Assembly: GCA_048881705.1 (NCBI GenBank)
Contig: JBHLSH010000007.1
Location: 13,198-77,197, forward strand
Length of the DNA: 64,000 nt
Direction of reading: 5' to 3'
From: Candidatus Heimdallarchaeota archaeon
Lineage (GTDB): Archaea; Asgardarchaeota; Heimdallarchaeia; Hodarchaeales; Hodarchaeaceae
The position numbers were made by a program, and so were the translations under genes. This document shows positions 1 to 64,000 of the stretch, in pieces. Each line of letters opens with the position of its first letter. The stretch's first letter is position 1. A model generated the notes under the pieces. It did no database searches. It was given only the letters and a program-made list of their open reading frames with translations, and had not been told where the DNA came from.

Positions 1-2
1 AT

Positions 3-989
3 TTCGAAGAAGTCTCTTATTTACTCGTACACGGGGAGTTACCAACACAAAAGCAGCTGAGAGATTGGAAATCGCAAATAGTCAATGCTCGGGTGATACC
101 AAAGCAAATAATGGATCTCCTTGATAATCTTCCTCCGACAACTCACCCTATGTCTGTTTTAAGAACTGGAATTTCAACCTTGGGAACACTTGAACCAGAG
201 AAGGATCACGAAGGAATCCCTCAAGCAATCAGAATCTTGGGTATATTACCCAGCTTAATTGGCTACTGGGAGACAAGACGGGGGATACGAGATAAACGGA
301 ACCTCTTTCATACTAATGAGGATACTATCGCTGGGTACCTGCTTCAGATGCTGACCGGAACTTCTCCAGATCATCTGGATCGAGAGATGCTAGATAAGTC
401 TCTGATTCTGTATGCTGAACATGAATTTGCCGCTTCGACATTTGCGTTACGAGTATGTGCTTCAACGCTTGCCGATTATTACTCGTGTGTAGCTACTGCA
501 ATAGGAACTCTTTCAGGACCATTAAATGGCGGCGCTAACGAAGCTGCGATTAAATTTATGTTGCAATTCACGGATGCAGACGATGCAGAGCGCGGTGTAA
601 GGGAAAAGCTTGCGAATAGGGAATTAATATTTGGATTCGGACATGCGGTATATGCAGGTCATGATCCGCGTTCGAAAATCATCAAGGAAATTGCTGAAAA
701 CCTCTCAAATGCACGACCGAAACTAAGAAACCTCTTTGAGATTGCGACTCGAATTGAGAATGTTATGGAAGAAAAAGGGATGTATCCGAACCTGGATTTT
801 TATACCTCGACAGCTTATTATATGGCCAATATCGATATCCCCCTTTTTACTCCTATCTTTGTAGTAAGTCGTTTTAGTGGTTGGGCTGCGCATATACTTG
901 AACAAAGGGCCCACAATAAGCTTATCAGGCCCACAGCTGAATATATTGGGCCTATTGATAGGAATTATATTCCGATAGAGCAAAGATGA
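3..989 (+). CDS. prpC: Citrate synthase family protein, probable 2-methylcitrate synthase (5'-truncated by window edge)
   Basis: The frame is open from nt 3 ([15 protein letters not shown]...), so the gene starts before the window. Motifs [28 protein letters not shown] and R(F)SGWAAH are present, and prpD lies directly downstream. GPLHGGA reads GPLNGGA here (see findings). Confidence 0.85.
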
Positions 990-1005
990 CATTGGAGGTT
1001 ATTTT

Positions 1006-2418
1006 TTGATAGATCCTGAACTCCTGGATATTGCAGATTATATTTTGGATTATGAACCTACTTCAAAAGAAGCGTATAATACCGCCCGGTTGTGTTTAAT
1101 GGACTCCATAGGGTGTGCTGTACTTGCTCTTCGTTTTCCTGAATGTACCAAGATGTTGGGACCTATAGTTCCTGGAACCATTGTTCCTGACGGAGTACGT
1201 GTTCCTGGAACTCCGTATGTCTTGGATCCATTGACAGCAGCATTTAATATTGGTGTTCTAATTCGATGGCTGGACTATAACGATACATGGCTAGCTGCGG
1301 AATGGGGGCACCCCTCTGATAATTTGGGAGCTATTCTTGCGGTAGGAGATTATCTTTCAAGAAAAAAGACTAGCCAAGGGGAGGAACCAATGAGAATGCA
1401 TGACATCTTTACCTGGATGATCAAAGCATACGAAGTTCAAGGGGTAATGGCCTTAGAAAACAGCTTCAATCAGAAAGGTATCGATCACGTCATTTTGGTT
1501 AAACTCGCGAGCGCCGCAGTCGCAGCTGGTATGTTAGGCTGCACCAAAGAACAGATAGTAAATGCGATATCCCAAGTTTGGGTTGATGGTGGAGCAATTC
1601 GGACATATAGACATGCTCCCAATACTGGAACGCGAAAAAGTTGGGCCGCTGGAGATGCTACGAGCCGAGGGGTGTTCTTGGCCCTTCAATCGCTCCGTGG
1701 GGAAATGGGATATAAATCGTGTCTTTCTGCTCCAACTTGGGGATATTACGATAGGATTTGGAATGGAGAACAATTCAAATTCCAAATGCCCTATGGATCT
1801 TATGTCATGGAGAATGTACTCTTCAAGGTTGGCTACCCCGCTGAATTTCATGGCCAATCCGCTGTCGAAGCGGCAATAAGGCTTCATCCATTGGTCAAGA
1901 ATCGGTTGGATAACATTGATCGCATAGAGATCGCGACTCATGAAGCGGCCATCAGGATAATTGACAAAAAAGGCCCACTCCAAAATCCTGCGGCTCGTGA
2001 TCACTGCCTCCAATATATGGTCGCAATCGCTCTTATGAAGGGTAACATCGTATACGAAGACTATGAGGACGAAACAGCAAACAATCCACTGATTGATGAA
2101 CTGAGAGAGAAGATGAAGGTATACGAGGATCCAACCTTCACTAGGGATTACCATGCGCCGGATAAACGTGCCATAGCCAACTCAATTCAAATTATCTTTG
2201 AGGACGGATCCCAAACCGAAAACATCCTAGTTGAGTATCCTTTGGGCCATCAGAGACGACGACCTGAGGCGACTCCGATGTTGGAAACGAAGTGTAAAAA
2301 CAACCTCCTTACTAGATACGTTACTGGCAAGGTTCAAAAAATCATGTCTTTGTTTCAAACCCAACAAATGTTGGAATCGATGCCTGTTACGACATTCATG
2401 GAACTCCTAGCGGTGTAA
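1006..2418 (+). CDS. prpD: 2-methylcitrate dehydratase (MmgE/PrpD family)
   Basis: Motifs [39 protein letters not shown] and RDHCLQY. GGAGG Shine-Dalgarno (SD) site precedes a TTG start. Confidence 0.95.
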
Positions 2419-2506
2419 GCCATAATATTCCAGAATCGAAATACATTTCCAATAAACTCTGCTAGGATAAAAGGACCATAAAGCTAGACTTTGAAAAACA
2501 AATTTT

Positions 2507-3106
2507 CTAGCTGAAAAAGATATCTAGTGACTTGAGTATTTTCTCCTTTGGCACAGTGTTCTTCCATTTTTTTGCTAAACTCTTTATACGTTTTGACTGC
2601 TTACGTCCTCTGATGATCTGGGATTGTGCGAAGTTTTCCCACAATGTCTGATAATTCTCCTCACTCAAGTCATTCAGAATCGAAATCTCAGGAAGTGAAC
2701 TTTCTAGATCCCCAAGAACTTCACCTAATGATTGGTCAGTTGATAGAACCCGTGATGCTGTGGGTGTCCAAAATGTACCTCTCTGTGACTCCAATATGAT
2801 AATAAACTCTGGAAATCTCTTTTTGAAAAAGAATAAAAGTTCTTCTTCGTTCCGATGCTTCATTTTCTTCGTTTTTGCGTATAAAATTCCATGCTTTGAT
2901 ATAGATGGCCGTAGGAAAGCTTTATGAGAATGTAAATCCGCATCCACTTCTCGACTCATCGCTACCGCCTCTTTGGCAATTTCATTACCAACATTTTCCA
3001 AAATTACCTCGGGAACAGACTTCACTCGATTAAAAAACTCTTCTGTTATATCCTTGTGTCTGGATAAAGAATCCAACACTTTTTTTCTTTTAATTTTTCC
3101 GTACAT
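2507..3106 (-). CDS. DUF4130 (TIGR03915-like) putative DNA-metabolism protein
   Basis: HKAFLRP...GILYAK, FFKKRFP and YQTLWENF..SQ.I..R resemble DUF4130. It sits immediately downstream of its usual radical SAM partner. Confidence 0.7.
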   Translation of the reverse strand: MYGKIKRKKVLDSLSRHKDITEEFFNRVKSVPEVILENVGNEIAKEAVAMSREVDADLHSHKAFLRPSISKHGILYAKTKKMKHRNEEELLFFFKKRFPEFIIILESQRGTFWTPTASRVLSTDQSLGEVLGDLESSLPEISILNDLSEENYQTLWENFAQSQIIRGRKQSKRIKSLAKKWKNTVPKEKILKSLDIFFS

Positions 3107-3127
3107 AACTCTTACCCTTCGAATGTT

Positions 3128-4300
3128 CTAAAGAAATTCAGTAATTCTTGAGTATCTTCTCCCTTTAACTATTAGAAATGGTTTTGCTCTTTTTACTATG
3201 ACTCCCAATTTTTTCAAATCTCCTATATAATGTATCTCTCTCTTAACTCTTCTAAGGTTAATGATTCTTCTTGCGGATATTTCTCCAATTCCAGGAACAC
3301 GAAGGAGTTCGTTATATGAAGCTTCATTCACATCTAATGGAAAAAGATCATCTCTAGCGGCCAGTGACATCTTTGGATCGATGTTCAATGGGATCATTTC
3401 TGAGTCATCCAAGATCGTATAGATATCTCCCACTTGATAGTTATATTTTCGAAGTAGCCAATCGATTCTATAGAGAAAGTGTTCTCTTCTTCTGGGATTG
3501 GCGGATATTTCCCTATTACCTAATGGTGTTCCCTTAATTGGCGTAAAGTGCGAGAAATATCCACGTTTTAAATTGAGGTATTTGTATTCCCAATAAAGTC
3601 TCTCAATAATCTCACGATCGGTTTCGCCTGTTGTACCAACTATAAATTGCGTGGTTTGACCCGCAGGAACTAGTCCCCTGCGAATGAATTGAGAGATTTG
3701 CTTCTGACACCTGATTATATCGTTATGATAATCTTTCATACTGGAGACTTCAGACAAACGGGATGAGCTTGGGAGCTCGATATTAAGACTAACCCGATCA
3801 GCCAATTCCATTATCCGCTTGATGTATTCCTTATCTGTTCCCGGAAGCACTTTGATGTGTAAATATCCATGGAAAAGATACTTTTTACGAATTAGGTTCA
3901 GAGCTTCGATCATCTTTTCAGTGGTATACGTAGTATTACGGCAAACTCCAGAGGATAAGAAAAGACCTTCAACGTAATTTCGGATGTATAATCCCATAAA
4001 AGCTCGTGCTAATTCAGTAGGTTTGAACATAACCTTGGTTTTGGCCTTGACGGAGTTATTCACACAATATGCACAATCATAAATGCATTCATTAGTCATC
4101 AATACCTTGAAGAGACTGATACATCTGCCGTCAGGGGCAAAGGCATGACAAATGCCCATTTTATCCGTGTTTCCTATTCGATTATTTCTAGAAACATTTC
4201 TAGGTGAAGCCATTGATGCACAGACATCAAACTTGCTTGCCTCTCCAAGGATTTCGATTTTTCTTTCCAGGGCACCCATAAAAGGCATTTCTCCCTGCAA
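3128..4300 (-). CDS. Putative DNA modification/repair radical SAM protein (TIGR03916 type) with C-terminal helix-hairpin-helix
   Basis: KFDVCAS, GICHAFAPDGRCISLFKVLMTNEC, CxxxCxxC (CIYDCAYC), GLFLSSG, and HhH LDVNEASYNELLRVPGIG. Confidence 0.93.
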   Translation of the reverse strand: MQGEMPFMGALERKIEILGEASKFDVCASMASPRNVSRNNRIGNTDKMGICHAFAPDGRCISLFKVLMTNECIYDCAYCVNNSVKAKTKVMFKPTELARAFMGLYIRNYVEGLFLSSGVCRNTTYTTEKMIEALNLIRKKYLFHGYLHIKVLPGTDKEYIKRIMELADRVSLNIELPSSSRLSEVSSMKDYHNDIIRCQKQISQFIRRGLVPAGQTTQFIVGTTGETDREIIERLYWEYKYLNLKRGYFSHFTPIKGTPLGNREISANPRRREHFLYRIDWLLRKYNYQVGDIYTILDDSEMIPLNIDPKMSLAARDDLFPLDVNEASYNELLRVPGIGEISARRIINLRRVKREIHYIGDLKKLGVIVKRAKPFLIVKGRRYSRITEFL

Positions 4301-4639
4301 TATCTTTCAAGAAAGTACGATTAAGCTAGAAACTATATTTCAAAAGGTTTTATAGGGCTTTAGTAAAAGCTATATCGAGTTTATGGGAAATTTAAAGGAA
4401 GAAAATAGTTACATTCATCATTTCTTGAATGTAGTTAATGTGAGAAATCAATTAATGCTCCCATGATTCCGAACTCAAGCATAGTATTCGCCTCAAAATC
4501 TGAACAAAAGTATACGTCTACTTAAATGCCATTTTACCATTTACTCCTGATTAAAGTACTGTTTAGCCCAATTCTTATTAACTAGGAAAAGAAGGGGTAA
4601 AAATCTAATTCATAAATGTCCTTTTCAATAATCATTGGG

Positions 4640-4789
4640 CTAAGGAGACTTTATTTCGGCCAAGATCGCCCAGATTAAGGCAATTGGAATAATATTTCCA
4701 AATGACCAGATCAACAATTTATTTGAATCCTTGGACTTATATTCTCTCGAAAATTGATCACGCATAATCCCAAAAGTTGTATCAATCAT
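4640..4789 (-). CDS. Possible 49-aa small membrane protein (not in ORF track)
   Basis: Manual translation MIDTTFGIMRDQFSREYKSKDSNKLLIWSFGNIIPIALIWAILAEIKSP* has one hydrophobic segment and lies in an otherwise empty 800-bp intergenic region. Confidence 0.25.
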   Translation of the reverse strand: MIDTTFGIMRDQFSREYKSKDSNKLLIWSFGNIIPIALIWAILAEIKSP

Positions 4790-5091
4790 TGATGCTAAGT
4801 ATTGGAATTTGCAGCCCAGTGGTGCATATGATGAGACTAATTTATGTCATCTGATTAGAGTTCAGAGATATAATCGTCGAAAGTCAATTTTTTTCGTTTT
4901 AATCTATCATTTGACTAATTCCTATCAATAGTTATTGAGAATACGGTCTGTTTACAATGTAAGAAGGAGATTGGACGTAAAGCGATTGCAAAGTAATCAA
5001 TGTTCTCCCGTTAAATTTAAAACAAACCGTTTTCTCTCGCTCCATGATTTTCGATCAAAGCTAAAATGGTTCAGAATTTCCTTCGCATGAA

Positions 5092-6489
5092 TTGGGGATT
5101 CCTCCAATGTCCAAGAATGCTGACGTTGAAAAATTAATCAAGAAAGCTGATCTGCCTAATAGACAAGCTGAAGCTTGGCATCCTTTTTATCAAGGCAAAA
5201 TTGAAGTTACTCCCAAAGTAAAAATTGATGACTTTTCAGATTTCGCCGTCTGGTATACACCAGGGGTTGCAAGGGCATGTAAGATAATAGCGGATGAAAT
5301 CAATAATTTTGGGTCATCAAAAGCTTCCTACACTTTTACGAACAGATGGAACAACGTTGCGGTTGTTAGTGATGGATCTAGGGTATTGGGATTGGGTGAT
5401 ATCGGTCCTGAGGCGAGTATGCCCGTGATGGAAGGAAAAGCTCTACTATTTAAATATTTAGGCGGTGTAGATGCATTCCCCATCTGTTTGGATTGCCATG
5501 ATACTGAAGAAATCATAACAGCGGTGAAATGGATTCAACCCACTTTTGGTGGAATAAACCTTGAGGATATTTCTCAACCGAAGTGTTTTGAAGTACTTGA
5601 TAGATTACGCGATGATAAAGATGTTAGGATCCCCGTTTGGCATGACGATCAACAAGGAACGGCAGCCATCATTCTAGCTGCTTTTTTCAATGCCATAAAA
5701 TACGTTAATAAGAAAATTGACGAAGTTTTAATATCTATGGTGGGTGCTGGAGCTGCCAATATTGCTGCTGCTCGTGTGATGATCGCCGCGGGAGTTCCGC
5801 AAAAGAACATCATAATGGTGGATACAAAAGGAATCCTATCGCAAACTCGAAAGGATATCGAAGCGGTAAAAGACGAATGGAAATATAAATGGAATATGTG
5901 CCTAAATTCTAATGGAGAAGGGCGGCAGGGAGATTTATTGGCCGCCATGAGGAACACTGATGTCGTTATTGCTGCGAGCTGTCCTGGCCCTGGTATTATT
6001 AAACCAGAGCATGTTAAAGCAATGAATGATAATGCAATAGTCTTTGCGTGTGCGAACCCTGTTCCAGAGATCTGGCCTTGGGAAGCAAAGGAGGCGGGGG
6101 CCTGTATTATTGCCACCGGACGTTCGGACTTTCCCAATCAGGTTAACAATAGTCTGGGCTTTCCAGGGATATTTCGGGGTACCTTAGATGTCCAAGCTGT
6201 CACCATCACTGATAATATGGTTATTGCGGCCGCTAATGAGCTGGCTAAAACAGCTGAAGATAAAGGGTTATCACCAGAATATATTGTTCCGGATATGGAT
6301 GAATGGGAGGTTTTTCCTCGCGAGGCTGCGGCGGTTGGACAACAAGGGATAAAAGATAGCGTTGCAAGAAGGAAATTGTCTTATAAGGAGGCTTTCGAAA
6401 AGGCAGAATGCATAATTAAGAAAGCCCGTGAACAAACTCGATCTATGATGGACTTGAAATACATATTGCGGCCACCCGATGTGAGATAG
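5092..6489 (+). CDS. maeA: NAD(P)-dependent malic enzyme (single-domain MaeA/archaeal type)
   Basis: [57 protein letters not shown]. Confidence 0.95.
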
Positions 6490-6536
6490 CAGGGGGCAAA
6501 CCATAGATCAGTTGGCACCCAGAACTGCCGATGGAT

Positions 6537-7109
6537 TCAAGACGACCAAGGTTTTCCCCACTCTTCCGTGAATGCGACATCTTTCATATTGAGCCTAATT
6601 CTCCTTCCCCTTGGCTTTATTATACTGGGATGGGGATATCCGAATGGAATGACTGTAATTAATCTGTATCGCCCCGTCATAGGGACACCCAAAAGCTCCT
6701 TTCCCTTTTCCCAAAAATTGGTGACCCAAACACTTCCAATGCCATAGCTCCATGCGATTAACACCATATTCTGAACCGCTCTCGCGGCATCAATCTCTGG
6801 CAGTTTTGCATCCTCGGTAATTATCGCAATGGCCATTGGTGCATCTGCTATAAAATCTCCAGAGTAGGTCATCAGACTAATACGCTTAAGCTTGTTTTTA
6901 TCCCGAATAACAATCATTCTAACCGGCTGTGAATTTTTGGAAGAGGGAGCCAATCTGCCAGCCTCTAGTATTTTGGTAATGATATCTATGGGTATCGGCT
7001 TAACATCAAATACGCGAATTGCACGACGGGTTTTGATAACGGTTTGCATGTCCATTTTAAATTCACCTACATAAACTTCCACAGACTTTAATTGGATAAT
7101 AGGCCACAA
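6537..7109 (-). CDS. Nitroreductase family protein
   Basis: IKTRRAIR.F, APSSKNSQP, A.QNM.L.A...GIGSVW, IPFGYP. Confidence 0.92.
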   Translation of the reverse strand: MWPIIQLKSVEVYVGEFKMDMQTVIKTRRAIRVFDVKPIPIDIITKILEAGRLAPSSKNSQPVRMIVIRDKNKLKRISLMTYSGDFIADAPMAIAIITEDAKLPEIDAARAVQNMVLIAWSYGIGSVWVTNFWEKGKELLGVPMTGRYRLITVIPFGYPHPSIIKPRGRRIRLNMKDVAFTEEWGKPWSS

Positions 7110-7335
7110 TATATTGGATGATTTATATTGGCCCAGCTGTCGCCCTTTTTAATATTAATTTGATGCTAGAAACAGAAGAGGTGATGGTTTTTCACTTCGT
7201 ACTGGTTTAATACGATAGTTTTAATCCTTGATGCAATCTATTCCCTTAATTTTGGAAATTTACCCACACCTCGTAAGCCATGTTCATCTATTATTCTAGA
7301 TTCGCTTTTGATTTAAGTCTATCAATTGAAAAAGA

Positions 7336-7866
7336 TTATTTGGTAATGAGGTTGTATCTTGCAATTGCCTCAAGGACAAGGCGTTCAGCCTCATTCTCAT
7401 CTCCCCAGCCAACAATTTTTGTGGTTTTGCCTCGTTCCAAATGTTTGTAGGTATCGAAAAACTCCTCTATCTCGTTTAAGAGGTGCTTAGGTATAGAGCT
7501 AATAGACTCAATTTCTTCCATACGGGGATCTTCAGTTGGGATAGCTACAATCTTATCGTCCTCTCCTTTTTCGTCCTCCATTTTTAAAACAGCAACTGGT
7601 TTGGCCGCTATTATGCTGCCTGGGATTAACATGCTACCCACACTAGAGTGAATCAAAACGTCCAATGGATCACCGTCTTCACAGAGTGTTTTCGGGATAA
7701 AACCATATGCGGTGGGATAGACCACTGATGAATGTAATATCCTGTCCACAAACACAGCATTATAGGTCTCATTATATTCATATTTGACTTTAGAGCCAGA
7801 AGGGATCTCTACACGGACAAAAATTCTCCTTGGCGGCATGGGACCAGGAGGAAGTTCGTTCTTCAT
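7336..7866 (-). CDS. ppa: Family I soluble inorganic pyrophosphatase
   Basis: VEIPSGS.VKYEY, YPTAYGFIPKT, DGDPLDV signature, D.KIVA, FFDTYK.LE.GK. Confidence 0.97.
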   Translation of the reverse strand: MKNELPPGPMPPRRIFVRVEIPSGSKVKYEYNETYNAVFVDRILHSSVVYPTAYGFIPKTLCEDGDPLDVLIHSSVGSMLIPGSIIAAKPVAVLKMEDEKGEDDKIVAIPTEDPRMEEIESISSIPKHLLNEIEEFFDTYKHLERGKTTKIVGWGDENEAERLVLEAIARYNLITK

Positions 7867-8035
7867 AGGTTATCTAAGGAAAGTCGTTGGATAAAGCATT
7901 TACCAGGATTTGGAATACTGACCGTACATTCACTTTTGTTTTCAAAATCATTCTAGAGAGATTGATGGAGTCCCCCAAAGACATATTTCATTCTAAATTA
8001 AATTCATGATATTTTAGCAATGTTTTTGGAAGAAA

Positions 8036-8170
8036 TTACTTCACGGATGGTCTTGATAATGGATTTGAATCCTCTCCCGGAGTTGAATAGGAAGTTCGTA
8101 CTGTTTGATAGCGATTTAATGCCTCCATAAATGCTTCGGGTGTATCTAGTTTAATTCGATCCTTCTTCAT
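8036..8170 (-). CDS. Possible 44-aa small protein (not in ORF track)
   Basis: Manual translation MKKDRIKLDTPEAFMEALNRYQTVRTSYSTPGEDSNPLSRPSVK*. GGAG lies about 10 nt upstream of the ATG, and the composition is protein-like. Confidence 0.4.
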   Translation of the reverse strand: MKKDRIKLDTPEAFMEALNRYQTVRTSYSTPGEDSNPLSRPSVK

Positions 8171-8729
8171 GTGATTGATTACTCCAATGATCTTTTATAG
8201 CATCATTTCTCAAAGCGAGCAAAGGAAAGGGGAGTTTTACAGGTTCGTCTCCAAATAAAAACTTGCATGGTATCACTGTAATATAGGAGATAGGAAAAAA
8301 CTGTCTGGAATTTATCTATCGTGGATACAGTCAGGTATTTCCAGACTAAACACTTCCATATCAATACCCCATATCCAATAAGAAACTGGAGTTAATGTTA
8401 ATTGAGATCATACAAAGGAGAAGGCCTTGTGATACGGTAAGTTACATATTACTTTCATCAAGGACATATTATGGGCATTTCTATTAACAGATTTCAATTT
8501 CTTGCTCCAGTGATGGAAATTAAGAATATCATGATCGCTGGAAAAAATAGTGTGACCTGAAAGGAGGCCGCGATGGGGAGGGCTAAGGGAGGTACCCATA
8601 TGATTGTGATTTGTCGTAAATCATCTCGAGCTGCTAGAGTTCACATAGGAAAGTGGGCTTACTCCTAAAAATGGTTTTTTAGTGATTCTGTTAATCTTTT
8701 GTATCAGCTTGCTAGTTTTCATTGAGGAA

Positions 8730-11366
8730 TCATTGCGTTCTTCGTCTTACAACGAAGAACACTCCTATTGCGATGCTTAACAAGATTGTCCAGATTGTAA
8801 AGCCTGGAGATGTCGATGAAAGAGGATTAATTAAAATGCCAACCTCATAAGAAAAGTATGAACCCGAGATATCATATTTTTCTGCGGCATTACCTCTTTC
8901 GTCCCAAGCTTTTAGATACCACAGCACGGTCGTCATGTTTGCCTGCTTCGGGATGTTTGTATGCCATATGCCAGGCTGACCTTGATACTCAACTAATGGT
9001 GTAGATCTCCAGCTTGTCCCGTTATCAGTAGAAAAGTAGAGTACCGCATCTTGAACACCACCTTCTTCCTCAATTCCAACTGTGACAAGGGGGCTATCCT
9101 GTGGAGTAGGGCCTTTAAAATCCTGATCCGTATCGTAAATAATTGTCGGATATCCAAGCTTTGGAGGGACATAATCAACTGTATCATGTTCTATAGGGCT
9201 GGATGTGGCACAAAAGTTAGGTTCCGTTTGAAAAACGTAAGTTCCGAAGTTCTTGTCGATTCCGACTCTCTGAACAATCGAATCTTCAGGATCGTCATCA
9301 TGTATGGTATAGCTAGTTTTAATACTGTTACCTACGCTAGCTTCTGCGTAAACTTTCGTTTTTAGCGATAACTCCAAAGTTTCCTCAACGTGAACTCCAC
9401 CTAATATAAGTTTGGACCTTGTTTCACTTTGTATACCTATTGTGATGGATGAACTTACGGTATTTGTGTTTGTAATCTCATGAGAATTGATATAGGTTCC
9501 TGCTCCATCGGTGACCAAAAAGCCACTAATCCATTCAACTTGATCATTCGGATAGTCTATATGCACTGGGTTTAATTCTCTCCAACTTTCGGGGGCATTT
9601 GCATCACTCAGATAGGCTTCCGCGTCTCGTAATATTCCCCACCAGAGATGAGGATCATAATAAACCTCTGTTCCATTATAATACTCCACATAATGACTTG
9701 TGAGTACATACCTAAATTTCCATATTTCGCCCCAATAACGATCGCCATAACCAGGACCTATATGGTCAACAGAGGTAGAGGAATCAGACGAGGACAAAAA
9801 GGTGCTATCAGAAATATCAAACCTCGCATCAAATCCTAGACTAGCCTCCAAGGATAAAGAGAGCTTTGTAGAAGCTTCTATACCAGTTTCAAAAAGCCCG
9901 AACAGATCGAATTTTTCTTCAACGCCAACTTCCAATCCTAGGGTGACACCAGCAGTAATTTCACACCCGATTCCCAACGATATGGTTGACGATTTTTCAT
10001 AACTGGATGTACTACCATCGCCATTGGGATCATGAAGAATTAGATACAATTTCCTACCTTGATCAATTTCATTTTGTTGGAGGATTTCAAATCGAGCTGC
10101 GACCTTTTTATCAAAAGTAAAGTAACGGGTATCACTCGAGATTTCAGTATCGAATTCATTATATCCTCTTAAAATCGCTTCAATCAGTCCATAAAAGCTA
10201 TCGTTAAAAAGAAAAGCAACAGTGCCTGAACTCGGGACTGTCCCCATAGCTATGCCATTGAGTTCTAGTTTCACATACTCAACATCAGTTCCCTTTGAAT
10301 ACGTGAAATTAAACTCCACGGGGTCGGTTCCCGGACCATAAGTGATCGAACTATTCATGCTTGGGGATTCCCAAACGACTTCCACAATCAATCTCCTAAA
10401 GACAAAAGCGCGAGTATCACTGGCTACCTCATTATTATACAAGTTATACCCCCTTAAAGTTGCAAGGACTGATCCATTGAAATCATCAAACACAAATGTA
10501 ACCATTCCAGGGCTGGTTACTTCACCCATATCCGTAGTATTGAAAAACATCTTCACAGTATGGATATCATATCCTTTGGAAAATGTGAAATTAAACCGTG
10601 CTAAACCTGTAGCACTGAAAGAAATGGTATTACCGTTAGAAGGCGTACCCCAATTTAAATCATAGTCTAACCTTCTAAAACTGAAATAACGGATATCAGA
10701 AGCAACTAATACCCCAGTTTTATATCCGTTCAAACTAGCTGATATGGGTGAACCATCAAAAGAGGCTCCGTCCAAAATGACTTGAAAAGTTTGTATACCC
10801 CCAGTTAAAATATCAAAATTCTGATTACCAACGCGTAGTATTGCATCATCCAGGTTATCATAATTCCAATCAAAATCAAATATTACATTATTATCTATAG
10901 GCCCAAAGGTGATTTCTGTCCCATCAATCGGACTAATCCATGAGATCCCGGAACTTTCAGAAACAGTGTATGAATAATATGATGTCGAGGAGGGCAACAG
11001 GAACAAGAACAGTTGGGAATCTACCTCGCCCTCTACTCTAATTCTATATTCAACAAAGTCGCCCAAATTGCCTGCTGGGATAGTAGCTCTGTAGGTCCCT
11101 CCACCCATACTACTCATAGAGATTCCAACTTCTGCTCCGCCATTAAACTTGTAATAAACGTTTCCTATGATATAGCTGGGATACCGACTGTACCCCACAG
11201 AAACGTAAACTTCTACACTTTCTCCTTGATCAGGAATCGTAGGATTTCTCCAAACGCTTTCAATCCACATTTCTCCCGGTATCGGAGCGCGAGTTGCAGA
11301 AATTGCAAGTTGAGTTAAAACGATAAACGCGATTGCCCACCATATCTTTTTCATTGATTTTGACAT
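8730..11366 (-). CDS. 878-aa secreted, C-terminally anchored surface protein (Ig-like domains, 3 internal repeats, central Ser/Thr-rich beta-hairpin domain, PGF-CTERM-like tail)
   Basis: Signal peptide MKKIWWAIAFIVLTQLAISA. Three repeats of about 95 aa (W.SP..G..I.F...ASD.R.F.F.R). Related Ig-like domains at both ends. C-terminus SPGF+TM+RRR. Confidence 0.85.
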   Translation of the reverse strand: MSKSMKKIWWAIAFIVLTQLAISATRAPIPGEMWIESVWRNPTIPDQGESVEVYVSVGYSRYPSYIIGNVYYKFNGGAEVGISMSSMGGGTYRATIPAGNLGDFVEYRIRVEGEVDSQLFLFLLPSSTSYYSYTVSESSGISWISPIDGTEITFGPIDNNVIFDFDWNYDNLDDAILRVGNQNFDILTGGIQTFQVILDGASFDGSPISASLNGYKTGVLVASDIRYFSFRRLDYDLNWGTPSNGNTISFSATGLARFNFTFSKGYDIHTVKMFFNTTDMGEVTSPGMVTFVFDDFNGSVLATLRGYNLYNNEVASDTRAFVFRRLIVEVVWESPSMNSSITYGPGTDPVEFNFTYSKGTDVEYVKLELNGIAMGTVPSSGTVAFLFNDSFYGLIEAILRGYNEFDTEISSDTRYFTFDKKVAARFEILQQNEIDQGRKLYLILHDPNGDGSTSSYEKSSTISLGIGCEITAGVTLGLEVGVEEKFDLFGLFETGIEASTKLSLSLEASLGFDARFDISDSTFLSSSDSSTSVDHIGPGYGDRYWGEIWKFRYVLTSHYVEYYNGTEVYYDPHLWWGILRDAEAYLSDANAPESWRELNPVHIDYPNDQVEWISGFLVTDGAGTYINSHEITNTNTVSSSITIGIQSETRSKLILGGVHVEETLELSLKTKVYAEASVGNSIKTSYTIHDDDPEDSIVQRVGIDKNFGTYVFQTEPNFCATSSPIEHDTVDYVPPKLGYPTIIYDTDQDFKGPTPQDSPLVTVGIEEEGGVQDAVLYFSTDNGTSWRSTPLVEYQGQPGIWHTNIPKQANMTTVLWYLKAWDERGNAAEKYDISGSYFSYEVGILINPLSSTSPGFTIWTILLSIAIGVFFVVRRRTQ

Positions 11367-11459
11367 TATTTTCCACCATATCTTTTATTTTTCAAATATA
11401 TTACTTATTTGGCAACTTGAAGAATCTTGGTGATGTTATTTTCATTCTTTATTTCCTTG

Positions 11460-11474
11460 GGTTCAAATTGAACC
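11460..11474. promoter_or_regulatory. Perfect 15-bp palindrome GGTTCAA-A-TTGAACC, candidate operator
   Basis: Read directly from the sequence, about 95 bp upstream of the 11366 start. Confidence 0.35.
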
Positions 11475-11499
11475 ATTTATCTTCAATTAATTAAATTAC

Positions 11500-11542
11500 G
11501 GTCAAAACTTATAAATTTTTTGTAAATATATAAGTTATGACC
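11500..11542. promoter_or_regulatory. 14-bp inverted repeat (1 mismatch, 15-bp spacer) overlapping TATA-like sequence
   Basis: GGTCAAAACTTATA (11500-11513) and TATAAGTTATGACC (11529-11542), upstream of the surface protein gene. Confidence 0.35.
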
Positions 11543-11699
11543 AATTTTACCCATGGTTGCGTTCAATCACTTTTATCTGCAGATTCTCTTTTCTTGGTTT
11601 GTATTTATATCTCTAACTCTGTCATTTGGAGATTCTAGATCAATGATTTACATTTGTTTTAATTTCAATAGTTACATACATCCATTTATTACAGAAACC

Positions 11700-12362
11700 T
11701 CAGAAAAGCTCCTTATCCGTCAACAATTCTAATTCAAGAGCATCTTCCGGAGGAAGGTTTGCATATAAATCTTGGCCTATATCTCTTCTACGATAACCAA
11801 TCCCGATAATGAGAACCAGAAGAAGCGCTAGTATACTGAGTCCAACGATCAATAACATCTCAGATAAACTACTGGGATTATTTTCTGGGAGAGAGAAGGT
11901 TGGGGTATTAGCTATTTGATGGACGTTCACCAAAACGTCGTCTGAAGCTCTATTGCCCCAAGAATCTTCTACTATAATCGTGTAAAGATGGGTTCCGATT
12001 GGCAAATTATCTATAGAAACACTTACGGTTCCATTTTCTAACCAGGTTTTGTTCATTTCTGTATCAATGTATTGGTAATTGTGTTGTATGGAATAATTTC
12101 CTGGGTTCTTATCCGCAATATACCATGTGATATTGTGACCTGTTGTATTTACCAAATAGCTGAAATCAGCAGGTTTTGTTATGAGTGGAGGAGTTAAATC
12201 GATACTTGAGTTATCTTGAAACAGTTGTAACGGTGATCTGGCTTTTATTGTTCGATAAACGATGTAATTCTGGTCACTGAGCATTAGATTAATTGGATTT
12301 GCGAATATGGCAGTTTGGATTATAACCACAATTATTAATCGAAAATTGCGGTGGCTAATCAT
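11700..12362 (-). CDS. Single-pass membrane protein with one Ig-like domain of the type common in Asgard surface proteins
   Basis: N-terminal hydrophobic signal. PPLITKPADFSY...ITW...D.NP..Y...V.ID.L.IG.H.YTI.V.D..GN..SD.V.V. TM MLLIVGLSILALLLVLIIGIGY followed by RRR and a short acidic tail. Confidence 0.75.
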   Translation of the reverse strand: MISHRNFRLIIVVIIQTAIFANPINLMLSDQNYIVYRTIKARSPLQLFQDNSSIDLTPPLITKPADFSYLVNTTGHNITWYIADKNPGNYSIQHNYQYIDTEMNKTWLENGTVSVSIDNLPIGTHLYTIIVEDSWGNRASDDVLVNVHQIANTPTFSLPENNPSSLSEMLLIVGLSILALLLVLIIGIGYRRRDIGQDLYANLPPEDALELELLTDKELF

Positions 12363-12408
12363 TTTTCTCCCAGTATTATAAAACTTGGATATTTATTACT
12401 TTCCAACT

Positions 12409-13377
12409 CTATATAGATTGGGATCCTATTAAATTTGTGTATGCTTTAAGAATTCTTTTCTTCTTAAGTAATTGATGGTTTACAAGCCAATAATAGAAGA
12501 AAAAGTCTGCAACATCTCTCACCTGTATTAATGGATGTAGTTCGCCAAGTGGCAATTCGGCCCAGATCTTTTCAATAGCCAATGACCGATATATTTCCTT
12601 TAACTCCTTTTCACTGGTTTTCTTTAATATCAGATCGGGCATTCTATCTTTGATAGTTTTATCCAATCTTCTAATCATTGAAACCCAACGCTGTCTTTTT
12701 TCAGATTGTTTAACGATCTCATCAGGCCTTCCCTTCTTAAAAACCATATACTGGAGAATCAGTTTGAACTTTTTGATCTGAGAAATTGGCTCAATACTAC
12801 GTCTTTGCGAGAATTCCTGAACCACCTTGTTTAGAATTAATCTCATCTCCCTGGAAATATCATCTGATGGCTCTTTCATCAAAAAATCGGAATAGTGGGC
12901 CTGGTTTACGAATGTAGTAGTAGATAATTTCATTTTTTTCCTGATAATGTCATCTACAGTTTTAAATTCAGCACTAGCATTACCAAGAACCGTCTCAATG
13001 ACTTCCAAACTATTTCTGATAATTGGTTCCCTTTCCTTACTGTATATACAATAAATACCAGCAATAGCTCCAGCCTTTCTAATTCTAGAATCATTAGAAA
13101 ACCTGTTTGAAATTAACCAATTATACCAAACCATCCGATATTTAGCATGGACAGGAAAAATGTCAGGGCCGCTTAATTGCCCAATAATCGATTGTTCAAC
13201 TTGTTGAGTGCTATCACCTTTGACCAAGGCTGTTGATTTTGTCATCAACCTTACAGCTGTTAAATTGGGGTTTTCAGTCATCTTTTCAGTGAAGAAAAAG
13301 TCGATCGCGCTAGGTCCACGATCTAAGAAATAACAGAACATAATGGAAGAAAATACAACATGTTCTGAATCATTCAT
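12409..13377 (-). CDS. Hypothetical protein with N-terminal longin/uDENN-like domain
   Basis: Beta-strand SSIMFCYF followed by DRGP. Later strand-loop-strand YNWLIS.....SRIRKAGAIAGIYCIY and helix IIRNSLEVIETVL match the pattern of longin/uDENN folds. The C-terminus is helical and basic. Confidence 0.55.
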   Translation of the reverse strand: MNDSEHVVFSSIMFCYFLDRGPSAIDFFFTEKMTENPNLTAVRLMTKSTALVKGDSTQQVEQSIIGQLSGPDIFPVHAKYRMVWYNWLISNRFSNDSRIRKAGAIAGIYCIYSKEREPIIRNSLEVIETVLGNASAEFKTVDDIIRKKMKLSTTTFVNQAHYSDFLMKEPSDDISREMRLILNKVVQEFSQRRSIEPISQIKKFKLILQYMVFKKGRPDEIVKQSEKRQRWVSMIRRLDKTIKDRMPDLILKKTSEKELKEIYRSLAIEKIWAELPLGELHPLIQVRDVADFFFYYWLVNHQLLKKKRILKAYTNLIGSQSI

Positions 13378-13543
13378 CCAAAAATCCCGTAAGCGGTTCC
13401 TAGGTCTTATGATTTTAATGATTTATGCACTATTCTTTATACAGTTAGGAAAAACGAGAATTATGAAGTAAATGCTTTCATCATAAAAAGTCACATGAGA
13501 GAACGGGAAAAAACGGAATAATCATATTAAGAGATGAATATCT

Positions 13544-15088
13544 GTGTCTAAATCTGGCGAGAAGAAACAGAAGGTGGAAAAGGATCACGATTCGGCTAAT
13601 TTTTTAGAACCAATCCCTTGTGATTCCTTCATTCGTCATCAACTCTTAAAGTTATTCGCTGATGCCGGACTAGAGGATTTTCAATCTCAGATTTTGCTTT
13701 CTATAGTTTTACATGGAGGTCAAATCAAGCCAATAACTCTGGCAAAGGATATACGCTGCAGCCCGATGCGTTTAGAACTGCCCGACGGTTTTCCAAGTCT
13801 TATTAACCTTAATTTGATAGCAATGTCACATAATCGTCCCAAAACAGCCATGCTTGCCATTAAAATAGAAGAACTCATTGAATGTTTATCAATGCGAACA
13901 ATTAGATCAAATTACTTGATTCATCCAAAAAATGCTCGAGAAATGTTAATCAAGCTCGACCAGTTTTCTTTAATACCTCATTCCCTGAGCTTGGGCAAAA
14001 GTAAAACCAACGCTTTTGCTTTTTTACGTGATTATTATACTTACTTACAGTTATTAACTGAAAAACTCCCTTCTCTATCGTTTATGATATTATGCACACT
14101 ATTATCTTTGGGGATGAAGGAGAAAGAGGCGATAATTCTTACTCAATTAATAATCTGCGGAGGTAAAATCTCAAAAAGAGACTTTTTCCTGGATCATATA
14201 AAGAACATTGGCATAACCAACCTCCTTGGCAACTCTAAGCTTTTGGAAGACGATTTCAAAATGTTGGGATATACGGGAGAAAATCTAATTACTAAAGTAC
14301 GAGAGTTTAATGCCTTTGCCACCCAAAAAATAGGTCCTTTCCAATTTTCAAACGAACAGCAGTTCAATACGACTTTAAATTGCCTCCAAAGCTTTTGTCA
14401 GACAACGTCAATGGGAAAAAAAGAGGGAAAGCGTAAGCTTAAGTATTTAACACTCACAAAAACCATTTCTCAGCTTGCAGATTCTCTTTATCAATCATTT
14501 AAGGATTTCAAGGAGCAACATGAAACTGAATTTCAAATATTGCAAAAGGCTTATTCAAACGTTAAGCTAGTCGATAGAGAGATCTTCCTTTCATCAATTG
14601 CTGATCCTTCTTCTACTCGAAAACGACTGGAAACGGATTTAAAGTATGCAGAAGGAATCTATCTTGTTTTCATCCATTCTTATTTTGTGGAGGATATATT
14701 TCTTAAAATATTTGCCTCTGATAAGGTCGATTCTAAGCTAGATCTAATTGTTGCCGAAGAACAGAAGGATGTGTTCATTGATATTCTAAAACTGCATAAA
14801 AGAGGAATTCAAGGAAAAAGGGGAATATCAGAAACTGATACCGTCACTTTCACTCCCTCCATGTCGATTCCCCAAGATGTACTTGTTGGAAATACAATTA
14901 TTTTGTTTTATAAAGTTGGATCCTCTATGATCATTATTCAGGAAGAAATAACAAAGGAAAATCCAACGGAGATCAATACTATACCAAATGATGTAGAACT
15001 CGCTTCCAGGCAATTTAATAAAATAAGGGAAGATAATCCAGAGAGTACAATGGCTATGATCTCTTTAATAAACAAACCAGGAGAATGA
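13544..15088 (+). CDS. TrmB-like protein with two winged-helix modules and a C-terminal effector-like domain
   Basis: Two TrmB-like HTH starts (AGLEDFQSQILLSIVLHGGQIKPITLAKDI; LGMKEKEAIILTQLIICGGKIS), a coiled-coil segment, then an alpha/beta C-terminal domain. Confidence 0.55.
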   Translation: MSKSGEKKQKVEKDHDSANFLEPIPCDSFIRHQLLKLFADAGLEDFQSQILLSIVLHGGQIKPITLAKDIRCSPMRLELPDGFPSLINLNLIAMSHNRPKTAMLAIKIEELIECLSMRTIRSNYLIHPKNAREMLIKLDQFSLIPHSLSLGKSKTNAFAFLRDYYTYLQLLTEKLPSLSFMILCTLLSLGMKEKEAIILTQLIICGGKISKRDFFLDHIKNIGITNLLGNSKLLEDDFKMLGYTGENLITKVREFNAFATQKIGPFQFSNEQQFNTTLNCLQSFCQTTSMGKKEGKRKLKYLTLTKTISQLADSLYQSFKDFKEQHETEFQILQKAYSNVKLVDREIFLSSIADPSSTRKRLETDLKYAEGIYLVFIHSYFVEDIFLKIFASDKVDSKLDLIVAEEQKDVFIDILKLHKRGIQGKRGISETDTVTFTPSMSIPQDVLVGNTIILFYKVGSSMIIIQEEITKENPTEINTIPNDVELASRQFNKIREDNPESTMAMISLINKPGE

Positions 15089-15094
15089 TCCTTC

Positions 15095-15667
15095 TTGAGT
15101 CATCTAAAGACAACAATTCGCGCAATAGGAGCACCAATCAATTTGGTTTTTTGTGGTTTGGACAATGCAGGTAAAACAGCCATGTATATTAGATTGACAA
15201 CAGGAAAATTCGTCACGGATCTTAAACCAACTCTTGCCTCAACATTGGATGCAATAAACCTCGAGGAGGATGATGAATTCGTAAAGGTTACCATTATCGA
15301 TTTGGGTGGTCAAAAGGGATTACGGGATCTTTGGAGTTCGTATCTCGAAAAATGTAATGCGATCATATATGTTGTTGATGCCTATGATTCCGCTCGGTTC
15401 TTAGAATCCAAAAATGAGTTTCAAGCAAGAGTAGTTCCATTAATCAAACAAATACCCTGTATTGTCGTTTGTAATAAACTAGACCTAATTCAGGCTGATT
15501 CTAAGGTAAGAGATAATTCTGAATTGATCCGTGAGGTAGAAAACACTATTCAGAAAGCGTTAGATGTGCCAAAGGGGGATAATTTTTCAATAATAGCTGC
15601 TAGTCAGAAAACGGGATACGGATTACCGAAAGTTAAAAGGCGGCTGATAAGTCATTTCGTTAAATGA
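15095..15667 (+). CDS. Arf/Sar-like small GTPase
   Basis: G1 GLDNAGKT, G2 KPT, G3 DLGGQ, Arf-like LRDLWSSY...AIIYVVDA.D..RF.ESK, G4 NKLD. TTG start 6 nt after the upstream stop. Confidence 0.92.
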   Translation: MSHLKTTIRAIGAPINLVFCGLDNAGKTAMYIRLTTGKFVTDLKPTLASTLDAINLEEDDEFVKVTIIDLGGQKGLRDLWSSYLEKCNAIIYVVDAYDSARFLESKNEFQARVVPLIKQIPCIVVCNKLDLIQADSKVRDNSELIREVENTIQKALDVPKGDNFSIIAASQKTGYGLPKVKRRLISHFVK

Positions 15668-15730
15668 AATTATCTCATCTCACCATTTCTCGCAAAAGTA
15701 TCCTTGAGCAGTTTACCTTCATAGAGGAGG

Positions 15731-15752
15731 AAGAGGCGGGTACCGCCTCCTT
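15731..15752 (+). terminator. GC-rich hairpin downstream of GTPase gene, possible terminator
   Basis: GAGGCGG-GTA-CCGCCTC 7-bp stem about 65 nt after the stop at 15667, followed by TTGATTTCT. Confidence 0.3.
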
Positions 15753-15995
15753 GATTTCTAGATCTAACGATGAAGGGAGATAGTTTTCTGGGATAATCAA
15801 TTTGAAATACCATAAACAACTGACTCGTTTGAAGTCGATAAAAATGAAGATCTGAGAGTACTTAATTCCCATATTAAAACCTTCAGGATTCAAAAATTTC
15901 CAAACCATCCTCGAAAATGGTTTTATCGGAGCGGTATTGCTTTATATTTCTGAAAAATGTTTTCTCCAGGACTATAGATCTCAAGGTTCTCACCA

Positions 15996-16211
15996 ATGAA
16001 TCCAAAAGAACATGAGCTGCTCAGAGCCATGGGAGACTGTTATAAGGTGTGCCAAGGCAGTTTTGAAGAAACATTGAGTATGATTTCGGGTTGGAGAGGG
16101 TATACAACTGAAGAAGTAAGGCTAATCCTACTTGCTGTTCGTGAAAAACATGGAGTTGAGCCCGAATATATCGAATTGAGAAGCCGATTTCCAGAGGATT
16201 TCCCCGTTTAA
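15996..16211 (+). CDS. 71-aa hypothetical protein
   Basis: Protein-like helical sequence with ATG start, co-oriented 33 bp before the next gene. Confidence 0.7.
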   Translation: MNPKEHELLRAMGDCYKVCQGSFEETLSMISGWRGYTTEEVRLILLAVREKHGVEPEYIELRSRFPEDFPV

Positions 16212-16244
16212 TATTTGAAGATCTCTTTGTAAGGTAAGATAGCA

Positions 16245-17144
16245 ATGATAAGATGTATGGTCTGTGATGAGCTTTTCGAGGGTGAAGAGTTTTTAAAGCT
16301 GGCTGATCACCTCTATACGTTAACGGAAGTGAGCGATCCTAGTCACATAAGTTGGCTGAATAGGAATCTTACGAGTCAAAAAGTAAAACCTAGGAATCTT
16401 GCATCACTTCTTCAAGATTATTTCGATATAGGAGAGTTGGGATTAAAAAAATGGGTAAAGTTACGGTTCATCGAGAAATTCTATGGCACTCCAGCTCATC
16501 CTTTTGTCGAAGCTCTCCAGCATCCCTCTCGTGCGACGCTCTTGGGTTATGTTGTTGAACATCAGCATTTTTTGAGGCAGTGGGTGAGATCTTGCGCCTA
16601 CATCATGGCCAAAACCGAGTTTGATGACGTGGTCCTCTATGAATTAGATAATATTAACACTGAATTTGGAGGCTACCAAGGATCGGAGGCACATTACCAG
16701 TTGTTGCTCAAGATGGGAGAGAGTTTGGGTTTTACGAAGGAAAAAATAATCAGTATGAAACCCCTTGCAGAGACAGAAAAATCGATCAAGCTCTGGAGCC
16801 ATATTGCGGCTACCTATCATTGGTTAGAGACGATGTTGGCAATGCATGGTCTGGAATTGATTGCTCACAAGGGATTACGAGGAGATGGAGCAGTCAAACA
16901 TTATTTTGATCCAGAGATTTTGGAAACCAACGAAGTAACTGAGGCAACAAAAGCGTTTCTAAGGGAGGGATATGAAGCTGATGTCCAGCACGTTGAAGAG
17001 GCCTTGGATTTGATAGAAAAGTACACTTCAACCTCAAAATCCCAGTATCTCAGAGCTGCCCAAAGTACATTCCTGAAATCAATAGAGGCATTTGATAAAT
17101 ATCTGACGAGTAGATTAAAAAGGGCCGAGCAATTTGAAGGCTAG
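16245..17144 (+). CDS. C2H2-like Zn-finger fused to CADD/PqqC/TenA (heme-oxygenase-like) helical domain
   Basis: N-terminal C4xxC7...H22...H34. HPFVEAL, DNINTE..., AHYQLL..MGESLG, GLE and EADVQH align with CADD motifs DNLMDE, NHIDLW, YE and EADVRH. Confidence 0.8.
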   Translation: MIRCMVCDELFEGEEFLKLADHLYTLTEVSDPSHISWLNRNLTSQKVKPRNLASLLQDYFDIGELGLKKWVKLRFIEKFYGTPAHPFVEALQHPSRATLLGYVVEHQHFLRQWVRSCAYIMAKTEFDDVVLYELDNINTEFGGYQGSEAHYQLLLKMGESLGFTKEKIISMKPLAETEKSIKLWSHIAATYHWLETMLAMHGLELIAHKGLRGDGAVKHYFDPEILETNEVTEATKAFLREGYEADVQHVEEALDLIEKYTSTSKSQYLRAAQSTFLKSIEAFDKYLTSRLKRAEQFEG

Positions 17145-17430
17145 AAAAGACGGATGTGCCTTATGTGGTTCAACTTGGGGGAACTTTTGGTTCGAGATAG
17201 AGGGGATTAATAGGTTTTTTTGTTGTAAGGTTTGTGCCCAATCATTTAAAAGCCTCCTGAGATCGATCAAGGAGAGTACAGGATGGCCTCATATAACCAG
17301 GCTTGAGATTTCGGGAGATGTTTATCAGAGAGCCGTGCTAGCAGGGTTTGATGAAGAGGAAGCGCTTTTCACCGTATCTTTCACTTCTTCAGGCGAAATA
17401 AGCGGCTTTTCAAAAGCCAAAAACCTTTGA
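17134..17430 (+). CDS. TA0938-family Cys-rich metal-binding protein
   Basis: GCALCGSTWG...EIEG..RFFCCKVCA matches the Thermoplasma TA0938 family pattern. It overlaps the upstream stop by 11 nt. Confidence 0.8.
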   Translation: MKARKDGCALCGSTWGNFWFEIEGINRFFCCKVCAQSFKSLLRSIKESTGWPHITRLEISGDVYQRAVLAGFDEEEALFTVSFTSSGEISGFSKAKNL

Positions 17431-17512
17431 AATCCCTCCATATGAACCTGGTTTATATCTCTGCCTGCGTAGGGGACGAGCGCCAATCATGATTTGAATC
17501 GGTGAAGGAAAA

Positions 17513-18421
17513 TTGGTAACATTTCGGTATATCGCAAACAAGTTTTTTGCATCTTGGGCAACTAGAGGTGGCATTATTACAAATTTAGTGGCTACGGCGC
17601 TATTATCTCTAATATTGATAACCTTAAATGCTTTCTTCTGGGTAGGTCGTGTTATATTGCCTGAATCTGGATATAATCTTGATAATTTCGTAAATCTCCT
17701 CGGTATTCCCATTCTGGTTGTTTTGAGTCACTTTCTTTTTCTAGTGGGGATTATATATGATGCTGGAGAATGTGAAATACTTAAAACCGATACCATGGAG
17801 ATGAGAATTAAAATCGATTTTCAAAGTATAAGGAATAGGTTAGAAAAGCCTCTTTCTAACGGAAAGTTGGTTTTAATCAGCGCTCTTTATTTCCTGGGTT
17901 TTATTCTGTTTAATTTGGGGCAGGGCATCCACTCGGCTGCAGATTTTCTTAACTCTCGAGCTATGGATCTTGATATCAAGGCTCTTATGCCTGAATATTA
18001 TCGACAAGTATGGTTCCTCGATGAAGTGGTGGGGCATTGGTTTGCGTACACAGGCTTTTGGATAATGATCTTCGTATTGGGCTTCATGAATCTTCATATT
18101 CCCTCGAAGCGCAAAATGAATAAAACTATGTGGATCACGCTGGCTTTGACCACCCTTTCATTGGGCGGTATTTTATGGGTGTTTTTTGCTGTGGAGGGAG
18201 AATATGGATTTTGGGGTTTAGGGTTGGCCATAGTTTATATTAGCTTTTTTGGATTCGAACTAAGCCGCCTCCGCAGGAATTCTTCATATTCCGCTCAACA
18301 ATTTCCCGTTGTTTGGTTTTTAATCTTATTCTTTTTGCTTTCTATTGTTGCGCTATTAAGTCTGTTTATAATCAGTGGAGGAAAATTTATTCAACCATCA
18401 GATTTATTTAAGAGAGTTTGA
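17513..18421 (+). CDS. Polytopic (~7 TM) membrane protein, CLN6-like motifs
   Basis: About 7 hydrophobic segments, with polar intramembrane motifs GQGIHSAADFLNSR, WFLDEVVGHWFAY and FAVEG. Confidence 0.75.
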   Translation: MVTFRYIANKFFASWATRGGIITNLVATALLSLILITLNAFFWVGRVILPESGYNLDNFVNLLGIPILVVLSHFLFLVGIIYDAGECEILKTDTMEMRIKIDFQSIRNRLEKPLSNGKLVLISALYFLGFILFNLGQGIHSAADFLNSRAMDLDIKALMPEYYRQVWFLDEVVGHWFAYTGFWIMIFVLGFMNLHIPSKRKMNKTMWITLALTTLSLGGILWVFFAVEGEYGFWGLGLAIVYISFFGFELSRLRRNSSYSAQQFPVVWFLILFFLLSIVALLSLFIISGGKFIQPSDLFKRV

Positions 18422-18450
18422 TTACTAGCGGATAAAATGAGGCAGATAAA

Positions 18451-18939
18451 ATGACCTCGCGATCTCCCCAAATTGTTCTCTTAGGTCAAATTAGGAGCTC
18501 TTTAAACCTAATTACCCAAGTCATTGAAAAATGTCCACAACGGTATTGGTTTCACTCAAGGAACGAATGGTCGTTGTCTTGGGCCTTATACCATGTAATC
18601 GAGACATTGGATTTCTATTTGAGAGAAGATCCAAGAGGAATGGAGTGGGGAGACAGGATTGGAATAAAATGGGATTCGCAAACGCAAGATGAAATTCAGA
18701 ACGGAAAATCACAGATTACCAAGGATTTCCTAGCCGATTTTTTATTAGAAATTGAAGAAAAGGCCAGTCAAACGCTAAAATCCGTGACTGACATTGAACT
18801 ACTGTCTCAGGACGGGTTTAAATGGTTTGAAACTAGGCTTGAGAAATACATATATGCCATACGTCATACTGTGTTTCACATCGGGGAGTGTAATAAGGCC
18901 TTACGTGATAAGAATTCCCCACGCATTGAATGGCAATAA
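18451..18939 (+). CDS. DinB/YfiT family protein
   Basis: Four-helix size with His motifs ALYHVIE and AIRHTVFHIGE. Confidence 0.85.
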   Translation: MTSRSPQIVLLGQIRSSLNLITQVIEKCPQRYWFHSRNEWSLSWALYHVIETLDFYLREDPRGMEWGDRIGIKWDSQTQDEIQNGKSQITKDFLADFLLEIEEKASQTLKSVTDIELLSQDGFKWFETRLEKYIYAIRHTVFHIGECNKALRDKNSPRIEWQ

Positions 18940-18994
18940 TTATCGATTCCTAGACCTATAACGAGATCTTTTATTTTTTTCCTGGATTGGATTC

Positions 18995-21340
18995 CTAGAC
19001 TTGGGAGGGATCTTTTTGATGTATGCGCCAACCGTACTCGAGTTGTAAAGCATCAGATAGAATGCGTACATCTTCATCCGATAAACCCAAGTATTTTTTA
19101 AGTATTAGATCATCAATGACAGTTCTTATCCTGCTAGATGAGCCTACCGCGTCAATCGATGGAATTTCAACATTTCTAAAGCGCTGAACAGCAGAGACCA
19201 AATCCATGAAAATCGAGGACTGCAGGATAGGACGCGGATCCAGCACCAACATGTTACGCCATTCCCCCAAGGATATCTTTAGGGCTCCAAGGCCCAACGT
19301 TTTGGTGCCCAAAGTCTCTCTTAATAACATACCAAGAGTTGAATTAAGGAAAGCCAGTAAAATCAAGTTCCAATCTTGTTTTGAAGACCAAAAACCTATC
19401 CATTGCTTGTCTATGTGATATTTTCGATCGTTAAATCCTACGAAAGATCGCCTGTAAATCATATTTGGAAGAACTAGATCAGGTTGAAGTAGAGGAACAC
19501 GATACCAAGTAGAATGGGACTTATTACGAAAATATGGACGCAAAAGAACCTTTTCCTTAATTTCCGCAAGATATTGTGTTATAGGATGCCCAGGTGGAAC
19601 CTTTTCAAGGTCGAAGGATTCTACGGGCAAATAAAGCAGGTATTTGAGTTTTTTGGGAAGCGGTCCAAAGATATCATTCCATTCTCGCGGGGATTTGGTC
19701 ATGATCTTGAGAAACTTCTCAGGAATATCAAGATCCTTTACGTTTTTCCTAGAAAGATAAAAAAATTTGTTAACACCAGTTGTACTGCCCATTTTGACCT
19801 CACCAAGCTCCTCGAGTACACAAAATCTATCTTGATTCCTAAGTAATACCTTAATCAAGAGTATAGGATTCATTTCAAGATAATCTAACCGAGAAATAGG
19901 AAAAGCCTTCCGGCGGATTATTCTGCCCGCATCCGAGATATACGTCGATCTAAACGCGGATGTTTCGTGTCCTAGAATCGTTAAACTGCCATCTTCCCAC
20001 GTGAACTCGCCTGCTACCTGTTTTGTTAGGAAGAGAGAACTATCCAGGATGGGAATGTCAATAAACGTATCTTCAGCGTTTTTTTTCAAGATAATGGTTT
20101 GTAAAGGACGATCCTGAATGTTTGATTCGAGTTTTCTACCAATTACGATGTGAGTTTTGACCTGGGCGTGTTGCCATGATTCATAAGGCGTTTCGAGTAT
20201 CATAGACAATTGAAAGTCATCTAAAAATCTGCTTATCAGAGGCTGGGAAAATTGTGAGGAGAGCCATGATCGTGAAACGACCAAACCAAGTGTTCCGTTG
20301 TCAACCAACGAAGAGATAATTTTCAGCCAAAAATATACATATAAATCAGCTTTCTTGTCCCAAGAACGCACCTCTTTTGATAACTTGGCGATATTCTTTG
20401 TCAAATCAATTTTTGATTTTAGTCCATGATGGCGAACATATGGAGGATTTGTAACACAAATATCAAATTGTTCTGAGATGTCCTCCCTGATGAAATTCCT
20501 TACTTGTAATCGATCTGAGAACATATTCCATGATGAAAGGGTTTCTGAGTTATATTCCTTCTTAATAATTTCCAAATAGATCTTAAGCAGAGCAATCCTA
20601 GATAAAAATATACTTACTGGATCTATGTCGCATCCGTAAGTGTTCATCAAAACCCTCTTGATGAGGGAGATGCCTTCATTAGAAGATTTATCGTTTATGG
20701 GGTTTTTTTGGAGTAGTTCGATAATTAAGCTGACCATCTCGATTATAAAAAGCCCTACACCACAGCTGGGATCTAAAACCCTTATAACGCTTAATTTTTC
20801 CTTAATTCGTGTATATACATTTTTGCTTAAATTTGGGGGATATATTCCTTTAAAAACAAGATTGTAGGTCATTTTGCCGTCCAAGGGAAATCCATTAAGG
20901 TTAACCAGGTAGGTAAATAGCGTGGTACGACAGACCTTCCGTATCAAGCTGTTCGGGGTATGATAACTCCCCAATCCTTTTTTTTGTGAGGATGAACGTA
21001 TGTTTTCGTGAACACTGGCCAGATCATGATGATCTAGTTTGTTTTTTAGGCTTAATTCTTGAAAAATGATCCACCAATCTCTTGATTGACCTAAATAGGC
21101 CAGACAATTAGTGGAAATCTGCGCAGGCATCAGACTTAGCAGATGATCAATCTCTTTCGGTTTTTTATGCTGTTTTAGGACTTTTATAAGCAGATCGCGA
21201 CTTTTTAAATAGCTAGAACTTAGAGACGGGAACAAGAAGATTATCCCGATTGAGAAAAACACGAATTCTAATAAGGTTGGGATTTGAGGGAATTTTCGTT
21301 GGAGTCTAAACACGGCCTCTTTCGTTCCCTCAGTAAACAT
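18995..21340 (-). CDS. N6-adenine DNA methyltransferase (gamma class, Eco57I/TaqI-like) with C-terminal target-recognition domain
   Basis: Motif X GSYHTP, motif I VLDPSCGVGLF, YGCDIDP, motif IV NPPY, ADLYVYF, and TRD-like LEELGEVKMG..TG.NKFFYL. Confidence 0.9.
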   Translation of the reverse strand: MFTEGTKEAVFRLQRKFPQIPTLLEFVFFSIGIIFLFPSLSSSYLKSRDLLIKVLKQHKKPKEIDHLLSLMPAQISTNCLAYLGQSRDWWIIFQELSLKNKLDHHDLASVHENIRSSSQKKGLGSYHTPNSLIRKVCRTTLFTYLVNLNGFPLDGKMTYNLVFKGIYPPNLSKNVYTRIKEKLSVIRVLDPSCGVGLFIIEMVSLIIELLQKNPINDKSSNEGISLIKRVLMNTYGCDIDPVSIFLSRIALLKIYLEIIKKEYNSETLSSWNMFSDRLQVRNFIREDISEQFDICVTNPPYVRHHGLKSKIDLTKNIAKLSKEVRSWDKKADLYVYFWLKIISSLVDNGTLGLVVSRSWLSSQFSQPLISRFLDDFQLSMILETPYESWQHAQVKTHIVIGRKLESNIQDRPLQTIILKKNAEDTFIDIPILDSSLFLTKQVAGEFTWEDGSLTILGHETSAFRSTYISDAGRIIRRKAFPISRLDYLEMNPILLIKVLLRNQDRFCVLEELGEVKMGSTTGVNKFFYLSRKNVKDLDIPEKFLKIMTKSPREWNDIFGPLPKKLKYLLYLPVESFDLEKVPPGHPITQYLAEIKEKVLLRPYFRNKSHSTWYRVPLLQPDLVLPNMIYRRSFVGFNDRKYHIDKQWIGFWSSKQDWNLILLAFLNSTLGMLLRETLGTKTLGLGALKISLGEWRNMLVLDPRPILQSSIFMDLVSAVQRFRNVEIPSIDAVGSSSRIRTVIDDLILKKYLGLSDEDVRILSDALQLEYGWRIHQKDPSQV

Positions 21341-21351
21341 TTCCGAGACAC

Positions 21352-22119
21352 CTAGGTATGAGCAACTGCAATCATATCGGTTGATCTTTGGGGATCAAAT
21401 TCTTCAGATCTGTAACTTCCATAGAATTCTATTTGTCCAAATCCTGCTTTTTTAAGGATATTAAACATACCCTGCCGCGTAATTCGAGGAATCGTTGTGG
21501 GCCCCATTGAACTAAATGCCCAGCTCTTCTCATTGTTTGGACGGAATAGGGTTAAAATCTGCGGAATAATATACTCCAAAGTGGTTCGGAATTCTCTTAG
21601 GAATATATATTCTCCCTCCCTGGTTCGTACGGACCTCGGTGTTGACCAGCCATTCCGTTCTTTTTCCATATTTAGGATTTGGAAGATCAATAATCCGTTT
21701 GGTCTTTTCAATAAGGAATGAATCCTATAGATAATTAGTTCATAGACATAAGATGTAGCAATTAATCCAACCGTGTTTCCAAGACTAATTATTGCATCAA
21801 ATGACCTATTTCTGAGTATATTTAGATCCATTAAGTCACCACTAACTAATTCAGCCTTGGAAGCCCTTGTTTTCGCTTCCTCTATCATTGAAGGATTGAT
21901 ATCAATTCCTGTCACACAATAACGATTTTGGAGTCTTTCTGTGTGTCTACCTGTCCCGCATCCTATTTCCAAAATTGAATGGATCTTTGGAGAATTTCTA
22001 TTTGCAATTTCGGATATAAAATTTATTTCAGGAGAAATTCGCTTTTCCCAGTCAATAAGAAGATCGTAATGTTTTCCGTCAGCCAAAAAATCAGAATTCA
22101 TGTCTAAAACTCCTTGCAA
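21352..22119 (-). CDS. Class I SAM-dependent methyltransferase (small-molecule type)
   Basis: ILEIGCGTGRH, VTGIDIN, FDAIISLGNT. It resembles the glycine/sarcosine N-methyltransferase-like group. Confidence 0.9.
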   Translation of the reverse strand: MQGVLDMNSDFLADGKHYDLLIDWEKRISPEINFISEIANRNSPKIHSILEIGCGTGRHTERLQNRYCVTGIDINPSMIEEAKTRASKAELVSGDLMDLNILRNRSFDAIISLGNTVGLIATSYVYELIIYRIHSLLKRPNGLLIFQILNMEKERNGWSTPRSVRTREGEYIFLREFRTTLEYIIPQILTLFRPNNEKSWAFSSMGPTTIPRITRQGMFNILKKAGFGQIEFYGSYRSEEFDPQRSTDMIAVAHT

Positions 22120-22218
22120 GGACCAATCAATATGGATTTTTAATAAATCTCTGTTCTTCCCTAAAATCTCAACGGATCCAAAATCTGCAGAAAAAAAACT
22201 TCTGAAAATGATTATTAT

Positions 22219-23022
22219 TTGTTAACGGGAATTATAGTGTACTCTGAACAATTAGAGACTGCTGTAACGGCAGCTAAGGACGCCGGCAAGCTTATAAGCC
22301 ATCTGTTTGGGAAGACCCAAAAATCCTACAAACTCGATGGAAGTATCATAACAGAGGCGGACATAGAATCAGATAGCTTAATCAAAAAGACTCTTACCAA
22401 CGCATTTCCAGATCATTCAGTTTTTAGCGAAGAAGGCGAAAAAATAATAAGAAACCCCGATCATTTGTGGGTAGTTGATCCATTAGATGGAACTACAAAT
22501 TACTCAGTAAAAATCCCTTATTTCGCAGTTTCTATCGCCTATTATTTTAAATCTATATTGAGGATCGGAGTTGTTTTCGCTCCGATCTTGAATGAAATAT
22601 TTGTAGCAGAGAATAAGGCGGGAGCAACACTCAATGGTAATCCTATCGGGGTAGATATGGACTCTCCACTTGAAAACGCCTTTATAAGTTTTGAGAATGG
22701 ACGTGATCAGACTTCAAGGCGCAAAGTTACTCGAATTTACTCCAAGTTGAAACTAATTAACAATAAAATACGGCAAGTAGGTGCTGTGTCCTTAGACCTG
22801 TGTAACGTCGCCGCTGGGAGATTCGGAGCGTTTATCATGCCTGGTAGCAATACTTGGGACATAGCCGCAGGGATTCTAATTGTGGAAGAAGCAGGAGGGA
22901 TTGTTACTGATTTTAAAAACCAGGTTTTAACGGAAAAATCCTCATCGATATTGGCAGCAAGTCCTTCAATTCACGAGAGGCTTTATGAGATCATTAATGT
23001 GGACAACGGAAAGAATATATAA
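22219..23022 (+). CDS. suhB: Inositol monophosphatase family protein
   Basis: TEAD, SEE, WVVDPLDGTTNY, WDIAAG..IV.EAGG. Confidence 0.93.
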   Translation: MLTGIIVYSEQLETAVTAAKDAGKLISHLFGKTQKSYKLDGSIITEADIESDSLIKKTLTNAFPDHSVFSEEGEKIIRNPDHLWVVDPLDGTTNYSVKIPYFAVSIAYYFKSILRIGVVFAPILNEIFVAENKAGATLNGNPIGVDMDSPLENAFISFENGRDQTSRRKVTRIYSKLKLINNKIRQVGAVSLDLCNVAAGRFGAFIMPGSNTWDIAAGILIVEEAGGIVTDFKNQVLTEKSSSILAASPSIHERLYEIINVDNGKNI

Positions 23023-23271
23023 TTATACCTTAATAACATGAAAAACCTGTATTATGTCGGCAATAAAACCTTATTCCTATATTGTAACAGTCCCTCTCTT
23101 TTTCTTCCTTAGACTACGAGATATTGTCCATCGTATTATCTACGTTTATAAAGGCATAATTATTTGGCAAGAGTTATATAGATTCAGAGGTAGGTATTAA
23201 GGGCCCATACTAGAGAGTCTGATAAAAGAATAGGGTTTCTAGTAGAGACTTAACGGAGATCTGAATTATAA

Positions 23272-23601
23272 ATGTCATTTGAAATGTTTTTTCGCGAGTT
23301 AGAGAGTGTTAAGCCTCCTAAAACTTCTCAACTTCTCTGTAAGTGTCAGGATCAAGGCAAGGGTGAAGTATGGATAAGTCCCAGCGGAAGTGTGGTATTT
23401 TCCGATCCATGTTCTAAAGATAATCCATGCTATATTATTTGTTGTGATTCTAAACGGTTTTCGACCAGTGGAAAACCAGGAAAAACCCCTCCACAGCTAT
23501 CTAGGACAACGGAGGAGAAGCAAGAGGAAACAAGGCGATTCTTGGAACGGCTATTCTGTGTGCCTCCGCATACTAGAGACAATCTTAGCGGCGGATATTA
23601 A
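23272..23601 (+). CDS. 109-aa Cys-rich hypothetical protein
   Basis: ATG-started ORF with CKC, C...C...CC, filling the gap between convergent genes. No family recognised. Confidence 0.6.
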   Translation: MSFEMFFRELESVKPPKTSQLLCKCQDQGKGEVWISPSGSVVFSDPCSKDNPCYIICCDSKRFSTSGKPGKTPPQLSRTTEEKQEETRRFLERLFCVPPHTRDNLSGGY

Positions 23602-23609
23602 TCTTGATT

Positions 23610-23633
23610 TATCTGGATGATTGGATCCAGATA
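23610..23633. terminator. 9-bp-stem hairpin between convergent genes
   Basis: TATCTGGAT-GATTGG-ATCCAGATA lies between the stops at 23601 (+) and 23641 (-). Confidence 0.4.
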
Positions 23634-23640
23634 GATGTAG

Positions 23641-24831
23641 TTAATCACGGCCTATCAATACAGCCATCCCCAACCCGCCACCGCCGCATAGAGTCGCAAG
23701 GCCTAGGTTTTTTTGCCTTTTCTGCATTTCATGGATTAATGTAACGATTATCCTGGTGCCTGTTGCACCAACAGGATGCCCTAGTCCGATACCAGAGCCA
23801 TTGACATTGCAAATTTCACGATCCAGACCTAGAGAGCGCTCAGTTGCCAAATAAGTTGCAGCAAATGCTTCGTTTACTTCAATAAGCTCGACGTCATCTA
23901 ATTTCTTTTCTTTTTCCTTAGAAAACAGTTTTTCTACCGCGGGTACAGGGCCGATCCCCATGCGATCTGGAGAAACTCCGCCAATCCCATATCCTTCAAT
24001 TTTAGCAATGGGTTCTAATCCCCGCTGATCAGCTTCCGTCTGACTCATTAGTATAAGTGCAGCAGCTCCATCATTGATGCCACTTGAGTTTCCAGCCGTT
24101 ACAATACCGTCCTTTTTGAATACTGGCGGCATTGCAGCAAGCTCTTCTAATGAAAGATCCCGAGGATGTTCATCCTTGTTAAAAATGATTTTTTTCCCTT
24201 CTTTTAGGATCTCAATCGCGGTTATCTCCATTTCGAACTTCCCCTTCCGACTGGCGTTGAGCGCATTCTTGTGAGAACGGTGAGCTATTATATCCAGTTC
24301 TTCACGGGTTAATCTGAATTCCTTAGCCAAGATCTCAGCTGTTAAACCCATGAGCTTATCACCGCCCGCTTGAAGTCCCGCCATCACTCCATCTACAATC
24401 TTCCTATCGAAATATCTAGAACCCCATCTCATATCATACAAGAGGTACGGAATTGTGGACATACTTTCGACGCCCCCAGCTAGGATAATTTCCGTTTGGT
24501 CATCTGCTTGAATTTGATGCATACCTGATACAACCGCTTCCATGGCAGATGTACATACTCTGTTTATTGTTACTGCAGGAATCTCTTCCGGGATCCCGGC
24601 CTTTAAAGCGGCAACGCGACTTACATTCATATAGCGATTATCTTCAACGCAACACCCAAATCGAACGTCATCAATGAGATTTTCGAACCCAGTTATACCT
24701 AAATGATCGATAGCCGCTCTCATAGTATGAGCGGCAAGATCTGGAGCGTGTAGGTCTCTTAAGGTACCTCCGTATTTTCCAATAGGGGATCGGGTAGCCG
24801 AGACTATAACCACATCATCTAGTTGTGTCAT
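23641..24831 (-). CDS. atoB: Acetyl-CoA C-acetyltransferase (thiolase)
   Basis: NRVCTSAM (nucleophile Cys), GNSSGINDGAAA, NEAFA, GHPVGATG, LCGGGG. Confidence 0.96.
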   Translation of the reverse strand: MTQLDDVVIVSATRSPIGKYGGTLRDLHAPDLAAHTMRAAIDHLGITGFENLIDDVRFGCCVEDNRYMNVSRVAALKAGIPEEIPAVTINRVCTSAMEAVVSGMHQIQADDQTEIILAGGVESMSTIPYLLYDMRWGSRYFDRKIVDGVMAGLQAGGDKLMGLTAEILAKEFRLTREELDIIAHRSHKNALNASRKGKFEMEITAIEILKEGKKIIFNKDEHPRDLSLEELAAMPPVFKKDGIVTAGNSSGINDGAAALILMSQTEADQRGLEPIAKIEGYGIGGVSPDRMGIGPVPAVEKLFSKEKEKKLDDVELIEVNEAFAATYLATERSLGLDREICNVNGSGIGLGHPVGATGTRIIVTLIHEMQKRQKNLGLATLCGGGGLGMAVLIGRD

Positions 24832-24890
24832 TGAAGGTCCTCGAATGGTAGGAAGTTAGAGGTAAAGAAAACTTTACCCGCCATATTTAA

Positions 24891-25349
24891 CTACTTACCT
24901 CTAGCTTTATTACTAACTCCTAAAACTGCCGCTATAGCAGGGGCCAAAGCTTGACCTAATCCGTATATGAACGAAAAAACTAAGATATCTAGGTCGAAAG
25001 AGACCGTACTACCCCGGATTATTAGATCAACTATGCCTCCAATTAACATCCCTACTCCTGCTATAATCCAGAGAATTAAGAAGAACAAAGATATAAGTCC
25101 AACCTTTTCTCCTTCTTCCAGCCAGCGAGTACTGCCAAAATAAACAACTACACACAGTATCCACCAAGTGATGGCGTAAACTAGGCTTAACACGCTGTTC
25201 AGGGTAAAAGGAGGAGGAATGGTTGCTGTTGCCAGCAAATTAGTCAATTCCCTGTTCAAAATTTGATAAACAATATATCCAACTATTACAAAAATGAATG
25301 TACCAAAATATACGATTGCTCGTTCAGATCCTTTCATTTTGATCACCAA
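24891..25349 (-). CDS. Hypothetical 4-TM membrane protein
   Basis: Four hydrophobic segments. No family recognised. Confidence 0.75.
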   Translation of the reverse strand: MVIKMKGSERAIVYFGTFIFVIVGYIVYQILNRELTNLLATATIPPPFTLNSVLSLVYAITWWILCVVVYFGSTRWLEEGEKVGLISLFFLILWIIAGVGMLIGGIVDLIIRGSTVSFDLDILVFSFIYGLGQALAPAIAAVLGVSNKARGK

Positions 25350-25618
25350 TATAATAATAACGGTTTAATTCTTGTTTAATATTCCAAAAGCTGTCAATAG
25401 ATTAAAATCACGAAGTAAATATTGGGTATAGGGTATTGTTTTTAATATTTCTTGAATTCCATTTCCCGTCTTTAGAGTATGGGTTCTGAGAATATTTGGG
25501 GGATTATAGGATATTGTTAAAAAAGTATGGAGGAAGTGTAATTAACATTCCACTTTCTTCCCCCTAGGGAGAAATTTCGGCTGGGTTCGCCTTACGGGGT
25601 AGATGGGTGGTGATTTAC

Positions 25619-26008
25619 ATGCTCGAAGATGACGCTGAAATAATGGATAGGCTCCAAGAGATTGAACGTATTCTCAGAGATGTTCAGTCCCGTATTCCAG
25701 ATCTGGAAGGATTGGCCGTTGTAACACGAGACGGATTACCAATCGCCAGCGCTTTGTATACATCTACAGATGAAGATCGAATCTCAGCCATGACTGCAGC
25801 AAGCTTGTCACTCTCAGAACGAGTAGTTATAGAGTTAGAACGGGGAGCAATGGAACAAGTAATTATAACGGGATCTAATGGTTTGGTTATTATCCGAGAT
25901 GCAGGAGAACATGCGGTATTAGTAGGTATAGCCCGAGTGGATGCTAAGTTAGGCTTAGTGTTACTAGACATGAAACGTGCCGCAAATAAGCTATCAGCAA
26001 TGATTTGA
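25619..26008 (+). CDS. Roadblock/LC7 (MglB/LAMTOR-like) domain protein
   Basis: LEGLAVVTRDGLPIAS, DEDRISAMTAA.LSLSER...EL.RG.MEQVII.G.NG.V, KLGLVLLDMKRAA. GGTGA SD precedes the ATG at 25619 (ORF track start 25607). Confidence 0.95.
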   Translation: MLEDDAEIMDRLQEIERILRDVQSRIPDLEGLAVVTRDGLPIASALYTSTDEDRISAMTAASLSLSERVVIELERGAMEQVIITGSNGLVIIRDAGEHAVLVGIARVDAKLGLVLLDMKRAANKLSAMI

Positions 26009-26315
26009 TGAGCTACCGTCTCTCTTTATCCAAAAGCCTGCTTTTCCTGATTTAGAACTTACCCACATGCTAATCTGGTTATACGGCTTATATGAGATTA
26101 TACCTATCTCTTCTTTACCGAGGCTGAGGATTTTCTAATATAGCGTTTTTTAAAAGAGATTCAGATTCCCTAGCTTTCGAATGAATATTTCCGTAACAAT
26201 TTAGACCAGACGGAAAAGATAATTTGAACTAGCAGTTGAGTGAATTCCTAATATCCATCCCAAGGTCGACACAGATTCGATTGAGAAATTCTGTTCTTCT
26301 ATCAGGATGAAAATC

Positions 26316-27575
26316 CTAACCAACACGTTCCAGTAGAACACTCTCAATTGTGACCGGTCTCATCTTTGCAATCATTCCCTGAACTTCATCAAGAGATTTG
26401 CTAGAACTACCATACACGCGAAACACTTCTTCTCCTTTTTTTACTGACTCTTTTTTAACGCAAATTTCGATGCCAGCCAATGGATCCGCAGGAGCCCCAG
26501 CAGTTCGGGCAATTTCTTTAAGAGCATAGTTGGACCATGCTACGGGCCATCCATCTGACGGCGCTTTAAACTTGAGAACTGGTTTATCTATTAATCGCTC
26601 CCTGAGCATTTCAGGAGTAATATTTGGATTTCCTCCTTGGTTTTCAATAATTTCTCGCATTTTATTTAATGCCTTGCCCGATCTGAGCAGATCAGATGCA
26701 TGGTTCTTTCCTAGTCCACGTGGAGTTAAACCTGCCAACTCGAAGACAATTCCTGCTAGTTCACAGCTTTTTTCAACCAATGAAGTGGGGCCTCTTCCCT
26801 CCAAGGCAGAAAGAGCTTCTGCTGCTTCAAGTAATGGACCGATAGTATGGCCCACAGGAACGCGTGCGTACGTGAGGCCCGCTTCAGCCTTGATATTTAG
26901 CCGACTAGCAATATCTACAAACTTTCTTCCTAAGGCGCGTCCACTGTCTTCCGAGGCTACCTTGTCGGTGCCTATTGGAATATCCAAAACCATAAATTGG
27001 ACACCCATTGCGATCTTTTTTGCCAAGATTCCGGCCATAAACAGGCTTTCAGGATCAATCCCCAATTGGAATGCAGAACTCTTGATGATTTTATCGACGG
27101 CAGGAGCAATTCCCATTCGGTCGCCTGAGACGATACACCCTTTAGTTCGCTTGACTAGGTCAATTACCTCATCTGGATTAAATTCAATTGGAGCAAGAAC
27201 GTGCATGGTATCAGCAGTACCGCTTGCCGATGTAATGGCGTGGGTAGACGCCTTTGGGGTGAGTAAGCCTGCCGCTGCAAGTATAGGAACAATTAACAAG
27301 GTTATTTTGTTGCCTGGTACACCACCCACGCTGTGTTTTGAATAACAAGGAAGTTCAAAATCCAGAATTTGACCACTTTCTGCGAAAGAGCGCGCCATGG
27401 CCTCAATCTCGTCCAGTTTCCATTTTGTGTAATGTTGACTAAGGATGAAGGCGGAACTATGTTGAGGCGATATTACTTCATTCATAAACCCCGCTGTAAT
27501 CTTGTCAAGGTCATCTTTGGAAAATTCTCGACCAACTTTTACTTTCTCGCTTATTAGGCGCTCTATAGCATTCAG
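26316..27575 (-). CDS. AMP phosphorylase paralog lacking the N-terminal domain; start uncertain
   Basis: KHSVGGVPGNK, AITSASGTAD, GIDP, KK.AMG..F..LDIP. Homology continues about 30 in-frame codons upstream of the ORF-track ATG (27485) with no ATG/GTG/TTG. CTG at 27575 follows AGGAGAAGGA. Confidence 0.85.
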   Translation of the reverse strand: MNAIERLISEKVKVGREFSKDDLDKITAGFMNEVISPQHSSAFILSQHYTKWKLDEIEAMARSFAESGQILDFELPCYSKHSVGGVPGNKITLLIVPILAAAGLLTPKASTHAITSASGTADTMHVLAPIEFNPDEVIDLVKRTKGCIVSGDRMGIAPAVDKIIKSSAFQLGIDPESLFMAGILAKKIAMGVQFMVLDIPIGTDKVASEDSGRALGRKFVDIASRLNIKAEAGLTYARVPVGHTIGPLLEAAEALSALEGRGPTSLVEKSCELAGIVFELAGLTPRGLGKNHASDLLRSGKALNKMREIIENQGGNPNITPEMLRERLIDKPVLKFKAPSDGWPVAWSNYALKEIARTAGAPADPLAGIEICVKKESVKKGEEVFRVYGSSSKSLDEVQGMIAKMRPVTIESVLLERVG

Positions 27576-27866
27576 GCGAATCCTTCTCCTATCAACGGAT
27601 TGTACAACTTCATTTTTGGTCCTTGATAAATGCTTGTTTCATCGGTTCTTTCGAAAACACAAAATCCCTAAAGGGAGGGGAAAAATACAGAGAAAGCCAA
27701 TCTAGTTTGTATTGTCTCCACTCTAGTGATTCAATTTATCATGCCAAGCTGGTCTCTTGCAAGTAGAGAGTGTAGATTAAACCAAGAAATCAGATTAATT
27801 CCCTTTCATTATTTTTCAACATTAATATAACTAGGTAGGTTTTTACCCTCCATCAGCCAAAGGTAC

Positions 27867-28631
27867 GTGAAAAGCTTGCATCTGTCAGCGGAGATTATCA
27901 AAAAGCTCGTTTTCTATAACGGAAGGAACCACTATATTGATAAGGACAGAGTATTTAAGTTTGAAATGGCAGCCGTAATCAATCGTTATTATTCGGGGCG
28001 TCAAATCGATAGTACGACCTTAATTGAAGATTTAGGTCCCATTCAGTTGGATTTTACGGACGTTCACCCTTGGGCACCCCAAATCCCAGATATAAATGAG
28101 AAGAGTGCCAGATTGTTTACACTATGGGCCGAAGATGGCGAAACAAAAGATGTTGTCCTAATCCTTAGAGGAATCTACGTTCTTCTTCCGTTTAAATGGG
28201 GCGAAAACACATTGCTTGATTACTATGAATTTGTCGAGGATATCCCATATTATCCAATAGCTGTCATTTCTTCATTTCGGACTACTTTTCGTGATGAAAT
28301 TATGATCCTCAGACTGGTAGATCGTGTTAAGGAAGAAATAGAACTAGTTTGGAGGGATTTACGTCAATCTGTCATTGATCGATTAGAAAAGGGTTCCGAA
28401 CTGTGGAAACGATATGTTTTATGTTTTGAAAAAATCATACATTTTTCGTTTCTCTGTCCTTCAATTGATCGTGAATTAATAGACGCATTACGAATGAAGA
28501 ATTACCGAACGACAGGGGTTATGCAACTCTTGGCCTCTCCGGAACTGTCCTATGATCAAGCTATGATTAACTCGCATCTTACTGAAGCAAAGGCTCTTAT
28601 ATCACAGACCGAGGATAATAAGAATTCTTAA
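27867..28631 (+). CDS. 254-aa hypothetical protein
   Basis: Long protein-like ORF on the strand opposite to its two AMP phosphorylase neighbours. No family recognised. Confidence 0.75.
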   Translation: MKSLHLSAEIIKKLVFYNGRNHYIDKDRVFKFEMAAVINRYYSGRQIDSTTLIEDLGPIQLDFTDVHPWAPQIPDINEKSARLFTLWAEDGETKDVVLILRGIYVLLPFKWGENTLLDYYEFVEDIPYYPIAVISSFRTTFRDEIMILRLVDRVKEEIELVWRDLRQSVIDRLEKGSELWKRYVLCFEKIIHFSFLCPSIDRELIDALRMKNYRTTGVMQLLASPELSYDQAMINSHLTEAKALISQTEDNKNS

Positions 28632-28681
28632 CAGGATAGGAAAAACCGTCTTTAAATTCATAAAGAATGATACTAGCCTTG

Positions 28682-30259
28682 CTAAACACGTCCTAGAAGC
28701 ATGCCTTCTATTGTAAGTGGATTTAGCTTGGCAAACTTGCCTTCAGCCGCCGTCAATCGTTTTTCGGAGTTACTCCAGATCCTTAGCATGGGTTCCCCCT
28801 GTTTTACCGCATCTTTCTTTTTTATAAACTCCAAACCTGCTCCATGGTCACGAGGACATCCCGCGGTCTTGGCAATCTCGGAAATCTTTGCGTTATCTAT
28901 ATGAACTATCCAACCTGAGCTAGGCGCAAATATTTCACACGAGTATGCTCCTATAGGGATATCACTAGGTTTAAGGTTTTTATTCCCTCCTTGAGCTTCC
29001 ATGATTGCTTGAAATTTTGCATAAGCTTGACCATTGGCTAGGATTTCTTTTGCCAGTTCGCGTCCCTGTCCTCGGAGGGCCTTTCCTGCCATTTCCAATA
29101 ATATACCCGCGATTTCGCTGGACTTTTCAATCAAGCTTGAAGGAGATCGCGCAGGGTCTTTCAAGGCCAAAAGAGCCTCTCTCGCTTCGAGTGCTGGTCC
29201 AACTGCATGACCAACAGGGTTCCCTCCAAACGTAATCCCGCTTTCAACCCTTATACCAAGGCGCCTGCCTAGCTCCGCGAATTCTCGGCCCAGTGCTTGA
29301 GCGGTACCCATGTCTCCTATCTTGGCTCCAAATCCAGTTGGAATATCCATTGCGAGAAAATGGATTCCAGTTGCGAGTTTTTTAGACATGATACTCGCTA
29401 GCATCATCGGAGTCGGATTAACTCCGAGTGGAAACTCTACATCTTTAATCAATATATCGTCAACTGGGGCCAGTTTAAATCCTCCACCCCAAACAATCAT
29501 TCCACGGACCTTGCGTGAAATCTCAACAAGCTCTTCTGATGTGAATGTCACATTGCAACCCAAGGCCTCCATGGTGTCTGCGGTGCCACTCGGGCTGGTA
29601 ATCGCCCGGCTGCTGGTTTTGGGAATTAATAGCCCTGCAGCAGCCACAATGGGTACAATAAGAAGAGACACCTTATTTCCTGGAATACCTCCCGTAGAGT
29701 GTTTATCAAACACCGTTTCTTGCCCAAAATCAATGATTTCTCCTGTTTGCGCCATTGCACGCGTTAGTTCTTCGATTTCATCCATGTTAAATGGATCAAA
29801 AAGCTGGGATAAGACGAATGAGGTTTTCTCCAGATCGGAGAACCGATGATTTGCGATATCGTTAACCAATTGTGTGATTTCACCCGGTTTAAACTGGCGC
29901 TTTGTTACCATTCGTTTTCGTAAAATCATATACGAATCGGGCGATGTCCGGCTCATCGGGAAAGCAAAGATGGCGGTGCCTTCAGAAATACCCAAATCCT
30001 GCATCAATTCGGACGATAGCCATATCTGGTCAACTGGAACAATCGAAGATAGTACTATTCGATCAGAAAACACATTAGCTGCTTGAACTTCAGTACTCGT
30101 TGCTAATTGTAATGTAGGATTCTTGAACTTTCCGGTAAAGATTCCTGAGAGAGGATTTAAAATAACCGTTTGCTTGGGCCATACCGATGTTTTGATAGCT
30201 TGAAAAGAGAACTTATTTCCAGGTGTAATTTCATCAGATGGACGTATCATTAGATTCAC
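28682..30259 (-). CDS. AMP phosphorylase (thymidine phosphorylase family), full length
   Basis: DKHSTGGIPGNK, PKTSSRAITSPSGTAD, MLASIMSKK, DIPTG.GAK, VGPALEAREAL, N-terminal extension of about 110 aa. Confidence 0.93.
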   Translation of the reverse strand: MNLMIRPSDEITPGNKFSFQAIKTSVWPKQTVILNPLSGIFTGKFKNPTLQLATSTEVQAANVFSDRIVLSSIVPVDQIWLSSELMQDLGISEGTAIFAFPMSRTSPDSYMILRKRMVTKRQFKPGEITQLVNDIANHRFSDLEKTSFVLSQLFDPFNMDEIEELTRAMAQTGEIIDFGQETVFDKHSTGGIPGNKVSLLIVPIVAAAGLLIPKTSSRAITSPSGTADTMEALGCNVTFTSEELVEISRKVRGMIVWGGGFKLAPVDDILIKDVEFPLGVNPTPMMLASIMSKKLATGIHFLAMDIPTGFGAKIGDMGTAQALGREFAELGRRLGIRVESGITFGGNPVGHAVGPALEAREALLALKDPARSPSSLIEKSSEIAGILLEMAGKALRGQGRELAKEILANGQAYAKFQAIMEAQGGNKNLKPSDIPIGAYSCEIFAPSSGWIVHIDNAKISEIAKTAGCPRDHGAGLEFIKKKDAVKQGEPMLRIWSNSEKRLTAAEGKFAKLNPLTIEGMLLGRV

Positions 30260-30617
30260 TTATTAATTCTCACTAAAAACTGAATTGCCTTCTATCATCC
30301 AATTTAAAACGATTCGGTTCGCTGTATTTATGCCAGAATTTTCACCTTAAAGATCTAGATATATGAGACAGAAGTCTGTTTAGCAAAACATCTGTAAGAT
30401 GGATTGCGACAATTGCCGAAATCCACCTGGATTGATCAAAAAGTAAGCTTTTTACTGATTTCTTGGGCAGAGGCCAACAAAAAACACTTGTTCCATAGCT
30501 AAAATAGGAGGAAATCGGGCTGCATTTGGTATTTCGTTTCAAAACAACCATAAATATTCCAGCTCTTTCGCTGTCTCGTAATTGGTTTTGGCTAATAACT
30601 TAATGTAAGGAGAAATA

Positions 30618-31181
30618 ATGATGACTCAAACGGATAAACTTGAACAAGCAACATTAGGAGGCGGGTGTTTTTGGTGCATTGAAGCGGTTTTTACGGAAGT
30701 GAAAGGAGTAAAACAGGCCATTTCTGGTTATTCCGGCGGTGACTTTGAAGCAACCTATGAAGAAGTTTGTACCGGAACCACTGGTCATGCAGAGGTGGTT
30801 CAAATTACGTTTGATCCGAAAATTATCAGTTTCAGGAAGATCTTGGAGATTTTCTTTTCTGTTCATGATCCTACTCAACTTAATCGCCAAGGTGCAGACA
30901 TTGGTTCACAATATCGATCGGCGATCTTCTATCATACAGATAGCCAAAAAGATATCACTGAGCAGGTACTTAGAGAATTAGGGGCTTCAAATGCATGGGG
31001 AAAACCAATTGTGACTGAGGTAACAGCATTTACACGGTTCTATCGCGCAGAAGAATATCACCAACAATACTATCGAAAGAATCCATTTCAAGGTTACTGC
31101 CAGATGGTGATTTCCCCTAAGGTCATGAAGTTTAGAGAGAAGTTTAATACGTATTTGCTATCGCCAGAGGTATCTCATTAG
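30618..31181 (+). CDS. msrA: Peptide methionine sulfoxide reductase A
   Basis: [42 protein letters not shown]. Confidence 0.98.
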
Positions 31182-31256
31182 CTGAATTTTGTATCAAACT
31201 GAGGTGAGGGAGGAAACCAACGAGATCACGTCTTCTCTATATATTTTTAAAACGTA

Positions 31257-34200
31257 TTATCTTCGAGCCAGAAGAAAACGTCTTCCCAAGATGGCGATCA
31301 GAGTTCCACTTACTGTAATAACAAGGATTATCAGAAGAAGTGCCCCGAGATCCCCAAGAGGAGGTACTTTATCGAAAGTAGATGTTGTAGGAGGAGGAGG
31401 TGGTGGAATGACTTCCTCAAACTGGATCTGCACGGGAGTAACGTAGTTAGCAACCGTGATCCCATCGAATGTGACGATTTTTAGACTCCCTTCCACAAGA
31501 TACTTCAATGGAGCTCGACTACTTGAAAAAATTTCAACTATAGTAAACGGAACAGTGGTTTGAAGCACCCCTTTCCCTGATGGGCTGAAATCAGATCCAT
31601 TTACAAGTGATTTCGATTTATCCTGCCAAAAAAAAGATAATCGCGCCTTCAAGGAGAAAGCTAATGGATCATTCACCAGAATAGTTACATCAGCGTTTAC
31701 GCTATCAACCAAGTTGTCTCCATTCTCATCCTTTTCCACAATTTTGACAGAACCGAACGAGAATGGAGGAACCATGTTGAATCTACTCAAATCATATACG
31801 TTATTCAAAAACATTGGATGATCCGAGATCAATAAGAGTCCTTTATTATCCACAGCAAATAGAGGTACCACCAAGATCACGATCTCGGGTTTTATGTAGA
31901 GATCTTCAGCTTTCTTAAATATACTAAGTAAATAGTAGTAAGGAACTGTGATGCTGACATTGCTTAACCCCTGTTGGTATGATCTGTTTGAGAGGGTCAC
32001 ATTCCCGAGGTATGATTCAAATGAATTAGGTATTTGGGCAAAAAGCCCCACAACCAATCCATATTTCCCGCTTAAGGTGAAGTTAAGATTCAGGTCAATC
32101 TGAACTCCATCATAATCTCCATCATTACCTAGATTAAACGCCCGATCAGAAGCTATTGATTCGAACAGGACAGGAGTAGTAAAATCGAATTGGCTTTTAT
32201 TAAACGGAAAGTTTGGTATCTTATATTCTATTAAATAACTCGTGTTCGTATTCTTGATTGACATATTACCGTAAACGATTCCATCAAAACCCGCCCTCAC
32301 CAAGGTTTCGGCAGTAAAAACAAAAGAAAAATTGTATTTTTCACCTCTGGTCAAAATTCTATAGAATTGATCTGTTACATTTGGGGTGAAATAATCATTC
32401 TTTGAAAATAGATCCAATTCAATTGAATAGTTTTGCGGTCTTTGAATTACGGCAGTCCCATTCACAATCAAGGAATCATAGAGATTGTCAGTGTTGGAAT
32501 CTTCAAATATAACCATAGGAGGCTTTTCGAAAAAAATCTGGACAAAATCCTCATAATCTCGGTAATCAGTGCTTGGTAGAAAGCCCACGTGAAATCCGAA
32601 GTCAAGAAGGGACAAGTTATGAGATTGAAAACGCTGCTGAAGCTTATTCCTGAATAGCAAAGAATAAATACTTGCTGAGTAAATTTCAAGTCCCCCTATA
32701 TATCGTGACTGATACAAATCCTCTGCACTTAATCTAAATGAAACAGTGGATGTCCCAGGAAATACATCTCGTATAAAGGTAATAGTTTTCTTAAAATCGC
32801 CTTGGATTTGTTCATATCCCCAGATCTCAATTTCAAATACAACTGAATCAATAGCTAAAGTGTATATATCCCAATCTACCCTGACGCCAGCATCGGATCC
32901 CACCTCATATCGTGTGGCCTCATACGTGGAGGAAAATCTGACTGGCGTTTTTTCAATCCCTGAAATTTGATAATTTCGGGTAAAGTACGGGGTTTTAAAG
33001 ACGCCTTGATCATTTGGAAGAGAAATCCCTAGATTTGGAAAAAAATAAGGAGCATGCAACAATTTGGTCCTCAAAATCCTCATATCAAAATCGATATATA
33101 CTACATTTGATCCCCGGACAAGAGTCCTATTTTCTTCCCCGTTGTTTATCAGAATCATTGTCTCATCTGGTACGCTATAAGGATGTCCAGTAAAGAAGAA
33201 CGCTGTGGTCTTAATCTTTGATGTAACGGCAAACGTAAACCTTATTGTATCATTTATTATATTTTCGTTGGTGTTTATTGCATAATCGGTTACACTATAC
33301 GTTAGAACCGAATCAAAGGAATTAAGAGCTTGTTTTGATATTCTAGAATATACAGGGATTATGCGCCCGAACCAGGATCCAGTAACACCGAAAACGACGA
33401 TATTACTGTTCTTGGAGAACTGTTGAGCAATAAATTCGATGGTAATATTGGTGATTCCAGGGCGCGAAACAAAAATCGCGCTACCATTAACAGCAAGAAT
33501 ATCATTTTGGTTTTCGTTAAAGATTGGGATAACAACGGAATAACCACCTGGTTTAGAGAAATAAACCTCAAGGTTGACTACGATTTTTTCGGGGCCGCCT
33601 TCTCCATCGATATCCTTTTCTGTAATCGAAAAGGATCTGAGATTATTGGTTAAGGGATCATAGGAGCTATGATCTAGAAAGGGAGTTGAAAAAACCTCAG
33701 AATCATAAAAATATAATAGCGAGAAATCGTCCCTTCCAAACGCCAATTCGTTTATGACGTACGAACCATCAAATCCTGATGATTCCAGCAGTCCGCCAGG
33801 TACAGATATGGTAAGATTCTGGATTCCTTCGCGAAGAGTCAGATTTAGGTAATCCCACATGAACACGTAGCGACCAAAGTAATAATCTGATCTATTCTGG
33901 GCTACTGAATACCAAATGTTGTATTTCCCTGTTTGTAAAACATTAATTTCTATATGAAAAAGCAATTCATCGTTGAGACCATTGGAATCACGATCCATTG
34001 AGTGACTCCATATATTTCCCGTCAAATATGCGGGTTGAAAAGAGAGTAGTTCGCTTCCAGTAGCATTTCGCGCAAAGAGCGAATATTTACCTGGCATATT
34101 CCCTTCAATTCGTATGAAATAGTCTCCTGTACTATGGGCTTCAAACATTACTGCATCTGGAATGGTACCTGAGCTCGTACTCAAATTAAAAATGTTTCCT

Positions 34201-36140
34201 GTCTCATCAGCAAGGTAAAGGTTTAGATTTTTGGTCATATTAAATAATTCTACAAAGTAAACTTGACCTTGTATGACAGGAATTGTGTAAAGATCTTTAT
34301 CCCATTGAAATGCCTCTCCATGAACTACTGTCCCCAAATTCAGTGCCAGGGCCCCTGCTAAAGTATCTCCTGCATCCGTTCCACTATTAGCGTCATTACC
34401 CGCAATATCTACATGAAAGGACAATAACGCATTAAAGTAGTTTTGATTGCCGTCGTTTATCAATAAAATCCCATCAGTGTTGATAGGCGGCCCAGTAACA
34501 TTAACTATTGCTCTAATCCATCCATCCTGTCCTGCATCTATTAAGGATACATTTGCATAGGTTTTTATGCTGTTAGAGGGTGTTACGTTTAAGGAACCAA
34601 ACGTTTGGTTCAAGAAAACGTCGAGCTGGTATTCATACTTCTCACCAGGGCTAAGAACAAGCGGCTGGGAGCTGGGAAATGAAGGAAAGGCATAGACTTC
34701 TTGGACTCCAGATTGAAGGAGCTCGTATGCTGCTTTCGCATCCGCCATGCCTGCTCCTTGCGCAAAAACATGTCTTCCAACATCAGAAGCAGTACTGAGC
34801 AGAGCACTCCTAATTTCGTCGTTCGTTGCGCCAGGTGCCCCGGATTTTAATAGCGCAATGACGCCAGAGATCGCAGGGGCGGCCATAGAGGTTCCGCTAG
34901 AGATTAAATAACCTCCTCCTTTTTCCAAGGACAGAATTCCCCGACCTGGTGCAATTATATCTGGATCGACTGTTCCTACTGAGGACGGCCCTCGACTTGA
35001 AAACAAGCTTACATCATTGTAGATATTAGAGGCTCCTACAGTTACCGTTCTTGACTCAAGACCAGGACTCGAGATAGTGCCTGGCGTAGGCCCGCTGTTT
35101 CCTGCTGCTGCAACTAATATTGTCCCATTTTGCCATGCTGCCTCAGCAGCCACGGAATAGAGTAAAGAAGCATCTCCTCCAAATCCACCTAATGACATGG
35201 ATATTATATCCGCTCCATTAAGAATCGCCCAATCCATTCCCTTAACAATCCAACTGGTAAAGCCCGATCCAAACCTTCCATCGAGTACTTTTGCATTCAT
35301 TAGAGTCGCACCAGGTGCAACACCCTTTAAAAGGCCATTACCGGCCGCAATTCCTGCTACATGTGTGCCGTGGTTGTTATCATCCAAGGGGGACGTATCG
35401 TTCGATCCATCATCATCATAATCAATGAAAGAGGCTTCTAGGATTATCTTGGGATCATATGTTGCATCATCATCATCAAGATCATCTAAATCAGGGTGAT
35501 ACCGATCAATACCCGTATCTAAAATTGCAATGGTAACACCTGATCCGTTTATCCCTAAGTCCTGTAAGTAACGCGCCCCTATAATGCTTTTCGAGGGGTA
35601 AGTAGATACTTTTTCCAGATGAATTGAGTTTGGAGAACGGATATCGGCCTCGGGCATATAGACCAATGTATCCAGAAAAACGCCTGATATTCCTGGAATA
35701 GACTTAATATGGTCGACAGAGTCGAGCGTGGTCTCCACTATCGCCATCGGTAATCTTTGTAAGTACTGAGGGTTAAACTCGGTAAGTAGACTTTTAGTAT
35801 TGCTATTTTTCGATTCTAGGGATAAAATTAGAGTCACTCGGGAAGTTTTCCATAAATCACTCGGGATTTTGGACATCATTTCTCCAAGGGATTTCGGAAG
35901 TGGGTTAATTGCATTTTCAGAACGGAAAAATTTGCTGACAAGAACCTTCTTTTCGTAATCTATATTGCTATAACTCCAATTGTTTGTATCTATGGCTCTT
36001 TCTTTATCTAATGGTATTTTCCTCTCTTTTGATGTATCAGGGAAAATAGAGTCAGGTGAGGTATCGTGAGTAGTAATCAGACTTGTCGAAAAGAAATTCG
36101 AAGAAAAAAACAGCAAGCTTAATATAATGGCGATCCTCAT
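31257..36140 (-). CDS. Large membrane-anchored subtilisin-like (S8) protease with PPC domain and repeated beta-sandwich stalk
   Basis: Signal MRIAIILSLLFF (ATG 36140; ORF track extends to 36278). Catalytic IAILDTGID, HGTHVAG, AAGNSG, SGTSMAAP. PPC-like domain, about 7 repeats with D.D.N...D motifs, poly-Pro linker, C-terminal TM + RR. Confidence 0.93.
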   Translation of the reverse strand: MRIAIILSLLFFSSNFFSTSLITTHDTSPDSIFPDTSKERKIPLDKERAIDTNNWSYSNIDYEKKVLVSKFFRSENAINPLPKSLGEMMSKIPSDLWKTSRVTLILSLESKNSNTKSLLTEFNPQYLQRLPMAIVETTLDSVDHIKSIPGISGVFLDTLVYMPEADIRSPNSIHLEKVSTYPSKSIIGARYLQDLGINGSGVTIAILDTGIDRYHPDLDDLDDDDATYDPKIILEASFIDYDDDGSNDTSPLDDNNHGTHVAGIAAGNGLLKGVAPGATLMNAKVLDGRFGSGFTSWIVKGMDWAILNGADIISMSLGGFGGDASLLYSVAAEAAWQNGTILVAAAGNSGPTPGTISSPGLESRTVTVGASNIYNDVSLFSSRGPSSVGTVDPDIIAPGRGILSLEKGGGYLISSGTSMAAPAISGVIALLKSGAPGATNDEIRSALLSTASDVGRHVFAQGAGMADAKAAYELLQSGVQEVYAFPSFPSSQPLVLSPGEKYEYQLDVFLNQTFGSLNVTPSNSIKTYANVSLIDAGQDGWIRAIVNVTGPPINTDGILLINDGNQNYFNALLSFHVDIAGNDANSGTDAGDTLAGALALNLGTVVHGEAFQWDKDLYTIPVIQGQVYFVELFNMTKNLNLYLADETGNIFNLSTSSGTIPDAVMFEAHSTGDYFIRIEGNMPGKYSLFARNATGSELLSFQPAYLTGNIWSHSMDRDSNGLNDELLFHIEINVLQTGKYNIWYSVAQNRSDYYFGRYVFMWDYLNLTLREGIQNLTISVPGGLLESSGFDGSYVINELAFGRDDFSLLYFYDSEVFSTPFLDHSSYDPLTNNLRSFSITEKDIDGEGGPEKIVVNLEVYFSKPGGYSVVIPIFNENQNDILAVNGSAIFVSRPGITNITIEFIAQQFSKNSNIVVFGVTGSWFGRIIPVYSRISKQALNSFDSVLTYSVTDYAINTNENIINDTIRFTFAVTSKIKTTAFFFTGHPYSVPDETMILINNGEENRTLVRGSNVVYIDFDMRILRTKLLHAPYFFPNLGISLPNDQGVFKTPYFTRNYQISGIEKTPVRFSSTYEATRYEVGSDAGVRVDWDIYTLAIDSVVFEIEIWGYEQIQGDFKKTITFIRDVFPGTSTVSFRLSAEDLYQSRYIGGLEIYSASIYSLLFRNKLQQRFQSHNLSLLDFGFHVGFLPSTDYRDYEDFVQIFFEKPPMVIFEDSNTDNLYDSLIVNGTAVIQRPQNYSIELDLFSKNDYFTPNVTDQFYRILTRGEKYNFSFVFTAETLVRAGFDGIVYGNMSIKNTNTSYLIEYKIPNFPFNKSQFDFTTPVLFESIASDRAFNLGNDGDYDGVQIDLNLNFTLSGKYGLVVGLFAQIPNSFESYLGNVTLSNRSYQQGLSNVSITVPYYYLLSIFKKAEDLYIKPEIVILVVPLFAVDNKGLLLISDHPMFLNNVYDLSRFNMVPPFSFGSVKIVEKDENGDNLVDSVNADVTILVNDPLAFSLKARLSFFWQDKSKSLVNGSDFSPSGKGVLQTTVPFTIVEIFSSSRAPLKYLVEGSLKIVTFDGITVANYVTPVQIQFEEVIPPPPPPTTSTFDKVPPLGDLGALLLIILVITVSGTLIAILGRRFLLARR

Positions 36141-36313
36141 CCCTTTGAACGAATAATCCAAAAAGCAGTCCTTCCTGTTTATATTTGGAATATTGAGACC
36201 TAGCCCAAGGGGTTTGTTAAAAAGGTTTAGAATTTTTCTAGAAAATAGAAAGATTGAATAAAACTCATATGTATTCATTGATATTATTTATTAATCTAAA
36301 AAACGTGATCAAT

Positions 36314-37426
36314 TTGAGAACCAGCAAAAAGTCCAACATACTTCAAGTCTTCTTCGTAATAATTCTTTTAGGAATCGTGTCTGGTACAAAGGTAGCGGCA
36401 TTTACGCTTGAGGATTTTTGGGAAGAGGATGCTAAACTCAATTATGCTGTTAGAACAACGGGAGATTACGAAGATGAGTTCTTTGATAATGAATACAGGC
36501 TTGAAGGCACCTATGTCTATGATGGCAAAAATGAAGAGGGAAAAGTTACGTTCAACATTAGTGAATCTAATGTCTTCGTTGAAGATGCCACCGTACTCGG
36601 ATTGGGGTTCTTTGTCCGAATTGGGTATCCTTTACAAGCCGGTGATTCAATAGAATACTTTTTTGAGGTAGCTCCCCTAACTACCGAGGGACCTATATCA
36701 ATTGATTTCTTTATCTTTACCAAAGAAGAGTATTCACTATGGGAAAATCCTGCAACCCATCTTCAGGCTCAAGCAGTGTATACATCAAGCTCATCTTTTA
36801 CTGATGAGGATGTGTTCAATGCCACTATTTCGGAAACATATTATCTTGTGTGGCATAATGACCAAGAAACTAATGCAGATTCAGTCTATATTCACTTTGT
36901 GTTGGACGCGGATATATCCAGGCATCCTAACGTGGGAACTATAACGATAGATCCGATTACCCTTGAAACAGAAGAAGGATCCAAGATAGATGAATTTGCC
37001 ATGGATACTACGGGATGGAAGATGGGAGATAAAGTCACAATCGAGATCAATGACAGACCCGTTGATTTTACAATTGTTGATGAGGAAGAATTACCTCTAC
37101 CAATTAATAATGTGTCTGAAAATATCCCTACGTGGGTTCTCGAAAAAATCGGTTATGAACGAACGTATTTAGAACAAGAAACCATTACTATTAATGCAGA
37201 TTATAAGATTTGGAAAAGTAAACATTCTGGAACGACGTTGCAAAGTACAGAGGACATAGACCTATATGATAACAACTCGACACTGGTAACGACATCGTTC
37301 AGTAAATTTGCAATAACAAGCATTGAAAATGTAACAATTAAACCTAGAATAACGAATTTTTACCTATTTCCGATTGCTGCGGGTATTATGGTCTTGATAG
37401 CGTACAGAAAATCAAAGAAGGACTAG
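36314..37426 (+). CDS. Secreted single-pass membrane protein with GOLD/emp24-like beta-sandwich
   Basis: Hydrophobic signal. L.AGDSIEYFFEV...GP.SIDFFIF...Y..W...F.A..S.TYYLVWHN pattern. C-terminal TM + RKSKKD. Start uncertain (ORF track 36254; TTG 36314 chosen). Confidence 0.65.
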   Translation: MRTSKKSNILQVFFVIILLGIVSGTKVAAFTLEDFWEEDAKLNYAVRTTGDYEDEFFDNEYRLEGTYVYDGKNEEGKVTFNISESNVFVEDATVLGLGFFVRIGYPLQAGDSIEYFFEVAPLTTEGPISIDFFIFTKEEYSLWENPATHLQAQAVYTSSSSFTDEDVFNATISETYYLVWHNDQETNADSVYIHFVLDADISRHPNVGTITIDPITLETEEGSKIDEFAMDTTGWKMGDKVTIEINDRPVDFTIVDEEELPLPINNVSENIPTWVLEKIGYERTYLEQETITINADYKIWKSKHSGTTLQSTEDIDLYDNNSTLVTTSFSKFAITSIENVTIKPRITNFYLFPIAAGIMVLIAYRKSKKD

Positions 37427-37853
37427 ATATTTTAGTTGGCTTCAGGATTACCGCATTTTTTTTTCTACTGCGGTAGATTGTCCTCTTGGTGCCATTCGGA
37501 TTTCTTGGCTCGTCGGGTTTTATTGTCTAATAGGACGAGTAGGATTGGGTACAGAACCAGATTTAGGCCAAAAAAGCAACTTACCTTAAAATGGCTCAGT
37601 ATGAACCCCACCTTCCAATACTGCCAGACAAAAACCCTAAACCTGCACCAGGAGACCGACCTAAAAATTCAACCCAAAGCGATGCCCAGATCTGGAAAAA
37701 CATTCATAAAATAGTTTAAATCTCGGTATTCATGATCTTATGTTTACAATTCAGCAGCTTGAATGATATAACGCTTTTTGGGACGTATCAAAAAGGAAAT
37801 TTTTTATATTTTACCTCTTCACCGGATTTATTGGGTAAACAGGGTGTTAACCA

Positions 37854-38207
37854 ATGTCCAGCCTTATTAGCGAATACATTAACCGATTCAGGGACTTTTA
37901 CACCCGTTCGATAGCAAACCGAGTCGTAAGTGGGATTGTAATAGTTGGAGCGATCACGGGTATCGCGTCAATTACCAGCATTTTCTTCAGGTTCTTAATG
38001 CAGGGAGACGATACCTGGCAGTCTTTCTTGGATGATATTCCATGGATCGGCTTGATCGTGGCTTTGATTATTGCACTAGAGATTTGGGGGCTTTTACCTT
38101 CTCCTACTATGAGTCAAGAGGAGTCAATCGGGCAAGACTCTGATGACAGCACAATGAGTCCCACAAATAGCGTTAGTCGTTTACAAGAGAATCTAGAGAA
38201 TGAATAA
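37854..38207 (+). CDS. 2-TM hypothetical membrane protein with acidic tail
   Basis: Two hydrophobic helices followed by a Ser/Asp/Glu-rich tail. Confidence 0.7.
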   Translation: MSSLISEYINRFRDFYTRSIANRVVSGIVIVGAITGIASITSIFFRFLMQGDDTWQSFLDDIPWIGLIVALIIALEIWGLLPSPTMSQEESIGQDSDDSTMSPTNSVSRLQENLENE

Positions 38208-38258
38208 ACATAGGAATATACTATTAAATGTAATTTGCTCCTAAAACGGTGAGAAACG

Positions 38259-38798
38259 GTGTCCGAATACATTAAAAGAATAACAGAATACCGTAATCGT
38301 AAGGATGAATACTTCCAGTCTCATCCTGATAGTCCATTAATGCGGCCCGATAAAGAACGATTCAAAGGACTGGAATATTTCAAAATAGATGAAAACCTGT
38401 GTTTTAAGGATGTTAACCTGACCGAATTTCAAAATCCCAAAGATGTTTATCCAATGCAAAGGACTGGGGGCGATATAGTTTATTATAATATTTTTGGAAG
38501 TGTGAAATTCATCATTGACAATCAGGAGCAAGAATTAATCGTTTATACGAACCCAGAAGTAGGATCAAACTACTTCTTCGTGCCGTTCTGGGATGAAACA
38601 GCTCTTACCGATGAAACCTACGGTTCAGGAAGATATGTTGAACTAGAAAAAAGGCCAAATGGCACTTTTACATTGGATTTCAATCTCGCCTATAACCCAA
38701 CCTGTGTTTATGCGCCAGAATATTCGTGTCCCCTCACTCCACGAGAAAATCGACTAAAAGTAAGGATAGAGGCGGGCGAAAAAAACTTTCTTCATTAA
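38259..38798 (+). CDS. DUF1684 family protein
   Basis: R..KD..F...P.SPL...F.GL.YF, PF.D.T...ETYGSGRY, LDFN.AYNP.C.Y...YSCP..P.EN.L...I.AGEK. Confidence 0.95.
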   Translation: MSEYIKRITEYRNRKDEYFQSHPDSPLMRPDKERFKGLEYFKIDENLCFKDVNLTEFQNPKDVYPMQRTGGDIVYYNIFGSVKFIIDNQEQELIVYTNPEVGSNYFFVPFWDETALTDETYGSGRYVELEKRPNGTFTLDFNLAYNPTCVYAPEYSCPLTPRENRLKVRIEAGEKNFLH

Positions 38799-38835
38799 AT
38801 TAGAGAGAAAAACAGGGATTTAGGCTCTATTAATC

Positions 38836-39912
38836 TTATGATGTAACCAAGCTTTCAAGGTTAGTTATTTGATCTGTTTTCGATTCCCCAGTGCGCATAA
38901 ATTTTGAATATCTATACGAAAGGATGCCGGAAGCTAGAACGAGGACCAGTCCACCAACAATCTGACTAATGAAAAGGGTTTCATTCAGCAAAATAGGTAA
39001 CAGAACAAACGCAGAAAGAGGGTAAAATAGTTCACAGATTGTAGAAACCGTGGCGTGAGTATTCTTTAGGCCGTAATAATATAATACCAAGGAAAGAAGG
39101 CCGACAATCAAAGCAATAAAAAGAAATGCCCATGCTATTCCAAACAGGTTCTGGAGGATAAGATTGGTACTGGGAAAAGTTGTACCAGTTAATATTAGGA
39201 CAATATTTAGAGCTATGAGGAAAATAAATGCAATGAAAAAACGATACGTGGTCATGGCTTGATATTCCAAGCGTTTCTGGGTGTGCTCAAGCAAATAACG
39301 TCCAAAAACGGTACTACCACCCCAAAAAAACGCAGCCACAAGCGCCAAAATTCCCAGTGTATTTGCGGCTAGGAAATCAATATCGGCTATGACGAATAGC
39401 TGAGTCAAATCTTCGGTATAATTCGTTAAAGTTGGGAAGAATATCAGAAAAACACCGAAGATCGCAATGAAAGCAAGAATGAAATATTCCTTTGGTAATC
39501 TCTCGTTTAATACTAGACTAGCCAATCCAATGGCAATAAAAGGTTGCGTCTGTTGCAATAACACCACCATAGTTACAGACAAAGGATGTGCAGGATTGAA
39601 AGCCAAAGAAAAGGCCTCTGTTAATGCTATGGTGGCTAAAGCGGATCCTCCAATTCCAATGAACAATAGAGCAGCCCACTCTTTTTTATTAAACTCCCTT
39701 AATTGAGCCAAATATCGAAATAACCAGGGAATTAGAACTAATACTATGATTATATGTTCAATCCCTACTATTTGAATTGAGATGAATCCAATAGTGCCCA
39801 CTAAGAAGGTTCGAAAGAATGCATCTAGTGTCCACAAAAAGGCCGCCGTCATAATAAACAACGGGCCAATCCTCCGCAGTTGAAGGGCAGTTCTCGATCC
39901 GATTTCAAACAT
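38836..39912 (-). CDS. EamA/DMT family transporter
   Basis: About 10 TM in two EamA repeats (LQQTQPFIAI.LA..VLNERL; ELFYPL.A..L..LLNE). Likely ATG at 39912 (ORF track start 40053). Confidence 0.92.
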   Translation of the reverse strand: MFEIGSRTALQLRRIGPLFIMTAAFLWTLDAFFRTFLVGTIGFISIQIVGIEHIIIVLVLIPWLFRYLAQLREFNKKEWAALLFIGIGGSALATIALTEAFSLAFNPAHPLSVTMVVLLQQTQPFIAIGLASLVLNERLPKEYFILAFIAIFGVFLIFFPTLTNYTEDLTQLFVIADIDFLAANTLGILALVAAFFWGGSTVFGRYLLEHTQKRLEYQAMTTYRFFIAFIFLIALNIVLILTGTTFPSTNLILQNLFGIAWAFLFIALIVGLLSLVLYYYGLKNTHATVSTICELFYPLSAFVLLPILLNETLFISQIVGGLVLVLASGILSYRYSKFMRTGESKTDQITNLESLVTS

Positions 39913-40653
39913 TTTTTTTCCTTCTGTCCATTTAAATTGTCCATAAATTACCATTTTAATATCTAAAGCATTGACTAATAAAAGAGTATAATTCAATAAT
40001 ATTATCGTGCATCGGGTGTCGCTTATTCCTCGTTTAGCAAAAGATCGCTTCATTAATTTTTCTTTAGTCTAGGAATAGGGAAATAAGGATCACAAAGTCG
40101 GAGAAAATTGAGATTACTTAAGCATGGTGGAACTACTCACAAGAGAGTAATTTAAACAACCATGAAGGGATTTCCCAAATCTTGTATGATATGCAATTAC
40201 CGTGTTTTGACTAGGTTTTAATATAGATAATGTCTCCAACTAGTCAAGTTAGGTAATGAAAATGAAAAATCTCATTACGCCACCCATATTATGATCCATA
40301 ATTAATTGACATTACCTATGCAAGAGCTTAAACCTAAAGACAAACAAAAATTAAGTTTCGAGTTGGGAAATGTGATGGTAGGTGGTTTTTAATACAGAGT
40401 CCAGAAAAACCCAAGAATGAATCCTGTTGTTACGTTGCCAGGAGTTCCTGACACATCTGAAATCAATTTAGGACTCGTCTATACCTTATTACTGCCTATA
40501 ATGAATTACGTTGGAGAAGGGAGCTCCTCTATGGGTTGTCAAAAACATGAATACGTTTATTGAGCAAATAAGCTTAAAAACTGTCTTACTTGAAAATGAA
40601 CGTTATAGTAGACTCGCACAATTCAAAAAAAACAGGATGAAGAGGTGAAACAT

Positions 40654-40824
40654 TTGCGTAAAAAAGTACAATGCAGAGATCTAGGATTTGATTGTGATGG
40701 AGTAGTGGAAGGAAATACTGAGGAAGAAGTATTAATGAAAGTTGCTGCGCATGCAAAGGAAGTACACGGCATGAATGAGGTTTCAGAGGAAGTTCGAAAA
40801 AAGGTACTTTCCGTTATGCAGTGA
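40654..40824 (+). CDS. DUF1059 family small metal-binding protein (56 aa; not in ORF track)
   Basis: Manual translation MRKKVQCRDLGFDCDGVVEGNTEEEVLMKVAAHAKEVHGMNEVSEEVRKKVLSVMQ*, with C..LG.DC and H....H motif. GAGGTG SD lies 6 nt before the TTG. Confidence 0.9.
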   Translation: MRKKVQCRDLGFDCDGVVEGNTEEEVLMKVAAHAKEVHGMNEVSEEVRKKVLSVMQ

Positions 40825-40944
40825 TGCAGGTCCTTCCTCTTCAAACATCCCTTTTTTGAGTTTTTTGTTACGAAAATGGCCTTTTTTTAACTTTGGTTCC
40901 TCTTTTACTTGTATAGGGTTTATTAGGCACATAGAAAGAATCAA

Positions 40945-41871
40945 TCAAACGTATTGGGAAAGAAATCCCGCGTACTCAGCCATAACTGTCCGACCTTGGC
41001 CTTTGTTAATATTCGGACTAATATGCTCAAATCCCTCATATTCGATCAGTTCAACCCTTTCTAGTCGTGTTTTAAGATCTCGGGCATTTATTGGGGGAGT
41101 TACAATATCCTTTGTTCCGTTAAGTAACAAAAAGGGGGTGTCTTCTATTGATTCTAGGCATGACGTGTAAAAATCTACTTCTGATAAGACGTCCCCTGCC
41201 CAGTAACGCAATAGGAGCTCCAGAGTTTCAAGAGGTGTTCCCTCGAGTAATCTGTACGCCCTCCCCTCCAAAAGCCAGTTCATGATCTTCTGCCTAAAAT
41301 TCAATTGATGGTAGGTTTTTTGAAAGATAGCAGGTGTATACAAAATCCTTACAACTCTTCGAAAATTAGATCGATCAATCCTTTTATCCAATATATCTTC
41401 TAATGTTAAGAGATCCCTCAATCTGTCCTGAAATATTTTTTCAACAGTACCGTCCTTAGGTGCAAGTAAGTTGACGATTCCGTATCCTCCGACGGTCTGG
41501 ACTCGATCAGGGTAAAGAGATGTGAAAATCTGACTAACCAACGTTCCTTTGGATACTCCAAAAAGGTGCACCTTTTCAATTCCTAGAAAATCTAGCAACC
41601 CTATTAGCTCATCTGCAAGATCCTGTAGGTTGAACGGTTTCGTCCTTGGGGACGATTTTCCAATCCCTTGATAATCGTATAGGAGATGGGAATGCGAATC
41701 CTTGGAAAAGGAACGGAAAGCTGGTAAATAGGAATGGTACCATTGGCGATGATTGAAGATAGATCCATTTACAAAGACTACGGGCATGTCGTCATTTTCA
41801 AGCCTCTCGAACCTGTAGTATATCCTAACTTTATCCTCGAGTTTAGCGTAAGGCATTTTTAGATCACCCAA
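40945..41871 (-). CDS. Alpha/beta hydrolase
   Basis: VVFVNG, YD.QG.GKS, nucleophile elbow GVSKG, LLLNGTKD.VTP, C-terminal His (FEHISP). Confidence 0.9.
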   Translation of the reverse strand: MGDLKMPYAKLEDKVRIYYRFERLENDDMPVVFVNGSIFNHRQWYHSYLPAFRSFSKDSHSHLLYDYQGIGKSSPRTKPFNLQDLADELIGLLDFLGIEKVHLFGVSKGTLVSQIFTSLYPDRVQTVGGYGIVNLLAPKDGTVEKIFQDRLRDLLTLEDILDKRIDRSNFRRVVRILYTPAIFQKTYHQLNFRQKIMNWLLEGRAYRLLEGTPLETLELLLRYWAGDVLSEVDFYTSCLESIEDTPFLLLNGTKDIVTPPINARDLKTRLERVELIEYEGFEHISPNINKGQGRTVMAEYAGFLSQYV

Positions 41872-41910
41872 TTCTGGTGAAAGAAATTAGGGATAATGCT
41901 TCCTTCGTAA

Positions 41911-43959
41911 CTAGGTATACTTCTTAATCCAATCGAGAATCCTATTAATTCGATCGATAACGTGGCGGGGTTCACCACTTCTGGAAAGTTCATGGCCATC
42001 TCGGGGGTAGCGAATAAACTCTATATTCTTTTTATATCGTCTCCCAAGCCAAAACAACTGTTCTGCGTTCACAACTGGTACACGAAAATCATTATCAGAA
42101 TGAATAATTAACAGGGGAGTATTTAAATTCTTTATATGAGCTGCAGGTGAATCGTTCCAAATCTCGGCGAATCGTTCTATAACTTCACCCTCGTATTGTT
42201 TTTCAAACCAAATTGGAATATCTGTGGTGGTACCAAATGCTACAAATTCGTAGACTCCCCTCTGGCTGACCGCAGCTTTGAACCGATCGGTATGAGTTAC
42301 TAGCCAAGCAGTCATATAGCCTCCGTAACTCCCACCAGTTACAGCAACCCGATTTGAATCCAGAAACGGATAACGCTCTAGGGCTGTATCTAAACCTTTG
42401 AGAATGTCATTTCCAGGTGTTTCGCCCCAATCTTTGTATACAGCCGCCCTGAAGTCAATCCCATATCCATTTGAACCTCGAGGATTGCAAAACACTACCG
42501 CATAACCATTCGATACTAGAGTATTCCACTCGTGCCATAAGGTTATTTCGTGCGGCGTCCACATTGCATTAGGCCCCCCATGAATCTCCAACACAACCGG
42601 CAATTTATCATTACGGTTATAATCCCTTGGATATAAGAGCCATCCCTGGAAGGTAGTTCCCTCTCGTTCATACTGAAACTCTTCATATTGAGCAGTAGTC
42701 CGATTATTTAGGAACTCCTCGTTTGACCTAGTTATTCGTTCTTCATCGGATCCATCACTCTTACACCAAAAAATGTCATTTAGGAAGCTTGCGTGAGAAA
42801 CTGAGTAAGCGATTCGAGCCTTGTTTTTTGAAACAGCAAAAGATAGGATATTTCGGTCCCCACCAACGATACTGGTTGTATTTCTATCTTCGATTTTAAT
42901 TTCATGAATATTGATCTTTCCGTTACTCGGAGAGAGAAATAGAAGCGAATCATTTCTGAACCATCGTGACTGAATGACAGAACGATGGTAATCCGAAGTG
43001 AGACATGTAATCTTGGGAGTACTGGGGTTTTTCAAGTCCACCAGGAAGATTTGATCATCATCATATACGATTTTTTCCTCTCTAATCGCTTCAAACGAGA
43101 CATAATCTCCTCCTGGTGAAAGCTGGAAGTTCTCTATCCATCCAAAAGCTTCTCCAATTAGCTCTGCATCCGAAGGGTTTTCGCAACTAATCTTAAGGAT
43201 TTCTTGAATTAAGGAGATCGATGGGTCCTCCTTGGTCCTTGAAATATATACGCTGTTATCTCCTGGACCAAAAGTTCCTAAACTATAATGGTGCCCAAAT
43301 TTACCAATATGTTTTACGTTGCTTGAGCTCTTGGATTTACTTAGAATATCGAAGCTCGGAAGTTTTACCAAAAACGGTTGGAGAAATCTTCCCTCAAGAT
43401 AAGATGTACCTTCTCTATTGTACCCCTCGGTTATCACTCGAGGGTCCGTTTTTAGCGCTTTAAGCTCTTCCTCCTTTGCTTTGTATGCCTGATATTCGGC
43501 TGGCTTTAATACAAATGAAGGCGCCTTATCTGCTGGATCAAGAATAGTGTTGAGTTCTTCCTCATTCACCCGCGCCGAAACGAGAAAAGTTAGGCTATCA
43601 TTACTCCAGGTAAAACCGACAACGCCCTTCGGGAAGTTTGTGACGCTTTTAGCCTCTCCACCTTCAACAGGCATACAATAGAGCTGCATTCCGTTCTCAG
43701 CCCTGGATGAAAGGAAAGCCAGGTATTTGCCATCAGGTGAGAATTGCGGGCTACTATCAACTGAAGTTCCCGCAGTAAACCGAATTACTGGTTCTTGACC
43801 TTCTGTTTTAAGAAAAATGCCTGATTTGTACCGATTCTTGGTTTCATCGATGCTTTTCACAGCAAATGCCAATTTCTTTCCATCTGGTGACAAAGCTGGA
43901 AAGTTTGGAAACTTCAGTTTGACAAAATCCTCGCTCTTAACTGCCAAGCTTAATACCAT
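41911..43959 (-). CDS. S9 family prolyl oligopeptidase / acylaminoacyl peptidase
   Basis: PD40-like propeller repeats, EIHGGP, NPRGS.GYG, GGSYGG, HSDNDFRV, GHELSRSG. Confidence 0.95.
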   Translation of the reverse strand: MVLSLAVKSEDFVKLKFPNFPALSPDGKKLAFAVKSIDETKNRYKSGIFLKTEGQEPVIRFTAGTSVDSSPQFSPDGKYLAFLSSRAENGMQLYCMPVEGGEAKSVTNFPKGVVGFTWSNDSLTFLVSARVNEEELNTILDPADKAPSFVLKPAEYQAYKAKEEELKALKTDPRVITEGYNREGTSYLEGRFLQPFLVKLPSFDILSKSKSSSNVKHIGKFGHHYSLGTFGPGDNSVYISRTKEDPSISLIQEILKISCENPSDAELIGEAFGWIENFQLSPGGDYVSFEAIREEKIVYDDDQIFLVDLKNPSTPKITCLTSDYHRSVIQSRWFRNDSLLFLSPSNGKINIHEIKIEDRNTTSIVGGDRNILSFAVSKNKARIAYSVSHASFLNDIFWCKSDGSDEERITRSNEEFLNNRTTAQYEEFQYEREGTTFQGWLLYPRDYNRNDKLPVVLEIHGGPNAMWTPHEITLWHEWNTLVSNGYAVVFCNPRGSNGYGIDFRAAVYKDWGETPGNDILKGLDTALERYPFLDSNRVAVTGGSYGGYMTAWLVTHTDRFKAAVSQRGVYEFVAFGTTTDIPIWFEKQYEGEVIERFAEIWNDSPAAHIKNLNTPLLIIHSDNDFRVPVVNAEQLFWLGRRYKKNIEFIRYPRDGHELSRSGEPRHVIDRINRILDWIKKYT

Positions 43960-44131
43960 CTTAATTATTGTGTGAATGAGCTTTCAATGATGGATAACGG
44001 TGCTTTAAAGCTGAAATTAAAAACGAATCTTTGATAATCAGGTAAAGAAGTTACAACAGTGTGAAATCCCCAAAAGAATGAGATTTGTTTCATTTCAATT
44101 TAATTTCGCCTGATACACGGAGATAAGGTGA

Positions 44132-44572
44132 TTGCAAATGGATAAAAACCAACATTATCGAAAACTAGAAAATATGTATCATGGTCATCCGTTAAACACC
44201 GTATTCAAGGCAAGGCTAACCATCCAAGAGCGTAAGACAGAACTTTTGATCACAGTTAACCCCGAATTGTTTCACGCGGCTAATGCCGTACACGGTGCCG
44301 TTTACTTCAAAGCTTTGGATGACGCTGCTTTCTTTGCAGCAAATTCCATTGTTTTTGATGTATTTGTTCTTACAACTGCTTTTACAACCTACCTTACTCG
44401 CCCCGTTTCGTCAGGAGAGTTACGGTCGATCGGTCAACTGGTTAGTCAAAACAGATCTCAGTATATCGCTGAAGCTGTATTATACAATAATGGAGTGGAA
44501 GTTGGAAGAGGGACTGGTATGTATGTTAGATCGAAAATGCTACTTAGCGAAGTGGAAGGATATTCTTTCTAG
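44132..44572 (+). CDS. PaaI family thioesterase (hotdog fold)
   Basis: LFHAANAVHGAVYFKALDDAAFFA, TT.F..YLTRPV.SG.L...G. Confidence 0.92.
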   Translation: MQMDKNQHYRKLENMYHGHPLNTVFKARLTIQERKTELLITVNPELFHAANAVHGAVYFKALDDAAFFAANSIVFDVFVLTTAFTTYLTRPVSSGELRSIGQLVSQNRSQYIAEAVLYNNGVEVGRGTGMYVRSKMLLSEVEGYSF

Positions 44573-44639
44573 AGAATTCTGGCTGGAATATTTGAAAGAA
44601 ACAGGGTATTATTGATACTATCGGATAATTTAGAAAGAA

Positions 44640-46733
44640 TTACTTGCCAAGTTCGTTTGAAAGATAATGATCTACTTCATCTAGACTTTTTAATGGCAGA
44701 GAGCACGTTAAGTCTCTGCATATGAATATAGTTCCGTCGAATAGATCGGATTCCTCCTTAGCTTCTATTCGTGCACCTACAAGTGGTAACTGACGTAGTT
44801 TTGGTAACGTTTTTACGGTAATATTTAAGAAAACCGCGGGAGGAAGATAAATAGATCTTAAATACTGTTCTGGGGAGGTAGAGGGATCTTTTTCTCCGTT
44901 ATGAAAAGATGTGATCTCTAAAAGTTTGTGTCGATAGCTATCTAGTGCTACCAAAGCATCTCCGTTAAGGTAGCCATGATCCTCAGCCCATCCAACGAGG
45001 AACTCAACCTGAGCTTCAGCTTGTTCTAAATAGCTGGAGATTCCTGAAAAGTGGTAAAATTTTAGTAAATTCTCCAGGGCAATGGCATTTGCACTCGGGA
45101 CGGCAAATGAAACCACAGGTTTTTCTCTCGGGCCCACTGCATCTGCATCATGAGCACTGAAGAAATATCCAAATGATTCCTTATCCCAAAAATTCGCATT
45201 TAGGATGTCCTGTAATTCATTCGCAATTTTAAAGAAAGAATAGTCTCCTGACACTGAAAAAATCTCAAGAAGCGCCCGAATCAACAGAACATAATCTTCC
45301 GCAAATGCTTCTGTTTTCGTTTGTCCTTCCCTGTATGTTCTGTACAAAAGCCCCGTTTCCTGGTTACGAAGGTTTGATAAAATGAAGTTTGATGCCTCTT
45401 TGGCCTTTTTAAGGTAATCTGGATTGGAGAGAACATATGAAGCTTTTGCAAGAGCATGTATCACAAGTGCATTCCATGCAAGGATTATATTATCATTAAG
45501 AAAGGGTCTTTCGCGCCTATTTCGGTAGGAAAGAAGCTTTTCTTTCATCTCCTGGATCTCTAGCTTGGTATCGTGTTCTTTTTCTGCCTTATGAAGCTCC
45601 GAAGTCGCCTGCAAAACTGATAGACCATGCTCAAAATTACCTCCTTTCTTCACCCCGAAATACTCACAGAACTTATTTCCTGATTCTTTCCCAAGAATAG
45701 ATCGAATTTCTTTCCCCGTCCATACATAAAATCGACCTTCCTCTCCTTCGGAATCTGCATCTTCTGACGAGTAATATGCTCCCCCAGGATGGCGCATATC
45801 GCGAAATAAATAATTGATGACCTCGGTGACGATCTCCGCATATTTCCCTTTTCCTGTAGCTTGAAATCCTTCTAAGTATAAGTTTATGAGTTGGCCATTA
45901 TCATACAACATCTTCTCGAAATGTGGGATCAACCATTTCCGGTCGACGCTATACCTATGAAAACCGGCACCAAGATGATCATAGATGCCCCCATCTGCCA
46001 TCCTATCAAGGCTAAGCGTAACTGCAGAAAGAATCTCCTGGTTATTTCGTCTCCACTGGGAAGCGGATAGAAGTAAGAATCGAAGATCAGCCACTTGGGG
46101 AAATTTGGGTTGATTCCCAAAGCCTCCAAAGATATTATCAAAATTCTCCATCAATCGGCTTACGAATCGATCCAAGATTCCATCGATCTTCCCCTGAGTT
46201 GAATGCTGTGGCGTTACTTCAAATTGTTGTCTCATGGCTTTATGAACTTTCGCTACCAGATCAGTGACTTTATCTCGATTTTCATCATATTCTTTACCAA
46301 CATATTGAAGGACTTTACGAAAGCTAGGTCTTCCATACAATGATCTCTTTGGAAAGTAAGTACCACCCGTAAATGGTTCTCCGTTGGGAGTAGCGAAGAC
46401 AGAGAGCGGCCAACCACCACCAGTTCCTAAAAGGGCTAAGGCCTTCTGATAATACGAATCCAGGTCGGGACGCTCTTCACGATCAATTTTGATATTTATA
46501 AAGTATTCATTCATAATTTTTGCTGTATCAGGGTCACTAAAAGACTCATGGCGCATTACATGACACCAATGACACGCTGCATACCCTATAGAGATAAAAA
46601 TCGGCTTCTTTAGCTCTTTAGCTTTAAGAATCCCCTGGTCCCAGGCGTACCATTCTACAGGGTTGGTCTTATGTTGCAGGAGATAAGGACTGGTTTCATT
46701 CGCGAGGCTGTTTTCGTAATTTTCCTCAGACAT
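44640..46733 (-). CDS. YyaL/SSP411 (DUF255) thioredoxin-domain + six-hairpin glycosidase-like protein
   Basis: N.LA.ETSPYLLQH..NPV.W, GYAACHWCHVM.HESF, DREERPDLD, PHFEKMLYDN, DADSEGEEG. Confidence 0.96.
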   Translation of the reverse strand: MSEENYENSLANETSPYLLQHKTNPVEWYAWDQGILKAKELKKPIFISIGYAACHWCHVMRHESFSDPDTAKIMNEYFINIKIDREERPDLDSYYQKALALLGTGGGWPLSVFATPNGEPFTGGTYFPKRSLYGRPSFRKVLQYVGKEYDENRDKVTDLVAKVHKAMRQQFEVTPQHSTQGKIDGILDRFVSRLMENFDNIFGGFGNQPKFPQVADLRFLLLSASQWRRNNQEILSAVTLSLDRMADGGIYDHLGAGFHRYSVDRKWLIPHFEKMLYDNGQLINLYLEGFQATGKGKYAEIVTEVINYLFRDMRHPGGAYYSSEDADSEGEEGRFYVWTGKEIRSILGKESGNKFCEYFGVKKGGNFEHGLSVLQATSELHKAEKEHDTKLEIQEMKEKLLSYRNRRERPFLNDNIILAWNALVIHALAKASYVLSNPDYLKKAKEASNFILSNLRNQETGLLYRTYREGQTKTEAFAEDYVLLIRALLEIFSVSGDYSFFKIANELQDILNANFWDKESFGYFFSAHDADAVGPREKPVVSFAVPSANAIALENLLKFYHFSGISSYLEQAEAQVEFLVGWAEDHGYLNGDALVALDSYRHKLLEITSFHNGEKDPSTSPEQYLRSIYLPPAVFLNITVKTLPKLRQLPLVGARIEAKEESDLFDGTIFICRDLTCSLPLKSLDEVDHYLSNELGK

Positions 46734-46910
46734 GTAAGGTATCCTCTGGGCAAGCTCTATCCTAATTAAAGTGATAAAAAAGACTCTTCAGATGTCGAAA
46801 AATACGAACTTAGAAGCCCAAAAGAAAAAATCGAGTAATCTTTGTATCGAACCGATTCTTTAAAGCTGAATTTTGACCCGCAAATCCTCAATAGCTCGGA
46901 AGAAGAACCA

Positions 46911-47681
46911 ATGACTGAAGAGAATCCTGTGGAAGTCGTCGCGATTGGCCCCCATCCCGATGATACAGAATTAGGGGTCGGGGGAACATTAGCTAAATTG
47001 GCTGATAGCGGAATTAGAACAGGGATAATAGACTTGACAAATGCAGAACCTACCCCTTTAAATGAAAAATACCGAAGCCCTGACGATTTTGATCCAGATT
47101 ACGCGGAAAAGCGTTTGGCCGAAGCACAAGAGGCGGCTAGAATTCTTGGGGTGGAACGAATAAGTTTAGATCTTCCAAATCGGAGGCTATTTGACAATTT
47201 TGAAGCTCGCTGTCAATTGGCAACTATTTTTAGACGGTGGCGCCCTAAAGTTGTCATTGTGATGTTTGGAAAAACTTTAATGGCCTCCCCCGATCATTAT
47301 CAGGCCCAGCTCATTACTGAAGCTGCGGTATTTTATTCTCGGCTCACAAAATGGGATAAATATTTTGATAGCCTTCCTGTCCACCGAATAAATACCTTAT
47401 TATACTTTCCTGTACGTTTCATTGATCTAAATCCGAATGGATATACCTCATTTCTAACTGATATCACCGAATACGTGGATAAGAAAAAAGCGGCAATTCT
47501 GGCTTATAAATCCCAATTTGAGGATCAGGGGCATACTCATTTTCCCGAACTCTTGCTACGGTGGAACCAAACTCTAGGTTCCAGAATCGGCGTGAAATAT
47601 GCTGAACACCTAGTTTCTCCCACTCCATTCCGCCTTGATAAGTTTGATTTCTTCCTAGGACGTGACACAAGGGCCCGATAA
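46911..47681 (+). CDS. PIG-L/LmbE (BshB1-like) family deacetylase
   Basis: GPHPDDTELG.GGT, PDHY, YKSQF. ATG at 46911 (ORF track TTG 46842). Confidence 0.92.
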   Translation: MTEENPVEVVAIGPHPDDTELGVGGTLAKLADSGIRTGIIDLTNAEPTPLNEKYRSPDDFDPDYAEKRLAEAQEAARILGVERISLDLPNRRLFDNFEARCQLATIFRRWRPKVVIVMFGKTLMASPDHYQAQLITEAAVFYSRLTKWDKYFDSLPVHRINTLLYFPVRFIDLNPNGYTSFLTDITEYVDKKKAAILAYKSQFEDQGHTHFPELLLRWNQTLGSRIGVKYAEHLVSPTPFRLDKFDFFLGRDTRAR

Positions 47682-47947
47682 AAGAATAGACATCTTAAAT
47701 GAAGGATGAGAATTTTCGCAAGAAAAATGACTCAAAAAAGTATAAGAATAGTCGGGGCAAAATAAATTTAAATATGACCCCTAAAACCGTCGGACAGAAC
47801 CAAAATCTACTTTTAAGAAGTAAAAATGACCAATGGAACAGCTTGAGGGATCATTTTTTCAAAGAGTCCTGATACTTGAAATCGTTTGCTTATTTTGCTT
47901 TCTTGTTATGATTAAGGTTCCATTCGTTCAGAAATTGATGTGAAAAA

Positions 47948-48454
47948 ATGTCCAACTACAATTCAGAAGAAACACATGATGTAAAAATCGCCGATGTCAA
48001 ACCACTTGAAAAACGTCTAAATGTTGTCTTTCAGGTGACTAGTAAAAATCAAGAGCGAGAGATCAATAAGCGAACAGGTGAAACGCACAGAGTATGTGAT
48101 TTCACGGTTGCGGATGAAACAGGAATGATTACTCTAACTCTTTGGAATGAAGATATTGATGCTTTAGACGAAGAAAACGTCTATAAACTATCAAATGGGT
48201 TTGCTAATGTCTTTCAAAACTCCCTACGTTTATCCAAAGGGAAATATGGTAGTATAAGTGAAGATTCAACAGTTTTTGAGAACGTCGACACCGAAAACGA
48301 TCGATCAGCCGCCCATGTTGAGGATCCACGAAGGCAATCCTATGGAAGTAGAAGAGCAGATTACGGGTCGCAGCAATCATACGGATCATATGGAAGAAAC
48401 CGTTCATCGGGAAACTATGATAATCAGCGTTCCAATCGACGGTCTCGCTGGTAA
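47948..48454 (+). CDS. ssb: Single-OB-fold single-stranded DNA-binding protein (crenarchaeal SSB/hSSB1-like) with disordered tail
   Basis: I.DVKP....LNVVF.V, V.DETG.I.LTLW, Y...NG....F...L.L..GK.G.I; then a Ser/Gly/Tyr/Arg-rich tail. Confidence 0.9.
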   Translation: MSNYNSEETHDVKIADVKPLEKRLNVVFQVTSKNQEREINKRTGETHRVCDFTVADETGMITLTLWNEDIDALDEENVYKLSNGFANVFQNSLRLSKGKYGSISEDSTVFENVDTENDRSAAHVEDPRRQSYGSRRADYGSQQSYGSYGRNRSSGNYDNQRSNRRSRW

Positions 48455-48582
48455 AAGAGATAAACAGGATTAAATCTATTTTGAGAATTAATTTCGGTAC
48501 GAATTAAAAACCGAAATTCCCCCCTCTTTATTACTTTTTAATTTTGGATCACAAATCAAATCCAAATACTTTTTTTTATCCT

Positions 48583-48900
48583 CTAGTCGAAATCCCAGAT
48601 ACTCCTACCCTTGTTAAAGAGTTCTACATGTCCACATCGCTTACAAGTCAGAATTGCAACCTTAAACGATGTAAATCCCCATTTACTATCCAATCGACCA
48701 CTGTCCTTGGCAAATTTTTGATGTCCACAAAGACTGCAATGTAAAACCAGGTCATCTCCAGTGGATCGGTGTCCAAACCCAATTGAGGATCGGTCAGGTT
48801 TCATGGGTTGGGAACTCGGATTATCTTGCAGGCTATTACCACAGCTTTTGCAAAATTTGGCAGTTGCTGTATTTTCTACTCCACATTTTTCGCAAAACAC
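48583..48900 (-). CDS. Double zinc-ribbon protein (N-terminal zinc ribbon + DUF2082-like ribbon)
   Basis: CEKCG...KFCKSCG and CSLCGH...CKRCGHVELF. Confidence 0.85.
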   Translation of the reverse strand: MFCEKCGVENTATAKFCKSCGNSLQDNPSSQPMKPDRSSIGFGHRSTGDDLVLHCSLCGHQKFAKDSGRLDSKWGFTSFKVAILTCKRCGHVELFNKGRSIWDFD

Positions 48901-49059
48901 TTTATTTCTCGCCTAACTATTGAGTCGTGTGAGGAACGGTTAGGGGGTTTAAAAATTGTATGAAATCGGAATTGAATATTCTTTTAATGCAAAAAACTTG
49001 GTGAATACAGTCGCCTAAAAAGAAAGAAGAAAGGGTTAGGAAGAGAGGAGAAGAGGATT

Positions 49060-50721
49060 CTACTTTCTTCTTTTTCTGGCGTATATGGTGATTATTATCG
49101 CAAGACTGAACGCTAAGGCGATTTCATATCCTGGAGTCGAGGCTACCGTCGTAGTGGTGGTTAAATCACTGTATGAATCTGCACCAAAAATCAGGTAGAT
49201 CTCACCTTTGGCTTCATTTACCCAGGAAGCACTTATCGTAAAATCGTCGAATCCGTCATTGTTGATATCGCCAACACTTGTGACGGTGGTAGCAAACCGT
49301 CCATTTGTCATTCCATAGTCCCAGCAGTTAGCATAATCTGGTGGGCAGGCATTCGAAATGAGCCCTCCTGCAATGGTGAGATCCGCTTCCGTTAACGATT
49401 GATCCTCAACCCACTGCGCTGTTGGACGGCCGAAAACAGCGTATGCTTTTCCAATCGAGTCGGGATCTTGCCCGAAATTTGCTCCAATAAGGAGGTCATC
49501 GTATCCATCGTTATTTATGTCCCCTGCTCCGCTTACAGAGTACCCGGCATACTCATTTCTTGAGGTGCCAATAAACGAAGCGCTAGCATAATCAGAAACA
49601 CTCACAACGGAGGAAGCGGCAGGCCATTGATCAGTGGAACGACCCAATAGTAGAAATGCCTGTCCAGTGTTAGTATTAGTGTGATCATCGTAGTAAGCGC
49701 CTATTATGAAATCATCGATGTTATCATTGTTAACATCACCTGCTCCTGCCATCCATCTACCCATGAAGAGATTCGGAAGCCAGTGTTCACTTGGGAAACG
49801 TAAGGTAAAGTTCGCTACAGTGCTTATGTTCGCGTTCATTTGCCAGTTTTGGGCAGGACGGCCAAAAATTACTATACTTTCCCTAATGCTCCCTTCTCTC
49901 GTACCTTCTCTAATAAATGGAAATCGGGCAATGATAAAATCGTTGTATCCATCATCATTAACATCCCCAATTCCGGCTGCGTTTGCGCCCAAAACCTCTC
50001 CTTCGTCCTCCACAGCCCCTATGAATGACGCATTTGCTACTTGATCTATGGGACTCGTTTTCTTCCATTGTCCAGTCGGACGTCCAAAAACAAGGTAGGC
50101 TTTATCTTGCCATTCACTAGTAATAACGAAATCATCATATCCGTCTTGATTTATATCCCCAACGCCATCCATACCATGTCCTAAAAATCCCCTACCAACG
50201 AACTCGGCATTAGCCTCAGTAATAGTTTGGGATATTCCCCAATTACTCGTACTTCTTCCCAAAATCAAATGGACAGTATCGTTAGGATCGTCTCCTCCCC
50301 AATAGGCGGCGGTCAGAAAATCAAGGAAACCATCATTGTTGACATCTCCAACTCCCACGGGATTACTCAGCTGGTTAGTGACAGCTAGATCGATTACAAC
50401 ATCCGCATCATAAACCGAATGATTCGTCCAAGCTCCCGAATGACCAAAAAAGATGCGAAGTTGATTACCACCAATGACCAAATCGTCTATTCCATCATTA
50501 TTGATGTCATTAACCCGAGTGTTCGCAGAATATGCCCCCAACCATTCGGAATTGTTGGTTGTGAAGGCGATACCTTGCCCGTGGGAGAAGAACGTAGAGA
50601 TGTGAAATCCCTGTTCAGGTTCTTGCCAAGGCAAGGCGCTCGTAGATAAAAGGAATAATCCTAAACTTACTGCTAGTAATAGGCTTAAAATTCGAAATTT
50701 CGATTGGAATCCATTAGACGT
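49060..50721 (-). CDS. FG-GAP (integrin-alpha-like beta-propeller) surface protein with PGF-CTERM-like anchor; 5' end anomalous
   Basis: About 6-7 repeats G.GD.N.DG.DD..I...YL.FG. C-terminus TPGY+TM+RKRRK. The signal peptide is encoded upstream of the ORF-track TTG (50634), in frame back to ACG 50721. Confidence 0.9.
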   Translation of the reverse strand, partial: TSNGFQSKFRILSLLLAVSLGLFLLSTSALPWQEPEQGFHISTFFSHGQGIAFTTNNSEWLGAYSANTRVNDINNDGIDDLVIGGNQLRIFFGHSGAWTNHSVYDADVVIDLAVTNQLSNPVGVGDVNNDGFLDFLTAAYWGGDDPNDTVHLILGRSTSNWGISQTITEANAEFVGRGFLGHGMDGVGDINQDGYDDFVITSEWQDKAYLVFGRPTGQWKKTSPIDQVANASFIGAVEDEGEVLGANAAGIGDVNDDGYNDFIIARFPFIREGTREGSIRESIVIFGRPAQNWQMNANISTVANFTLRFPSEHWLPNLFMGRWMAGAGDVNNDNIDDFIIGAYYDDHTNTNTGQAFLLLGRSTDQWPAASSVVSVSDYASASFIGTSRNEYAGYSVSGAGDINNDGYDDLLIGANFGQDPDSIGKAYAVFGRPTAQWVEDQSLTEADLTIAGGLISNACPPDYANCWDYGMTNGRFATTVTSVGDINNDGFDDFTISASWVNEAKGEIYLIFGADSYSDLTTTTTVASTPGYEIALAFSLAIIITIYARKRRK

Positions 50722-50888
50722 TTTTTTTCACCTTTTGATTTTCTCAAAGTAGAAGTTCGAGTCCTGAAGCGGTTCAATCCTTGAGATTGCTTTTCATGGT
50801 AATAAATATAAATTGACCATTAGGATAATGTGAAAGAGGTTTTCTCGCCCAAAAATAAACCAATTTTTAAATGTTTTTACCAAAAAAA

Positions 50889-50911
50889 GATGTACAAATA
50901 GTTTGTACATC
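50889..50911. promoter_or_regulatory. Perfect 10-bp inverted repeat GATGTACAAA-TAG-TTTGTACATC
   Basis: Intergenic, about 160 bp upstream of the FG-GAP gene and about 275 bp downstream of the acyl-CoA dehydrogenase stop. Confidence 0.4.
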
Positions 50912-51184
50912 AACATCGAAACGTAAAATCCCTGACCTAAAATTCCGTATATTCTAATTAGTTTTGGAACAAATTAGCAATTCTGATGAGGAAATGCTCA
51001 TTAGCTGGTTTCTCGGCGTATAAACCTTCCCAATATTTGCAGAAACTGAATATTTCTGGGATCTGAGGGAGGCCAAATTTCAAATAGAATCTTGGTTAAC
51101 AAATTCAGGGATATTGCGATCCGATACTGTTCCCTTCACAAGAATGGGTATTAGCTGTTTCCATTGTTGTAGAAAATTACTTTT

Positions 51185-52432
51185 TTATTCAAAAATCTTC
51201 TCCTCTACGTAATCAGCACCAATTGCGTCTTCTTCAACATCACGAGATGCCCCAGGTTTTGTCTTCTCTAGTTCCTTGTAATATTCATGCTGAATAAGAA
51301 GATTCATGATTTCATTGGTTCCAGTCCAGATCGACATCAACCGAATGTCTCGCAATAATCGCTCTACGGGGTACACATTTGTATATCCAATTCCACCCAT
51401 TATTTGCATAGCGTTGTTGATGACCTCCCAGGCGATATCTGTTGCAAATTTCTTGCTTTCAGAAACCATCCGACGGATTTTTCCGTTGGTTGTGCCATTG
51501 TTAATATCAATGTGACGACTAGTGGTATATAAGAGGCCTCGTGCAGCATCTAATAGTGTAATTGCATCAGCCACCTTGAAAGAAACCCCTTGAAAATGCT
51601 TTATCTTCTGTCCAAATGCCTTCCTGCGTGTGCTATACTTGGCGGCCACTTCAATCCCTGCACGAGCACTTCCAATCGCCCCAGCGGCTGAGGTCATACG
51701 CTCGGGAATCATCATCTGATTAAATATCGCTCCACCCGCATTGACCTCTCCAATTAGATTCTCTTCAGGAACTTCAGCATTGTCGAACATAATCCGGCCT
51801 GTTCCACCCCCACGTGATCCCATTAGTCCATATACGTGTTTAACGTGAATATCATCAGTTCTATCTACTATGAAACACCCCAGAGAATGTCGTGGATCTG
51901 GGGCGTCATGATTGGTTTTGGCATACACCAGAAAAACATCAGCACCTTCTGAACCCACCACAAAACGTTTTTGTCCTTTTAGAATGAAGATATTGTCCTT
52001 CTTTACCGCACTACATGTTGCCCCAAAAAAATCAGAACCCCCACGAGGTTCAGTCAGAGCTTCCGCGCAATATAGGCTTCCTCCTATTATTGGTGCCAGA
52101 TATTTCTCTTTTTGCTCTTCAGTCCCAAATCGTGCTAAAGCTTCCCCAACGATACTGGGCAATGAATAGAGGCATCCCAAGGCTGGGCCAAGAACCCCGA
52201 TTTCCTCAATAGCGGCAACTTCCGCGACCCATCCCAAGTTCTTTCCCCCGTACTCTGAAGGGAAACGTAATCCTAGTAAACCGTTCTGTCCGAGTTGTTC
52301 CACGTATTCCCGCGGATACTGGATCTCTTCTTTATCCATTTTCCGAAGCCAGCTAGGAGGAATGGTTTTAACAAATTCACGAATAGTATACTTGATTTTT
52401 TTTTCTTCTGGAGTTAATAGGACATCGAACAT
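51185..52432 (-). CDS. Acyl-CoA dehydrogenase
   Basis: [48 protein letters not shown]. The catalytic Glu is apparently at the helix-G position (PERM), as in IVD/LCAD-type enzymes. Confidence 0.96.
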
Positions 52433-52536
52433 GCATACCTACTCCCATAAAAAAGTAGTAAATGGAGTTTGAGCTTCGCCTGTTTAAGAAAATCCCTCTA
52501 TATAAGGGATTTCCACTCAAAAATAGCTATCCTATA

Positions 52537-54087
52537 TCACGTTGGATACTCTTTCAAGATTTTCGAAGCGCAACCATAACCTGACGTGATCGCACCTGAA
52601 AAACCTCCAGATCCGACCCAGGCTGATGCAAAAAAGAGATTTTTTAAGGGTGATTTACGAAGCGCCCATATATTTGGGCCTGATTGTGCGGGTGTTTGGG
52701 CAAACCCATAGACAGAACCCTGTGGGTTCATGGTATACCTGACTATAGTACGTGGTGTGGCAAACTCGCGTATGGTTACCAGATTTTTGATCCCTGGATA
52801 AATTTGGTTAATCCTGTCGAGGAGTATTTCTTCAATTTGATGTTTTTTCTCGTAATAGTATGTCTCTCCTTTCCTATACGCTTCTTGCCAGTGATCCAGA
52901 TAATCAATTCCGCAAATTACTCCCGAGTATTTTCCCTCTTGGTTCAATCCTGTATCAAATGACTGATAATCCACGAAGACAAACCCCTTCTTCTTATAGT
53001 TCCCTGATTTTTCAATTTCAATGAATTCCTTTATGGATTTCATTTCTGGGGAGTAAACAAAGGTCGAGTAATGTTGACAACCTACACTGGAAGGCGGTTT
53101 ACTGAATCCGAGATAGAACGAAAACAGTGAACACGGAAGCTCCATGGAATTCACTGCCTGTCCAAATTCTGTCTCCTTTAAATCAGGGATGAGCTTGTTC
53201 ACGAGTTGTGGGAGAGCCGCGTTTGAAATTACTACATCTGCCATAACGGTTTTTGGATGATATTCCACCTCATTTATGAGTTGAGGAGCACGACCATTTT
53301 TCTCCTCCTTCTTTGTAGGTCTCTTTTTTTGATATAAAACTCCCTTTGCATGATCTCCCTCAGTGATTATCTCATTTACTAAATGACGCCGGAGAATAGT
53401 TCCTCCATTCTTCTCAATTACTTCAGCTAAATAATTGGATAGAAGTTGAGAGCCCCCTCTGATAAAGTGGCCACCTCCTGTAAAGAATGATCGCTGGGCT
53501 GCGGTAAAGAAAATCAGACTCAAATTATAGGGATTGTCGCTATAGTAACCAAGATTACCTATTAACGCAAATTTGAGATCTTCATTGTCGGTCAGATTAT
53601 CCAAATACCCCCCAACGGACTGATTAGCTATTGGAGCTAATTCCAACAAATTTTGAGATCTTAGCAGCCTTGGTATTCGGTTTAGATCTTGAAAATAGGT
53701 TTCAATAGCATCTATGTCATTTGGAAACGCAATAGATAAGGCTGCTTTAGCTTCTTCCACTCCGTGAGGTATAACTACGTCAAAACGGCCGTTGGTGATA
53801 CGGTAGAACTCGGGAACACGTAAAAAGTCCACATTATCGAATACACCGAGATCGCTAAAGATCAATTGCTTTGGATTGTCAGGATTATCTAAACCATCCA
53901 TCTCGTGAAGGCCAATTTCAAACGTAATCCCTTCTCTCTTGAACCAAGTTGCACAGCCACCCATTTTCGAATGTTGTTCGATAACTAGAGTTTTTTTACC
54001 TTCCTTAGCTAGCTTTGCCCCAGCTATTAATCCCCCCAATCCTGCTCCAACAATTACAACATCGAAATGATCGTTAGGCATCGTCAT
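52537..54087 (-). CDS. FAD-dependent oxidoreductase, phytoene desaturase/CrtISO/RetSat-like (COG1233)
   Basis: DVVIVGAGLGGL..G..LAK.G...V.EQH...GG, ATPRT..RY..NP.G..YG, KNLFFASAW...GG..GA..SG. Confidence 0.92.
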   Translation of the reverse strand: MTMPNDHFDVVIVGAGLGGLIAGAKLAKEGKKTLVIEQHSKMGGCATWFKREGITFEIGLHEMDGLDNPDNPKQLIFSDLGVFDNVDFLRVPEFYRITNGRFDVVIPHGVEEAKAALSIAFPNDIDAIETYFQDLNRIPRLLRSQNLLELAPIANQSVGGYLDNLTDNEDLKFALIGNLGYYSDNPYNLSLIFFTAAQRSFFTGGGHFIRGGSQLLSNYLAEVIEKNGGTILRRHLVNEIITEGDHAKGVLYQKKRPTKKEEKNGRAPQLINEVEYHPKTVMADVVISNAALPQLVNKLIPDLKETEFGQAVNSMELPCSLFSFYLGFSKPPSSVGCQHYSTFVYSPEMKSIKEFIEIEKSGNYKKKGFVFVDYQSFDTGLNQEGKYSGVICGIDYLDHWQEAYRKGETYYYEKKHQIEEILLDRINQIYPGIKNLVTIREFATPRTIVRYTMNPQGSVYGFAQTPAQSGPNIWALRKSPLKNLFFASAWVGSGGFSGAITSGYGCASKILKEYPT

Positions 54088-54376
54088 ACTAATCCTTAGA
54101 ATCCCCCCATTGAAACTTAATAAGGCTAACGACAGTTAAAGATAGCTAAACAGCCATATTACCAGATGGCATAACTTTCTTTGCATTTGGATTTGAGGAA
54201 AAATTGAATTTCCATTCCTTTCACCACTCTTTGAAGGCACCCTTTCGAATGGACATTTACACCTGATTCCTATCAAATCCAAAAAGATACCATTCTTTAA
54301 CAACCTGAATAACGATTTAACCCCGTTTATTCCCCTCCTCAACGTACCTGTTTCCATCAGCGGTTTGTTCAAACGA

Positions 54377-54400
54377 AAAGCGATTATCGATAAACGCTTT
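54377..54400. repeat. 24-bp near-perfect palindrome AAAGCG-A-TTATCGATAA-A-CGCTTT
   Basis: Read directly, with one A/A mismatch pair; located in the intergenic region. Confidence 0.4.
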
Positions 54401-54446
54401 CATTTTTTCTTCTTTCTCTAGCTTGCCCTTGATAAATCACTCGCTT

Positions 54447-55073
54447 TCATGCATTCATATCACCCAAATTGGCTTCCTTTTTGAGTTTGGACATAGCTTT
54501 CCGAACATAAACGCGCTGAAACACGGCGAAAACCGCCAACACCAGATGTGCGATAAAGGCGAGCATCAGGATTACCAATGCAATTTCGTTGGAGATCCAC
54601 TGCACGAAAATTTTGAGGATATCTGGTGAGGCTTCTGTAAATCGGACAAAATCAAAGGGAAAGATAATTATCAGCCATAAAGAGCCTATAGTCGCAAATG
54701 CAAGTCCTCCAAAAGAATCCAAATCGCGCGAAGCATGTTTTTGACGAATCAGAATCAAAACAGATGTTATAATCCAGTAGAGAAATATTCCGTAAAGGAA
54801 CACAGCCTCCAAAAAATCGAATTTTTGGGTGAAAAAACCCGTTGACATTGTCTGATGTAGATAAAAATAGAGCATCAGTGGCAAGGAAATTGCAATTATA
54901 ACAACGGAAGCGGCAATGTCATCTTTTGGGATCTCATCTCCCACATCTTCCTCTACCATCTTGAAGAACCAGGATTTAAACCTTTTAACTTTCGTCATAT
55001 TAATTACATCCTTTTTATCAGTTTTTTTTACGTGTAGCCACGCCTCGTGTTTTTGTTGACAATTGGTAGTCAT
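54447..55073 (-). CDS. Hypothetical 4-TM membrane protein
   Basis: Four hydrophobic segments. Alternative start at ATG 54998. Confidence 0.75.
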   Translation of the reverse strand: MTTNCQQKHEAWLHVKKTDKKDVINMTKVKRFKSWFFKMVEEDVGDEIPKDDIAASVVIIAISLPLMLYFYLHQTMSTGFFTQKFDFLEAVFLYGIFLYWIITSVLILIRQKHASRDLDSFGGLAFATIGSLWLIIIFPFDFVRFTEASPDILKIFVQWISNEIALVILMLAFIAHLVLAVFAVFQRVYVRKAMSKLKKEANLGDMNA

Positions 55074-55330
55074 TTCCTACAATATTTGATGCTAAAATTA
55101 ATAAGAATCCAAATCAAAATGCGAAATTCGTAGAACACAAACCTCCAATAAAAATTGGTCAGTTAAATTGACAATGGCGATATTTTGACCAATTAATGAG
55201 GTAATAGAGCTGTGATTTGATTTTCAATAAACCTTGAATCACTTTTGAAAACAACATCTATCCTTTTTAAAGTATAAATCCAAACGTCAAAATTCAGATT
55301 ATAAATCCAAAATCGTCATGCCATCTTCGA

Positions 55331-56314
55331 CTAACCAATAGAAATGACCACGTTACCTACTTTATGTCCAGTTTCAACATACTTGTGCGCTTCAGTAGTT
55401 TGATCCAACGGATAAACGCGATCTATGACTGCTTTAATCGTTCCTGCTTCCATCAGCCGTGTTATTGTATTTAGAACCTCAGGAAATTCGTCTACTGTCC
55501 CACCCACCACTTTCTTGCTGCTCCTCATTGAAACCCATCGTCCTCTAATCGTTGTTGTCAATCGTGGGTTACTCATAAGATATACTCCGCCTGGTTTCAC
55601 AGATTTTATGGTAGCAGAAAATGAATCCTTCCCAATTACGTCAAATACAACATCAAAGGTCTCACCACGTTTTGTATAATCTTCCTGGGTGTAATCTATG
55701 ACATTGTCTGCACCAATAGAACATAGCATCTCCAATTTCTTCGTACTATCAATGACCGTCACTTCAGCGCCGTATGATTTAGCTAATTGGACTGCAACGG
55801 TACCTATGCTTCCACCCGCACCTATGATCAAAACTTTCTGTCCTGGTTGGATATTTGCTTTTCTCAAAAAATGTAATGCATTTAATCCCCCCGTAACAAC
55901 GGCAGCAGCTTCCTCATGGGTTATATTGGTTGGTTTTAACGCCAGTACCCCGTCACTGTTATCCGCAGGCAAAGCAATATATTCTGCATAAGCCCCAAAT
56001 TTGAAACCCGTTGTTCCAAAAACATAATCACCTTTTTTGAAACGGGTTACATCGTTCCCTACTGCCTCAATCTCTCCAGAAAGGTCCTGGCCTAGAATTG
56101 TTCTTCTTTTTGGCTTTCTAATTCCAACAAAGGCACGCATCAAGTACCGAATGGAAAACGGAAGTTTTAGATCTCGCATTTCACAGTCCCCCATAGTTAC
56201 AGCTGCCGCATGTACCTTTATCAGGATTTCATTATCCTTGGGAGTGGGTTTCTCTACCTCTCTTAATACCAGAACGTCAGGAGATCCGTATTTTGTCCAT
56301 ATAATTGCTTTCAC
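55331..56314 (-). CDS. Zn-independent MDR-family NAD(P)-dependent oxidoreductase (quinone reductase/RTN4IP1-like)
   Basis: MKAI.WT.YG.PDVL, G.D.SGE.EAVG, GAYAEY, VLIIGAGGSIG..AVQLAK..GA, GH..GNVV. Confidence 0.93.
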   Translation of the reverse strand: MKAIIWTKYGSPDVLVLREVEKPTPKDNEILIKVHAAAVTMGDCEMRDLKLPFSIRYLMRAFVGIRKPKRRTILGQDLSGEIEAVGNDVTRFKKGDYVFGTTGFKFGAYAEYIALPADNSDGVLALKPTNITHEEAAAVVTGGLNALHFLRKANIQPGQKVLIIGAGGSIGTVAVQLAKSYGAEVTVIDSTKKLEMLCSIGADNVIDYTQEDYTKRGETFDVVFDVIGKDSFSATIKSVKPGGVYLMSNPRLTTTIRGRWVSMRSSKKVVGGTVDEFPEVLNTITRLMEAGTIKAVIDRVYPLDQTTEAHKYVETGHKVGNVVISIG

Positions 56315-56402
56315 AGGGGTCCCTCGGGAGAACGGTTGAACCGCTGATTTTCCTCCTAACTAAAAAATTATTTGATCTCCCAACTGGTTTAGCTATTATC
56401 TT

Positions 56403-57851
56403 CTATCCAAAAACCAGGGATTTAATGACCACTGGGAAAACCTTATTTTCGACCACAGGTTGGCCAATGTCGATAAAGTCTCCTTCTTTTAATGAAATCT
56501 CGTCGATTGACAATATATCGGTCTGGATTTGCGTTTCTCGGGAGAGGACATTGCCAACTGAATTCCCCACATCGGTATCAAATATCAGGATCATGGGCAT
56601 CTTGTGTTTGATCGTGCGCGGTAATGCTTTAACGAGTCCAAACGAGAAAACCTTAAGTTTGTCATAAACTGTCCGGACGGGATCATGAAAAGCTAAAGCC
56701 AGTGGTTCCTCCCCTTCGGAAATATCCAATCGTGTTAAAGCCTTTTGAACCTGATCAGCAATGTATTCTTCCGAGAGTTGGGTTCGATCAATACGAGGAA
56801 TTACAATGGGAAGATTCCGAATCGGTAATCCGCTCGTTTTCTCAAAGTTTGGTGAAATGAATGTAGTAGAACCCGAAACCTGTAACGTATATTCGGAAGC
56901 ACCAATTACCGTTGCTCGAATTTTCTCAGGCATTTCTAGGATTTCTTGATGTTTTTTTGCAAGATTTCTTATGTGTCTGCCCAGAAATGGACCCAAATCA
57001 TTGTAAGAGGTGGTTGATTTTTGATAGATGTACTCCGCTACTCCCCCAGAAAAGCTCCATCTAATATCCTGGGTAAAACAACTTTCTGGGAGTAAGTGCG
57101 TCATCATGAGATCGTTGACTAGACCAGATGAAGAGATTTCATTAGTTAATACTTGAATTAGAGTCGTTGCAAGTATCTCGGCGGTCCTATCCTTTTCCTC
57201 ATCGGTGATGACATCTCCAAGACCTAGATTTAGCTCACGGTGCTTAAGGACTAAGGCACCCGCAGGTTCAAGCCGTACAATTTCATCATTCTCATTTACC
57301 GCGATTAGACGGCCACCAACATTAATGCATGCAGTGGCAAGGATCTCTCCCGCATCGATAACTGCTATATTACTCGTGCCTCCCCCGACATCGGTATGTA
57401 TCAGTCTTATCCCCGTAGATTTTGAATATTCTACGGCTCCTGAACCGTACGCAGAAATAATTGCTTCGAAGTTAGGACCTGCAGAAGCCGCGACAAATCG
57501 CCCTGTTTCCCTTGAGAGATTTTCAATTATTTTTTCGGCATTCTCCTTTTTTGCGGACTCCCCCGTAATGATTACAGCTCCCGTATCCACTTCTGAAACC
57601 TTGATTCCCGCCCGCTCGTACTCTTGGAGAAGAATACTTGTTAATTCGTCGAAATCAATCTCTGTAGGGCTTATGAGAGGTGTAAGGAAAATTTTACCCC
57701 TATACTTAATGTGGCGCTCCGCAACATGGAATTTTTCGGTTCTCGATGTAGGATCCTTACGTAATACCAATTCCGAGAAGATTAAATGTGAAGTACTTGT
57801 CCCCACGTCAATACCGACGGATTGGATACGTTTTTCTGTTGTTTTGATCAT
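56403..57851 (-). CDS. eutA: Ethanolamine ammonia-lyase reactivase EutA
   Basis: SVGIDVGTSTSHLIFS, TGAVIITGE.AKKENA, FVAASAGP.FEA, D.GGGTSN.A, C.N.GGRL, FSGGV, IRATVIGA, DEI....GD.IDIG.P, PVVIKSL.F. Confidence 0.92.
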   Translation of the reverse strand: MIKTTEKRIQSVGIDVGTSTSHLIFSELVLRKDPTSRTEKFHVAERHIKYRGKIFLTPLISPTEIDFDELTSILLQEYERAGIKVSEVDTGAVIITGESAKKENAEKIIENLSRETGRFVAASAGPNFEAIISAYGSGAVEYSKSTGIRLIHTDVGGGTSNIAVIDAGEILATACINVGGRLIAVNENDEIVRLEPAGALVLKHRELNLGLGDVITDEEKDRTAEILATTLIQVLTNEISSSGLVNDLMMTHLLPESCFTQDIRWSFSGGVAEYIYQKSTTSYNDLGPFLGRHIRNLAKKHQEILEMPEKIRATVIGASEYTLQVSGSTTFISPNFEKTSGLPIRNLPIVIPRIDRTQLSEEYIADQVQKALTRLDISEGEEPLALAFHDPVRTVYDKLKVFSFGLVKALPRTIKHKMPMILIFDTDVGNSVGNVLSRETQIQTDILSIDEISLKEGDFIDIGQPVVENKVFPVVIKSLVFG

Positions 57852-58081
57852 TGGTTTTCTCTCGGATTCCAGTAGTAGATTCTATGAGGCAGATTAAACC
57901 CGAAACTGGTTGCATTCGATGATTACTCTTGTTTTTTTTAGCGCTTCTTTGGGGGTAATCAAAGGATCCTTTCCCTGAGTTTATCGGAGAAAAACTAAAA
58001 ACGCTCCAGTCTCGAACCTAACAGAAAAAATGCCTTAATCATAAATTTAATTAAATTCCCCTATGGTAAACCTGACGCTAA

Positions 58082-59041
58082 ATGGTATCTCGCAAAAATT
58101 TACGCTCTTTCATGTTTCTCATAGCGTTAATTTTCTTCATGGTCAGTGCAACCAGTGTAGTGTCAGCCTGCACAATCATCACTGTTTCAAACGAGAATGA
58201 GGTCCTTTTTGGGAATAATGAAGATTGGACCAATCCTAATACCTGCCTTTGGTTCGAATTACAAGAAGAAGGAAAATTCGGGGGTGTCTACCTTGGTTTT
58301 GATAACTTTTTTCCGCAAGGAGGGATGAATGAGAAAGGACTTTGTTTTGATGCCAATGCGTTGCCCAAAATGACCTTAAACAATCATCCTGAACTCTTAT
58401 CCCCCAAAAGATGGGTTGTTGAGCACATAATGGACGTGAGCAATAATATCTCCAATACGATTCAAGTTGCTCAAGAATATAACTGGGGAACTTCAATGGC
58501 CTACCAAGTCCACTTTGCTGATGCAAACGGGGATGCATTAGTTATCAGCCCTGGAACGGATGGCGAACTCAACTTTACAAGAAAGGGACCAGGAGAGAAA
58601 TATCTTGTTTCCACCAATTTCAACGTGGGATATCCACTGAACGGTTTTCCACCCTATTGGCGGCATCGAGTGGCTACAGAAATGCTAAACAATCTCGATC
58701 TTGAAAATAACCTTACAATAGAAGCGGTTCGTGATATCCTTGACGCAACGCATCAAGAAGGAACCTATGGAACCAAATATAGTAATATTTTTGATCTCAA
58801 AAACACAGACATTTACATCTATCAGAATCATAATTTTAGCCATGTAGTTAAGTTGAATCTAGATGAAGAATTAGCTAAAGGTGAGAACCAATACATTCCA
58901 ATTAGTGATCTTTTCTCTCAAACAACAACTTCAGAGACTCAGACTGAAAAAACCCAGGAAGCCCCAATCTTGATCTTATTATCTTCTCTGTTTATTCTAT
59001 TCATTATTCGAAGAAGGAAATTTTCTTCTAAAAGAGATTGA
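58082..59041 (+). CDS. Secreted, C-terminally anchored Cys-type Ntn hydrolase (choloylglycine hydrolase/C45-like)
   Basis: The signal ends VSA directly before CTII (N-terminal nucleophile Cys). LFGNNED, GGMNEKGL.F, STNF, T.YSNIFDL, C-terminal TM + RRRK. Confidence 0.88.
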   Translation: MVSRKNLRSFMFLIALIFFMVSATSVVSACTIITVSNENEVLFGNNEDWTNPNTCLWFELQEEGKFGGVYLGFDNFFPQGGMNEKGLCFDANALPKMTLNNHPELLSPKRWVVEHIMDVSNNISNTIQVAQEYNWGTSMAYQVHFADANGDALVISPGTDGELNFTRKGPGEKYLVSTNFNVGYPLNGFPPYWRHRVATEMLNNLDLENNLTIEAVRDILDATHQEGTYGTKYSNIFDLKNTDIYIYQNHNFSHVVKLNLDEELAKGENQYIPISDLFSQTTTSETQTEKTQEAPILILLSSLFILFIIRRRKFSSKRD

Positions 59042-59140
59042 AAGAAGTCAAGTCTTTATAGACCAGTTTTCCCAAATGTGAGCCTTCTTTAATATTTGAA
59101 GTACCAGAACCAGGAGGAGAAGAAGATTTGGAAAAATCTT

Positions 59141-62100
59141 TCATGTATCATATTCTTCTTTGATCATAAAGGCATCTTTAAGATAATCCTGAATTACTTC
59201 AAGTTGTTTTTCAGGAGATACTACCGCTTCTTTATCTAAAATCGCTGTTATGCGCTGTTTATACTGTTTATAACGATTTAATTCCTTATTAGCTAATTTT
59301 AGATAAAATAAAAGCTGTTCCTGTTCGGCAAGGTTTAAGCATCTCTCTACCCAATCTTCTGCTTTATCCAGTTCAAAAGATGCCAAAGCAATATGGGTTC
59401 GTAAAAGATATAACTCGCACAACTTATCGTATCGCTTATCGGATTGATGTACATCTATCCAATTATCCAATTGTGAGATTAAATTTTCTGGAATAGGATC
59501 TGTTGGATTATTTAACCATTGTTTACCTTGTAGAACAACAAGATTGCCTCTACACAACTTGTAATATTTCAGATCGGGATTTTTAGACAGAGCTGTTTGC
59601 CACGCTTTACTTGCTTGTAACCAGTCCTTGGTTGTCTCAGCTTTTAATGCCTCAATCATATCAGAGAAGGCTTGAATTCGTGAATCTTTACTAAATTGAG
59701 GAAATAAGCGCAACATTGAGGTAAGTGATGAAAGTTCTCCCAAATCCTTATAGATTTGACATAGTCTAAAAATCACTTCAGCTTGGAGCACGGGTCTATC
59801 AAAACGCTGTACCGCGGATAACACAGACCTAAATTGCGAGATTGCGGCCGTAAAATCTCCGTTCATATACATTTTAGATGCTTTTAGTAATTCTCCTTCA
59901 GCATTGGTTACAGCTTGCATATAGGTCAGGTAGTCTTTTAATCCACTCTTATGGATTTGTTTTGCTATTTTATAGTTAGGAGCATCCAATTCTTGAATTA
60001 ATCTCCTATGTAGATGATAGCGTATTATTACACCTGTACATAAGCAAAATACTAGTATAAGAAAGATCAGACTAATATGAATGGCACTATTACTTAATAG
60101 GGGTACACTCCAAAAATCGTTTGGATCACTCCCTCCAAGATATTCCTGAAGATTATTTACCCAATCACCATCTGAATCCCAAAAGCTATCGTTTTTGTTG
60201 GCTGCGTTAAGACCATTTTGGAATTCCCATAGGTTTGGCATGCCATCCTCATCTTTATCCCCAGCAGCATCATTAACACGTGGATTTAATCCCGTTTGAA
60301 ATTCATAAAGATTGGTTATTCCATCATGATCGGAATCTAGAGCCGCATCATCCTCGAGAGGATTCAGGCCTCCCAGATATTCCCACCCATCTGGCATATT
60401 ATCCAGATCAGAGTCATTCACGGTAACACTTGAGTTTAGGAAATATTCGAGGGAGTTAATTAATCCATCGCCATCAGTATCTAGAAACTTATCCCAGAAA
60501 TTTCCATGATCTAAACCTACTGACAGTTCCCAGTGATCCGGCATTCCATCATTATCAAAATCTGTGGGGATTCCATTGAATTTCCACAAAATGATTTCAT
60601 TTTCTCTTGTGGATGCAAAAACTCCGTGTTGAGGGGAATAGCAAATAGATCTGATATAATCTTGTGGTTCTTTTGGTGAAGTGTAATAACATTCACCGGT
60701 AAAAGTGTCCCAAAAACTAATTGTTCCATCATAGCTAGCTGTAGCAAAAATACTCCCCTCAGGGGAGAAAGTGACCGATTTAACCTCTCTCGTATGACCA
60801 GTAAGGTTAATTCTTGGTTTTCTTTGCGAAATATCCCATATTATGATATTAGCTTCAATATATTTACTACCAGAAACAAGGATCGTGGGATCAAAAGGTG
60901 AAAATGCTATGGTATTAATCCCATAGTCATGACCTCTTAAAACTGACAATTCCTTTCCAGAAGAAACATTCCACAGTCGGATTGTTTTATCTCTGCTTCC
61001 AGAGGCTAACAGCTGGCCATCTGGTGAAAAATCTAGCGAGGTTACCCATTCAGTATGATTTGAAAAGGTATGAATACGCTGCCCATCAGTCATATTCCAG
61101 AGAAATATATTGTTATCTGCACCTGCTGATGCAAGAATCGCATTATCTTTTGAAAAGGCTACTGAAAGTACCGCTCCCGAGTGACCTGTGAGCGGAGAGA
61201 ATGGGAAGGGATTTCGAGTTGATTTTTCATAAACAAAAACTTTTGAGTCCGCCCCACCCGTTGCAAACATCGTATCGTCGGAAGATATGTCTACTGATTT
61301 AATTCCCCCCTTGTGATCTTGAATAATATATGGGTTCGGAGTCGATATAGGTAAGTCCCAAAGAAGAACTTCCTTATCATCTCCCCCTGATATTAGCGTC
61401 TCACCAGTAGCTGAAAACCTTAGTGTGTTCACTGTTTCAGCGTGCCTTGATAATACCTGGAATTCTACTCCTTGCACGACGTTCCAAACTCTGGTGGTAT
61501 TATCCTCACTTCCTGAAGCTAAGAGTGTCCCATCTGGTGAAAAATCTATGGAATATACACTAGCAGTGTGCCCAGCAAGTATTTCTAGATTTTCTCCAGA
61601 TGTAACGTTCCACAAACGAATTGTTGAATCATCGGAGCATGATGCCAAAACTTTACCATCAGGTGAGAAAACAACGTCGTTAACTATTCCAACATGGCCA
61701 GTATAATCTCTGATGATCTTTCTATTGGTCATATCCCAGAGGGTAATGTTCCCATCGCTTCCTCCTGAAACTAAGAACTGGCCATTAGGTGAAAAATCAA
61801 CTGAGTACACAGGTTCTTCTAGAGGAAAATTCTCAATCAAATCACCTGTACTGCTATTCCAGATTTTGAGAGAATCTCCAAAAGCGTAACCTGCCACTAA
61901 TATCTGTTCATTAGGTGAAAATAAAATACAAGTTGGACCTATACCAGATGGTAAGGTAATGGGTTTGCTCGTTATTTCATCAAATTTAATATTGAGTAGT
62001 CGAAAAAAAGTCGGACCTAGAAGAGCCAGTTGATCTCCATTGGGAGATATTGCCAAAGGCCCCCCGTGAAAAGTTACAGATGTATATTTGCGGATCATAT

Positions 62101-62524
62101 GACCTGTTAATCTATCCCAAAATACAAGAGAACCGTCCGAATCAGTGGCAATTATTCTTTGACCATCTGGTGAAAAAACTAGAGAATCGACACTATCAGA
62201 ATGCGTAAAATTCACATCTAACTCTTGACCTAAGCTGAGATTCCATAGTTTGATAATGGCATCCCCACCAGCTGATGCCAATATCTTACCCTCAGGCGAA
62301 AATTTAACGGAATTCACCCGATTTTGATGGTGTATTGGGGAATCGCTATAGATATCAGAAGCAAAAGACGGATTTTTTTGATTTATTTCCTCTATCCTTT
62401 GATTTCCTGTAAAACTTTCACTTGAGGCAATTTGGAAGGTGTTAGAATCAAAATCAGCAAAAAAGCTAGATATTAGTATCAAGAGCAGTAAACTAGCAAG
62501 GGTATCTATTCTGATCTGTTTCAT
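59141..62524 (-). CDS. Type I membrane protein: 14 WD40 repeats + 6 TSP3-like Ca-binding repeats + TM + TPR-like cytoplasmic domain
   Basis: Signal (ATG 62524; ORF track 62569). 14 countable H...V.S..FSP.G..LAS.S.D..I.LW repeats. Six D.D.DG..D/N..E repeats. TM AIHISLIFLILVFCLCTGVII + RYHLHRR. About 290-aa helical tail. Confidence 0.92.
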   Translation of the reverse strand: MKQIRIDTLASLLLLILISSFFADFDSNTFQIASSESFTGNQRIEEINQKNPSFASDIYSDSPIHHQNRVNSVKFSPEGKILASAGGDAIIKLWNLSLGQELDVNFTHSDSVDSLVFSPDGQRIIATDSDGSLVFWDRLTGHMIRKYTSVTFHGGPLAISPNGDQLALLGPTFFRLLNIKFDEITSKPITLPSGIGPTCILFSPNEQILVAGYAFGDSLKIWNSSTGDLIENFPLEEPVYSVDFSPNGQFLVSGGSDGNITLWDMTNRKIIRDYTGHVGIVNDVVFSPDGKVLASCSDDSTIRLWNVTSGENLEILAGHTASVYSIDFSPDGTLLASGSEDNTTRVWNVVQGVEFQVLSRHAETVNTLRFSATGETLISGGDDKEVLLWDLPISTPNPYIIQDHKGGIKSVDISSDDTMFATGGADSKVFVYEKSTRNPFPFSPLTGHSGAVLSVAFSKDNAILASAGADNNIFLWNMTDGQRIHTFSNHTEWVTSLDFSPDGQLLASGSRDKTIRLWNVSSGKELSVLRGHDYGINTIAFSPFDPTILVSGSKYIEANIIIWDISQRKPRINLTGHTREVKSVTFSPEGSIFATASYDGTISFWDTFTGECYYTSPKEPQDYIRSICYSPQHGVFASTRENEIILWKFNGIPTDFDNDGMPDHWELSVGLDHGNFWDKFLDTDGDGLINSLEYFLNSSVTVNDSDLDNMPDGWEYLGGLNPLEDDAALDSDHDGITNLYEFQTGLNPRVNDAAGDKDEDGMPNLWEFQNGLNAANKNDSFWDSDGDWVNNLQEYLGGSDPNDFWSVPLLSNSAIHISLIFLILVFCLCTGVIIRYHLHRRLIQELDAPNYKIAKQIHKSGLKDYLTYMQAVTNAEGELLKASKMYMNGDFTAAISQFRSVLSAVQRFDRPVLQAEVIFRLCQIYKDLGELSSLTSMLRLFPQFSKDSRIQAFSDMIEALKAETTKDWLQASKAWQTALSKNPDLKYYKLCRGNLVVLQGKQWLNNPTDPIPENLISQLDNWIDVHQSDKRYDKLCELYLLRTHIALASFELDKAEDWVERCLNLAEQEQLLFYLKLANKELNRYKQYKQRITAILDKEAVVSPEKQLEVIQDYLKDAFMIKEEYDT

Positions 62525-62616
62525 GTTCTTACCTGTATAAACTGCTACCTTTTTTGTGAGGAATCGCATTAATGGAAAGATGAAAAGCGGCTACTAAATA
62601 TTCACCTATCAATTCA

Positions 62617-63999
62617 TTAACTACCTCTTTTTCTTTTTTTATTGTGTTGTGGGGGAATAGTCAACAGAAAAAGGACAATTATCATTATCGTTAAAGCCCC
62701 ATAAACACCAGTCGAACTACCACCGTCTTCGGTTGACCAATATGAATATGCAATTATAAACATGTAAGCCCCATTCATTTGGAAATTCTTAACATGATTG
62801 TTAATAGCATACACATGGCGATAGTTCGTTAATGGAGCATAGGGTAATTCTTTTGACATCTCAAAACCCGCCTGTTCACACGCTTCAATGTACTGAGTAT
62901 CGTCATTCTCCCAAACTGGTGGCGAATATCCTGAAGGAGGCATATCGGCCGGAGGCGGAATCCCAAGTTGTCCCAAGCCTGGTTCACCACCGAAGATCTT
63001 GGCCCGATTGATTTCATAGTTTTCGTTACACCAGCTATTCTCACCACTCCACCAGCCGTAGTACCACCAAGCAAATTGAATAGTTGCGCAGTAAGCTGCC
63101 GGGGTATCATATGGCAATGCTACTGCAGCTACAACAGCAAAATCCCACTCAGGACCCGTGAAATTTGGGTCAGGTTGACCACCGGTGGTGTTATAACTAC
63201 CGCCAGGATCGCCAGAATATAGGGAAGCAAGATATGTCCTCCAATCAGGTGAAGCATCGATTTCTACAAAGATTCCAACCTGTTCGAGATCATTTTTTAT
63301 GGCCTCTGCACGTTTAACAGAGTATTCTAAGTTGCTTGAACAGAGAAGTTTGAAATGCCGTCCCCTAACTTGTTCAACGCCACCAACTTGTGTTTCGTTT
63401 GCATATACTCCCCAACCAAATCGATTGGTAGGTTCCTCAGAAAAAGTTAAAGGCCTGTAACCCGCTTCATGGAGGAGAGAACTTGCTTTTTCTTTTCCTT
63501 GATAAAAGTCATAATAATCCGTGGTATCAAGGTCAGGAGAATCATTTTCAATCCAATCAGGAAACCAAGTTGTGCGCGCCTGAAGCGGATATCCGTAATT
63601 ATTATATGCGACGTTCTCCAGATGAGTTCGATTAATAGCATGTGAAACAGCCTGTCGAAACCAGACCTGAGAAAGCGGAAAATTCCCTGGGCCACCAAAA
63701 TATTCCGGATAATCACCCTGGATATTCATACTGATGTAGTCCCCTCCTAATATCTCAACGGTTGAGAAGGAAATATTATTATGACTGTTTATTTTCTGTC
63801 GAACTTCAGGTGTTGCATCGAGTTCTGTAACAATGTCCAATTTTCCTGATACTAATTGATTGACAGCTAATGTATTATCAGAGACATGGCTATAATTTAA
63901 GAATTTGAACGCGTTGTCCATTGAAGGGAAGGAGTAAACTTCTCCGTTACTTGCACTAAATGATTTTCCCCATCCAAACCAGTCATCAATTGATGACTG
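62617..63999 (-). CDS. ABC transporter substrate-binding protein, family 5 (peptide/Ni), with C-terminal TM anchor; 5'-truncated by window edge
   Basis: FRQAVSHAINR..L, A..LL.EAGY, A.AIK.DLEQVGI.V, ELPYAPL. The frame stays open to the window end. Confidence 0.88.
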   Translation of the reverse strand, partial: QSSIDDWFGWGKSFSASNGEVYSFPSMDNAFKFLNYSHVSDNTLAVNQLVSGKLDIVTELDATPEVRQKINSHNNISFSTVEILGGDYISMNIQGDYPEYFGGPGNFPLSQVWFRQAVSHAINRTHLENVAYNNYGYPLQARTTWFPDWIENDSPDLDTTDYYDFYQGKEKASSLLHEAGYRPLTFSEEPTNRFGWGVYANETQVGGVEQVRGRHFKLLCSSNLEYSVKRAEAIKNDLEQVGIFVEIDASPDWRTYLASLYSGDPGGSYNTTGGQPDPNFTGPEWDFAVVAAVALPYDTPAAYCATIQFAWWYYGWWSGENSWCNENYEINRAKIFGGEPGLGQLGIPPPADMPPSGYSPPVWENDDTQYIEACEQAGFEMSKELPYAPLTNYRHVYAINNHVKNFQMNGAYMFIIAYSYWSTEDGGSSTGVYGALTIMIIVLFLLTIPPQHNKKRKRGS

Positions 64000-64000
64000 G
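63979..64000. repeat. Perfect 22-bp palindrome CCAGTCATCAATTGATGACTGG at window end
   Basis: The sequence equals its own reverse complement over 63979-64000. Confidence 0.85.

Follow-up and report, generated by a model that had tools for sequence, protein, structure and literature searches.

The 64,000-nucleotide stretch of DNA analysed here (the window), from a Candidatus Heimdallarchaeota archaeon, carries a gene for a seven-helix membrane protein. Judged by sequence comparison, this protein is, with a probability of roughly 93%, a genuine remote homologue of CLN6 over helices 3 to 7. CLN6 is a membrane protein of the endoplasmic reticulum (ER) and is mutated in variant late-infantile Batten disease. 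The initial annotation of the gene as an archaeal CLN6 homologue is upheld through the protein family to which it belongs, whose members score up to 40.2 bits against the Pfam CLN6 profile; the protein's own clade aligns to the members that match this profile with an hhalign probability of 99.15%.

Reported function of human CLN6

The initial annotation described the function of CLN6 as unresolved, a statement outdated by two preprints of October 2026, both unreviewed (bioRxiv 10.64898/2026.10.07.757350; 10.64898/2026.10.07.757477). In these reports, CLN6 is a Ca2+-dependent glycerophosphoglycerol epimerase of S,S-BMP synthesis that turns R,S- into S,S-glycerophosphoglycerol and acts upstream of CLN8 and CLN5 (bioRxiv 10.64898/2026.10.07.757350; 10.64898/2026.10.07.757477). 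The D59A, D131A, D173A, E174A, H178A, and E227A variants are inactive in cells, and H178A is also dead in vitro (bioRxiv 10.64898/2026.10.07.757350). The pocket lies on the ER-lumen side of a protein whose N-terminus is cytosolic and whose C-terminus is luminal, and CLN6 was modelled as a homodimer (bioRxiv 10.64898/2026.10.07.757350). From QM/MM calculations, a phospho-His178 intermediate was proposed to shift the phosphate between the primary hydroxyls of glycerol (bioRxiv 10.64898/2026.10.07.757350). The second preprint reports that the patient variant H127Y is inactive, that R62H does not rescue, and that D173/E174/H178 triple mutants and Y182A/Y223A are non-functional; it treats D173/E174/H178 as the Ca2+ site (bioRxiv 10.64898/2026.10.07.757477). 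The two preprints are at odds on H178, which is the nucleophile in one (bioRxiv 10.64898/2026.10.07.757350) and a Ca2+ ligand in the other (bioRxiv 10.64898/2026.10.07.757477).

The CLN6 expression constructs printed in the second preprint translate to GASIHLVGDSVNH, YLVTEGQ, and VPEPW (bioRxiv 10.64898/2026.10.07.757477). Against these constructs, the human CLN6 motifs given in the initial annotation are correct, and the published numbering of D173, E174, and H178 yields the same DE-x3-H spacing. Prokaryotic relatives of CLN6 are mentioned in neither preprint (bioRxiv 10.64898/2026.10.07.757350; 10.64898/2026.10.07.757477), and none of the papers searched describes them. A sequence search of solved structures with both family profiles returned no CLN6 chain and nothing relevant.

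The gene and the predicted structure of its product

The coding sequence spans positions 17513..18421 of the plus strand, stop codon included, and encodes 302 amino acids from a TTG start. A Shine-Dalgarno-like GGTGA motif, read in the sequence at 17501..17505 (plus strand), lies 7 nt 5' of the start. The motif, its spacing, and the TTG start are also present in a 73%-identical orthologue in a second genome of the same genus (locus L001). On record are a 99%-identical protein, likewise of 302 amino acids, and a 73%-identical Thorarchaeota protein; the nearest named protein is assigned to 'Candidatus Thorarchaeota'. A gene for an Arf-family GTPase lies closely upstream. The gene is part of a local block of five that encode a small protein, a TenA/PqqC-like protein, Ta0938, the CLN6-like protein, and a DinB-like protein. 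At the DNA level, this block occurs only in this genome and in one other of the genus (G070); it is not read as a functional unit. Neither 27 Asgard loci nor Hodarchaeales contigs showed a conserved gene neighbour.

The analysis bears out the open reading frame, the seven helices, and all motifs and residue positions cited in the initial annotation: G136-Q-G-I-H140, D144, N147, R149, D170-E171-V-V-G-H175, E228-G-E, and I293-Q294-P295. Hydropathy analysis gives seven hydrophobic segments, and an AlphaFold2 model built from a 58-row alignment (pLDDT 92.3, pTM 0.89) has seven long helices at residues 20-48, 56-84, 116-152, 160-195, 204-228, 232-254, and 265-287. Lysine and arginine residues number 16 on the side of the N-terminus and the even loops (2-3, 4-5, and 6-7) and 7 on the opposite side. 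The same excess on the predicted inside is found in 66 of 68 family sequences, with means of 9.9 and 3.9. This distribution indicates that the N-terminus is inside and the C-terminus outside, with the conserved polar residues at the outer membrane boundary. They would thus face the side that corresponds topologically to the ER lumen, where the CLN6 pocket also lies.

The protein is also predicted to form a homodimer. Modelling of two copies gave an ipSAE of 0.66, against 0.00 for the best control; among proteins with solved structures, 20 of 30 pairs of one chain scored at least as high, as did 1 of 23 single chains. At least 93% of the contacts agree between the dimer runs, with a partner pLDDT of at least 75. 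Helices 2 and 3, with the outer helix 141-169, make up the predicted interface. The list of interface residues does not include H140, D144, N147, D170, E171, or H175, although it does include their helix neighbours.

Relationship to CLN6

The 302-residue protein itself did not match PF15156, the Pfam CLN6 family, in a Pfam scan at E-values up to 1. A six-frame PF15156 scan of its own genome gave no match at E-values up to 10, and an NCBIfam scan of the protein matched no family. Since the protein does not have a PF15156 match of its own, its link to CLN6 is transitive and passes through its relatives. A profile of five close relatives, termed the Thor clade, was run against 1.84 billion representative proteins and returned 30 clusters. 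PF15156 is matched by 11 of 58 family members, with a best E-value of 3.4e-10, and is the only Pfam family matched by more than one of them. Two Asgard proteins, L028 (40.2 bits) and L007 (28.9 bits), score above the curated cut-off of 27 bits, and nine further members score between 17.6 and 26.1 bits in unchanged register. The comparison with the Pfam CLN6 profile suggested in the initial annotation was thus negative for the protein itself but positive for these relatives, two of them above the cut-off. A precomputed PF15156 label is already attached to close relatives of L028.

All eleven matches place a DE pair at about profile position 144. In L028, the best match, the His of helix 3 lies near profile position 98, and the offset between profile and human numbering appears to be constant at about 29 for both the His and the DE motifs. 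When 400 Asgard genomes were scanned in six frames with PF15156, the six top matches all fell on genes of the CLN6-like family and nowhere else. An hhalign comparison of the Thor clade (A1) with the 11 PF15156-matching members (A5) aligned residues 111-300 at the 99.15% probability given above (E 3.7e-19). The profile matches to CLN6 all lie outside helices 1 and 2. Eukaryotic CLN6 was also sought by a word-indexed search with a 32-row family profile, which returned close relatives only, and a search that started from the Asgard protein closest to CLN6 recovered nothing beyond the clade of that protein.

Conservation of the catalytic residues

The motif at the outer end of helix 3, G136-x-G-x-H140-x3-D144-x2-N147-x-R149 (17918..17959, plus strand), corresponds to human G123...H127...D131..N134.R136. 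The human/archaeal pairs H127/H140, D131/D144, N134/N147, and R136/R149 are identically spaced. At the start of helix 4, D170-E171-x2-G174-H175-x3-Y179 (18020..18049, plus strand) corresponds to human D173-E174...H178...Y182, which gives the pairs D173/D170, E174/E171, H178/H175, and Y182/Y179. The outer end of helix 5 carries E228-G-E (18194..18202, plus strand), the counterpart of human E227-G-Q, with E227 paired to E228. After helix 7, the C-terminal F-I-Q-P-S-D (18386..18403, plus strand) is predicted to be outside; Q294 is found in 51 of 68 sequences and P295 in 54 of 68. The hhalign alignment with the CLN6-positive clade includes the Q294/P295 region, and human V-P-E-P-W lies at a similar place.

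The counterparts of the essential human residues, together with G136, are the most conserved positions in the family. Among the 68 sequences, G136 is present in 67, H140 in 62, N or D at 144 in 66, D170 in 67, E171 in 66, H175 in 67, and E228 in 65, and G229 follows in 59. Position 144 is Asn in 63 sequences and Asp in 3; it is Asp in the protein described here. The few sequences that deviate at conserved positions are mainly divergent bacterial members of high GC content.

Residues 54-61 (Y-N-L-D57-N58-F-V-N61; 17672..17695, plus strand), at the outer tip of helix 2, are a possible counterpart of the D59 region of CLN6, in a part of the protein that lies outside the profile alignments. D57 is present as a candidate counterpart of D59, and no Arg is evident for R62. 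D57, N58, and N61 are invariant within the Thor clade. In the family as a whole, D/E predominates at position 58 (37 of 68 sequences) and at position 61 (46 of 68), but both are Asn in this protein. F224 occupies the position that matches human Y223.

Taken by its aligned residues, the archaeal protein retains the catalytic core of CLN6. The His/Asp/Glu cluster that the initial annotation singled out consists of exactly those residues that human CLN6 cannot do without, as its mutants show. Like human CLN6, the protein has about 300 amino acids in seven helices, an inside N-terminus and a C-terminus on the lumen-equivalent side, a predicted homodimeric state, and the motif order G..H...D..N.R, DE..GH...Y, and EG(Q/E). 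Unlike human CLN6, it has a loop of 30 rather than 46 residues between the His and DE motifs, Asn at 58 and 61 in the possible D59/R62 region, Phe in place of Y223, and no direct Pfam match, and its archaeal host is without an ER, a CLN8 (TLC) gene, or known BMP.

Candidate reaction and alternative explanations

By analogy with CLN6, the protein probably carries out a phosphoryl transfer on a glycerophosphodiester with the help of a His residue and metal. One or two divalent cations, coordinated by the carboxylates D170, E171, and E228 and by D144, would bind the phosphate of a glycerophosphodiester. Candidate substrates are glycerophosphoglycerol and archaetidyl- or phosphatidyl-glycerol, in which the free glycerol of the head group would react; the gene content of the genome does not narrow this choice. 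H175 would accept the phosphoryl group, or would at least belong to the metal/phosphate site, and would hand it back to that glycerol at its second primary hydroxyl. Such a 1,3-phosphoryl shift would invert the glycerol between the sn-3 and sn-1 configurations. We infer that this shift is the best single guess for the reaction, with a hydrolase or transferase as a serious rival; that the protein catalyses the very glycerophosphoglycerol epimerisation of CLN6 is rather doubtful.

The prediction of a metal-dependent lipid enzyme in the initial annotation agrees with what is reported of CLN6 itself, a Ca2+-dependent epimerase. The further suggestion that this enzyme is CREST-like is unsupported; none of the 58 members matches a CREST Pfam family, and no solved seven-transmembrane hydrolase is prominent in the fold searches. 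Foldseek searches of the PDB gave no match at E below 1 with either a first model (pLDDT 72) or the second (pLDDT 92). A wide VIA-align search reached a best Z of 8.0, for helical hairpins only, and no match spanned the seven-helix domain, so that the fold could not be given a known name. Chains of the PAQR, alkaline ceramidase, and Per1 types are absent from the listed fold matches, an absence from a list that does not exclude CREST likeness.

The alternative that survives best, though somewhat unlikely, is that the same fold and the same metal/His site serve a different reaction, that of an outward-facing phosphodiesterase, phosphatase, or head-group transferase. Such an enzyme would take a phosphoryl or glycerophosphoryl group from a lipid or a glycerophosphodiester and pass it on to water or a different acceptor. 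In general enzymology, water or a second alcohol can break down a phospho-His intermediate as readily as the same glycerol can. The helix-2 end of the pocket departs from the rest of the family at N58 and N61, and Phe stands at the Y223 position. The genome has no CLN8-type acyltransferase that would use an epimerised product: a search of it for PF03798 (TLC/CLN8) gave nothing at E-values up to 0.01 (the genome is 91% complete). The intact bacterial member of the family adjoins an LPG_synthase_TM gene and lies near PlsY, which points to head-group chemistry in general. Against a different reaction, the protein keeps in full the catalytic core known from the sole characterised member, including the pocket Tyr four residues after the His, and no family member matched a hydrolase or transferase family.

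It is very unlikely that the protein, though of CLN6 ancestry, is a cation-binding channel, transporter, or sensor rather than an enzyme. In favour of such a role, Ca2+ or Mg2+ could be bound by the acidic residues clustered at the outer membrane boundary, and a conserved pathway context is missing; however, the near-invariant His pair and the DE-x2-G-H motif are the residues that CLN6 catalysis needs, and no transporter family or fold was matched. That the resemblance to CLN6 arose by chance or by convergence between unrelated seven-helix proteins is scarcely credible, for although the protein has no PF15156 match and is only about 20% identical to any PF15156-positive member, the eleven matches are independent and in register with two over the curated cut-off, the hhalign probability is high, the top genome-wide matches are confined to the family, and six functionally mapped residues match one-to-one.

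A replacement for glycerol-1-phosphate dehydrogenase was also considered and dropped because genes of the Fe-ADH_2 family are present in the genome, which also encodes a GDPD phosphodiesterase, and because the active site faces outward.

Distribution and evolutionary relationships

Most of the family is Asgard-archaeal. A search with a profile built from the 30 clusters found it in 59 of 400 genomes of the Asgard phylum and in 35 of 85 genera, where two or three copies are frequent. Within the genus, it is found in only 2-3 of 22 genomes and is thus accessory. Two of the 21 other genomes of the genus match the family profile: G070, with a Thor-type orthologue, and G072, with a copy titled Hodarchaeota and a fragment. 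A pattern scan of species genomes gave two loci only, because the pattern was narrow. The named Asgard members are from Thor-, Hod-, Heimdall-, and Promethearchaeota.

The two Asgard proteins above the Pfam CLN6 threshold are L028:1387-2298:+ (genome G140; identical to P0058, which is labelled PF15156) and L007:1498-2235:- (genome G299). They belong to the same family as the 302-residue protein (A2 profile, E 2.4e-34 to 2.7e-60) and keep the catalytic residues; L028 shares its very numbering, with D170, E171, H175, and E228. Unlike the 302-residue protein, both have Asn at 144 and mostly D/E at 58 and 61, and they fall in other well-supported clades, with L028 grouped with Promethearchaeota.

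A quick maximum-likelihood tree covered the archaeal members of the family together with Pelomyxa and bacterial rows. The 302-residue protein falls in a clade with Hodarchaeales and Heimdall sequences (SH-aLRT 98), and the proteins most like CLN6 form a separate clade with Promethearchaeota (SH-aLRT 99). The clade of the 302-residue protein and the clade closest to CLN6 are thus different ones. The tree does not fix the place of the Pelomyxa and bacterial rows, which form long branches.

Members are also found outside the Asgard archaea. One Woesearchaeota genome has a family member, and the intact bacterial member comes from a 1.4-Mb genome that encodes the bacterial ribosomal protein L20. 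Credible members are present in about 5 of 301 sampled genomes of that bacterial phylum, and some of these lack catalytic residues. The intact bacterial member scores 15 bits against the Pfam CLN6 profile, below the best Asgard members, and the divergent bacterial members do not match it. In eukaryotes, the Thor-clade profile found an uncharacterised amoebozoan protein of Pelomyxa schiedti, KAH3742561.1 (P0033), among the 1.84 billion representatives at an E-value of 3.2e-4. It has the G.G.H, DE..GH, and EGQ motifs of the family but, unlike CLN6, does not match PF15156 at E-values up to 1, and it sits on a very long branch. Its gene is truly eukaryotic, with eukaryotic neighbours, and spans more than its coding length, which indicates an intron.

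The family is not an exclusive Asgard-eukaryote signature. With relatives in other archaea and in bacteria, the claim of an Asgard-specific eukaryotic signature calls for a proper phylogeny, and the Asgard origin considered in the initial annotation is not established.

Implications

The archaeal protein is, from its motifs, a divergent prokaryotic variant of a newly characterised kind of enzyme. Because the catalytic core of CLN6 is kept, it offers a simple microbial model for the CLN6 enzyme. The enzymatic function of CLN6 was proposed only recently, in October 2026, and its mechanism is modelled, not seen. A compact prokaryotic homologue could be expressed, have its structure solved, and be used to test the mechanism of CLN6, including whether the His is a nucleophile or a metal ligand.

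A family common in Asgard archaea and related to an enzyme that inverts the handedness of glycerol phosphate also bears on the relation between archaeal (sn-1) and bacterial/eukaryotic (sn-3) lipids. One improbable reading is that eukaryotic CLN6 descends from the Asgard family and that the archaeal enzyme, acting on the outer membrane face, interconverts glycerol phosphodiesters of sn-3 and sn-1 linkage. If true, the family would be an enzymatic bridge between the G3P-type and G1P-type stereochemistries of glycerol, and its ancestry would explain why BMP, the sole eukaryotic lipid with the 'archaeal' sn-1 configuration, needs CLN6.

Gene neighbourhood of the CLN6-like gene

Upstream of the CLN6-like gene (window 17513-18421, plus strand), an Arf-family small GTPase is encoded at 15095-15667 on the plus strand (Pfam Arf, E 2e-28). 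Within this neighbourhood, no other part is conserved at the DNA level in further genomes of the genus. The GTPase is eukaryote-like, of the type usual in Asgard archaea. Between the two genes, also on the plus strand, lie a 71-aa open reading frame, a TENA/THI-4/PQQC gene and a Ta0938-family gene, in that order (15996-17430). The TENA/THI-4/PQQC protein is haem-oxygenase-like, has 299 aa and carries a C2H2 zinc finger at its N-terminus, and its gene overlaps that of the 98-aa Ta0938-family metalloprotein by 11 nt. These three genes accompany the CLN6-like gene in the window genome and in one other only. Downstream, a plus-strand gene for a 162-aa protein with a weak match to DinB_2 (18451-18939) starts 29 nt after the CLN6-like gene and is followed, on the opposite strand, by a gene for a 781-aa Eco57I/N6_Mtase-type DNA methyltransferase (18995-21340, minus strand).

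Copy number and unusual family members

Some genomes carry three family copies, and some copies are interrupted by stop codons. The loci G280:C243:12565-14280, G281:C140:29160-30866 and G149:C107:4877-6514 show paralogues in tandem pairs as well as unusually long open frames, possibly fusions, with lengths of 599 and 677 aa. In G072, a genome placed in the window's genus, the family copy is on a 5-kb contig (C269; L002 / L005) with the public title 'Candidatus Hodarchaeota', and it falls among Hodarchaeales sequences; this copy may reflect bin contamination, estimated at 9%, or lateral transfer. A metagenomic member of the Hod/Heimdall/Thor clade, which also holds the window protein, adjoins two large proteins with prenyltransferase/squalene-hopene-cyclase-like repeats (L094:3228-6984), neighbours seen only in that lineage.

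Family members in Pelomyxa and bacteria

The amoebozoan Pelomyxa schiedti has an intron-containing homologue (L033:8001-9014) flanked by eukaryotic genes, encoding a TOG/CLASP-RING protein and pyruvate kinase; a search for a Pfam CLN6 match to this homologue returned none. The bacterial genome G400 has an intact family member (in the region L078:6820-8887) as well as a bacterial ribosomal protein L20. A gene for an LPG_synthase_TM (lysyl-phosphatidylglycerol synthase-like) protein adjoins this member in divergent orientation, and one for the glycerol-3-phosphate acyltransferase PlsY lies ~5 kb away. This setting hints at phosphatidylglycerol head-group chemistry.
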